Made by a program: the position numbers and the translations under genes. This document shows, piece by piece, positions 1 through 33,848 of a stretch of 33,848 nt of DNA. How positions within the stretch are numbered: the first letter of the stretch is position 1; every line of letters begins with the position of its first letter. A model generated the notes under the pieces. That model did no database searches. It had not been told where the DNA came from and worked only from the letters and a program-made list of their open reading frames with translations. The stretch spans positions 1 to 33,848 of the IMG/VR virus record IMGVR_UViG_3300014208_000095; one strand, given 5' to 3'. The stretch is from a virus. Its lineage: Duplodnaviria > Caudoviricetes.

Positions 1-207
1 GGAAGAGCTTTTTGGAAATAGAAAAAAAGAAATGTCATACGTTATCAAAAGGGAGAGGGGGTTGGATTTAAAGCAATGTTTACCTTAAGATAGAGTGTCG
101 CACAATATATCTTATACGACACTCGACAGTTCTTTTTTTACTAGCCTTGATAAGCTAGTTAATACGTTCAGTATAGTATATTGTAATGGACGGGACAAGT
201 GGATAAC

Positions 208-360
208 TCAATCGTATATTTCCCATTTAAATGTTATTACTTTTCTTTTGCGTGCGTTTTTGATCCTTTTCATGTAAATTCTGTTGTAAACTATTTGAGT
301 ACTTGAGATACCGTATTTAGCCTGGTATTCTTTCACACTCATCCATTTCTTCTTCGGCAT
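208..360 (-). CDS. Small helix-turn-helix DNA-binding protein (excisionase/Cro-like), 50 aa
   Basis: MPKKKWMSVKEYQAKYGISSTQIVYNRIY fits a 'SVKEYA..YGIS.QTVY..I' HTH pattern. Start moved to ATG 360, just downstream of a consensus promoter; the ORF track's TTG at 423 is the -35 box. Confidence 0.7.
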   Translation of the reverse strand: MPKKKWMSVKEYQAKYGISSTQIVYNRIYMKRIKNARKRKVITFKWEIYD

Positions 361-394
361 ATATCGTTTTAATGTAATTGGTAATGATAAGGTA

Positions 395-423
395 ATTATA
401 CAGTAACTATTTAACAGTGTCAA
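395..423 (-). promoter_or_regulatory. Consensus sigma70 promoter TTGACA-17 bp-TATAAT
   Basis: Minus strand TTGACA (423-418), 17-nt spacer, TATAAT (400-395), upstream of the HTH gene. Confidence 0.9.
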
Positions 424-429
424 GTCTAT

Positions 430-448
430 TTATCCCCAGTTATCCACA
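430..448. promoter_or_regulatory. Tandem DnaA boxes (TTATCCCCA, TTATCCACA) 6 bp upstream of the -35 box
   Basis: One perfect and one single-mismatch match to TTATCCACA. Further boxes at 198-206, 958-966, 1462-1470, 1500-1508 and 11544-11552. Confidence 0.75.
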
Positions 449-452
449 TACT

Positions 453-479
453 AAAAAGCCCTCGTTATGAGAGCTTTTT
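453..479 (-). terminator. Intrinsic terminator, possibly bidirectional
   Basis: Minus strand AAAAAGCUCUC-AUAAC-GAGGGCUUUUU spanning the stop codon of the 73-aa ORF. Confidence 0.75.
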
Positions 480-686
480 TAACTTATCAAATTGGTCTCG
501 CTTGATGTAGATTGGATCGCCTTTTTTTAAGTCCTTGTAGGCATATCCGATTTTCCATGCGAGTTCATTGAGTACTATTGTCGGTTCTTTGTCAGGCTCT
601 ACACACATGTTTGGTTTTTTCTCCATAGAGCACCACAAAGACCTCAATGTTTTCCCTCCTAACGGAGAGATAAGTGTTAGAAACAT
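465..686 (-). CDS. Hypothetical protein, 73 aa
   Basis: ORF with ATG behind GAGGT and a hairpin-rich leader, ending in a terminator; no recognised motif. Confidence 0.55.
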   Translation of the reverse strand: MFLTLISPLGGKTLRSLWCSMEKKPNMCVEPDKEPTIVLNELAWKIGYAYKDLKKGDPIYIKRDQFDKLKKLS

Positions 687-833
687 ATAACCTCAACCGA
701 CTGTACACACCGCATAGCGTACACAGTCATTATATGATATAGTGAATTATGAGGGGTGAGTACTGGTCTCAACCCCAGGAAAGCCCCTCCCTTTAGGGGT
801 TGCCAATAAGGCAACACACTACCCTACTCTTTT

Positions 834-956
834 ATGAGAATTGTGTCAATAATAGTCGGTGGATTATTTTTACTCGGGTTATTTTTGGCGATGAAAGAAA
901 AACGATTGCCGAAGTATAAGAAGAGTGAAATTGATACGACGTACGGGAAGTGGTAA
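834..956 (+). CDS. Small single-TM peptide with basic tail, 40 aa (type I toxin-like architecture)
   Basis: Translated by hand: MRIVSIIVGGLFLLGLFLAMKEKRLPKYKKSEIDTTYGKW. Below the ORF-track cutoff. Confidence 0.5.
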   Translation: MRIVSIIVGGLFLLGLFLAMKEKRLPKYKKSEIDTTYGKW

Positions 957-957
957 G

Positions 958-1000
958 TGTGGATAAGTGGCTTGAACAGGTGGATTGACTGTGATAAGAT
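958..1000 (+). promoter_or_regulatory. DnaA box plus sigma70-type promoter (TTGAAC-17 bp-TAAGAT, extended -10 TG)
   Basis: TGTGGATAA 958-966; TTGAAC 972-977; TG 992-993; TAAGAT 995-1000. The predicted start near 1007 coincides with the first hairpin of the structured RNA. Confidence 0.6.
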
Positions 1001-1006
1001 ATAGGT

Positions 1007-1176
1007 GCTCGAAAGAGCGGACAACTAACAAGGGTTTTGTTTACAAATTAGAATATTAACAAAAGCTTTTTAGGAAAACTCTTCGGGAAGTTACTTCGGT
1101 AATTTCCTTAGAGAAATCTAGGGGCAGTGGGAGCAATCCCCCTTCCCGACTAGTTGTCCTGAGAAGCTTTTTTTTT
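1007..1176 (+). ncRNA. Unclassified highly structured RNA or leader (four-way junction, four canonical tetraloops, 3' U-tract)
   Basis: GCUC-GAAA-GAGC; 15-bp stem 1061-1075/1157-1171 with 2 G-U pairs; stem 1083-1090/1142-1149 enclosing UUAC-UUCG-GUAA, UAGA-GAAA-UCUA and GGGA-GCAA-UCCC; T9 at 1168-1176. Confidence 0.75.
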
Positions 1177-1228
1177 GTTCTTTTACAATACACCGTGAAA
1201 TTAAACTGACGGAAGGAGGTGCATGTGC

Positions 1229-1351
1229 ATGACTCAATTCAAGCCAAGAAGTTCTGTTACTGGAAGATTTGTAAAATCCTGGGTAGAAAAGAAATACCCT
1301 AAGACGACGTATGTTGATATGATCCGTTATCCAAAGAAAAAACAGGCTTAG
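1229..1351 (+). CDS. Small basic protein, 40 aa, 'RS..TGRFV......P.TT' family of unknown function
   Basis: AAGGAGGT SD 8 nt before ATG; MTQFKPRSSVTGRFVKSWVEKKYPKTTYVDMIRYPKKKQA. Resembles, from memory, a widespread family of ~45-aa proteins. Confidence 0.75.
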   Translation: MTQFKPRSSVTGRFVKSWVEKKYPKTTYVDMIRYPKKKQA

Positions 1352-1399
1352 GACCTGTTAATTCATAACGCTTTTTACTCACCTCACGGTGTATTGCGA
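1333..1399 (-). ncRNA. Putative ~65-nt antisense sRNA convergent with the 40-aa gene
   Basis: Bounded by the promoter at 1434-1406 and a hairpin plus U-tract (AACAGG-UCCUAAG-CCUGUU-UUUUCUUU, 1359-1333). Confidence 0.5.
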
Positions 1400-1405
1400 G
1401 AGAAA

Positions 1406-1434
1406 AATGTACCATTTTGGTACTGATTTGTCAA
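1406..1434 (-). promoter_or_regulatory. sigma70 promoter TTGACA-17 bp-TACATT with extended -10 and an overlapping palindrome
   Basis: TTGACA 1434-1429; TG-G-TACATT 1414-1406; palindrome GTACCA-TTT-TGGTAC 1409-1423. Confidence 0.65.
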
Positions 1435-1544
1435 GTATACCACTTAACTCAATCTTTGTGATGGGGATAAGTCCCCTCTCCCCTATTCTATTATAGTCCT
1501 GTGGATAATATTTTAGCTCTGTTGAGCTATTTTTATTATATTAT

Positions 1545-1572
1545 CTTACCTCTCTCCATGCAGAGAGGTAAG
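1545..1572. terminator. 11-bp hairpin, probable end of the late transcript
   Basis: CTTACCTCTCT-CCATGC-AGAGAGGTAAG downstream of the last lysis gene; no clear U-tract. Confidence 0.5.
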
Positions 1573-1659
1573 GAATACACCCACTTTCGTGAGTACCATT
1601 ACATCGTATTCAGCCAGGTACTAGCTATCATGTGTTCGCTGGCACTACGGGGGTAATAG

Positions 1660-1902
1660 TTATCTTTTAATAAAAGAACGAATCCATCCCCACACATGCA
1701 ACGCCCCAGTCACAAGAAAACCTCCATAGATAATCACGTTATAAACTGCGTCGGCATAAGATTGTAAATTCCCTTCGGTAACTTCTGCTCCTTGAAGTTT
1801 TACGACAAGCACTATAATTGGGATAAGCATGTACAAAAGAGATTTTACTCTCAAAGCTAGTTGCTCTTGATTTTGACTTGAACCGAGAAATCTTGGATAC
1901 AT
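1660..1902 (-). CDS. Holin-like membrane protein, 80 aa, 2 TM
   Basis: Two hydrophobic segments and a basic C-terminus; directly follows the peptidase. Confidence 0.65.
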   Translation of the reverse strand: MYPRFLGSSQNQEQLALRVKSLLYMLIPIIVLVVKLQGAEVTEGNLQSYADAVYNVIIYGGFLVTGALHVWGWIRSFIKR

Positions 1903-1911
1903 AGTATTAAA

Positions 1912-3009
1912 TTAAGAGTTAAATAGTTCTGGAAAATATTTTTTGTAGCCTTCTAAAAGATTTTTATCAACAAGTGCCCTTACTCTGTCTTTTGCTAATT
2001 CCTTTTCTTGTGGGCTTACCCAACTAATATCAATCTCTGAACCATATTCGATAGAGGGTAATATATTTTCTTTGTCTTCTATAGCCTCACTCAAAATAAA
2101 ACCTTTCATATTGAGGATTTGTTCATCTACAAAATGCCATTTTTTACTATCTTGAATAAGATAAATCTTTGGACCATTCAATTCTTTCACTAATTTACCT
2201 TGAAACGCAGATAGAAATGAAAGTACATCTTTCGGCATATCGGTGTTGAAGTACACCCCTGCGTCAAAGACTTTTGCAATATCCTCAAACTTTACATAGA
2301 AACATCCATCCACGCCATAGCGTTCGCTATAATGATTTCTTACTTTTGCTACTTTAAATCCATGATAATTCAAAATATGTCCACCAATAGCTGTGCAATG
2401 TCCGCCAACTAAATAACCGTTATATGGAGTAATAATTCCATGTTGATCTGGTTTATTGTAGCCTGAATACCAGTTACCCCCTGTATGCCCTATCTTTCCA
2501 TTGTCTAGTTCTTCTAAAATCTTATTGAGGTCATAGGTTTTATAGTAACTAGCACTTTTGTGTTTACTTGCATTTTGTAGATTTTCAGTCGTTAAAATAT
2601 TTGGATTCGAAAACTGTTCCCAGGAAAGATTATACTCACTCTCATCGTAAGTTTTATCAGGGATACCAACATCGACAAGTGCCTTTTGAAAATAAGAAAG
2701 TGATGTGCCTCGATCGGTCATTTGTCCTTTACTTCTTAAATACGCTGCCATCCACCTCGCCCATAAAACAGTACCCTCGTCTTTTTCTTTTTGTTCTGCA
2801 CCACCTTCGCAGACACAGGTATTCAAGTTTTTTTGGTTTCTCATCTGAATACCCGCAAGGTTGTCTACTTCCTGGAACTTTGGTGTATAGCTTCCTTTCA
2901 AGGCACTAAAAATACTTGACTGCACAAAGTCTCGGTCATCTTGCAATTCTTTGAGATAACCCCCTCTATGTTTCCATTGAAGATATTTCTCAATTAGTTT
3001 TTTAAACAT
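1912..3009 (-). CDS. Papain-fold (C1A-like) cysteine peptidase with C-terminal binding domain; putative endolysin or processing protease
   Basis: D.RDF pro-motif, RNQKNLNTC (oxyanion Q and catalytic C), GGHCTAIGG (His), VRNHYSERYGVDGCFY (variant of NSWG..WG..GYF); lies between holin-like genes. Confidence 0.8.
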   Translation of the reverse strand: MFKKLIEKYLQWKHRGGYLKELQDDRDFVQSSIFSALKGSYTPKFQEVDNLAGIQMRNQKNLNTCVCEGGAEQKEKDEGTVLWARWMAAYLRSKGQMTDRGTSLSYFQKALVDVGIPDKTYDESEYNLSWEQFSNPNILTTENLQNASKHKSASYYKTYDLNKILEELDNGKIGHTGGNWYSGYNKPDQHGIITPYNGYLVGGHCTAIGGHILNYHGFKVAKVRNHYSERYGVDGCFYVKFEDIAKVFDAGVYFNTDMPKDVLSFLSAFQGKLVKELNGPKIYLIQDSKKWHFVDEQILNMKGFILSEAIEDKENILPSIEYGSEIDISWVSPQEKELAKDRVRALVDKNLLEGYKKYFPELFNS

Positions 3010-3130
3010 ATAGTGAAATTAAGTACCAAATTAAAAGAAAAATAGCGAACGCGATAGTTGCGAAAAAACCAACCTTAATGAAATGAATAATGAGCCTTCC
3101 CACATTGATGAACCATTGTCGTATAGACAT
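3002..3130 (-). CDS. Small single-TM protein, 42 aa
   Basis: Translated by hand: MSIRQWFINVGRLIIHFIKVGFFATIAFAIFLLIWYLISLYV. AT-rich AAAAAT-ATG start; overlaps the peptidase start by 8 nt. Confidence 0.55.
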   Translation of the reverse strand: MSIRQWFINVGRLIIHFIKVGFFATIAFAIFLLIWYLISLYV

Positions 3131-3144
3131 ATTTTTGGGGATTG

Positions 3145-3161
3145 GGGGACGGAGTGTCCCC
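3145..3161 (-). terminator. GC hairpin closing the GC-rich cassette
   Basis: GGGGAC-ACUCC-GUCCCC begins in the TAG of the last zinc-ribbon gene; no U-tract follows. Confidence 0.45.
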
Positions 3162-3364
3162 TATTGGGCGTGAAACTGGGCGAGGACGTTGACGGTGGCT
3201 CCCATGAGCACGTAGTGCTCGAACCCGCAGGTGAAGCAGACGTAGTCGGCGTAGACGTTGCCGCAGATGACGTTGACGCTGTGGCGGTCGATGACGTGGA
3301 GACGCTTGATGCGACACTTGGGGCACACGAGCGTCGGCTGGATGTACTTCTCGTCGAGCTTCAT
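3161..3364 (-). CDS. Small zinc-ribbon protein, 67 aa (CPKC...CFTC)
   Basis: Two CxxC knuckles; GGAGGT-N5-ATG; codons mostly end in G/C. Confidence 0.8.
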   Translation of the reverse strand: MKLDEKYIQPTLVCPKCRIKRLHVIDRHSVNVICGNVYADYVCFTCGFEHYVLMGATVNVLAQFHAQ

Positions 3365-3365
3365 G

Positions 3366-3518
3366 CTAGACCTCCGTGTGCGCCCAGTAGTGAGCGCAGT
3401 GGTCGCAGTAGAGCTTGTCGATGACGTGAAAGAGCTTGCGCTCTCGCTTCCAGTTGTTCCAGTCGAACCAGACTTTGATGTACTTGCCGCAGAGACGACA
3501 TTGAAGGATGATAATCAT
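3366..3518 (-). CDS. Small zinc-ribbon protein, 50 aa (CRLC...CDHC)
   Basis: Translated by hand: MIIILQCRLCGKYIKVWFDWNNWKRERKLFHVIDKLYCDHCAHYWAHTEV. GGAGG-N5-ATG; ATGA overlap with the upstream stop; ends 1 nt before the next ATG. Confidence 0.8.
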   Translation of the reverse strand: MIIILQCRLCGKYIKVWFDWNNWKRERKLFHVIDKLYCDHCAHYWAHTEV

Positions 3519-3748
3519 GCAGCCCTCCTCCTGTCCTTCTTGAGGGGCTTCACGTCCTTCAGCTCGTGCTGGTACGCCATGCCTTCCTTGACCCGTCGCG
3601 CGTCCTCCTCGTCACGCTTCTTGGGCCAGTGGGGGCTTTTGGAGTAGTTTCCCTGGTGGCTTCCGCACCAGTCGCACTCCTCGATGGTGATACCCTCGAC
3701 TCCGCCGTAGTCACCCATCCTGAGTCCGCAACCGCATTGCGTTTTGAT
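3515..3748 (-). CDS. Small zinc-ribbon protein, ~77 aa (CGC...CDWC, charged tail); start uncertain
   Basis: Same frame as ORF 3515..3799. SD GGAGGT (3759-3754) lies 5 nt before an in-frame ATC at 3748; the upstream ATG 3799 falls inside the leader structure. Confidence 0.65.
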   Translation of the reverse strand: MKTQCGCGLRMGDYGGVEGITIEECDWCGSHQGNYSKSPHWPKKRDEEDARRVKEGMAYQHELKDVKPLKKDRRRAA

Positions 3749-3777
3749 AGCACACCTCCATCCAGTTAGCACTGTTG

Positions 3778-3857
3778 TTGAGACGCCCCACCCATCCATG
3801 AGTGGGTGTCAATCGGACAAGCATCACGATTGAGTGGGGAGTCTCAATGTAAAGAAC
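3778..3857 (-). promoter_or_regulatory. boxA-like motif plus three-way-junction RNA leader of the zinc-ribbon cassette
   Basis: GTTCTTTACATT (3857-3846); P1 UUGAGAC/GUCUCAA, P2 UCAAUCG/CGAUUGA, P3 CACCCA/UGGGUG. Confidence 0.65.
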
Positions 3858-4114
3858 TAATTATTTAACTTATTATGCGGACAACCTTCAATTCTTCCTG
3901 ATAATCTCTCTAATGTTTGCATCAACTCTTTGTGCGTCTCACTCATTTTTTCGTATGCTTTGGTGTTATGGTCAAAATGATTATTAAGCGTTGTGTTGAA
4001 CATCACATCTCTTTCTTGTTGGAGTTTATCTTTACGAATCATGTAATAGATAAGAACGACGACTGCTCCGAGACTGCCTCCTGCTGAAATTACCTTTATC
4101 AAAAATTCCTCCAT
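3857..4114 (-). CDS. Single-TM holin-like protein (BhlA/UviB-like architecture), 85 aa
   Basis: N-terminal hydrophobic helix plus coiled-coil tail; located in the lysis region. Confidence 0.6.
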   Translation of the reverse strand: MEEFLIKVISAGGSLGAVVVLIYYMIRKDKLQQERDVMFNTTLNNHFDHNTKAYEKMSETHKELMQTLERLSGRIEGCPHNKLNN

Positions 4115-4115
4115 A

Positions 4116-4352
4116 TTATTCCAGTGTTAATTCTAATCCGAGTTCTGCATTGATTGCGGTGATTTCTTGTTCTAAACGCACTACAATTGCTTGATTTTCT
4201 TCCTGGTCTGATTTTCCTCGTGCTTCCATTAAAATACCCTCTGTTATCGTATTTTTTGCGTTCTTATAATCCACTCGCATTTTTTCTATATCCATTTTTA
4301 TTTTTGGAGCTTCTTCAAGTTTAAATATTTCTCCGTTTTCTTGTATGAACAT
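4116..4352 (-). CDS. Hypothetical acidic coiled-coil protein, 78 aa (possible fibre chaperone)
   Basis: Coupled TAA-T-ATG to its neighbours, downstream of the fibre gene. Confidence 0.65.
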   Translation of the reverse strand: MFIQENGEIFKLEEAPKIKMDIEKMRVDYKNAKNTITEGILMEARGKSDQEENQAIVVRLEQEITAINAELGLELTLE

Positions 4353-4353
4353 A

Positions 4354-4644
4354 TTATGGTGTTGGTAAAGGATTAATTTCTTTATTTCCTCCTGGGTCGG
4401 AGCCTGGAGTGATTATTTTATTTTCTGGTAAAAGTTTGACGCTTTGTCCGTTCACATCCGTAATTTCGAGATACCCTTTTGTATTCAATTCAGTGATGAC
4501 AAATTGCCTCACTTGGTTAATACCCATACCAACTCCTTGTTCATAGGTCTCTTGTAACTTAGCAGACCGATACGACCACAAGTACCCGATAAATACCGCA
4601 AGAGCGATAACCACAATTCCTCCCAAGATATATAGTTTTTTCAT
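4354..4644 (-). CDS. Membrane-anchored hypothetical protein, 96 aa
   Basis: Start MKKLYILGGIVVIALAVFIGYLW at 4644, 1 nt after the fibre stop. Confidence 0.7.
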   Translation of the reverse strand: MKKLYILGGIVVIALAVFIGYLWSYRSAKLQETYEQGVGMGINQVRQFVITELNTKGYLEITDVNGQSVKLLPENKIITPGSDPGGNKEINPLPTP

Positions 4645-4645
4645 A

Positions 4646-7600
4646 TTAAAAGGTATAACCAAATACATAAATATTTACCCGATAAACATCTGCCGTTGCC
4701 CCTACACCGAGACTTGCGTACACATCTTCACCGTTATCTACGACACGAACAATCCCATTAGTTGGCGGAGTTGCGTTGATAAATTTATTCGTAGCGTCAG
4801 GAATTTGTATAGTATCTATAATGTCGTTATAATTTGACGCATTTGCTCCTACTGTGAAACTTCCCGCAATAGTAAAGTTCGTAATCGTCGTCGGGATGAC
4901 TACTACTTTTGTGATAATCGTCGTTGACGCAGTACCAGTAAAGATTTTATATGGAATAGCAGCGGTGAAATCTATGCTTGAAGTTGTCGCAAGTAAGTGG
5001 TCAGCAATAGAGTTTATATAATTTATAGTAGTTGTTGCTTTAGTATCTACATAGAGCTTCGTCGTTGCGTCAGCATCTTCTGTCGGCGTGGCGACCTTGA
5101 CTCGTTTACTACTAAAATCAAAGTAATCTAAATCAGTTTGGAATGCTCCAGACCCGTTCATCCAAAACCAGTTAAAATCCGTTCCGCCTGTTGTGTAGAA
5201 ATTGAATATCTTATCAGTTGCCTCTATATTTGAAACATCACTTGTATTGAAAAAATCAAATAATGATACGGTATTCGCAGGGATATTTCTATCTAAGTTA
5301 GCGTTATCGAAGTACAGAATATCCGTGTTGTTCCCGCCAATCCAAGTTACAATAGCTACTTTACCACTTGCGGGGATAGGAAATTCCTCAATCGTGTACT
5401 GAGCGAATGTGGTGGAGGGAGTGTTTTGAGCGTAATAATCACTCGTCGGTTCTGTCGAGGTAGGCGTATAAGAAACCCAGGCGTTGGTGGTGAAATTATA
5501 TATCTGTGTGGAAGAGGCTTTTGTATCATCAAATAGGGAAACTCGTGAGCGTGCGTTTGCAGAAGATGTGTCGCTTTTTCGTCCGTAGTATCTAAATCTA
5601 TAGGTATGTCCTGCGGTTAAGGTTTTCAACTGTTCAATATATGGTTGATCGCTCGTCTGACGATACAGTTTTGCTGAATAGGTTCCGCTTTGTACAATAG
5701 TCGCTTCTTGTTCAACACCTGCTTTTGCGTCATCTGTCCCCCATAATCCTTCTGTCCATGAGATTAAATCTGTAGAAGTAGTTTGAGTCCAATTTTCATA
5801 TCCTCCATTAAGAGCTTCATCAACTCCTGCATATAAAATTTCAGTTGAGTCTAGTAAAACTTTTTCTCCATTTGCTCCTATTGCAACAAATTGGATGGCT
5901 CCATCCACCACTCCTGAACCTGGTGCAGTTGCTTGTGTTGAAGATACTTGTGTATATGAACTCGTAATTGAAAGAGTCTCAGACGCTTCATCAGGTGGAC
6001 CCATTGTTGAAAGTACCCACGTTCCTGCTTGTGCACCTGTAAAGTGATAATAATAATCATTACTAAGAGCATCTGTATACGCATAAAAAACCATAATATC
6101 AGGTGTTCCTGACTCTCGTTTTGCGTATGTCCGAAGCTGTACTGTTTCACCATTTGAAAACGATACGGTATTATTTAACACGTTTGAGGCGTATGTACCC
6201 CCTCCTATATCCACATATGCCTCTAAAGAAACAGCTTTTGACCCTGCATATTTATCTGTACTACTTGAAGTCTTAGACAAATCAGGTTCTCCCTCACCTG
6301 GGTATTGAAAATCCCAACTATCTGGTGTATACACTCCTGTTGCATTCCAGTTTTCTACTCCACCATCATTTAATACTGTAGACCCATATGATTGAGTAGT
6401 TTTCTCTCGACCAATTTGAATAGAGTCAAAACTAAGGTCAAGCAATGTGCCCCCTATATGCATGTAATCACCTACCTGATAGAACTCGGTTGAAGTTGCT
6501 CCATCAACAAAATTAAATGTATCGGTGAAATTGAAAAAGTTATCTGTACCATCCCAAGTAAGACCACTAATACCGTCTGCAACTCCGTTGTTATTAAAGA
6601 GAACCTCTGTAGTTGTTGAGTCCCCCACGGTTGAAGTAACGTATCCAGCCAAAGCATGATCGCCCCAACTATATGCTTGATTCCACGTTGAGGTAACAGC
6701 ATTGTCTAAGCGTAAGTAAGACGACGAAGCCGCAGTCCATACAGAGTCTGCTTCTTGAAGATACGCTGACGCAATAGGAGTGCCTTGCCATGTTCCCGTT
6801 GTAATCGTTCCATTAAATCGGAGAATGTTGTTATCAAACTCTCCGTATATGAGCGGGTCTGTGGTTGAAGAATTAGCAATGTAGAGTCGATTAGAAGAAG
6901 TAGTATTCATTCCAGCTTCGTATCCTAGATAAAGACTTGAAGAAGAACTAATACCAGGGCTTCCTAAACCTGCCTTATAACCAAGAGCAGTATTATTATT
7001 TCCTGTAACATTATATGTCAACGTCTGGTATCCTAAAGAAGAGTTACTACTTCCTGTCGTAAGAAATGTTTGAGAATAAGAACCCATCGCAAAATTTGCT
7101 TGTCCTTCTGTTAATGAAGAAAGTACATTATCTCCAAATCCTGAGTTGTCATGCCCTTTCGTAATAGAATAACCTGAACTCAACCCATAAAATACATTAA
7201 ATCGTCCGTTTCTAAACCCACCTGTTGAGGTTGCGCTATGAGGGATTACATTTGACCCTAAATACATACTCGTTGCATCACCAAACACGGGGTCAGTGTT
7301 TATGTCCTCGTAAATCTTTGTCGTTGAAGTAAACGTATTCACTCCTGTGAAACTCTGTGTATTAGCGAGATACGCTACCGAAGTTGAGGCGGCAGACCAG
7401 AGAGGTTCGCCTGTTGTTGTCGTAAACCCTACGTCATTCGTCCACTGTGAAATGTTAGGCGAAGCAAAATCTGCTACTACCAATCCTGAAATTGTACTTG
7501 AGGTGTGAGCGTGTGAGTCATCTGCTACTTGAAGATCATCGTATGTTCCTGAAACATCCCCACCAAATGCTGTGGTAACATATACAATCGTTGAAGATAC

Positions 7601-10600
7601 AGCGTTCCAAGCGGATTGAGTGAAATAAGTTAGAGCAGCGTTTGCTTGTGTTAAATAGGTTGAAGCAGCATCTACTATTTTGAGATACGTTGAAGAAGCT
7701 GTTGTTGCGGTAAGGAGTGAGGATGACGCGGCATTGAAAATAGGGTCTACTTCACTAGCAACGTATGCTGTCGATGAAGAGAGAAAATCTGTTGCATTAT
7801 AATTCTGCCAAGTCCCCGCCCAGTTTCCTGTTGTTGTACTTATATATCCTGCAAGAGCGTGATTACCCCAACCATACGCCATACTCCATAAAGTTGTAGA
7901 TGAAGCATCCCAACGAACGAACGAACTTGAAGCAGAAGCCCAGATAGGGTCAGATTCGCTAGTCAGATACGAACCGATTGGTTGATATGCCAAGGAGGTA
8001 GATGCAGCTAAAAATACTGGGTCAGATTCAGTAGAACAAGTCAGTGTATCCCCAATAGCAGTAGCGAATTGTCCAGCAGAACACGCTGCGGGATAAGAAT
8101 TATGGAGTGTCCATGTGGCATCAGAAAAAGTCGCACTGCTCGTTCCTGTAAGATTCCCGATAAGAGCCCCAGAAAATGTATTTGTTACCGTGAATGTATT
8201 TTCTACTCCTGTTCCTGCAAAACCTGTATGCCCTGCGGTTGCATAATCTAAACCTGACAAAAGATTGTGTTGAGTTGATACAGCATTCACGCCATTTAGA
8301 GCTGAAAGTCTATAATCGTCTGTTGCTGCAACTGTGAATGTCGGAGAGTTATTTCGAACTATCACCCGATACAAAAGTTTCATTTCAGGAAGAGGTAATT
8401 GCCCTAAAGATAGGTTGCCATATAGGTTGTTCTCCTGTGCATCAGCAAGAGTTGTGTCTTCTCTTTGTCCCATTAAAATATAGATGGGGCTGCTTCTGTC
8501 GTTTGTGGCAAATACCCAATACGCAACATATTTATTAGATGTTGCAGGGGTAATTGTCCCCGCATTATCATAATAAATATTTCCACCAGATAAGTAATAC
8601 CAGGCAGTTGATTTGTCAGTAAAATCAAAGACTGAACTTCCTCCTGTACGGTAAAATATTCGTCCTGTGGTTGTCGCTGGTATATCGTCAATATTGTCTT
8701 CATCATGTATTTCTCCAGCAGAAACTGAAAATGTATTGTCTGAGTTGAAAGTACCTGTTAGGCCTCCACCTGTTAGTGGATAACGGACACCAAAATTTTT
8801 ATGATTATAATAATGCCCCGCCCAATCCATCGTTACTGGATGTCGTTCGTATCCAATAACCCCCCCAGAAGCACTAATATACACCGAGGCTATTTGTGCA
8901 TTTTGAATAAAAGTATAAGTATCTGTTGTTTGTGTAATTGCTCCTGTTGAATCAAAGTATATGAAATTAAGCTGTCCTGTTGTGGTAGGAACAGTAATTG
9001 AAACTGGTGTGGTAGTAGTAAACTTTTTTCCATCTACATAATACGCATACGAACTCCCCGACGGGGCGATCGTAAAAGTATAGGTTGACGTAACATAAGA
9101 AATCACCGAGTCAGTGGTATTTGGAAAACCTGTAGGTTCACCAATCTCGTTAAATATACCAGCCACGGAATTATTCAAATCTGAAATTGTAACGTCTTTG
9201 AATGTAGGTGAAGAAGTAGTGTTTATTTGCTGATTTGAGTGATAGTAATTCGTTCCGTCTCCTCCTTGAAGTCCTGAAACAAAGTTATGAAATACCTGGG
9301 TTGAAGTTGAAAAATATCCAGCGGTAGCGTGGTTCCCCCAAGAGTATGCGGTGTCCCATAACGTCGTAGAAGGGGCGGTAATGCGAAGATACGTCGATGA
9401 AGCGGTTACTAAATCAAGATATGTCGCCGCAGCCGTTGAGGTCGTCAAGAAGCTATCAATCGTACTTGTTGTATCAACAACATTTTTCCATACTGAATTG
9501 ACTGAATCAAATCTTCGTAAAACCCCTGTCGTAGGATGGTAATACAGTGGAGAACTCTGATATGTTGTCGCAGGCAGGGTCCAGACTTGTGTGGTATCGT
9601 AGTAAAAATAATCCCAGCGAGACACCGAGGCTCCTGAATTTAACTGGTCTCCGAACTGAACGACGTTTGTTCCGCCCGCAGCAGTAGAGCCTGTGATTTT
9701 TAGTTTGCCGTCAACGTAGACATCCACGACCGAGCCGAGAACCGTAATACGATAGGTGTGGTAGGCATCGGCTGTACTTGCGACGTATGTTTGTCCTGAT
9801 GAAAGTTGAATTTGAGAGTTTGAAAAAGCGAGATACCCGTCTGCGGTACCATCACCGAAGTAGATATTAAGCCGTCTGTCAGAAGCAGAAGAACTAAGTA
9901 CCTGCATTTTGGCTTCAATCGTGTATCCTGTTGTACTACTCGCACTCCAAGTATTAGACTGGTAGTACATCATCGCGGTGGGGTTGGCTACAGTAAGAGT
10001 CAATATCCCACCTGACACGTTTGCAAACGTACCTTCTGTTCCACCTGTAGGAAATGCGGTGTAGCCTTGTGATGGATGAGACGGCAAAAGGTTCATGTCC
10101 AGTTTCTTCGTCCATCCTGAATCATACGCACGAGTGTATTTAAACTGGGCTGAATCTGGGACAAGGGTGATGTCTGTACCGTTATATGTTGCATTATTTG
10201 AGCCTGTTACTCGTCCATTAGTTGTGGCATAACAAAGTTGTCCTGGTGTTAGGTTCGTCCCATCATTCAGTAATATCCCTTTTCTCGCCGCACTGGTAAA
10301 AAGAGTGAAATACAAATCGTCAACACCTCGTTCAATCACGCCTGCTTCTGGTGTTCCTAAGAGTGTGGTGTTCGTGAGTTTGATTTTCTCAAAATTGAAT
10401 GTGCCTGTGGTTGATTGGGGGAAAGTCTGATCAAGATTGAGTTTATTATTAAATAGTCCCCAGTCAGTATTAGAAAGAAATCCACTTTGTGTTGAAGAAG
10501 CTTGGGGTATACCAAAAACTCCACTTGAATAAGTAAGAGGAGACGTTGCAGAAAACATGGATTGGATTGTTGAAGTAGTTGGTGTAATTGTAGAAGAATC

Positions 10601-10777
10601 GACTAAATCGTACTTCCCTGTACCATCGCCCATTAAAATTTCTCCAAGAGAGGGCAATGTAGAAGTTCCTGTACCGCCTTGTGGAATAGTAAATACTCGT
10701 AATTCGGCATATGCAAAATGCACGATAGTAAAAATTGCTATTAGTGATACAATAATTGTCGCTAGAAAACGTCTCAT
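4646..10777 (-). CDS. Large tail fibre/adhesin-like protein, 2043 aa, with N-terminal signal peptide
   Basis: Start MRRFLATIIVSLIAIFTIVHFAYA at 10777; GGTG motif, 3x W..AY.WG[ND]HA.AGY, E[SV]DP repeats, LamG-like segment, YadA-head-like N[ST][AS]LGY repeats, beta-sandwich CBM-like modules, DATTKLYVD. Confidence 0.8.
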   Translation of the reverse strand: MRRFLATIIVSLIAIFTIVHFAYAELRVFTIPQGGTGTSTLPSLGEILMGDGTGKYDLVDSSTITPTTSTIQSMFSATSPLTYSSGVFGIPQASSTQSGFLSNTDWGLFNNKLNLDQTFPQSTTGTFNFEKIKLTNTTLLGTPEAGVIERGVDDLYFTLFTSAARKGILLNDGTNLTPGQLCYATTNGRVTGSNNATYNGTDITLVPDSAQFKYTRAYDSGWTKKLDMNLLPSHPSQGYTAFPTGGTEGTFANVSGGILTLTVANPTAMMYYQSNTWSASSTTGYTIEAKMQVLSSSASDRRLNIYFGDGTADGYLAFSNSQIQLSSGQTYVASTADAYHTYRITVLGSVVDVYVDGKLKITGSTAAGGTNVVQFGDQLNSGASVSRWDYFYYDTTQVWTLPATTYQSSPLYYHPTTGVLRRFDSVNSVWKNVVDTTSTIDSFLTTSTAAATYLDLVTASSTYLRITAPSTTLWDTAYSWGNHATAGYFSTSTQVFHNFVSGLQGGDGTNYYHSNQQINTTSSPTFKDVTISDLNNSVAGIFNEIGEPTGFPNTTDSVISYVTSTYTFTIAPSGSSYAYYVDGKKFTTTTPVSITVPTTTGQLNFIYFDSTGAITQTTDTYTFIQNAQIASVYISASGGVIGYERHPVTMDWAGHYYNHKNFGVRYPLTGGGLTGTFNSDNTFSVSAGEIHDEDNIDDIPATTTGRIFYRTGGSSVFDFTDKSTAWYYLSGGNIYYDNAGTITPATSNKYVAYWVFATNDRSSPIYILMGQREDTTLADAQENNLYGNLSLGQLPLPEMKLLYRVIVRNNSPTFTVAATDDYRLSALNGVNAVSTQHNLLSGLDYATAGHTGFAGTGVENTFTVTNTFSGALIGNLTGTSSATFSDATWTLHNSYPAACSAGQFATAIGDTLTCSTESDPVFLAASTSLAYQPIGSYLTSESDPIWASASSSFVRWDASSTTLWSMAYGWGNHALAGYISTTTGNWAGTWQNYNATDFLSSSTAYVASEVDPIFNAASSSLLTATTASSTYLKIVDAASTYLTQANAALTYFTQSAWNAVSSTIVYVTTAFGGDVSGTYDDLQVADDSHAHTSSTISGLVVADFASPNISQWTNDVGFTTTTGEPLWSAASTSVAYLANTQSFTGVNTFTSTTKIYEDINTDPVFGDATSMYLGSNVIPHSATSTGGFRNGRFNVFYGLSSGYSITKGHDNSGFGDNVLSSLTEGQANFAMGSYSQTFLTTGSSNSSLGYQTLTYNVTGNNNTALGYKAGLGSPGISSSSSLYLGYEAGMNTTSSNRLYIANSSTTDPLIYGEFDNNILRFNGTITTGTWQGTPIASAYLQEADSVWTAASSSYLRLDNAVTSTWNQAYSWGDHALAGYVTSTVGDSTTTEVLFNNNGVADGISGLTWDGTDNFFNFTDTFNFVDGATSTEFYQVGDYMHIGGTLLDLSFDSIQIGREKTTQSYGSTVLNDGGVENWNATGVYTPDSWDFQYPGEGEPDLSKTSSSTDKYAGSKAVSLEAYVDIGGGTYASNVLNNTVSFSNGETVQLRTYAKRESGTPDIMVFYAYTDALSNDYYYHFTGAQAGTWVLSTMGPPDEASETLSITSSYTQVSSTQATAPGSGVVDGAIQFVAIGANGEKVLLDSTEILYAGVDEALNGGYENWTQTTSTDLISWTEGLWGTDDAKAGVEQEATIVQSGTYSAKLYRQTSDQPYIEQLKTLTAGHTYRFRYYGRKSDTSSANARSRVSLFDDTKASSTQIYNFTTNAWVSYTPTSTEPTSDYYAQNTPSTTFAQYTIEEFPIPASGKVAIVTWIGGNNTDILYFDNANLDRNIPANTVSLFDFFNTSDVSNIEATDKIFNFYTTGGTDFNWFWMNGSGAFQTDLDYFDFSSKRVKVATPTEDADATTKLYVDTKATTTINYINSIADHLLATTSSIDFTAAIPYKIFTGTASTTIITKVVVIPTTITNFTIAGSFTVGANASNYNDIIDTIQIPDATNKFINATPPTNGIVRVVDNGEDVYASLGVGATADVYRVNIYVFGYTF

Positions 10778-10778
10778 A

Positions 10779-11513
10779 CTATGTGCGAATATAAATAACA
10801 TCTAAAAATGTACTATCTCCAGGTGGAAAAAGCAGAGTTATCCTTTTCCCGCTAACACTGTACCCGACTCCTCGTGCAATCATTTGTCCTTGATAATAAG
10901 CCCACAAAGCGTATCCTGAACCTGCAATGTTAAAATTCGTATCAACATAAGTAGTTGAAGAATTTATTGCAGTGCTTTCATGCTGTACATTACCCATACC
11001 TCCACCTTTCTGTACCGCACTTTTTGCAGACTGATTGATTGCTTGCATCCACTTTTTAAGCCCTTTAATTACTTTAATTTCAACCTTTTCTTCTAGGGTA
11101 TTTAATTTATCAGCAATTTGTATGGGAGTATCAGGGCTTCCATCTTTGCCATCTTTTGGTTTAGGGATTTTCTCAATGACTTCATTCACGATCTTAGTTT
11201 CGTCAGCATCCTTGCCATCTTTACCGTCAAAATAATCCTTTCCTTTTATAGGCGTGTACCCAGATTCTCCCTTTTCTCCTTGTGGACCAACAACACTATC
11301 TCCTCTGTTGCCCTTTTCACCTCTGTCCCCTTTTTCACCAGTAAAATCTTTATTTTGAAGACCCAAAATAACCTGTTCAACTTTGCTCGTAAGTGTCTGT
11401 ATTGTTTCTTCAAAAAGTTGAGATACGACAATTTCAGCTACTTGTTTGGCAGTAGGGTTTTCTTTCAGAAGTCTGTTTTTCTTAGATTGTTCAATGACTT
11501 CCTTAACGTCCAT
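10779..11513 (-). CDS. Collagen-like (Gly-X-Y) repeat virion protein, 244 aa
   Basis: GEKGDRGEKGNRGD..GPQGEKGESGYTPIKGKDYFDGKDGKD. Confidence 0.8.
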   Translation of the reverse strand: MDVKEVIEQSKKNRLLKENPTAKQVAEIVVSQLFEETIQTLTSKVEQVILGLQNKDFTGEKGDRGEKGNRGDSVVGPQGEKGESGYTPIKGKDYFDGKDGKDADETKIVNEVIEKIPKPKDGKDGSPDTPIQIADKLNTLEEKVEIKVIKGLKKWMQAINQSAKSAVQKGGGMGNVQHESTAINSSTTYVDTNFNIAGSGYALWAYYQGQMIARGVGYSVSGKRITLLFPPGDSTFLDVIYIRT

Positions 11514-11543
11514 ATTTGGCTATTTTAAGCTATTTTTTGAAAG

Positions 11544-11589
11544 TTATCCACCTGTTCACCTTGATTAGATTCTTGAAATATGATAAGGT
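11544..11589 (+). promoter_or_regulatory. DnaA-like box plus promoter TTGATT-17 bp-TAAGGT (extended -10) for antisense mini-genes
   Basis: TTATCCACC 11544-11552; TTGATT 11561-11566; TGA-TAAGGT 11581-11589, similar to TGA-TAAGAT at 992-1000. Confidence 0.5.
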
Positions 11590-11639
11590 CTGCTGTTTAC
11601 TAAGGATATAATAATAAATTATATGTTTTGGACTATTGT

Positions 11640-11759
11640 ATGCAAGTATTCGGTTGTTTAATACTAGGAATAGGAATTATTGGTTTGTGTATTTTATGGC
11701 CACCTTTAATTCTTTTTGTGTTAATTATTGGTGGTTTTATTTTATTAGCTAAAGATTAG
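11640..11759 (+). CDS. Small hydrophobic membrane peptide, 39 aa (true start may be 11623 with a 1-nt frameshift)
   Basis: MQVFGCLILGIGIIGLCILWPPLILFVLIIGGFILLAKD; an out-of-frame ATG TTT TGG ACT ATT upstream matches the start of the next mini-gene. Confidence 0.55.
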   Translation: MQVFGCLILGIGIIGLCILWPPLILFVLIIGGFILLAKD

Positions 11760-11788
11760 GTTTAGTAAGAAATTTAATTTGTAATTTT

Positions 11789-11863
11789 ATGTTTTGGACT
11801 ATTCTCATTGTATTCGTAGTTATTGTTTTTATCGGAATTGCAATGAATCTTATTGATGGTTGA
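11789..11863 (+). CDS. 24-aa single-TM peptide
   Basis: MFWTILIVFVVIVFIGIAMNLIDG; its stop abuts the stop of the convergent 424-aa gene. Confidence 0.5.
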   Translation: MFWTILIVFVVIVFIGIAMNLIDG

Positions 11864-13138
11864 TTATTTTCCACCAATAGTTTTTAATATTTTCCCACCA
11901 TAAGTTTGAGTTGGTGTTATTGCTTTATCAATTAACGAACTAAGAAAACTTCCAAATCCTCCTCTACTTGATGCTTCAGTTAGTGCTTTTGCTCCTCTAT
12001 CTGCAATATTGATTAAATTACCATAATCAAGATACGATGTTTTAATTTCTGTCGGTACTTTTTCATAAATCTTTGTACGGATTACGTCAGCCAATATCTT
12101 TCTTACATTATTATATTCACCTGCGATAGTTTTCCCTCTCCAAACTTTCTCAGGTACACCAGAAGCAAGAATTGATTTTATATCTTGTGCAGTACGATAT
12201 GTCCAACCACTTATATGTTTATAATCTTCATTTACAGCGTCTAATGCCTCTAAAAGACCATTTCTTTTCCCAGGTTCTGCAATACCCTCAATAATATTTT
12301 TAGCATCGTTAAAGACTTCCTTTTTAGGAAGTTTTTCTTTAATAGAAGTAAGAGCAGGATCAATATTATTTTTCCATACATTAGCCGCAATTCTTTTTGC
12401 TTGAGTTCCTATCTGTTGATCATTAAATCCTGCCAATCCATGTCTTGAAGCGGTATCCCCCATTGTTACTGGTTTAGATAAATCTTTTCCAGTTAGTGCA
12501 GCTTCCACTCTTTGTAATAGAGGATTTTTTGATCGATAAGAAATAATTTTTTCTGCTTCTTGTATATTTGGTCTGAAAGTTGGCGCACGCTCTATTAGCG
12601 CCTCCCCTGTAGCTCCTAAAGCTCGTTGTGCAACTTTAGCTCCTTTTAAACCAGTAGCAGTCATGGCGGCGTCAAATGATTCTGTAGCTAACTCACCAGG
12701 CGTAGGATTAGTACTCATACCAAGTATCTGTTCTTTTCCAGTTACCTCACCTGCTAAAGTAACAAATGGTTGTGCAAAAGGTTTGAGACCTTCAGCACCC
12801 ATTTTAGTTGTCTCACCAATAACCTTTTCTGCTGCTTGTTTTCCTTGCGAAGTTTGAGTAGCAACTTTAAATGCTGGATTTATTGAACCTGCGATGTTAA
12901 ATCCTAAATTTTTTGCAAAACTCCCAACTTTCCCAAGTAAACTTTCATCTTTTGGTTTGTTAGCTTCGTCAATGATTCTTTGTTGTGCGACAAGTTTTTG
13001 TCTACGCAAAATTCTGTCTTGTGAAGTTTGCTCTTGAGACGATGTTTGTTTTTGAGGTTCTGCTACTGAATTTTCAAAACCCTGTTCAGGAATACCTAAT
13101 TTTTTACGTTCTTCTAAAATTTGTTGTTGTGTAAGCAT
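11864..13138 (-). CDS. Putative internal virion/ejection protein, 424 aa
   Basis: Ala/Gly/Lys-rich helical composition; position after tail genes as in podoviruses. Confidence 0.6.
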   Translation of the reverse strand: MLTQQQILEERKKLGIPEQGFENSVAEPQKQTSSQEQTSQDRILRRQKLVAQQRIIDEANKPKDESLLGKVGSFAKNLGFNIAGSINPAFKVATQTSQGKQAAEKVIGETTKMGAEGLKPFAQPFVTLAGEVTGKEQILGMSTNPTPGELATESFDAAMTATGLKGAKVAQRALGATGEALIERAPTFRPNIQEAEKIISYRSKNPLLQRVEAALTGKDLSKPVTMGDTASRHGLAGFNDQQIGTQAKRIAANVWKNNIDPALTSIKEKLPKKEVFNDAKNIIEGIAEPGKRNGLLEALDAVNEDYKHISGWTYRTAQDIKSILASGVPEKVWRGKTIAGEYNNVRKILADVIRTKIYEKVPTEIKTSYLDYGNLINIADRGAKALTEASSRGGFGSFLSSLIDKAITPTQTYGGKILKTIGGK

Positions 13139-13139
13139 A

Positions 13140-15443
13140 TTAAGCGTATGTAAATCCTGTCATTTTAGAAACAGGTATTTTATGAGTAGTTACCTTCTCG
13201 TCTCCATTCCAATTTGAGTCTTTTACAGTTGCGACTCCATTATTTACTGATAGAATAATCCCCACATGCCCATATTCAGATGTATCTCCGTTCGTCGGCA
13301 TAACAAATACCATGCCTGGCTGTGGTTGTTTGATACTTTTGTCAACTAAAGCCAACTTTGACTTATAACTGTCCTGCACTCCCAATCCTGTAAGTTTATT
13401 TACGAAATGTCCACATTGACCTCCTGTAGTTCCATCTTTTATAGATGAAACTTTCTTTACTGTGGCTGTATTCGTGTCGCCACCAACTTGGCTAAAACTT
13501 ATTCCTAGAATTTGAGCCATTTCTTCATCAGTTTTTCCGCTTTGAGTCATTTGGTCGATATACTTTTGTTTATCAGGATTTTTAGTGTAATAATCATCCA
13601 CAGCATCTTGTACAGTTTTTTTAGATTCAATTTTATATTGTGTTAAATAATCTGCTCCGTCAGTTTGCCCTGTTTGTTTGTCGATTCTTCTACCATATTC
13701 GTTGTAAACATTGTCATACTGCTGAGAAATTGTATCTACTTTTGGCTGGAGTGCGTTAAGCATCTTCTGTTTTGCGTCTGGAGTCAAAAAATTTGTATTA
13801 CTAAAAATTCTTTTAGCTTTAAAACCAAAATTATCTGCCCATGTTTGAGCATACTTTTGAATAGTGTTATATTCTCCCTCTCTAACTACAGAATTTGGGT
13901 CCATTATTTTTGCAAAAGCATAGATAAAAGCAATATCATCAGCAGGACTATTAGTATTAACACCAATATTACTAATAGTTTGAAAACCTTCTTGTACTGT
14001 ATTATAATTTTTTACGATAGGTTCGTTATCAAAAGAGTTTGCAATTGTACCTACACGAGTTAAGATTTTACTGTCTAAACCATTAGAACTTCCTAAATAT
14101 TCAGCGTACGTCTTTCCAGTTCCACTTTCTCCACCCGCAAGTTGCCATTCTCTGTAACTTGAAGGAACAGAAGCATCTGCTTGTTGTTTAGATTTCACAA
14201 AATCTTGCCAAGTACCAGCAAAACCTAAATTTTCTTGGGCATATTGATACTCCTGGAACAACTGAGGGATTAAATCCTGTTGAGTTTTAATTAAATTAAG
14301 TTCTCGTTGTCTATCTTCACCACTAAGTTTAGAAAGTTCATAGGCTTTCGTGCGTGCAGAACTTTGAAGATTAGCCAAAGGAATGCCACTCTGTTCAGAA
14401 AAGTTCATAAGAGTCTGATCATCAGGAATGGTTACTTCACCAGTCGTAGGGTCAATAGTAAGAAGACTTGAAGCGTAGGTATCAGCATTAGTTTGTACGA
14501 CTTCCTGTTGCATTTTTTGAATTTGCATCTGTTTATACAAATTATCAAGTTCTTTGGAAGATTGTTCACTCAATTTTTTCGTATAATCAGCTATCGCTTT
14601 ATTATAATTCGTCAATTCAGTCGCTTTCTGCTCTCGTGTATCTTTCAATAGATTAACTTGATTATTAAATTCTTCCCATTTGCCTGTTTTAAATGCAGTT
14701 CGAGCAGCAGAAATAGTCGCACTTTCTTGACGAGTAATTTCGTTCAATCTTTCAGAACCTTGACGAAGCTCTTCTCCCTCTATTCCCATTTGTATGCCAC
14801 CAGCGTACTGAGTTGCCCCTGTCCTGTACCCTAACGTCTCATACGCTCTTTGCCTTTGAGAATTAGTCTTCTCCATTTCTCTGCGAAGTTTGTCAAAATC
14901 AGCTTTAATTTGATTAGTTTGAGATTGAAATTCAGGGTCTTGGTCTACGTTCCAACTTTGTATATCATTTTTTAGGTCTTCAATTTCCTTTACCGAAGCA
15001 TCGTATTCTGATTTTAAACCAGACATCTTATCAGTACTTGAAATATTTACTCCTGCGTCTTTTTTAGCCAAAGCCAACCCTAAATCTTTAATCTGTTGTT
15101 GAATCGTAGGATCATTGAGTTCATCTTGGCTGTACTCAAATTCCTGTCCTGCTTGATTAGTGTAATATGCCTTTCCTTGAGCTGTAGGTTGTTGTGCAGG
15201 CTGTTGAGGTGTTTGTGTGGGCGGTAAAGTAGGATACGTCTGATTAAGATAATCGTTCTGTTTATTTACTTGGTTAATAGCAGAACTAGAATCAATCATT
15301 CCGACTTCAGTTTTAATTGATTCTTTAGGATTATCATAAGACCACCCCTGTGCTGAAGCTATTTTCCCCATTGGGTCATTTTCAAGATATCCTTCAGGAA
15401 CTTCGGTAGTATCGTTAGTTGTCTTGTTATAAACTTTCAGCAT
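13140..15443 (-). CDS. Putative ejection protein with C-terminal CHAP peptidoglycan hydrolase domain, 767 aa
   Basis: Gln-rich coiled coils; GGQCGHFVN...PGMVFV...YGHVGII...VKDSNW gives the CHAP Cys/His motifs. Confidence 0.8.
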   Translation of the reverse strand: MLKVYNKTTNDTTEVPEGYLENDPMGKIASAQGWSYDNPKESIKTEVGMIDSSSAINQVNKQNDYLNQTYPTLPPTQTPQQPAQQPTAQGKAYYTNQAGQEFEYSQDELNDPTIQQQIKDLGLALAKKDAGVNISSTDKMSGLKSEYDASVKEIEDLKNDIQSWNVDQDPEFQSQTNQIKADFDKLRREMEKTNSQRQRAYETLGYRTGATQYAGGIQMGIEGEELRQGSERLNEITRQESATISAARTAFKTGKWEEFNNQVNLLKDTREQKATELTNYNKAIADYTKKLSEQSSKELDNLYKQMQIQKMQQEVVQTNADTYASSLLTIDPTTGEVTIPDDQTLMNFSEQSGIPLANLQSSARTKAYELSKLSGEDRQRELNLIKTQQDLIPQLFQEYQYAQENLGFAGTWQDFVKSKQQADASVPSSYREWQLAGGESGTGKTYAEYLGSSNGLDSKILTRVGTIANSFDNEPIVKNYNTVQEGFQTISNIGVNTNSPADDIAFIYAFAKIMDPNSVVREGEYNTIQKYAQTWADNFGFKAKRIFSNTNFLTPDAKQKMLNALQPKVDTISQQYDNVYNEYGRRIDKQTGQTDGADYLTQYKIESKKTVQDAVDDYYTKNPDKQKYIDQMTQSGKTDEEMAQILGISFSQVGGDTNTATVKKVSSIKDGTTGGQCGHFVNKLTGLGVQDSYKSKLALVDKSIKQPQPGMVFVMPTNGDTSEYGHVGIILSVNNGVATVKDSNWNGDEKVTTHKIPVSKMTGFTYA

Positions 15444-15464
15444 ATATATTAGTTAATTCTATTT

Positions 15465-15486
15465 TCCTCCCCAGGAATGAGGAGGA
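15465..15486. terminator. Intergenic hairpin
   Basis: TCCTCC-CCAGGAATGA-GGAGGA between the 502-aa and 767-aa genes. Confidence 0.4.
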
Positions 15487-15493
15487 TGAAGAA

Positions 15494-17002
15494 CTATCTA
15501 TAACACACAAGACCAAAGGAAAACACATAGCCAGTGCCATCACTATTTCTCGTATTCGTGTTAGCAACAACTACCGTACTTCCTGTTACTGAAGCAATAC
15601 TCAACGTAGATACTGAATAATTCCCTGTTGCGCCACCTACGGTTGGACCCGAAGCACCAAATCCGCCTAAAGAGCCAAAACCAGTCGCACTGGTAAGTTG
15701 ATTAGCCACAAAATACTGCACATGTCTAATTGATGTCCCGCTATAATACGCTTGTCCTATAGACGTATACGCTGAACCGTTGCTTGAACCATCTATATCA
15801 AAGTTAAGCTGTAACATTGTAGGAGCAAACCCACAATCAAATGTACTGTTCCACACTCCTGCGGTTGAGGTTGTATACGAAACTGCTGCTGTAGATGAGG
15901 CTATAGTCGGTATAAAACCAACCGAGATAGTACTTGAAACCCCTGCAATAGGCATATTTGCAGCCGTAGCAGTGGTACTAGCATTTAACCAGGTATTAGG
16001 AAGTGTCCCACTGGCATTTGAGATAGGTATTTTATTCGCAGTAGGAGTTGAAGTGGCATTCACAGGATTTTGTACCACAAGAGAACTACTATCGAGCGTT
16101 GCAACAGAATTTGCTGATCCTCCGAAAGACGAATCAATCTTCCCTGTAGAACCGAGTGATGGTAAGCCATACGTTCCTGGAGACGTAGAAGAAACAAGGG
16201 AATTTGGGATAATTAGTCTCGCTCCTGTCGCTCCTAAAGAAGTTCCTGCTGCTGTTTCAGCACCTATAGCTAGTTCCCCAACCCCTTTAGCTGTCTCAGA
16301 AGCGTTTATGCCTCCTGTGGTAGTAGCTTGTTGGAATTGGTATAGAGAAACAACCTGTCTATCATCAGTTGGCGTTGAAGTAGGGACATAAGGAAGATAT
16401 GTATTAAAATTCCACTGACCAGTAATTGTTTCAGTATTTCCTTTTGCTGGATATTCATTAAATAGTTGTGGAGCATCAGAAAAAATTAGAGAAGTTCCAC
16501 CAGCATGAGCAAATTGATAAGAAGAAGAAGTAGTATAAGGACTAAACGGAAGCAGACCACGAGAACATCCTGACAGGGTTGCTGTATTATTTGCATTCTG
16601 AGTTACTGTGGTACACGAAGCTATTTCCTGTCGTTTAGTATTCCCTGGCTCGACCGTTACATAAAAAGTAGATGAAAAATCACTATCTTGTAATTCGTAT
16701 CCTGTCTGCGGGATTGTAAGAGAAGTTAACGTGATTGAAGAAGCTGAAGCTGTTATACCCGAACCAGCCAAAGTATAGGTTTGTCCTGCAACTGGCAATG
16801 TGCCACCCAGTTCTTCATTTTCTTCATTAACAACAAGTCCTACGGGTAATTTCCGTGGATCAGAAATGCCATATTTGGCTAATTCAGTTTGCCAATTAGC
16901 CCCCCACAACCCATAGGGTGTATCTCCTTTTATAACAGTGTAAGCATGTATAGGAGAAACCAGGAGCAAAGTTAATAGAAGGCTGACAATGTATTTCTTC
17001 AT
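15494..17002 (-). CDS. Virion/tail protein with signal peptide and LysM-like domain, 502 aa
   Basis: MKKYIVSLLLTLLLVSPIHA, then YTVIKGDT...ISDPRKLPVGLVV (LysM-like); 'L.GC.RGL...H.GG' and 'ASETAKGVGELA' tail-fibre-type motifs. Confidence 0.7.
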   Translation of the reverse strand: MKKYIVSLLLTLLLVSPIHAYTVIKGDTPYGLWGANWQTELAKYGISDPRKLPVGLVVNEENEELGGTLPVAGQTYTLAGSGITASASSITLTSLTIPQTGYELQDSDFSSTFYVTVEPGNTKRQEIASCTTVTQNANNTATLSGCSRGLLPFSPYTTSSSYQFAHAGGTSLIFSDAPQLFNEYPAKGNTETITGQWNFNTYLPYVPTSTPTDDRQVVSLYQFQQATTTGGINASETAKGVGELAIGAETAAGTSLGATGARLIIPNSLVSSTSPGTYGLPSLGSTGKIDSSFGGSANSVATLDSSSLVVQNPVNATSTPTANKIPISNASGTLPNTWLNASTTATAANMPIAGVSSTISVGFIPTIASSTAAVSYTTSTAGVWNSTFDCGFAPTMLQLNFDIDGSSNGSAYTSIGQAYYSGTSIRHVQYFVANQLTSATGFGSLGGFGASGPTVGGATGNYSVSTLSIASVTGSTVVVANTNTRNSDGTGYVFSFGLVCYR

Positions 17003-18879
17003 AGTTTAATATTTATAGGTTTTATTCTACTTAATTTTGCGTTAGAACCATGAGTCAAAATTGCCCAGTATTTATCAATATCGTTCGTATAAAATTCAGT
17101 TTGTAGTTCAAAGAAATCCTCAGGAGCAATTTCAAATACACATCTAAACTTTCGTGCGTCAGTTGGTGGATTCAGTAACCCCCCAAGAGGATTAACTGCC
17201 AAAGATTGTTGAGCCAATGAATTAAATCCAATTTTTCCTTCCAGTACATCTTCGTTTGAACCATCAATTATTTTAGTCAATGATTGCGTTACTCCATCAA
17301 AGTCATAACGAAGTCTCAATTCCAATTCCTTTGTCGCTGGAGTTATTTCTCCTTCTACATAATATTCATCAAACCGCTTTAAAACACCTTTTTGCTTGTA
17401 ATTGTTATATGCAAAAATAGCTCGACATTCTATAGGCAATTTATCTGCCACATCCATTCCGTCATAAACTCCATCAGACGAACCATCAAACAAAAGATAT
17501 GTTTCAGGAACTCCATTAGAATGTCCATATAATTGTTCAACTCCGTCTATTTCAATGAGAGTCATTGCACCAACTGGTAATACTTGTGGAGGATTCCAAA
17601 AACGAAATAGTTTTCCATCAGCATCTTCTACAAAGTTAAGCATGTACAAATGTGAAGCATCAGGTGTCGAGTAATAAAGCGTGTTCTTGTACCACATACC
17701 GAACGCTTTGTCCCAGTCCTCGGCATCAAAATCTGGTTTAATAGGGTTAGAAAGTGTTTTTGGGTTAATACCGACAAGATTATCAGGGTTTTCTATCATT
17801 CGTAGAGCTACTTCGTTTGTAAGATAAAATATTGTATTCCCCACAGGCACGATTGACTCTTGATTCAAAAATCCTTGGTTAACTCCGACATCTAAACGCT
17901 TGATCTTGGCGCTCTCTGCTAAAGTTGTCCCTACTGCAATTTGTTCAAATACCACTTTAAAAATAACTGATTTTCCAGCACCTAATAAAAGGGTCGAACC
18001 AAGAGAGGTAATTCCTCTGCAAGGATTATCCAGTGTGAGAGTAAACCCTTCACCTGCTACACGAGGAGTAGACGGTATCCAGTCAGTTAAATCAGTATTT
18101 TGACAAGCTAGGATTAAGTTATCATCTTCAGAACCAATAATTATTTGATTTTCAAAATTATAAATAAAATGATTTGTCCGAGATGCTGCTGGTAAATTAG
18201 TACGAGTTTTAATCTTTTGAATAAGTATATCTCCATCTACCATAGCATCGGCAGTTGGATCGCCTGTAACACCTGTTAAAGTAGTTGTACCTTCTCCAGC
18301 AGTATATGTAAATTCAGTCCCTGTTCTTACATTTATTAGGACCTTATCTCGTGATGTATAGAAACGATTAGCAGCGAAGGTCGATGTTCCTTTTTTAGTT
18401 ATAGTGTTAGCAGTTACTGAATCAACTACTGCTACTCCCCCAGTCCATTCATAAATATTTGCATCAGCAATTACCATTAAACATAGATCAATCTTCTCAG
18501 TGGAATCATACCATCCCCCATTACCACCTTTTTGAATAATTGAACGTAACAATTCAGTTGTGGACCAACCATTAGCTACTCTTGTCCAAGCGTCTATTGT
18601 ATAGCCATCAATATCTTCTAAATAAACCTCTAACTCATCATCATTAAAACGCATTGGTCTTTTATGTCCAGTAGAAGTAGCCCAAGTCCAAGCATTACGA
18701 TTACCTGCTAAAGCAGTGTTAGCTGCACCTAAACGAGTATAACCAGAACGACTCTTAACTTTTTTCTGATAGTCGATAAGAACATTTTTAGAGCCACCAA
18801 CAAGTAAACGAAAATCAGAGTTAGATTCATCCTTACTCGTACTATACCCCAATGTTTCTTCTGCAAGATTAAACTTCAT
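16999..18879 (-). CDS. Putative tail nozzle/stabilisation protein (P22 gp10/T7 gp12-like position), 626 aa
   Basis: Beta-rich, with typical size and synteny. Confidence 0.6.
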   Translation of the reverse strand: MKFNLAEETLGYSTSKDESNSDFRLLVGGSKNVLIDYQKKVKSRSGYTRLGAANTALAGNRNAWTWATSTGHKRPMRFNDDELEVYLEDIDGYTIDAWTRVANGWSTTELLRSIIQKGGNGGWYDSTEKIDLCLMVIADANIYEWTGGVAVVDSVTANTITKKGTSTFAANRFYTSRDKVLINVRTGTEFTYTAGEGTTTLTGVTGDPTADAMVDGDILIQKIKTRTNLPAASRTNHFIYNFENQIIIGSEDDNLILACQNTDLTDWIPSTPRVAGEGFTLTLDNPCRGITSLGSTLLLGAGKSVIFKVVFEQIAVGTTLAESAKIKRLDVGVNQGFLNQESIVPVGNTIFYLTNEVALRMIENPDNLVGINPKTLSNPIKPDFDAEDWDKAFGMWYKNTLYYSTPDASHLYMLNFVEDADGKLFRFWNPPQVLPVGAMTLIEIDGVEQLYGHSNGVPETYLLFDGSSDGVYDGMDVADKLPIECRAIFAYNNYKQKGVLKRFDEYYVEGEITPATKELELRLRYDFDGVTQSLTKIIDGSNEDVLEGKIGFNSLAQQSLAVNPLGGLLNPPTDARKFRCVFEIAPEDFFELQTEFYTNDIDKYWAILTHGSNAKLSRIKPINIKL

Positions 18880-18880
18880 A

Positions 18881-20068
18881 TTACCAATGACGTTTAGTAA
18901 TTGATGATCCGTAATAACTCAATGCCTTTTTAGCCATTGATGGATATTCTTTAACATATTTCCCGTATAAACCAATCCCTTCTACAGGATCTCCTAGTTT
19001 ATTTTCAGCCCAAGTAATATCAAACCCTGAATCCGCACCTTCTATTTGATGAGCACAGATAATTAACGTCTCTAATTCGTATAATTGAATCGCATCATTA
19101 TCCAAAACAATAGTGTCATCATCAGAAGTCGTTTTAGTAATCCATGTCCCTGCCGTATTTTTTATTAAGAATTTCGAATAATACTTCATATCGAAGTTGC
19201 GACCAATTGAGCAGGTAATATTATCAATTTGGATATTATTGATAGCTGCAGTAATCGCAAAAGTAACTTTCAAAGAATCAATCGTTGCAGGAGCAACCGT
19301 TCCTGTTTCAGTAGCTGTCTGCCATGGTACTTTAATCTCGTTCCAACCAACTTTAAAAGCTGTTCCATCAGCTTGAGTAGTTTGTGCAACTCCAGTCCAA
19401 AAAGCAGTTGTTAAATCATTTCCCCAAACCAGTGTAACTGAAGTAAGTTTCGCCAAATCAGCAGAATTTTGAATTTTAAACCGTAAATGAAAATCTCCCA
19501 CTTCATCTTCGTCAATCAGGTCAATAGAGGTCATTGAGGTGTTTTGAATACCATCGCCCGTCACCGCCAAATCCACTCGTAACGAACCAGACCCAGACAC
19601 ATAATCAATACTGTCAGCTACTAAACCAGAAGCGGTTCCTACAATTGCCCAAGTACCATTCGCTGTTAGAGTATTGAGTTCATTAAGTGTCTTAGGTGTT
19701 CTCGAACGCCAATTGATACGAATAATTTTTGTACCTTCAGAACCTTCAATTGAAACAGTCTTATTAACTAAAGCTTTCCGCAAATCAAACCTTTCCGCTA
19801 AATTACGGTTAGCCGAATCCAACAGTTCACGTCTGTTTTGAGGGATTAAATCAATAATCTTCTTATAATCACTTGGCAAAGAGTAATTATAAACATCATC
19901 ATGAATTGAATTAGACAAAGCCACTGTACGCATCGTGTCGATTGGGTCAATCTTAGACAATAACGTATTAGCTGCACGTTCCATTGCACCTTCAAAATTT
20001 CTCACTTTATTAAGTGAGCCACCATGAAGCATCGCTGAAATGTGGTCTCGAAAATCAGAGACTAACAT
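18881..20068 (-). CDS. Putative head-tail adaptor with inserted beta-sandwich domain, 395 aa
   Basis: Helical N-terminus with YNYSLPSDY adaptor-like motif; directly upstream of the nozzle-like gene. Confidence 0.55.
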   Translation of the reverse strand: MLVSDFRDHISAMLHGGSLNKVRNFEGAMERAANTLLSKIDPIDTMRTVALSNSIHDDVYNYSLPSDYKKIIDLIPQNRRELLDSANRNLAERFDLRKALVNKTVSIEGSEGTKIIRINWRSRTPKTLNELNTLTANGTWAIVGTASGLVADSIDYVSGSGSLRVDLAVTGDGIQNTSMTSIDLIDEDEVGDFHLRFKIQNSADLAKLTSVTLVWGNDLTTAFWTGVAQTTQADGTAFKVGWNEIKVPWQTATETGTVAPATIDSLKVTFAITAAINNIQIDNITCSIGRNFDMKYYSKFLIKNTAGTWITKTTSDDDTIVLDNDAIQLYELETLIICAHQIEGADSGFDITWAENKLGDPVEGIGLYGKYVKEYPSMAKKALSYYGSSITKRHW

Positions 20069-20070
20069 AT

Positions 20071-20568
20071 TTATTGGTTATTAGCTGGTAACATGGTTAC
20101 TGTGGTTGTGCCTGCGGTCCAAGGGGTAAGCATAGCAGTACACCATCTGAAGTTATCTCCTGTGATATAAAACTGTCTGACATCAGTTGTGCCTGCTAAA
20201 ACGATTCCCGTATCTCCATCAACTGATGTGTTATTCTGGAAATCTGTAAAATCTACATAATCCCAACGATTTGTAGCTGATTGAGTAGAAGTAAATGTTG
20301 GCGCTGTGTCTTGCATTGAACAGGCAAATTTTAATGTTCCGCTTGCAGCAGTAGAAGCAACCGTAACTCCTATATGCGAAAAATCTGTCACATTAGATAC
20401 AACGATATTAGAAGCAGTCGTTGTCGCTGCTAATTCATTTAACCAAGTACGTTCTTGGTAATTTAGTCGTCCCGCTCCTAATTCATTAACACCATAGCCT
20501 CCCGCTAAGGTTACTAAAATTCCTGCAACCCACAATAGAATTTTCTTTGTGCTAAAATTTTTCTCCAT
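20071..20568 (-). CDS. Virion-cluster protein with N-terminal TM/signal, 165 aa
   Basis: KKILLWVAGILVTLAGGYG followed by NELGA and a beta-sandwich-like body. Confidence 0.7.
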   Translation of the reverse strand: MEKNFSTKKILLWVAGILVTLAGGYGVNELGAGRLNYQERTWLNELAATTTASNIVVSNVTDFSHIGVTVASTAASGTLKFACSMQDTAPTFTSTQSATNRWDYVDFTDFQNNTSVDGDTGIVLAGTTDVRQFYITGDNFRWCTAMLTPWTAGTTTVTMLPANNQ

Positions 20569-20626
20569 ACTAACTATTTAAGATTAAAGACTTATCTCTG
20601 TGGAAATAAATCCACAGAGTAAAACT

Positions 20627-21172
20627 TTAAATACAAGTTGTTGAAGTAGCCGCTGACAAAGTAGTCGTAGAACCACTGTATGAAAGAACAGTAAATTCTG
20701 AACCATTCCACAAACAGAATTTTGATACTTTTGTACTTGCTGAACTTCCAACTGCTAAAGTTGATGTATTAGCACCATTAGTAACCCATAGGTCGTAACT
20801 CATTGTTGATGTACCCACAGATAGATTAGCCAATCCGTATACATTTCCAGTTGCATTAAGTGTCGAACTAAATGCCCCTGTTGTACCGTTGACTGCTCCG
20901 ACAAAAATTCCTGAGCCATCGATAACTTCCGATCCATCAACGTAATATCCATCTGCTGTATCCCAATAACCATGAGGGATACGATTAGCTGTTGCACCAA
21001 GCGTTTCTCCTGTCTCTTGACTACCTGAAACATTGAACACACAATTTGAACAAGTTTCGATACCTACAGGAAAATTCCCACTCAAGGCATAAACAGCACC
21101 GCCAACGGAAACGAGACCTAATAGACCAATAACTAACCAGAGTGCTAAGGATTTTATTTTTTGTTTGTCCAT
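20627..21172 (-). CDS. Virion-cluster protein with N-terminal TM/signal, 181 aa
   Basis: Start MDKQKIKSLALWLVIGLLGLVSVGGAVYA at 21172 avoids overlap with the capsid gene; ETLGA motif; S/T-rich. Confidence 0.7.
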   Translation of the reverse strand: MDKQKIKSLALWLVIGLLGLVSVGGAVYALSGNFPVGIETCSNCVFNVSGSQETGETLGATANRIPHGYWDTADGYYVDGSEVIDGSGIFVGAVNGTTGAFSSTLNATGNVYGLANLSVGTSTMSYDLWVTNGANTSTLAVGSSASTKVSKFCLWNGSEFTVLSYSGSTTTLSAATSTTCI

Positions 21173-21195
21173 ATCCTTATATAAGGTTAGTTTAA

Positions 21196-22158
21196 TTAAG
21201 TAGAACCATTCGAACCTGCATATCCAGTCCATGTTCCAGGGAAACAAACTTCGTGAAACTTTGCTACATAAGCATAGCTATCATTGTTTGTTTCATGTGG
21301 TGTCTTCATGTCAGTATTAAGTCCGTAGAAAACTTTTCTAAGAACTTGATGATCACGAGACATAATGTGATAAGATGTATTAGCATTAGTCACATTGTTG
21401 TATGAAGAACCCAAGAAAATTGAAGCTCCGATACGTACCTGACCATAATCTGTATCAAATACATTGAGATTGTTCTCTGCACTATTTGCAAGCAACGAAG
21501 AACTCATGATTTCTTTTGCGGTCTTGTAGAGCAAAAAGTTTGATAAGAACCCTTCAAACAAATGAGATCCTGCATCACCATCTTGACCTTTTTGGTTAGC
21601 CAAAGAGTTGACCAAAGTCCACAGATTATCAGGAGTCAAAGAACCTGTCTCAAGATTATCTACTGTTGCTCCTTTAAGACTAACATGGCTACTTGAAGCC
21701 AAAGGTTGTCCATCTGGTGTCGTGAAAACTGAACCTGCAAAAGCATCTCCATAAGTATTAGTCATTGCTTTTTTGTCTTGTGTCTGACGAGCATGACGAC
21801 CAATATCTGTTCCAATTCTTTCACGTTTTCCAACCATATCAGCTCTGAAAGCCTCATCTGAAACTGGTACTTGTTTGTAATATTTCTGAGAATTTCGAGT
21901 TACCTGATTTCCAATGAAAGAATCGGTATTCAAAAATTCTTCTTGTTCTCCTACTTCATCGAAGTCGCCAACACCAACATCTTCATCATGAATAAATGAA
22001 ACGCCTACTGTTGGTCCTTGTTTGAAATAGAAACTATCCTCTGCACGAACATCTCCAGGCTGCCTTTCACGAGTAAATTCTTCGTAAAGTACAGCATCAA
22101 TGCCAGTGCGTACTGCATCTGGTGAAAGTTCACCAGAATGTCCACCTGTTAAATTCAT
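21196..22158 (-). CDS. Major capsid protein (HK97 fold, Mu gpT-like), 320 aa
   Basis: PDGQPLASSSH motif and terminal WTGYAGSNG resemble Mu-gpT-type capsids; size and position fit. Confidence 0.8.
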   Translation of the reverse strand: MNLTGGHSGELSPDAVRTGIDAVLYEEFTRERQPGDVRAEDSFYFKQGPTVGVSFIHDEDVGVGDFDEVGEQEEFLNTDSFIGNQVTRNSQKYYKQVPVSDEAFRADMVGKRERIGTDIGRHARQTQDKKAMTNTYGDAFAGSVFTTPDGQPLASSSHVSLKGATVDNLETGSLTPDNLWTLVNSLANQKGQDGDAGSHLFEGFLSNFLLYKTAKEIMSSSLLANSAENNLNVFDTDYGQVRIGASIFLGSSYNNVTNANTSYHIMSRDHQVLRKVFYGLNTDMKTPHETNNDSYAYVAKFHEVCFPGTWTGYAGSNGST

Positions 22159-22169
22159 ATAATTTTAGA

Positions 22170-22709
22170 TTAAGCTGATACATCTTGTGCCATTCTATAA
22201 ACAGTTGCGTAAACTTCTACATCAAGTGTGCCTTTATAAATGTCTCCATCTATAATGGCTAACCCACCCGTGTCTGCTGGAGTATCTGAAGCGGTTTTGA
22301 TTGTATATAATTCTCCGCCATCAGTCGCACCAGTTGCATTGTAATCGAAGGTTACTGTGTCGTTTATAAAACCTAGTAATTCTGCCGCAGTATCGATATT
22401 GGCTGCAGTCTCTACCTTTCCTCTGATTAACCCAGAATGGGCTACAGGACACGCACATTGCACCTTTTGTGCAACGAGTGTTCCTGATTCAAATGGATTC
22501 GCACCCTTCAATGCAACACCACCAAACAAATGAGTCCCTAAAATAGGAAAATCTTCAGCTGCTAATACAAATGTATTATCTGAAGCTACACCTGTTGTGT
22601 ATGTTCCTTTAGAATAGAGAGGTTCACCCGCTTCGAATCGTGTTGCTGAAGCAGCCACTCGCCTGTTGCGAGTAAACTGTACTCCATGTACACTCAGATC
22701 ATTTCTCAT
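22170..22709 (-). CDS. Putative capsid cement/decoration protein B, 179 aa
   Basis: Lies between scaffold and capsid; full-length paralogue of the upstream gene. Confidence 0.6.
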   Translation of the reverse strand: MRNDLSVHGVQFTRNRRVAASATRFEAGEPLYSKGTYTTGVASDNTFVLAAEDFPILGTHLFGGVALKGANPFESGTLVAQKVQCACPVAHSGLIRGKVETAANIDTAAELLGFINDTVTFDYNATGATDGGELYTIKTASDTPADTGGLAIIDGDIYKGTLDVEVYATVYRMAQDVSA

Positions 22710-22722
22710 ATAATAAAGGTTA

Positions 22723-23256
22723 TTAAGTTACATCTTGGTCGATGCGATATACTGTTGCATAACATTCAATATCCAAAGTTCCTTTTGCTGCATTACCATC
22801 AATGACAACGAATCCTGAAGTATCCGCTGAAGCGGCAACTTTAATCGTATAAAGTTCCCCGCCATCAGTTCCACCTGTTGAGTTATAGTCAATCAATGTG
22901 GTATCGTTGATGATTCCGAGGATTTCTGAATCAGTATCAACTGATGCTAGTGTTTCACCTTTTCCTCTAATAAGACCTGCATGAGGTACTGGACAAGCAC
23001 AAACTGCTGTCTGAGCTACCAAAGTTCCTGTCTTATAAGGCAATGCACCTTTTAATGCTACACCACCAAGAGTATGTGTCCCCAAAACAACAGTATCGGC
23101 TGCTGCCAAAGTCCATACATTAGCCGAAGCCACACCTGAACCATCCATGGTTGCAGTTGAATGAATTGGCTCTCCTGCCTCAAAACGTGTTGCTGAAGCG
23201 GCAATTCTTCTTTTTCTGGTAAATGTAATACCATGAACTGATAAATCTGCTCTCAT
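22723..23256 (-). CDS. Putative capsid cement/decoration protein A, 177 aa
   Basis: Shares AASATRFEAGEP, GGVALKGA, CACPV.H.GLIRGK and TDGGELYTIK with 22170..22709. Confidence 0.6.
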   Translation of the reverse strand: MRADLSVHGITFTRKRRIAASATRFEAGEPIHSTATMDGSGVASANVWTLAAADTVVLGTHTLGGVALKGALPYKTGTLVAQTAVCACPVPHAGLIRGKGETLASVDTDSEILGIINDTTLIDYNSTGGTDGGELYTIKVAASADTSGFVVIDGNAAKGTLDIECYATVYRIDQDVT

Positions 23257-23319
23257 ATTTTCATAATATTAAACAATCCCCGCTAAATATGATTACGGGC
23301 AAAAGTCATGAGTAAAAGC

Positions 23320-23367
23320 AAAAAACCATACCTATGTTAATAGGTACAGTCTTATTTTTCTAAGACT
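23320..23367 (-). terminator. Two tandem hairpins with U-tract after the scaffold gene
   Basis: AGUCUUA/UAAGACU then UACCUAU/AUAGGUA followed by UGGUUUUUU. Confidence 0.45.
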
Positions 23368-23370
23368 TGT

Positions 23371-24111
23371 TTAAGCCTTTACAAGGGAAGTTGCACCTGT
23401 TTTTTGGTCTTTAACTAATAGTTGTCCGTTAGAAAGTTTCTTTTCATAACGTCTACTAGTTGTATTCCATTTAAAACCAACACGTGCCATTTCTGAAGCT
23501 AGATCAGCAGCCACTTTTGGTTGCGTTGTTGGAGCATCGTGGTGAGAAGTTGTGTTTCTTGACACACCTTCCTTACCTTTTAATGCCCTAAGAGCTTCAT
23601 TGCGTTCGCCAACAAGTTTTTTTGAAAACATGCCAGCGTAACACTCTTCCATTTGTTCCTCTAAAGAGAGATGAGAAGGAAAACTGCGATTTTTAAATCG
23701 TTCGACAAGCAATTCTTTTTCTACATCATTTGAAGTAAGGTCTCCAGCAATTTGTGCAATCCGTTCAGACTGCAACTCTTTGCGAGTAGCCTCACGTTCT
23801 TTTGATAAGATAGCTTGAAGTGAAGAAGCAGTTAGAGGTTTTTCGTCCTCTTCAACTTCTTCATTTTCTTCTTCTTGCTTGCGTTTCTTCTCCCGCAATT
23901 TGAAAGCATTTTCGGCTGCTGCCTCTTCTGCTTTCTTTCGTGCGGTGCGTTCTCTTTCAAGTTCGGCTTTAAGTTGTGCAGAGTCATCTTCTGTGCCGTC
24001 ATTGGCTTCAGAATCTGATTGTTCATCTGTTGCGTCAGATTTGGCTTTTGCCTCATCTTCTGCTTGTTTAGCCTCCAGTGCGGCTTTTTCTTCGTCAGAC
24101 ATAGAAGTCAT
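23371..24111 (-). CDS. Capsid scaffolding protein, 246 aa
   Basis: Acidic disordered N-terminus and E/K coiled coils; upstream of the capsid genes. Confidence 0.7.
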   Translation of the reverse strand: MTSMSDEEKAALEAKQAEDEAKAKSDATDEQSDSEANDGTEDDSAQLKAELERERTARKKAEEAAAENAFKLREKKRKQEEENEEVEEDEKPLTASSLQAILSKEREATRKELQSERIAQIAGDLTSNDVEKELLVERFKNRSFPSHLSLEEQMEECYAGMFSKKLVGERNEALRALKGKEGVSRNTTSHHDAPTTQPKVAADLASEMARVGFKWNTTSRRYEKKLSNGQLLVKDQKTGATSLVKA

Positions 24112-24155
24112 CTAGTTTAGTGACGTGGTGGTCAATTAGCTCTTGTGAGCATCCC

Positions 24156-24509
24156 TTATAGGGTAATTTGATTTAATCTTGTTTCGATACTATCCAGTGT
24201 ATAAAGCCATAATTTCCCTGCTATCAAATCTTGTTCTGTTTTAGATTTCTCGAACATTATTTGATTGGCTCGATATTGAATATCTTTTTTAAGCTCTTTC
24301 CATAAGCGACTCTCTACTAAAACCTTAGCTTCAGCTTGTAATAATCTTTTTGTTACATCATTTATTTCTTTCCCACCTATAGTCCAAACTCCATGCTCTA
24401 TTTTTAGAATATCATCAACTCCTATGGTGTTAAAAAGCTCTTTAACTGCTTCGGTAAGAACCTCGTCTTTTGTATATCCACCTAGTAATTTAATGATTCT
24501 ATTAAACAT
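24156..24509 (-). CDS. Hypothetical head-region protein, 117 aa
   Basis: Coupled ORF between portal and scaffold. Confidence 0.7.
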   Translation of the reverse strand: MFNRIIKLLGGYTKDEVLTEAVKELFNTIGVDDILKIEHGVWTIGGKEINDVTKRLLQAEAKVLVESRLWKELKKDIQYRANQIMFEKSKTEQDLIAGKLWLYTLDSIETRLNQITL

Positions 24510-24511
24510 AC

Positions 24512-24898
24512 TTATTTCTTTTTCTTAACTTTTTTAGCTTTTAATTCTTCTACCTTTTCCCGTGCTGTTTTTAGAGCTACAGCCTCTTCTTCAGTTACTT
24601 GAGTGAGATATCCGTCAATATTTTCCTCAAACTTCATATTGTATTCTTTCTGCGGAGTCCTTTTTGCAAAATCATAAAATGTTCCCATGCAGACTTTTAT
24701 ACCATCTTTGAGTACAAGACCGCCTAATCGGTCATACTCAGCAAGTAGTTTTGCTTCGTATGTATCTTTTTCCTCTTTAGTATGTTCTTCAGGCAAATCA
24801 CCAACTCCGCCTGTTAAAACACCACCACGAGTCATAGACCCATGCTTAGCACGTTCTATTTTTTCGTCATTTGCAAGTTCAAATTGTCCAATTCTCAT
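24512..24898 (-). CDS. Hypothetical head-region protein, 128 aa, Lys-rich tail
   Basis: ATGA overlap with the portal stop. Confidence 0.7.
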   Translation of the reverse strand: MRIGQFELANDEKIERAKHGSMTRGGVLTGGVGDLPEEHTKEEKDTYEAKLLAEYDRLGGLVLKDGIKVCMGTFYDFAKRTPQKEYNMKFEENIDGYLTQVTEEEAVALKTAREKVEELKAKKVKKKK

Positions 24899-26844
24899 AT
24901 AACTTGTTGATTAACGGCGCTAGAAGTCGCCTTATTTAAAATCTGGTTAGCTGCTTGATTATTTTGCTGTGGAAGCTGTGGAAGCCCTGGTATTTCCTGC
25001 ACATTTTCTTTCATCAATTCTTCTCCTTCACTATTGAAATATGAATATAATAGCTTGCGGGTTAGAGACTCCTGATCTACAAATGGATCTTGAGCTAATT
25101 GAGCCTTTAAAGCCATAAGAAGTGGTTGCATGAACTCATTACTTCTAGTAAACATCTCTTCAACATCAATCTTAGTAAGATAAGTAAACTTTGCAAATAA
25201 CTCTGGATTCACAAGACGAATTGATTTAGTCTGTTTAGGATACCCTACTTCTTCCAACAGTTTTAATCCTCTATTCATTTTTTCTTCTTCTGTCATTTCT
25301 AGCCCTATAAGACTTTCATCAAACTTAATAACTTGGTCTGCCATTTTATTGCCACTCTTCTTATTTTCAAGCATAAATGTCTTATACTTCATTTTCATGC
25401 GTCCTCCAGCTAATTCTTCGACCTGAGGTATCGTTATATGGTTAAGGGCGATATCTTTCATCAAATCTCCAAAATAAATCATTGATTCTGCTAAAGACTT
25501 CCCGATAGCTCCAATAGTCTTTTTGGCATTTGCCTGTGCCTGCGCCACATTGTATGCCTTCTGTGAGGCATCAGGGAGCTGTCCTGACAATGTTTCGTTA
25601 ACAGAGCTTTCATCAGCCGACTTCTTACGTTCACTCAAAGCATTAAAACCAGCTATAATATTACTTTGAGGAAGAAGGGGGCTTACCTTGGCATCAGCGT
25701 TTTCAAATGCAACAACCGCATTCGGGAATATAACGGAAGAATCTACTTTATCAATTCCACTAATCGCTACCGGCATTTCATTTTCAAGAATAGCACGGTT
25801 ATACACTATTTCACTCATTGCATCGATGGACATATTGTCCCAACCTAATATATTCATCATTGACTTGTAGAAGTAGAAATGATCACCTATACGGTTGTAC
25901 CCAAAAGGCACTAGATTGTATTTAGGATTTCCTTTGTTATCTCTATGCTTAATTGGATTTTTATTGACATCGCTATCACCAAGATAAATTCCGCTGACAA
26001 AAGGAATCTCCAAATCTTCCCGACGACATTTCCAAATCTCTTCAGCGCATAAGTGAGGATGGTCTTCGTCTTTTATATCATAAAATAACCCATCTTCATC
26101 ACTATAAATTGATTTCATTCCTTCCTTTACATAGCCCCAGTTCTCATGTTCACCATATTTAGCCTCTAATTCTTTGTATTCTGTATATCTACGTGGGATA
26201 ATGACACGTTGCTTTTGAATATTGCGTTCATACGCATTCGTGATAAGCACTTCAGTAGGTCCCCATATCGAAGCATTGAACCCAGAAAGAACACTATCAA
26301 TTACTTCTTTTACACTATATTTACCATCTTTTGTTGATTCTTTTATTTTTTGGTATACCTCACAATATTCAGCTCCAAGATATGTAACGGGATTGTACAT
26401 CATGCTAAATGCCATCTGTAAGAACGAAGATTGATAATTGGAGTTAGTTGGTTGTGCCATCCATTCAATGATATATCGCATCACTTCACTGAAATCTCTA
26501 TCAATTTCATCATTCTCGTTTTGTGCTACAAACAACGGAAGAAGATAATTCGCTGTGAGCTGAGCATGCATTGCTATTCCTTTCTTGCGGGCATAACTAT
26601 CTGTTCCTCTCCATTTCCATGATTCATTAGGATCTTCAATAGACGTGTCCACGTAGGCATTGAACATTCTTTGTCCTCTGTTCGTATCTTCAATAACACT
26701 TCGGTCGTTAAGTTCAACCCAAGGCTTTTGAAGAATCTCTACACCTATTTGGTAGTCATCTCGTGCTTGTTTAGTAATATCAATAACATCCTGTGAAGGC
26801 TGGTATGATGATATAGGCGTTTGTTTGGTTTTGTAACCTATCAT
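24895..26844 (-). CDS. Portal protein, 649 aa
   Basis: Directly follows TerL; size and Gln-rich C-terminus resemble P22-type portals. Confidence 0.8.
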   Translation of the reverse strand: MIGYKTKQTPISSYQPSQDVIDITKQARDDYQIGVEILQKPWVELNDRSVIEDTNRGQRMFNAYVDTSIEDPNESWKWRGTDSYARKKGIAMHAQLTANYLLPLFVAQNENDEIDRDFSEVMRYIIEWMAQPTNSNYQSSFLQMAFSMMYNPVTYLGAEYCEVYQKIKESTKDGKYSVKEVIDSVLSGFNASIWGPTEVLITNAYERNIQKQRVIIPRRYTEYKELEAKYGEHENWGYVKEGMKSIYSDEDGLFYDIKDEDHPHLCAEEIWKCRREDLEIPFVSGIYLGDSDVNKNPIKHRDNKGNPKYNLVPFGYNRIGDHFYFYKSMMNILGWDNMSIDAMSEIVYNRAILENEMPVAISGIDKVDSSVIFPNAVVAFENADAKVSPLLPQSNIIAGFNALSERKKSADESSVNETLSGQLPDASQKAYNVAQAQANAKKTIGAIGKSLAESMIYFGDLMKDIALNHITIPQVEELAGGRMKMKYKTFMLENKKSGNKMADQVIKFDESLIGLEMTEEEKMNRGLKLLEEVGYPKQTKSIRLVNPELFAKFTYLTKIDVEEMFTRSNEFMQPLLMALKAQLAQDPFVDQESLTRKLLYSYFNSEGEELMKENVQEIPGLPQLPQQNNQAANQILNKATSSAVNQQVI

Positions 26845-26846
26845 AG

Positions 26847-28085
26847 TTATTTAAATCTTCCTGACCATCCGTAATTTGAATGGGTACTTTGTCCGTGATA
26901 AATTGATTTTGGCTTGTGAATATGAACTCCTGAATTAGTTTTAATCGTTCCATTAAATCCGTATCGTATAGCGTCCATTGGATTACTCCATTCATGAATC
27001 GTATCGTCAGGAACTTTAATAAACTTTCCTGTCTTTTTATCTTGTGTCCACAGGTAATTTCTGTATGCTTTAATTGTCTTCAAGCTTCGCTTTGTAATGC
27101 TAATCTTTTGATCCTGTACAAATTGTATACCCTGCTCAACACTCCCTTGACCTTTCTGAGCACCAATAATCTTTACTCCGTTATCTTTAATCTCTTGAAT
27201 ACTTTTAGGCTCGGCACTATCAGCAATCACAAGCACTTGCTCAGGTAAATTCTTGATAAAATCCGCAATGCTTTTATTACTCAAACCTTTCTCATACAAC
27301 TGTTCATCAATAATGTATCCTCCGTTGTATTCGTAAATATCTTCTAATACGGTAGGGTCAACGCTATACCCAAAGTCTAATCCTCGTCTCCATAGTCGTG
27401 CTTCATGCGGTATCTCATCAATTTCTTGCCAATTCGTATAAATTCTACCTTCAACATTTCCTAATTTGCCTTCTCCATACACTGTCCACCACTGATTATT
27501 CCCACGTCTGCTCTCGATACTTTCTATAATTCGAGGGTCTAATACATTTAAGCAATCAAGATAAGTAAGTGTAATAAAATCATGGTCAACTCTATCTTTT
27601 ATCTCTGTGTAGTACCAAAACTCTGTTGATGGATTCCAGTCTAACCAAACATACTCTTTCGTTCTAACTTCTAGCTGATCGTAAATCTCATACGCAATGT
27701 TATTTGCTTCATTGATGAAAAGTACATCTCTTCTCGGACCATGAGCTTTACCCAACTTATCAATTGAAATGAACTTTATAATTGAACCTGTCTCAAACGT
27801 ATATACATGGTTGCTTTCATTCCATCTACTGTCATTCCAATATCCTCTATCTAGCAATATAAGTTTAAAGTCTCTCATTGCCCCATCTTTCAAGTGCGGA
27901 TAACTTTCCGACATTATGTCAATCTTCTTATTCTCACAACTCTGGGCGTAATCTATAAGCCAAACCAGAATACTTATCGTTTTACTTGCGCTCGTTCCAC
28001 CGCAGACTGCCTTAATTCTCTTTCGTAGGTTGAATATCCTCTGCGTCGCTAACGTGTCGCTGAATTGAAACTGTTGCTCCACCAT
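26847..28085 (-). CDS. terL: Terminase large subunit (PBSX/SPP1-like)
   Basis: GGTSASKT Walker A, LFINEAN Walker B, LDWNP, GLDFGYSVDPT, ADSAEPKSI, MDAIRY. Start at 28085 or 28109. Confidence 0.95.
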   Translation of the reverse strand: MVEQQFQFSDTLATQRIFNLRKRIKAVCGGTSASKTISILVWLIDYAQSCENKKIDIMSESYPHLKDGAMRDFKLILLDRGYWNDSRWNESNHVYTFETGSIIKFISIDKLGKAHGPRRDVLFINEANNIAYEIYDQLEVRTKEYVWLDWNPSTEFWYYTEIKDRVDHDFITLTYLDCLNVLDPRIIESIESRRGNNQWWTVYGEGKLGNVEGRIYTNWQEIDEIPHEARLWRRGLDFGYSVDPTVLEDIYEYNGGYIIDEQLYEKGLSNKSIADFIKNLPEQVLVIADSAEPKSIQEIKDNGVKIIGAQKGQGSVEQGIQFVQDQKISITKRSLKTIKAYRNYLWTQDKKTGKFIKVPDDTIHEWSNPMDAIRYGFNGTIKTNSGVHIHKPKSIYHGQSTHSNYGWSGRFK

Positions 28086-28533
28086 ATATAGGAATTGGTT
28101 TTCCACCACTTGTTACATCAACATTATTTTGTGCTTTTCCAAACGCCCTATCAAATAAACTATCTAATGCTTTATTATCTGGTCTTTCTGTAGTAATAAA
28201 GTAATACTCTTTATCCTTATCTTCTAATTCTCCAGCTAAATATTCTTCAATGGTTGCTTGGCATGTAACAAGTTCTGGTTTACTTCTTATACCTTTTTCG
28301 TTTGTTGTTATGCAATAGAGCATCTGAACACCTTGTGCTAAATTCATCTGGCTGTTAAGTAGTTGCTCAGCACTCTTAGCGATACGCTGCTTCATAGCCT
28401 CAATAACCTTTTCTCTTTCAATAGTCTCTGGATCTTTACTTCCTGCAGGTCTTCCAGCCCCAACTCTTTTCCCACCCCAACTTGAATTGTCATTCAAATT
28501 TTCAAGCCCTTCAGTTGTATTCTGTTCTGTCAT
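28012..28533 (-). CDS. Terminase small subunit, 173 aa
   Basis: WGGKRVGAGRPAGSK, DRAFGKA..NVDVTSGGKPI; overlaps the TerL start. Confidence 0.75.
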   Translation of the reverse strand: MTEQNTTEGLENLNDNSSWGGKRVGAGRPAGSKDPETIEREKVIEAMKQRIAKSAEQLLNSQMNLAQGVQMLYCITTNEKGIRSKPELVTCQATIEEYLAGELEDKDKEYYFITTERPDNKALDSLFDRAFGKAQNNVDVTSGGKPIPIYGGATVSIQRHVSDAEDIQPTKEN

Positions 28534-28546
28534 ATTTTTAGCTTAA

Positions 28547-28615
28547 TTAAGCCATTTTCATTTTACTATCCTTTATCATTTTACCATTAGGCATTTTATG
28601 CATACCTTCTTTCAT
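28547..28615 (-). CDS. 22-aa Met/Lys-rich peptide (HKMPNGKM)
   Basis: MKEGMHKMPNGKMIKDSKMKMA fills the GroEL-TerS gap. Confidence 0.4.
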   Translation of the reverse strand: MKEGMHKMPNGKMIKDSKMKMA

Positions 28616-28634
28616 CTTCTTACTAGAAGAATAC

Positions 28635-30395
28635 TTAGTCTCGATTAGTTAACTCGTATTCGTATTCGTTCATGCCACCTAATGAATCTCTGTAGGCTTC
28701 TACCTCTCCTGCTTTGATTTGTCCTTTATATATTTTATCGTTAACAACAAATTCTTTTATCATGCGAGCGATTTCAAATTCCCCCTCTCCCATAATAGGA
28801 TCTTCTTCTTCAGCCGTTATACTATCTACACAAATAAGGTTAGCTACAATCTGAGATGAATGTTCAACGGCGTAATAAATAGCTTCAGCAGGATCAATAA
28901 CATCTTCACCAATATCTATTCCTCCATCAATACTTGATTGAATTTGCTCATAAGGAGCTAAAAGAGTTGATTTTAATATATTGTCTTCTGATAGTCCTTC
29001 GGATATTTCTTTCAAACAGAGTCCTCCACCTTTCACATAGCCACCTCTTAAAGCTGCTTTACATGCGTATACAGCGTCTTCAATCTTCAATTTGGTATAA
29101 AGTGAATTAGCCTGGGTACTGTCTCCGACTCGTATAACTCCTACAGCAGAAGCCATTGAGGCGATACGTCGTCTAAGTAAATTCTTGAATTGTTCTTGAC
29201 GTGTTTCTTCTAACTGACTTTTTAAAACCTCAATACGTTCTTCTACCTGTGATTTTTGCTCTGCTATCACAGCATCCTTTTGTTCACTTACTTGTTTTAG
29301 TTGTTTTATATGAGTTCCACCACCGCCAGTTGCGATGGCATCTTCCTTATTTTCAGTGTCCTTCACAACCATTTTTTCAACAAATCCTAAATCTAATTCT
29401 GTAATGGATGAAAGACTATCTCCTTTGTTTTTATCGATAAATTTAGCTCCAAAATATATAGAAACATCTTCTAGTTGTTCAGTTCTAAGTGAAGGAATAA
29501 GCACAGGGAACAAATCATAGTTTCCTTTCGTTACAACTACCCCTCCATCTTTTCCAGATACTACATTAAAACTTGCTTTGTAAAGTTGATTTAAAACATC
29601 ATTTGAAAAACTTGGAGCCAAAATAGCTATCTTAGGATGCTTGTTTAACAAGGGGTTCAGAATATTTGCCAATTGTATTGAATTATCTAGTGCGTAATTT
29701 GTAACAATAACATCGCTATCTTTGATAATCATTTCAAACTTATCTGGCTTGTTTACAAACCCTTTCGCAGCTGTCTTAGCAGGAAAACGCATACCCTTAA
29801 TCACCTCGGTCTCAATTTCTCCCTTATACCCTTCAACAACATCAATAAATCCATCAACTCCAACTTCCCATGCCATCCCTGCAACAAGTTTACCTAGCTT
29901 TTCATCCTTTACTGAAATGGTAGCTATTTTCTCTAATTCTACTAAAGATTCAACTTTTTTCGCCATTTCTTTAATCTTTTCTTTAACTTTTTCAGCAGAT
30001 TCTAAAATTTTCCTCTTCAAAGCGACAACTCCAACCTTACCTCCTACTCCTATCGCACTAAAATTTTTATCTAAAATACCTGATACTTCATTAAAAAGTT
30101 TTCCTCCAAGAATTGCTGTACACGTAGTTCCATCTCCAACTTTTTCAACCGTTCGCTTGCAGCCCTCTCGAAAAGTCTGAGCAACCATTCTCACAAATTG
30201 GTCTTTTGGTTCTTGACACTCAGCAACTGTTACTCCATCATCCGTCATTCGGTTCCCTCTGTTCATTGTACGATATAATAATGCACTTCTTCCTTCAGGT
30301 CCAAACGTAGCTCTAACTGGTTCATATATGGCATTTACACCATTTTTTAGTGCTTCACGAGCTTTTTTACCTGATATTGTTCGAGTTGTTCGCAT
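28635..30395 (-). CDS. groEL: Phage-encoded GroEL-like chaperonin, 586 aa
   Basis: TFGPEGR, TDDGVTVA, VGDGTT, RRIASMASAVGVIRVG, KIEDAVYACKAA, GGG, VIDPA; no GGM tail. Confidence 0.92.
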   Translation of the reverse strand: MRTTRTISGKKAREALKNGVNAIYEPVRATFGPEGRSALLYRTMNRGNRMTDDGVTVAECQEPKDQFVRMVAQTFREGCKRTVEKVGDGTTCTAILGGKLFNEVSGILDKNFSAIGVGGKVGVVALKRKILESAEKVKEKIKEMAKKVESLVELEKIATISVKDEKLGKLVAGMAWEVGVDGFIDVVEGYKGEIETEVIKGMRFPAKTAAKGFVNKPDKFEMIIKDSDVIVTNYALDNSIQLANILNPLLNKHPKIAILAPSFSNDVLNQLYKASFNVVSGKDGGVVVTKGNYDLFPVLIPSLRTEQLEDVSIYFGAKFIDKNKGDSLSSITELDLGFVEKMVVKDTENKEDAIATGGGGTHIKQLKQVSEQKDAVIAEQKSQVEERIEVLKSQLEETRQEQFKNLLRRRIASMASAVGVIRVGDSTQANSLYTKLKIEDAVYACKAALRGGYVKGGGLCLKEISEGLSEDNILKSTLLAPYEQIQSSIDGGIDIGEDVIDPAEAIYYAVEHSSQIVANLICVDSITAEEEDPIMGEGEFEIARMIKEFVVNDKIYKGQIKAGEVEAYRDSLGGMNEYEYELTNRD

Positions 30396-30404
30396 AAAGA
30401 ATTT

Positions 30405-30494
30405 TTAAATCCAAATATAAACTGCTACCCCAAAGCATATAAAAGTAGCTACCCAGTATTTCCAATTCAGATCCTCTTCCATGTTCTCGTTCAT
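30405..30494 (-). CDS. 29-aa single-TM peptide
   Basis: MNENMEEDLNWKYWVATFICFGVAVYIWI; ATGA overlap with the upstream ORF, ends 9 nt before groEL. Confidence 0.5.
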   Translation of the reverse strand: MNENMEEDLNWKYWVATFICFGVAVYIWI

Positions 30495-30649
30495 AAAAAG
30501 TATTTACGAAGTTCACAATAGGACTGAAAACCATTTCTAAGCATGGATTTGACCCAATAAGGTACGTTCTCCCATTCTTGACGCATTTCATCTAGGGTCT
30601 TCTCACCCATTCCTTCAGGGGTTTTTACTTGAAACGTGATGTATTTCAT
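30491..30649 (-). CDS. Hypothetical protein, 52 aa
   Basis: Likely start MKYITFQVK; alternative start at 30679. Confidence 0.55.
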   Translation of the reverse strand: MKYITFQVKTPEGMGEKTLDEMRQEWENVPYWVKSMLRNGFQSYCELRKYFL

Positions 30650-30761
30650 ACTGTTAAGGAGACTTGCTCCTTCCGACATCCGATAAGGGATAAGTCGCTT
30701 AGTTTCTTTCTTTTAGATATGCCCTTCTGGGGCATGGGCAAGTAGCCTTAGCAATACAGAA

Positions 30762-31142
30762 TTATTTCCTTTTTGGTTTTAGTGCTGTCCAGCATTCACT
30801 GAATATGTACTCAAAATAGTAGGCTCTAACTTCAGTATTATCTATATCCGTTGGAATCCCAGTTTCTTGAAAGACAAAATCTACAAAGTGGTTCAATTCA
30901 TGAGTAAGGCAAGCCTGGTCTTCAATACGCCAATTAAACTTCGGGATAAAAACGTAGAAATAAGGATTGAAACACCAAATACAGATACCTTTGCAGTCCA
31001 AAATCATTTCTTTCAACTTACTGTCTTCTTTTGCTTTTTTATGATGTTTGCAAATCCACTCATAGAACTTCTTGGGGTCTTCATTCACGATAAGATGAAA
31101 GTTCTTGCGGTACACCTTGTCAATAATAGGGTAGAATTTCAT
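30762..31142 (-). CDS. HExxH zinc-metallopeptidase-like protein, 126 aa
   Basis: LTHELNH...EVRAY; start MKFYPII at ATG 31142. Confidence 0.65.
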   Translation of the reverse strand: MKFYPIIDKVYRKNFHLIVNEDPKKFYEWICKHHKKAKEDSKLKEMILDCKGICIWCFNPYFYVFIPKFNWRIEDQACLTHELNHFVDFVFQETGIPTDIDNTEVRAYYFEYIFSECWTALKPKRK

Positions 31143-31305
31143 ATTGTTTGTCTTTCTCCACCTATTCCGCTCCATAGGGGGAATGTCTTGTGTCGCCAAT
31201 CATGCATACTACATACAGAACAAAGCGGGGAAAGATAAACAAAAACATGCTAAAAACAGCATGCTAACACTTTGAACCACCTTTTTTAAATTTCATATGA
31301 GAAAT

Positions 31306-31329
31306 TAAAAACTGCCCGATTAAGGGCAG
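31306..31329 (-). terminator. Intrinsic terminator
   Basis: CUGCCC-UUAAUC-GGGCAG-UUUUU. Confidence 0.65.
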
Positions 31330-31392
31330 AAATCATCTCTCAAAAGATAGACAATAACGACAAAGCTATCCATTGAGAGGTAGTTTATACCC

Positions 31393-31713
31393 TCAAGGTG
31401 TCGTTATTGTATGAATTGTTGCCACTATTATACTACAGTTCTGATGGTCGTCAATTTTGTAATTTTTAGGCTCAACAAAGCTAATTTTTAGAAAGTTATC
31501 CACTTTTGCCTGTGTCTTATTTCTTAGACTTTCAATGTATTCTTTATGATACGCAATATAACACTCCAACGTACTCGTACTCCATTTATTTATCCTTCTC
31601 AATTTCTCCCTTGAGAGTTCTTTAGACCAGATCACCCAATAGGTTTTCTGTTCTATTTTACAATCCAAACAAGGATATGATTTAAAAAGTTCTCGTCCAC
31701 ATTGACAGGTCAT
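31393..31713 (-). CDS. Hypothetical protein with N-terminal Cys cluster, 106 aa
   Basis: CQCG...CLDC. Confidence 0.6.
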   Translation of the reverse strand: MTCQCGRELFKSYPCLDCKIEQKTYWVIWSKELSREKLRRINKWSTSTLECYIAYHKEYIESLRNKTQAKVDNFLKISFVEPKNYKIDDHQNCSIIVATIHTITTP

Positions 31714-31785
31714 AAGTTTATAGGTTAGGTAGGATGCAGGAAAATATCGTGTATCCTACTCAGCCCATAAGACTGAGTGAAAATA

Positions 31786-32025
31786 TTATTTCCAGGTGAT
31801 AGCTTTCACCGCCCACATCTGAGCTGTTTGAGCTTCTGTAATTGCGACAGAAAATAGTCTACCTTTCTCACCTTGCCCTGCGTCCAATCTCCCTTCGTTA
31901 CAAAGGTCGATGATTTGAGCATATAATGCTTTGACTTTATCCACCAAAGCATTACCCCCTGGATTAAACGTCAGACCGACTGCTTTCTCACCATAGGTGA
32001 GTTCACGTGTTTCTTGTCCTTCCAT
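31786..32025 (-). CDS. Acb2/Tad1-like helical-hairpin protein, 79 aa (candidate immune-signal sponge)
   Basis: GEKAVGLTFNP...RLFSVAITEAQTAQMWAVKAITW resembles the R..[SA].A.T..[EQ].A.MW hairpin of the Acb2/Tad1 family. Confidence 0.6.
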   Translation of the reverse strand: MEGQETRELTYGEKAVGLTFNPGGNALVDKVKALYAQIIDLCNEGRLDAGQGEKGRLFSVAITEAQTAQMWAVKAITWK

Positions 32026-32060
32026 ACTCTATATACTTAAGCTCTTACGAGCGGAATAAA

Positions 32061-32174
32061 TTATTTTAGTTTACTTAGATTATCTATGAATTGTTGACGA
32101 GCTTGTTCAATAGCTATTTCGCTGTCATGTTCAATTTTGATTTCTGTTGCTGTTGTAGGTTTTTTATTTTTCAT
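32061..32174 (-). CDS. Hypothetical protein, 37 aa
   Basis: MKNKKPTTATEIKIEHDSEIAIEQARQQFIDNLSKLK fills a gap on the coding strand. Confidence 0.5.
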   Translation of the reverse strand: MKNKKPTTATEIKIEHDSEIAIEQARQQFIDNLSKLK

Positions 32175-32200
32175 ATAGTTAGTTCCCTTGTGGGGGTTAG

Positions 32201-32503
32201 TTATTCTTTGTTAAGGAGGGAGATAAAACATTTTTTACATACAAAATTTTCTTCTTTACAATCAGGACAGTAAAGAGTTGAAAATGTACCTTTTCCTACT
32301 GGAACTGAAAATCTGAAATTATGTAATTCTTTCGCTATCCTCTCATCTTCCTCTTGTACTGCTTGGGTGAGGAGGGAGTCAAGTTTTTCTCTAAATCGTT
32401 CCCCGTCATTCTCGTCATTATCAATTAAATGGGCGTAATTTTCTTTGCACCATTTCCCAATAAAATCATTGAATAATTCTCGTGCTTGTTGTTTTAGGGT
32501 CAT
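32201..32503 (-). CDS. Hypothetical protein with C-terminal zinc finger, 100 aa
   Basis: CPDC...CKKC. Confidence 0.65.
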   Translation of the reverse strand: MTLKQQARELFNDFIGKWCKENYAHLIDNDENDGERFREKLDSLLTQAVQEEDERIAKELHNFRFSVPVGKGTFSTLYCPDCKEENFVCKKCFISLLNKE

Positions 32504-32521
32504 AGTATTTAGGGGTTATTT

Positions 32522-32875
32522 TTAAATTCCTAACATTCTATGTAATTGTGCAAGTCCTGCACTTCTTGCATTTTGTTTATCTTTATATTCTAACCGTTCA
32601 TTTTCTGTTTTTTCCAAACAATCAATTAAATTAAAAAGTGCTTCTGCTCTTTTGGCGTGTAATCTTGCTTCAAATTCTGTATCCCTATAATCTTCCCCGA
32701 AAGATCCCAAAATTGGTGCGACAGCGAGTGAATTTTCAACTCGTGAATATGCCAACTCCATTGTTTTTTTAATTTGCTCTTTATCTTTTATTAAGTCGGC
32801 ACAAAAACCAAACAATAATTTTACTTTTTCTGCAATCTCTATTATTTTTTCTCGTTCGTTTTTTTCTTCTTTCAT
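32522..32875 (-). CDS. Hypothetical helical protein, 117 aa
   Basis: Coding-strand ORF with AT-rich start context. Confidence 0.7.
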   Translation of the reverse strand: MKEEKNEREKIIEIAEKVKLLFGFCADLIKDKEQIKKTMELAYSRVENSLAVAPILGSFGEDYRDTEFEARLHAKRAEALFNLIDCLEKTENERLEYKDKQNARSAGLAQLHRMLGI

Positions 32876-32919
32876 ATTATAAGGTTAATTAGTTATATAT
32901 TATTCCCCACTAGGGGTGA

Positions 32920-33138
32920 TTAGATTATTCCTAAATTAGGCATTAAAATTTTACCATTAGGACACTGAACAAAATCATCTTGTTTTCCAAATACTTGTTC
33001 TGTCCATTGCTTTTTCCATTCTTCTTTTGTCATATTCGGGCGGACATCGTATTCAATTTTTACATCACCTAAATCAAAACTTCCCTGTGCATCTTTCCAT
33101 AATTCATCTAATATAATATTTATTGGTGCTCCTACCAT
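32920..33138 (-). CDS. Hypothetical protein, 72 aa
   Basis: Coding-strand ORF with TAAT-ATG start. Confidence 0.6.
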   Translation of the reverse strand: MVGAPINIILDELWKDAQGSFDLGDVKIEYDVRPNMTKEEWKKQWTEQVFGKQDDFVQCPNGKILMPNLGII

Positions 33139-33152
33139 ATTATTTTATTGAG

Positions 33153-33848
33153 TTAAACAATTATTTTGCCGTCTTTAATTCTGCCTTTTTCTTGTAAGAG
33201 TTTTATTGCTTTCTCTATTTCATCATCTTTTTTCGTTGGCACAAGTCCTGTAATTCGTGTAAATATTGCTTCGTCCCATTCAGGCAAACTCATAAGATAA
33301 TCAATAGCGTCTTGTGGCATACCTTCCCACGCTTTAGCTGGCTTACCCCATTCATTAAGTGTTGACCACATTTTAGAAGCGTCTACTTTTTTCCAATCAT
33401 TCCCATTTTGCAAATATAATTCAAATCCATTATTAAATGTCGGTTTCCAACCATTGAGCTTGTTTTTGTATTTTGTCATTACCTCGTCAATTCTTTCCTC
33501 AGTTACTTTTGTCTTGAATAATTTGAAACACACTCCTTTTTCATCAGCAACAAACAAACAATTATATACCCCATAAGAGTTTATGACTGCGTCAGACCCA
33601 TTGACTGCGTTAGACCAATTGACTGCGTCAGACCCATTGACTGCGTTAGACCAATTGACTGCGTTAGACCTATTGACTGCGTTAGACCAATTGACTGCGT
33701 CAGACCTATTGACTGCGTCAGACCTATTGACTGCGTTAGACCCATTGACTGCGTTAGACCCATTGACTGCGTTAGACCCATTGACTGCGTTAGACCCATT
33801 GACTGCGTTAGACCCATTGACTGCGTTAGACCCATTGACTGCGTTAGA
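33153..33848 (-). CDS. 5'-truncated hexapeptide-repeat (S[ND]AVN[GWR])n phage protein
   Basis: The repeat frame TCT AAC GCA GTC AAT GGG runs without a stop into ...SDAVINSYGVYNCLFVADEKG (ORF 33153..33557). The C-terminal AW..MP..AIDYL.SLPEWDEAIFTRITG resembles that of phage Asn/Gly-repeat proteins. Confidence 0.8.
   Translation of the reverse strand, partial: SNAVNGSNAVNGSNAVNGSNAVNGSNAVNGSNAVNGSNAVNRSDAVNRSDAVNWSNAVNRSNAVNWSNAVNGSDAVNWSNAVNGSDAVINSYGVYNCLFVADEKGVCFKLFKTKVTEERIDEVMTKYKNKLNGWKPTFNNGFELYLQNGNDWKKVDASKMWSTLNEWGKPAKAWEGMPQDAIDYLMSLPEWDEAIFTRITGLVPTKKDDEIEKAIKLLQEKGRIKDGKIIV
33585..33848. repeat. 18-bp tandem repeat, at least 15 units, running off the window end
   Basis: GACTGCGT(T/C)AGACC(C/A/T)ATT units start every 18 bp from 33585 to 33837. 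Confidence 0.97.

Follow-up and report, generated by a model that had tools for sequence, protein, structure and literature searches.

A mobile two-state leader RNA, likely a transcription attenuator, upstream of unrelated small genes in phage and bacterial DNA

Our analysis of the window, by which we mean the whole 33.8-kb virus record that was studied, points to a real, uncatalogued and mobile two-state leader RNA at positions 1007-1176. Comparison with five homologues showed that two helices (P1 and B), the 3' strand that they share, the fixed register between them and a weak spot in B opposite P1 are all conserved. From this comparison and from folding models we consider it reasonably likely that the RNA is a transcription attenuator, in which an antiterminator containing P1 (fold A) would compete with a terminator built on stem B (fold B). 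As it stands in front of two unrelated microproteins and also of a tRNA-like gene, the switch appears to be a cargo-independent control part carried by transposons and a phage. Its comparative signature consists of one strand with two partners, both of them covarying, and a terminator weakened at one fixed position, and it draws attention to three small, uncharacterised products that it seems worthwhile to keep in check.

The RNA element in the window

A sequence-only reading of this DNA had described four tetraloops, a four-way junction, a 15-bp basal stem with G-U pairs and a U9 tail, and all of these are present in the sequence and in the predicted fold. The tetraloops are GAAA (1011-1014), C-UUCG-G (1094-1099), GAAA (1113-1116) and GCAA (1133-1136); the basal stem pairs 1061-1075 with 1157-1171, includes two U-G pairs and has the four-way junction above it, and the first four U's of the U9 tract are paired within it. 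The minimum free energy of 1007-1176 is -60.4 kcal/mol (z -5.34), and none of 200 shuffled sequences was as stable. The perfect complementarity reported between 1019-1027 and 1151-1159 is exact, and a complement of that length was reached in 23 of 5000 shuffled upstream regions. The overlap claimed between 1151-1159 and the basal stem amounts to only 3 nt of the 15-bp part, but the stem continues past an A-G mismatch with four more pairs (1077-1080 with 1152-1155), so that seven of the nine nucleotides are paired in B and an eighth lies opposite the mismatch. The parts of the element are as follows:

972-1000, plus strand: predicted sigma-70-type promoter, TTGAAC (972-977), 17 bp, TG-n-TAAGAT (995-1000), read by eye
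1007-1018, plus strand: 5' hairpin H0 with GAAA tetraloop, from the fold; two of its three pairs have double changes
1019-1027, plus strand: P1 5' strand, predicted antiterminator, pairs with 1151-1159 (exact complement, covariation)
1030-1069, plus strand: P2 of fold A, 1030-1041 with 1058-1069, which would mask the lower 5' arm of B (predicted fold only)
1061-1080, plus strand: stem B (predicted terminator), 5' arm; the upper portion repeats the P1 5' strand imperfectly
1085-1147, plus strand: variable apex; in fold B a four-way junction bearing UUCG, GAAA and GCAA hairpins, which fold A rearranges
1151-1171, plus strand: shared 3' strand, partner of the P1 5' strand (fold A) or of the B 5' arm (fold B)
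1168-1176, plus strand: U9 tract, predicted termination site, from the sequence
1211-1221, plus strand: Shine-Dalgarno-like sequence, from the sequence

The start of the element had been placed at a predicted transcription start site. The promoter listed above supports this when read by eye, but it falls under the threshold of our consensus promoter scan (8 of 12 matches vs 9), which did not list it; a -10-like hexamer stands at a similar distance from the 5' hairpin in all five homologues. The boxA-like motif placed at the end of the element is there as a 13-mer at 1176-1188, where the U-tract ends, but the role that the name implies found no support, as all 13 positions match only in the window, 10 in L098 and 8-9 elsewhere. 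The statement that the RNA belongs to no known class agrees with our Rfam searches, which gave no match at the gathering score in the window (best E-value 2.7 or worse within 1-1900) and, with Rfam 15, none over the RNA at E<=1 in L005, L093 and L098.

Homologues and conserved anatomy

We found six members, the window and five homologues: one metagenome contig (L005) and four Paceibacteria-group genomes (L093, L098, L154 and L169). L005 and L093, the latter a Candidatus Paceibacteria genome, were reached via a close subfamily of the 40-aa peptide that is encoded downstream of the RNA. When the L093 cassette was compared by BLAST with 165 genomes of its family, 8 matched, and two of these proved informative: L098 carries the RNA together with another ORF, and L097 carries the 40-aa ORF and no RNA. 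The entry to L098 was a 35-nt BLAST match at the promoter and the 5' hairpin. When a covariance model based on the window and L093 was run on 93 sources, it picked up L098 (40.6 bits) and L005 (25.9 bits), and refined models that used B and H0 only added L154, out of 151 family genomes, and L169, out of 150 order genomes; P1 pairing played no part in finding any member. Because L098 and L154 share P1 and B, the six correspond to about five independent members.

The RNA family is rare, with four genomes in overlapping samples of incomplete assemblies. Model searches of 150 phylum, 150 class and 21 further genomes gave no further members, and none of 73 viral loci of the wider peptide family (87 less duplicates) scored above 15 bits with the model from the window and L093. 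A BLAST search of 980-1430 against phages returned 10 short chance matches, none above 14% coverage. Searches via the peptide or a 365-aa neighbour confirmed no relatives in viral contigs and found none by alignment in genome contigs, and alignment of the peptide against 401 class genomes returned G001 and one partial match within a long ORF. Twelve weak model matches (L155-L160, L162-L164 and L170-L172) proved by eye to be plain hairpins without P1, H0 or the promoter layout, and were rejected. The same was done with two identical stretches that fitted the P1 inverted-repeat pattern in viral contigs and had no other feature of the element, with 43 stretches that fitted the B-stem pattern in viral contigs (all after folding), and with the B-stem matches L107 and L108 in the 401 genomes. 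Separately, the predicted N-terminal extension of P0003 resembles the translation of window 1168-1221, that is, of the U-tract and leader, and hints at a further member.

All six members have the same order of parts: a -10 box, H0, the P1 5' strand, a P2-like segment, the 5' arm of B, a variable apex, the shared 3' strand and a U-rich tract. P1 has 9 perfect pairs in the window, L005 and L154, 10 in L098 and 11 in L093, lengths that were reached by 23, 14, 34, 5 and 1 of 5000 shuffles, respectively; in L169 it has 10 pairs and one bulge, which none of 2000 shuffles matched. In the family as in the window, the upper arm of B repeats the P1 5' strand imperfectly, and the distance from the end of the P1 3' strand to the anchor G of B is 7 nt in five of the six and 6 nt in L098. 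At P1 position 4, B has a mismatch in five members and G-U wobbles in L169, and five columns below this site a purine-purine mismatch is found in five of the six. Stem B is about 19-24 bp long and its mismatches are fixed.

In a five-sequence alignment that was fitted to B and in which the P1 strand of L005 is misplaced, 93% of the cells of fold B are paired and 21 of 31 pairs, counted over the whole fold, show double changes; for P1 the values are 97% and 6 of 9 pairs. None of 500 shuffles, of a kind that related sequences can beat, reached the values of either helix, and slid controls had at most 52% of cells paired. The five homologues, with compensatory changes in both helices, thus bear out the proposal that two folds compete just before the U-tract. 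The apex is multi-hairpin in the window, L005 and L093 and a 6-nt loop in L098, L154 and L169; invariant columns occur only in H0 and the base of B, and between members the interior of fold A differs by about 60 nt in length. An arm that masks the 5' strand of B is predicted by folding in every homologue, and its sequence differs among them. The loop of H0 is longer in four homologues, where it contains GAAACAA, able to pair later with the U-rich tract. This tract is strong in the window (U9), L093, L098 and L169 (U8) and broken in L005 and L154.

The attenuator reading and its rivals

Two mutually exclusive conserved helices that share one strand are expected of an attenuator, and all six members carry them between a -10 box and a small cargo gene, the promoters being predicted. 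We propose that in the growing RNA P2 would form first and P1 next, so that both arms of B would be masked and read-through into the cargo gene allowed; if the 5' strands were blocked, or had time to be outcompeted, stem B would take shape and the polymerase would stop at the U-tract, with the fixed weak spot in B tuning the balance between A and B. L169, with 130 nt, is a natural minimal version of the element, and the exact competing strands make an in vitro test straightforward.

Fold A is predicted to form before fold B. Folding of growing prefixes of the window transcript gave P1 a probability of about 1 to base 1166 and of 0 from base 1170, as stem B replaces it. Model energies, calculated with the last 8 nt unpaired to mimic a paused complex, were for A and B at the U-tract -56.6/-56.5 kcal/mol in the window, -60.3/-55.1 in L005, -61.9/-58.3 in L093, -41.5/-42.9 in L098, -52.7/-42.1 in L154 and -39.8/-41.3 in L169, so that the folds differ by at most 5.2 kcal/mol in five of the six and A is ahead by 10.6 in L154. 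Termination may be weak in L005 and L154 because of their broken U-tracts, and in L154 also because of this lead of A. After read-through, A wins in L005, L093, L098 and L154, where H0 opens and pairs with the U-tract, and B wins in the window (-65.3 vs -57.7) and narrowly in L169.

In the window and L169 the final minimum is thus fold B, which would also suit a small RNA that acts on its own, is 130-190 nt long and ends at the U-tract, with fold A as a conserved intermediate or second functional state and the cargo expressed by leak-through. The stable tetraloop hairpins in the apex of three members and the persistence of the RNA while its cargo varies are consistent with such an RNA, as is the tRNA-like gene of L169, which begins directly after U8 and whose 5' processing would release the same RNA. 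We nevertheless hold it to be unlikely, since the apex is missing in three of the six and its sequence is not conserved, the conserved parts being the switching strands, and since every member has a cargo gene downstream and A is the final fold in four.

The attenuator reading itself has to accommodate the shape of B. Ordinary intrinsic terminators have loops of 3-8 nt; B has a multi-hairpin apex in three members, and the terminator scan of the window did not call it. Our control set of ordinary terminators yielded only 4 hairpins, too small a number for use.

Overlap of P1 with the terminator and balanced energies are typical of transcriptional riboswitches. Both are seen here, and the sequence-only reading had called the element riboswitch- or attenuator-like; in a riboswitch, P1 would be the switching helix of a metabolite or ion sensor. 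The phage moreover encodes an Acb2/Tad1 nucleotide-sponge domain, which suggests that nucleotide signalling is relevant to it. The comparison does not favour this idea: conserved junction nucleotides are lacking, three of the six members have no four-way junction, and, over the six sequences, the interior of fold A varies as described above with invariant columns confined to H0 and the base of B. Nor is there an Rfam riboswitch match in the window, L005, L093 or L098, or a common metabolic theme in the cargo. We regard a riboswitch as very unlikely, and a metabolite trigger likewise as unlikely because junction nucleotides and everything else inside fold A lack conservation.

For the attenuator we infer instead a trigger that blocks the 5' antiterminator strands during transcription, which may be an RNA, perhaps one encoded in trans, a protein or elongation speed. 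We found no conserved upstream or leader-peptide ORF; among these five members, an AUG within the switch is absent from the window, L005 and L098 and present only in L093 and L154. The scan called no minus-strand promoter inside the window's switch, and duplexes between the convergent RNA described below and the leader, examined at three loci, were weak and inconsistent.

Cargo genes, known systems and mobile context

The cargo is a 40-aa basic peptide in the window, L005 and L093, an unrelated 53-aa peptide in L098 and L154, and a tRNA-like gene in L169. The features of the window downstream of the switch, and the other cargo genes, are:

1175-1198, plus strand: leader arm including the boxA-like 13-mer, complementary to 1384-1407 (24 nt, 83%)
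1229-1351, plus strand: ORF of the 40-aa basic peptide, RS-x-x-TG-x-FV ... P-x-T, of a widespread unnamed family
1335-1434, minus strand: predicted convergent antisense RNA, promoter 1434-1406, terminator 1359-1341, by scan
1384-1407, plus strand: 3' arm complementary to 1175-1198
L098 1709-1870, plus strand, and L154 1296-1457, minus strand: 53-aa peptide with His-Cys-His...Cys-x-His, conserved in both
L169 1406-1501, minus strand: tRNA-like gene immediately downstream of the switch; its variable arm is long and its anticodon loop irregular

The family of the 40-aa peptide comprised 400 proteins at E<=0.01 among 694 candidates. The peptide had no match in Pfam, PHROG, NCBIfam or PADLOC; its model (pLDDT 90) is strand-helix-strand, fold searches gave a best Z of 2.9 and nothing at E<=0.001. 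Atlas look-ups returned unnamed clusters at 0.87 or lower, or no usable match. A wider RS-x-x-TG-x-F[VI] microprotein family was seen at 87 viral loci (L006-L092), with two-repeat forms of 63-72 aa; it has no Pfam entry, a literature search of the motif strings gave no match, and its neighbours varied, with no constant partner among 121 ORFs. The 53-aa peptide has a D-x-x-T-G turn like that of the 40-aa family and matches no family; two relatives were found, and the codon differences number 6 synonymous and 14 non-synonymous. ARAGORN left the tRNA-like gene of L169 without an anticodon assignment, and about 55 nt downstream of this gene 16 nt exactly complementary to its variable arm could fold back on it and inactivate the gene. 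Upstream of the RNA in the window, 834-956 (plus strand) is a second 40-aa ORF with a hydrophobic N-terminal segment, a basic tail and two hairpins upstream, and without a family match.

A small, basic peptide that is predicted to fold invites a comparison with lambda N: it could bind the tetraloop apex, with the boxA-like site 3' of the U-tract in the window recruiting Nus factors, and the multi-hairpin apex does occur in exactly the three members that encode it. We judge such feedback highly improbable. Three of the six members have the RNA without the peptide, L097 and all 73 viral loci searched have the peptide without the RNA, the apex sequence is not conserved, and the boxA-like match falls to 8-10 of 13 at varying offsets in the homologues. 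Because RNA and peptide occur apart, the peptide cannot be a general trigger of the attenuator either.

We predict the convergent RNA because a minus-strand -10 box and a terminator at the 3' end of the ORF occur at the five peptide loci; in L005 the minus-strand terminator was called by scan, and L093, L097, L098 and L154 show a similar layout by eye. The duplex of 1175-1198 with 1384-1407 beats 300 of 300 shuffles in the window and is not significant in the five homologues. Both features bear on a post-transcriptional switch, as in type I toxin messages, in which duplexes (B, or P0 plus P1) would set processing by RNase III or another enzyme, stability or translation. The length of B with its fixed mismatches and the tie that fold A makes between the 5' end and the U-tract after read-through in four of the six would fit this, together with the 24-nt duplex in the window and the convergent layout at the five loci. 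Perfect U8-U9 tracts directly 3' of B in the window and L169, a leader duplex that is significant in one member of six and a ribosome-binding region outside both folds argue against it, and we rate it as quite unlikely. In combination with the attenuator that we prefer, the convergent antisense RNA at the peptide loci would hold down a small cargo that may be harmful, a property suggested by the layered layout and by analogy.

The RNA showed the defining features of no named family that we tested, and by analogy it would work like known terminator/antiterminator attenuators. In the plasmid attenuators pT181 and pIP501, antiterminator and terminator folds are mutually exclusive. They are controlled by antisense RNA and are named in a section of PMC3834814. 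They resemble our element as ligand-free leaders on mobile DNA with exclusive folds and read-through as the predicted default; unlike them, it has no cis antisense gene that we could find opposite the leader, its cargo is a small peptide or a tRNA-like gene and not a replication initiator, and its terminator may bear a multi-hairpin apex. The overlap of antiterminator and terminator strands before the U-tract is shared with the TRAP, PyrR and LicT/BglG attenuators treated in passages of PMC7430163, but here there is no repeated or conserved protein-binding sequence, linked regulator gene or Rfam match. The type I system bsrG/SR4, as presented in part of PMC3834814, likewise has a long leader with structure, a small ORF under a promoter of its own, a place on mobile or prophage DNA and an RNA convergent at the 3' end, which is predicted in our case; it differs in that our peptide is basic and hydrophilic, a conserved attenuator lies upstream and one member has no ORF. 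In C. difficile prophages, according to the passages of PMC11477304 on the subject, a riboswitch precedes the antitoxin and not the toxin. In the open literature that we searched we found no description of this RNA, nor of attenuators or structured RNA motifs in candidate-phyla bacteria.

The label of a phage RNA given by the sequence-only reading is too narrow, as four of the six members lie in bacterial genomes, mostly inside IS1595 elements. The cassette is found between 24-bp terminal repeats together with an IS1595-type transposase in G001, G426 and G429, with an 8-bp flanking duplication in G001, and G635 has by eye one repeat-like end and a partial transposase; three copies are thus inside IS1595 elements and the fourth probably is as well. 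No IS1595 terminal repeats were found in the window or L005. The element of G001 contains a further gene:

L093 2075-2163, plus strand: tRNA-like gene, anticodon UAU, variable arm apparently long, in the IS1595 element of G001

By its sequence this gene is possibly an allo-tRNA. In passages of PMC5389517, irregular tRNAs whose anticodon is UAU are connected with transposons and with toxin-antitoxin systems, and two variants are stated to have killed E. coli. The cargo of L169, with its long variable arm and irregular anticodon loop, and the UAU gene of G001 are both like allo-tRNAs; unlike L169, the allo-tRNAs in these passages are described with no upstream switch. A broader proposal, which we put forward as speculative and rather unlikely, is an RNA-gated abortive-infection or addiction module, in which a portable ligand-free switch of a new class, on IS1595 transposons and phages of Patescibacteria, would arm interchangeable toxic cargo (two unrelated microproteins or an aberrant tRNA) and be flipped, through a sensing input of a kind not yet described, by infection or stress acting on transcription.

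Terminase, capsid, tail-like and GroEL genes are present in the window, whose genes are nearly all on the minus strand. The element sits in a short plus-strand island, with a palindrome at about 95-122 on one side and, on the other, a peptidase-like ORF and a small membrane ORF as the last genes of the minus strand. Groundwater DNA runs contain the window, and a DNA run of a second study has 987-1223 unchanged; no RNA run with the window was listed in the sequencing-run look-up. The palindrome has two 11-bp arms and a 6-bp core, occurs with 2-6 differences in many unrelated contigs of three runs, and marks the point at which the source contig breaks. We take it to be a dif/Xer-like site, and because of this resemblance dif is a possible integration site of the phage; a search of 5 Paceibacteria-group genomes did not find the dif-like pattern. 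The Acb2/Tad1 hairpin domain, that of a nucleotide-sponge anti-defence protein, lies at 31786-32025 on the minus strand (E 1.9e-11), and a GroEL-like chaperonin is encoded at 28635-30395, also on the minus strand, just upstream of the terminase genes. Three 9-mers at 440-448, 958-966 and 1500-1508 are DnaA-box-like, and two of them adjoin predicted promoters, including that of the RNA described here.

Follow-up and report, generated by a model that had tools for sequence, protein, structure and literature searches.

The window, the whole stretch of 33,848 nt analysed here, is a phage record in which translation starts fall into two groups. An anti-Shine-Dalgarno (anti-SD) match of at least 5 nt precedes none of 28 hand-curated core starts, whereas it precedes all four genes of two small cassettes (4/4 vs 0/28, p=3e-5). 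The phage thus carries SD-led small accessory genes within an SD-less background, which bears out an earlier sequence-only reading of the same DNA. A possible exception is ORF 465-686 (-), outside the list of 28 starts, with GAGGT ahead of its ATG and AGGAGGG ahead of an internal TTG. The letters and coordinates given in that reading are correct for the two boxA-like motifs (GTTCTTTTACAAT, 1177-1189, +; GTTCTTTACATT, 3857-3846, -) and for the SD sites, which are AAGGAGGTG at 1213-1221 and GGAGG at 3759, 3531/3528 and 3375 (Table 1).

Table 1. Features of cassette 1 (+) and cassette 2 (-), in window positions
Feature	Position	Strand	Basis or score
Sigma-70-like promoter TTGAAC-17-TAAGAT with TG extension, predicted source of cassette 1 transcript	972..1000	+	inferred by reading; absent from consensus-scan list
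GAAA-loop hairpin at predicted 5' end, boxB-like position	1007..1018	+	fold
Multibranch structured RNA with UUCG and GCAA loops and closing long stem, then U run	1060..1176	+	z -4.8 for 995-1176; inverted repeat
boxA-like motif GTTCTTTTACAAT of cassette 1	1177..1189	+	rank 1 of 67,674
5' arm of perfect 13-bp stem around mini-gene	1186..1198	+	fold, inverted repeat
Shine-Dalgarno AAGGAGGTG	1213..1221	+	sequence
40-aa basic mini-protein, R-S-A-x-T-G-x-F-V family; alternative start 1223	1229..1351	+	homologues
3' arm of enclosing 13-bp stem	1384..1396	+	fold
Promoter-like TTGACA-17-TACATT with TG, predicted antisense RNA over cassette 1	1406..1434	-	consensus scan
Hairpin and T run, candidate terminator of cassette 1, facing holin-like gene	1514..1537	+	scan
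boxA-like motif GTTCTTTACATT of cassette 2, directly after stop of ORF 4114-3857	3846..3857	-	rank 82 of 67,674
Long leader hairpin, motif to first SD	3778..3847	-	z -4.2
77-aa Cys-rich protein (CxC, CxxC), ATC start 5 nt after GGAGGT, GC3 0.81	3515..3748	-	
50-aa two-CxxC protein, SD AGGAGG, GC3 0.82	3366..3518	-	
67-aa Cys-rich orphan protein, SD GGAGGT, GC3 0.93	3161..3364	-	
6-bp GC hairpin right behind last stop, without U tail	3145..3161	-	fold

Cassette 1 (about 972-1540, +) encodes a mini-protein of a widespread family (13 matches at E<=0.001, best 63% identity). The homologue P0002 likewise starts with MTQ, and the one named relative is an actinobacterial 'hypothetical'. No match to the mini-protein was found in Pfam, PHROG or NCBIfam or by word search, and the ESM Atlas contains only unnamed clusters under 0.9. 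The multibranch structured RNA directly adjoins the motif on its 5' side; Rfam and ARAGORN scans of the structured RNAs of the window gave no Rfam, tRNA or tmRNA match. The stem beside the motif, already noticed in the sequence-only reading, is real (1186-1198 with 1384-1396, z -2.8). Promoter-like sites are at chance level in the window overall (12 vs 12.7).

Cassette 2 (3857-3145, -) encodes Cys-rich proteins that had been described as three zinc-ribbon genes with proper SDs. This holds for the GGAGG sites, but the first gene starts with ATC (3748-3746) instead of ATG. Met occupies this position in a homologue with 70% identity, and a sequencing run from a second study has the same letters, confirming the ATC. 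The 50-aa protein gives weak matches to PHROG 1257 ('ribosome associated inhibitor A; zinc finger', E 0.0011) and to bL33 (E 0.09), both of which are leads only. A search with the 67-aa protein returned itself only, besides one spurious match (L001), with zinc-finger Pfam matches below cut-off. Because a consensus scan found no promoter of its own, cassette 2 is likely transcribed from the late transcript.

The cassettes also differ in composition and architecture. Cassette 2 has a GC content of 0.57 vs 0.38, and its codons are far from those of the phage core (TAC 10/10, CAC 11/11, GAC 12/12); deviant GC3 is confined to cassette 2 (0.81-0.93), while cassette 1 (0.35-0.38) matches the highest core values. 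Both cassettes end in a hairpin, as proposed, but the enclosing 5'-3' stem is confined to cassette 1. Cassette 2 combines a local leader hairpin with the 3' hairpin.

The boxA-like motif

Both cassettes were thought to open with nearly the same motif. Their mutual likeness is at chance level, with an equally good alignment for 1048 of 3000 random window pairs, and the count of two motifs against 0.03 expected was made post hoc. If up to two mismatches are allowed, the gamma-proteobacterial boxA consensus also matches the window no more often than expected by chance (112 vs 110), and the same applies to matches of the quality seen against GYTCTTTAANA, from which the motif deviates by one mismatch in cassette 1 and by two in cassette 2. 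With a scoring matrix learnt solely from Patescibacteria chromosomes (G709 and G161), however, the cassette 1 motif is the best of 67,674 positions, and the cassette 2 motif ranks 82, corresponding to a chance of ~0.15 per 130-nt leader. Thus, only the outside, chromosomal data lend weight to the motif, strongly for cassette 1 and weakly for cassette 2. A function as -10 box was ruled out by eye: a -35 at 17 nt is missing, and in the chromosomes clear -10 boxes precede the motif.

A boxA-like and SD-led gene class in Patescibacteria

Patescibacteria contain a second gene grammar, in which a promoter is followed by the boxA-like motif, an SD and an accessory gene. It is linked to SD-led accessory genes, survives in genomes without anti-SD and is present in SD-poor phages. 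The layout is found phylum-wide (169 vs 53 control matches), and the de novo motif TGTTCTTTGAAA occurs in ~83% of SD-led leaders. Similar motifs are present in the rRNA leaders of three genomes (G144, G597 and G770), and a more distant form in those of three others (G161, G121 and G179). E. coli K-12, the sole control genome, has 0 matches in 4.6 Mb. The dedicated class of boxA-like-tagged, SD-led mRNAs inferred in the sequence-only reading therefore exists, both across Patescibacteria and in SD-poor phages. The check proposed there, a comparison of the motif with SD-led genes in Patescibacteria and phages, revealed the link, and neither outcome named as contrary occurred (a motif at background frequency with no link to SD-led genes, or a host using SD genome-wide with the cassettes as unrelated recent morons). 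In contrast, end protection had to be abandoned as a trait of the class, and with it the enclosing stem as a class feature, since a leader-trailer match of 12 bp or longer is present in 0 of 58 chromosomal units. A recoded (UGA=Gly) genome was looked for and is absent among the matches listed. The openly readable main texts of the literature searched do not describe the class, and the available portions of PMC6851277, 10.64898/2026.10.21.760802, PMC13059738 and PMC13753749 contain nothing on it.

Most Patescibacteria classes sampled keep the anti-SD. In the order of G186, the 16S tail is without CCUCC in all 108 genomes with a readable end (161 searched), although one extra contig in G813 does have CCUCC. 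The boxA-like motif with AGGAGG is found in 49 of these 161 genomes (86 vs 53 control), with few genomes contributing most of the order-wide excess (37 vs 31, p=0.54). In G709, AAGGAGG lies 4-9 nt ahead of ATG in 51 cases, against 7 for the 15 other spacings (p=5e-21); permuted motifs are flat. The boxA-like motif precedes 13 of 88 SD-led genes but 1 of 231 SD-less ones. The contig that carries the anti-SD-less 16S of this genome also contains one of its units. In G709, the SD genes have undergone amelioration (GC3 0.35 vs 0.32) with their exact SDs kept, and both G161 and G709 contain paralogue arrays with host-like GC3, in which each member keeps motif and SD. Correctly spaced SDs also exceed those elsewhere in G671 (8 vs 1), G684 (4 vs 0) and G770 (3 vs 0, counted without reading its own 16S tail). 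The strong cases, G709 and G161 among them, were selected because they have many matches, and were partly fetched around these. Three anti-SD-less genomes sampled regardless of matches give a marginal SD signal (5 vs 3 when pooled, p=0.048) and contain no strict boxA; a looser pattern gives 17 vs 15 in five anti-SD-less genomes. G184 has an SD-like site at a housekeeping gene (rpsB-like).

NusB is present in 10/10 Patescibacteria genomes tested, while Rho was found in 0/5 incomplete genomes by a search whose control was positive in 9/14. This makes protection against Rho an unlikely purpose of the motif.

Relation to known systems

Phage morons, like the cassettes, are self-contained small units of odd composition that are inserted near lysis genes. 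Of the promoter and terminator that a moron brings along, cassette 1 has candidate sites for both, but a promoter was not detected for cassette 2. Unlike morons, the cassettes share a host-derived leader motif and a start signal that differs from the rest of the phage.

The rrn boxA, the NusB-NusE(S10) antitermination signal, resembles the cassettes in motif family and in its place shortly past the promoter, and the pre-16S leader-trailer helix has a counterpart in the motif-adjacent stem that closes round the cargo of cassette 1 (both as covered in the accessible part of PMC10250234). However, the cassette cargo is SD-bearing mRNA, the stem is only 13 bp long and not general, Rho was not found in the hosts tested, and NusB binding is putative. 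In E. coli suhB, boxA near the SD blocks translation, and boxA mRNAs of this type in gamma-proteobacteria likewise place a boxA-like motif within tens of nt of the SD, with a predicted block of ribosome loading (available text of 10.1101/091223). According to the same text, these are few Nus-factor genes, Rho-coupled and in SD-using genomes, whereas the Patescibacteria class comprises dozens of accessory genes per genome, plus phage genes, in an SD-poor and in some cases anti-SD-less setting. Bacteroidia ribosomes are mostly SD-blind, yet rpsU is SD-led, and here too strong SDs are retained for a particular set of genes in a largely SD-ignoring genome (accessible parts of PMC7797042 and PMC13000453). 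As described there, Bacteroidia keep and hide their anti-SD, in contrast to the order of G186, which has lost it and has a large, accessory SD set. Loss of the anti-SD is itself reported in the available part of PMC9297842. The component parts, boxA-tagged mRNAs and morons, were already known.

Related phages and the presumed host

The phage host is presumed to be a Patescibacterium. Capsid relatives (58% and 71%) are found in two genome bins, in which the binning may be wrong; one is titled Patescibacteria, the other Gammaproteobacteria yet classed with Patescibacteria genomes. Both bins belong to classes keeping the anti-SD. In the class of G008, 68 of 201 genomes were readable, 67 with CCTCC and one with TCTCC, and the class of G009, a Patescibacteria class, contains anti-SD-bearing members. 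Hence, this phage may have its cassettes translated in the infected cell itself.

A cassette is present in one of nine related phage records, most of which end before the region. In a related phage, an unrelated cassette follows the same layout; G007 has the motif, leader hairpin (z -3.7) and SD in the same arrangement as cassette 2. The layout also occurs in L239 and L240, phages that are not Patescibacteria-like in appearance. DNA homologous to the cassettes was found in none of seven viral relatives, most ending before the region, and no direct relatives were retrieved by DNA word, by the 67-aa protein or by the peptidase. Among the metagenome contigs searched, only the window's own record (L238) was returned. 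A 14-mer shared with a unit of G655 has three viral matches, none of them relevant.

Possible readings: messages for a partner cell or an own-cell regulon

We tentatively favour, at somewhat short of an even chance, the reading that the cassettes are phage copies of the second gene grammar and that they are messages written for the SD-reading ribosomes of a partner cell, which serves as food for the phage's presumed host, a tiny parasitic Patescibacterium. Translation in a second cell, as the sequence-only reading had suggested, gains indirect support because the class survives anti-SD loss, set against the scope for own-cell translation in this phage. The RNA polymerase of the infected cell would make the cassette RNA, and binding of NusB-S10 to the motif would shield this RNA from local ribosomes, in the manner of suhB in E. 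coli. Next, the transcript, or in a variant the DNA, could cross the cell contact, e.g. by the relaxase-less type IV system. Patescibacteria widely carry such a system, mostly without relaxase (available text of PMC12102498). In the partner, the small basic and Cys-rich products might adjust the cell for late phage growth or release.

Several observations speak against reading in a partner cell. The ATC start of the first Cys-rich gene would lower translation anywhere. The relatives' bins fall in anti-SD-keeping classes, so the host may read SDs itself. The SD signal is marginal in the unselected genomes, the excess resides in few genomes and G184 has its rpsB-like SD. Finally, a single related phage has a cassette, and L239 and L240 share the layout.

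In its wider form, which is possible but doubtful, boxA and SD would serve Patescibacteria as tags on a class of mRNAs that are to be delivered to a partner cell and translated there, and phages would have entered this channel, expressing genes in the host of their host without infecting it. If partner-cell translation is true, it would represent a categorically new effector delivery, of mRNA and not protein, and a three-way phage biology. The paradox itself is observed: dozens of SDs at exact spacing persist in bacteria without an anti-SD, coupled to a leader motif of the rRNA type, and phages have copies of this combination. Candidate host-acting genes of a vast, uncultured phylum can thereby be selected by a sequence rule, and it becomes testable in existing co-cultures how Patescibacteria manipulate their partners and what the relaxase-less type IV system carries.

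Alternatively, the units could be transcribed and translated inside the Patescibacteria cell, where NusB-S10 would provide fast, processive, rRNA-like transcription or gate translation, the SD would be read in some states only, and the phage would use the channel for timed late expression. We consider this rather unlikely. It agrees with the anti-SD in most classes sampled, including those with phage relatives, with the thin SD class in some anti-SD-less genomes and with the presence of NusB in all 10 genomes tested. Cassette 1 also mirrors the pre-16S layout of boxA and leader-trailer stem seen in G144 (compare the accessible part of PMC10250234), and Bacteroidia, in the available text of PMC7797042 and PMC13000453, set a precedent for a hidden, conditionally exposed anti-SD. 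However, base pairing cannot explain the dozens of exact SDs in G709, G671 and G684, and because their 16S tails are without CCUCC, an unknown protein reader would be needed; the failure to find Rho also counts against such a regulon. Still less probable is the import of morons, i.e. of genes taken with their signals from SD-using organisms, with the SD as a relic and the motif due to chance or hitch-hiking. The foreign composition of cassette 2, the actinobacterial members of the mini-protein family, the missing or unrelated cassettes of related phages, the chance-level match between the two motifs and an ATC start that may be decay are all consistent with import. Yet one leader motif is common to unrelated cargo, the host-like paralogue arrays of G161 and G709 each retain motif and SD, and the single control genome is devoid of matches.

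It is very improbable that cassette 1 alone, unrelated to cassette 2, is a small RNA unit under sense/antisense control or subject to RNase III processing, with a logic like that of type I toxin-antitoxin systems. The enclosing 13-bp stem, absent from the 58 chromosomal units, the convergent promoter-like site at 1434-1406 and the upstream structured RNA would suit such a unit, but the peptide belongs to a widespread family, the antisense RNA is predicted only and the cassette 1 motif is the phage's best match to the host class. A type I toxin-antitoxin system proper was rejected, since such a system has a small hydrophobic toxin, whereas this soluble, basic peptide is no membrane toxin. A small RNA unit is compatible with the other readings and does not exclude them.

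The boxA-like cassettes of the phage

The two cassettes of the window are real and represent, on a phage, a paradoxical and hitherto undescribed gene class led by a boxA-like motif and a Shine-Dalgarno (SD) sequence; no description of such a class was found in the literature searched. The 33.8-kb sequence belongs to a tailed phage with identified terminase, capsid, GroEL-like, CHAP and peptidase genes, and its gene starts are AT-rich and SD-less. The sequence-only reading had placed SD-led cassettes in an SD-less core, and its motif, SD and stem positions were confirmed. With a threshold of 5 nt or more, a match to the anti-SD (CCUCC of the 16S rRNA tail) precedes all four cassette genes and none of 28 curated core starts (p=3e-5). 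The mutual likeness of the two motifs, also emphasised there, does not carry significance by itself, as alignments equally good arise in 1048 of 3000 pairs of stretches drawn at random from the window. Loose boxA matches in the window are no commoner than chance (112 vs 110).

Features of the two cassettes in the window
Feature	Position	Strand	Remark
Predicted promoter, cassette 1	972-1000	+	prediction
Structured RNA, cassette 1	1060-1176	+	fold z -4.8
boxA-like motif, cassette 1	1177-1189	+	
13-bp stem round the 40-aa gene, cassette 1	1186-1198/1384-1396	+	
Promoter-like site, convergent on cassette 1	1434-1406	-	
Terminator-like hairpin, cassette 1	1514		
boxA-like motif, cassette 2	3857-3846	-	
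70-nt hairpin, cassette 2		-	z -4.2
Three Cys-rich genes, cassette 2		-	third-position GC (GC3) 0.81-0.93
Short 3' hairpin, cassette 2		-	

The structured RNA is multibranched; its loops include UUCG and GCAA, it has a U tail, and it found no match in an Rfam search. It may be a non-coding RNA in its own right, or else serve as an attenuator ahead of cassette 1. The first Cys-rich gene of cassette 2 has ATC as its start, where a 70% identical homologue carries Met, and contigs of a second study match the window letter for letter over 3215-4173. The cassette 1 mini-protein is a member of a widespread unnamed family, and ribosome-related matches to one Cys-rich protein are weak; judged from such matches, no firm function is indicated for the cassette products. 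A small ORF at 465-686 (-), with a GC3 of 0.45 and SD-like sites, is preceded by a GC-richer, hairpin-bearing stretch (700-830), and together they possibly form a third, weaker unit.

Among nine related phage records, one (G007) contains a comparable layout. Its elements are TATAAT, GGTCTTTGAAA and a long hairpin (z -3.7), together with four or more small genes led by AAAGGAGG; these genes are unrelated in sequence to those of the window and only slightly shifted in GC3 (0.55-0.61 vs 0.53 in a portal stretch). The available sequence of the other eight, most of which stop before the lysis region, contains no cassette. A scan of viral contigs for a -10 box, the motif and AAGGAGG returned 23 matches, counted irrespective of host. 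Thirteen head an ORF of at least 30 aa outside another gene; in eight of these the surrounding genes are SD-poor, with one pair being near-identical. Several of the ORFs encode small Cys-rich proteins. A second pattern matched one SD-rich phage and one phage unlike that of the window.

The same grammar in Patescibacteria chromosomes

The proposed link between motif and SD was borne out in 251 Patescibacteria genomes, where a boxA-like motif, a 3-33 nt gap and AGGAGG occur 170 times (169 without the unpublished genome G162, 150 without G161 as well) vs 53 for the reversed control pattern; 86 genomes lie above control and 32 below (p=7e-7). The class of G009, a bin with a phage relative, shows 73 vs 13 in 81 genomes, as summed by hand, and E. 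coli K-12 gives 0 vs 1. Thirty loci were read, and 17 of their 29 matches lead an ORF of at least 30 aa. In 373 kb of G161, in part chosen around matches, the motif stands at 20/95 SD-led genes vs 1/249 SD-less ones. Its rpoB, rpoC, recA, efp and ssb, recognised by eye, are all SD-less, and its SD set consists of orphans and paralogue arrays. In one array (G161:C1:24800-38700, L056-L057), a motif and an SD precede every one of about ten paralogues.

An unseeded search of the leaders of G161 and G709, a genome of the order discussed below, returned TGTTCTTTGAAA. The resulting matrix, built without sequence from either of these phages, ranks window position 1176(+), in cassette 1, best of 67,674 positions and the cassette 2 motif 82nd, while the G007 motif is the top of 58,842. 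Three genomes (G144, G597 and G770) have related motifs in their rRNA leaders; that of G144 continues directly into the leader-trailer stem, the very arrangement of cassette 1 (for boxA and stem in rrn leaders, see PMC10250234). Enclosure by a stem, seen in cassette 1 (13 bp), is not a class feature, since enclosing stems of at least 12 bp occur in 0/58 chromosomal units.

An order without anti-SD

The anti-SD is kept in most Patescibacteria classes sampled. In one order, the 16S end is readable in 108 of 161 genomes and CCUCC is absent from all 108, one extra contig aside, in agreement with the anti-SD loss reported in PMC9297842. These 161 genomes nevertheless hold 86 matches vs 53 in the control (p=0.006), an uneven excess (37 genomes above control, 31 below), and an ORF of at least 35 aa follows at 14 of the 20 loci that were read. 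In 379 kb of G709, AAGGAGG lies 4-9 nt ahead of ATG in 51 cases and at other spacings in 7 (p=5e-21), the spacing of permuted motifs is flat, and the boxA-like motif accompanies 13/88 SD-led vs 1/231 SD-less genes. G671, G684 and G770 agree, in small numbers. Counting against it, three genomes sampled regardless of matches (G186, G655, G597) have a pooled SD signal of no more than 5 vs 3, and with a looser pattern five genomes of the order yielded 17 vs 15. Among 54 of the 88 G709 SD-led proteins, picked after likely false starts were dropped, Pfam matches were obtained for 20 (NAD salvage, HD, SET, NUDIX, ClpX-like, radical SAM), none of them ribosomal. A unit of the anti-SD-less genome G655 (L151:7230-7750), following an apparent tmRNA 3' end, comprises a promoter, a boxA-like variant, a perfect AAGGAGGTGAT and an ORF of 77 codons, and ends in a long structured tail.

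NusB was found in 10/10 genomes. In the anti-SD-less order it is fused to NUDIX (5/5; about 300 aa; L231:1766-2668, L232:1137-2048) and encoded between rpmF and RNase III; in the remaining five genomes tested it stands alone. Rho was found in 0/5 genomes, all incomplete.

Where the SD-led messages could be translated

A different ribosome is the simplest explanation for exactly spaced SDs in cells that lack the means to pair with them. Since SDs are kept without a matching anti-SD, we place first, tentatively, translation of the SD-led motif messages in a partner cell. All steps beyond the sequence grammar are ones we infer: NusB-S10 would occupy the motif and thereby keep the local ribosomes off, in a suhB-like manner (a precedent described in 10.1101/091223), and RNA or DNA would cross the cell contact, a candidate route being the relaxase-poor type IV system treated in PMC12102498.

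A Nus regulon acting within the producing cell is a close rival, which we rate somewhat less probable; it is brought closer because relatives of the window phage are found in anti-SD-bearing classes. That the cassettes are imported relics is less probable still: the composition of cassette 2 agrees with import, but the shared motif and the ameliorated arrays are at odds with it.

Host and further features of the phage

Capsid relatives occur on seven viral contigs (54-74% identity) and in two genome bins. The first bin bears the title Patescibacteria; the second (L020 / G009) is titled Gammaproteobacteria, but its class is made up of Patescibacteria genomes in our set. Because of these two bins, the host is likely, though not certainly, a Patescibacterium. 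The phage encodes a GroEL-like chaperonin (28635-30395, -), whose position before the terminase is conserved in relatives, and an Acb2/Tad1-like anti-defence protein (31786-32025, -; Pfam E 2e-11). A tandem pair of paralogous structural genes lies ahead of the capsid gene (22170-23256, -), with one or two copies in relatives. The contig end (33581-33848) consists of 18-nt tandem repeats, and different tandem repeats occur in early genes of relatives (G002). A 32-nt near-palindromic site at 93-124, which we take to resemble a Xer dif site, recurs in numerous unrelated contigs of each of the four runs; it may therefore mark where the phage integrates, or be a motif resident in the host. A perfect (12/12) sigma-70 promoter at 395-423 (-) is directed at this site.
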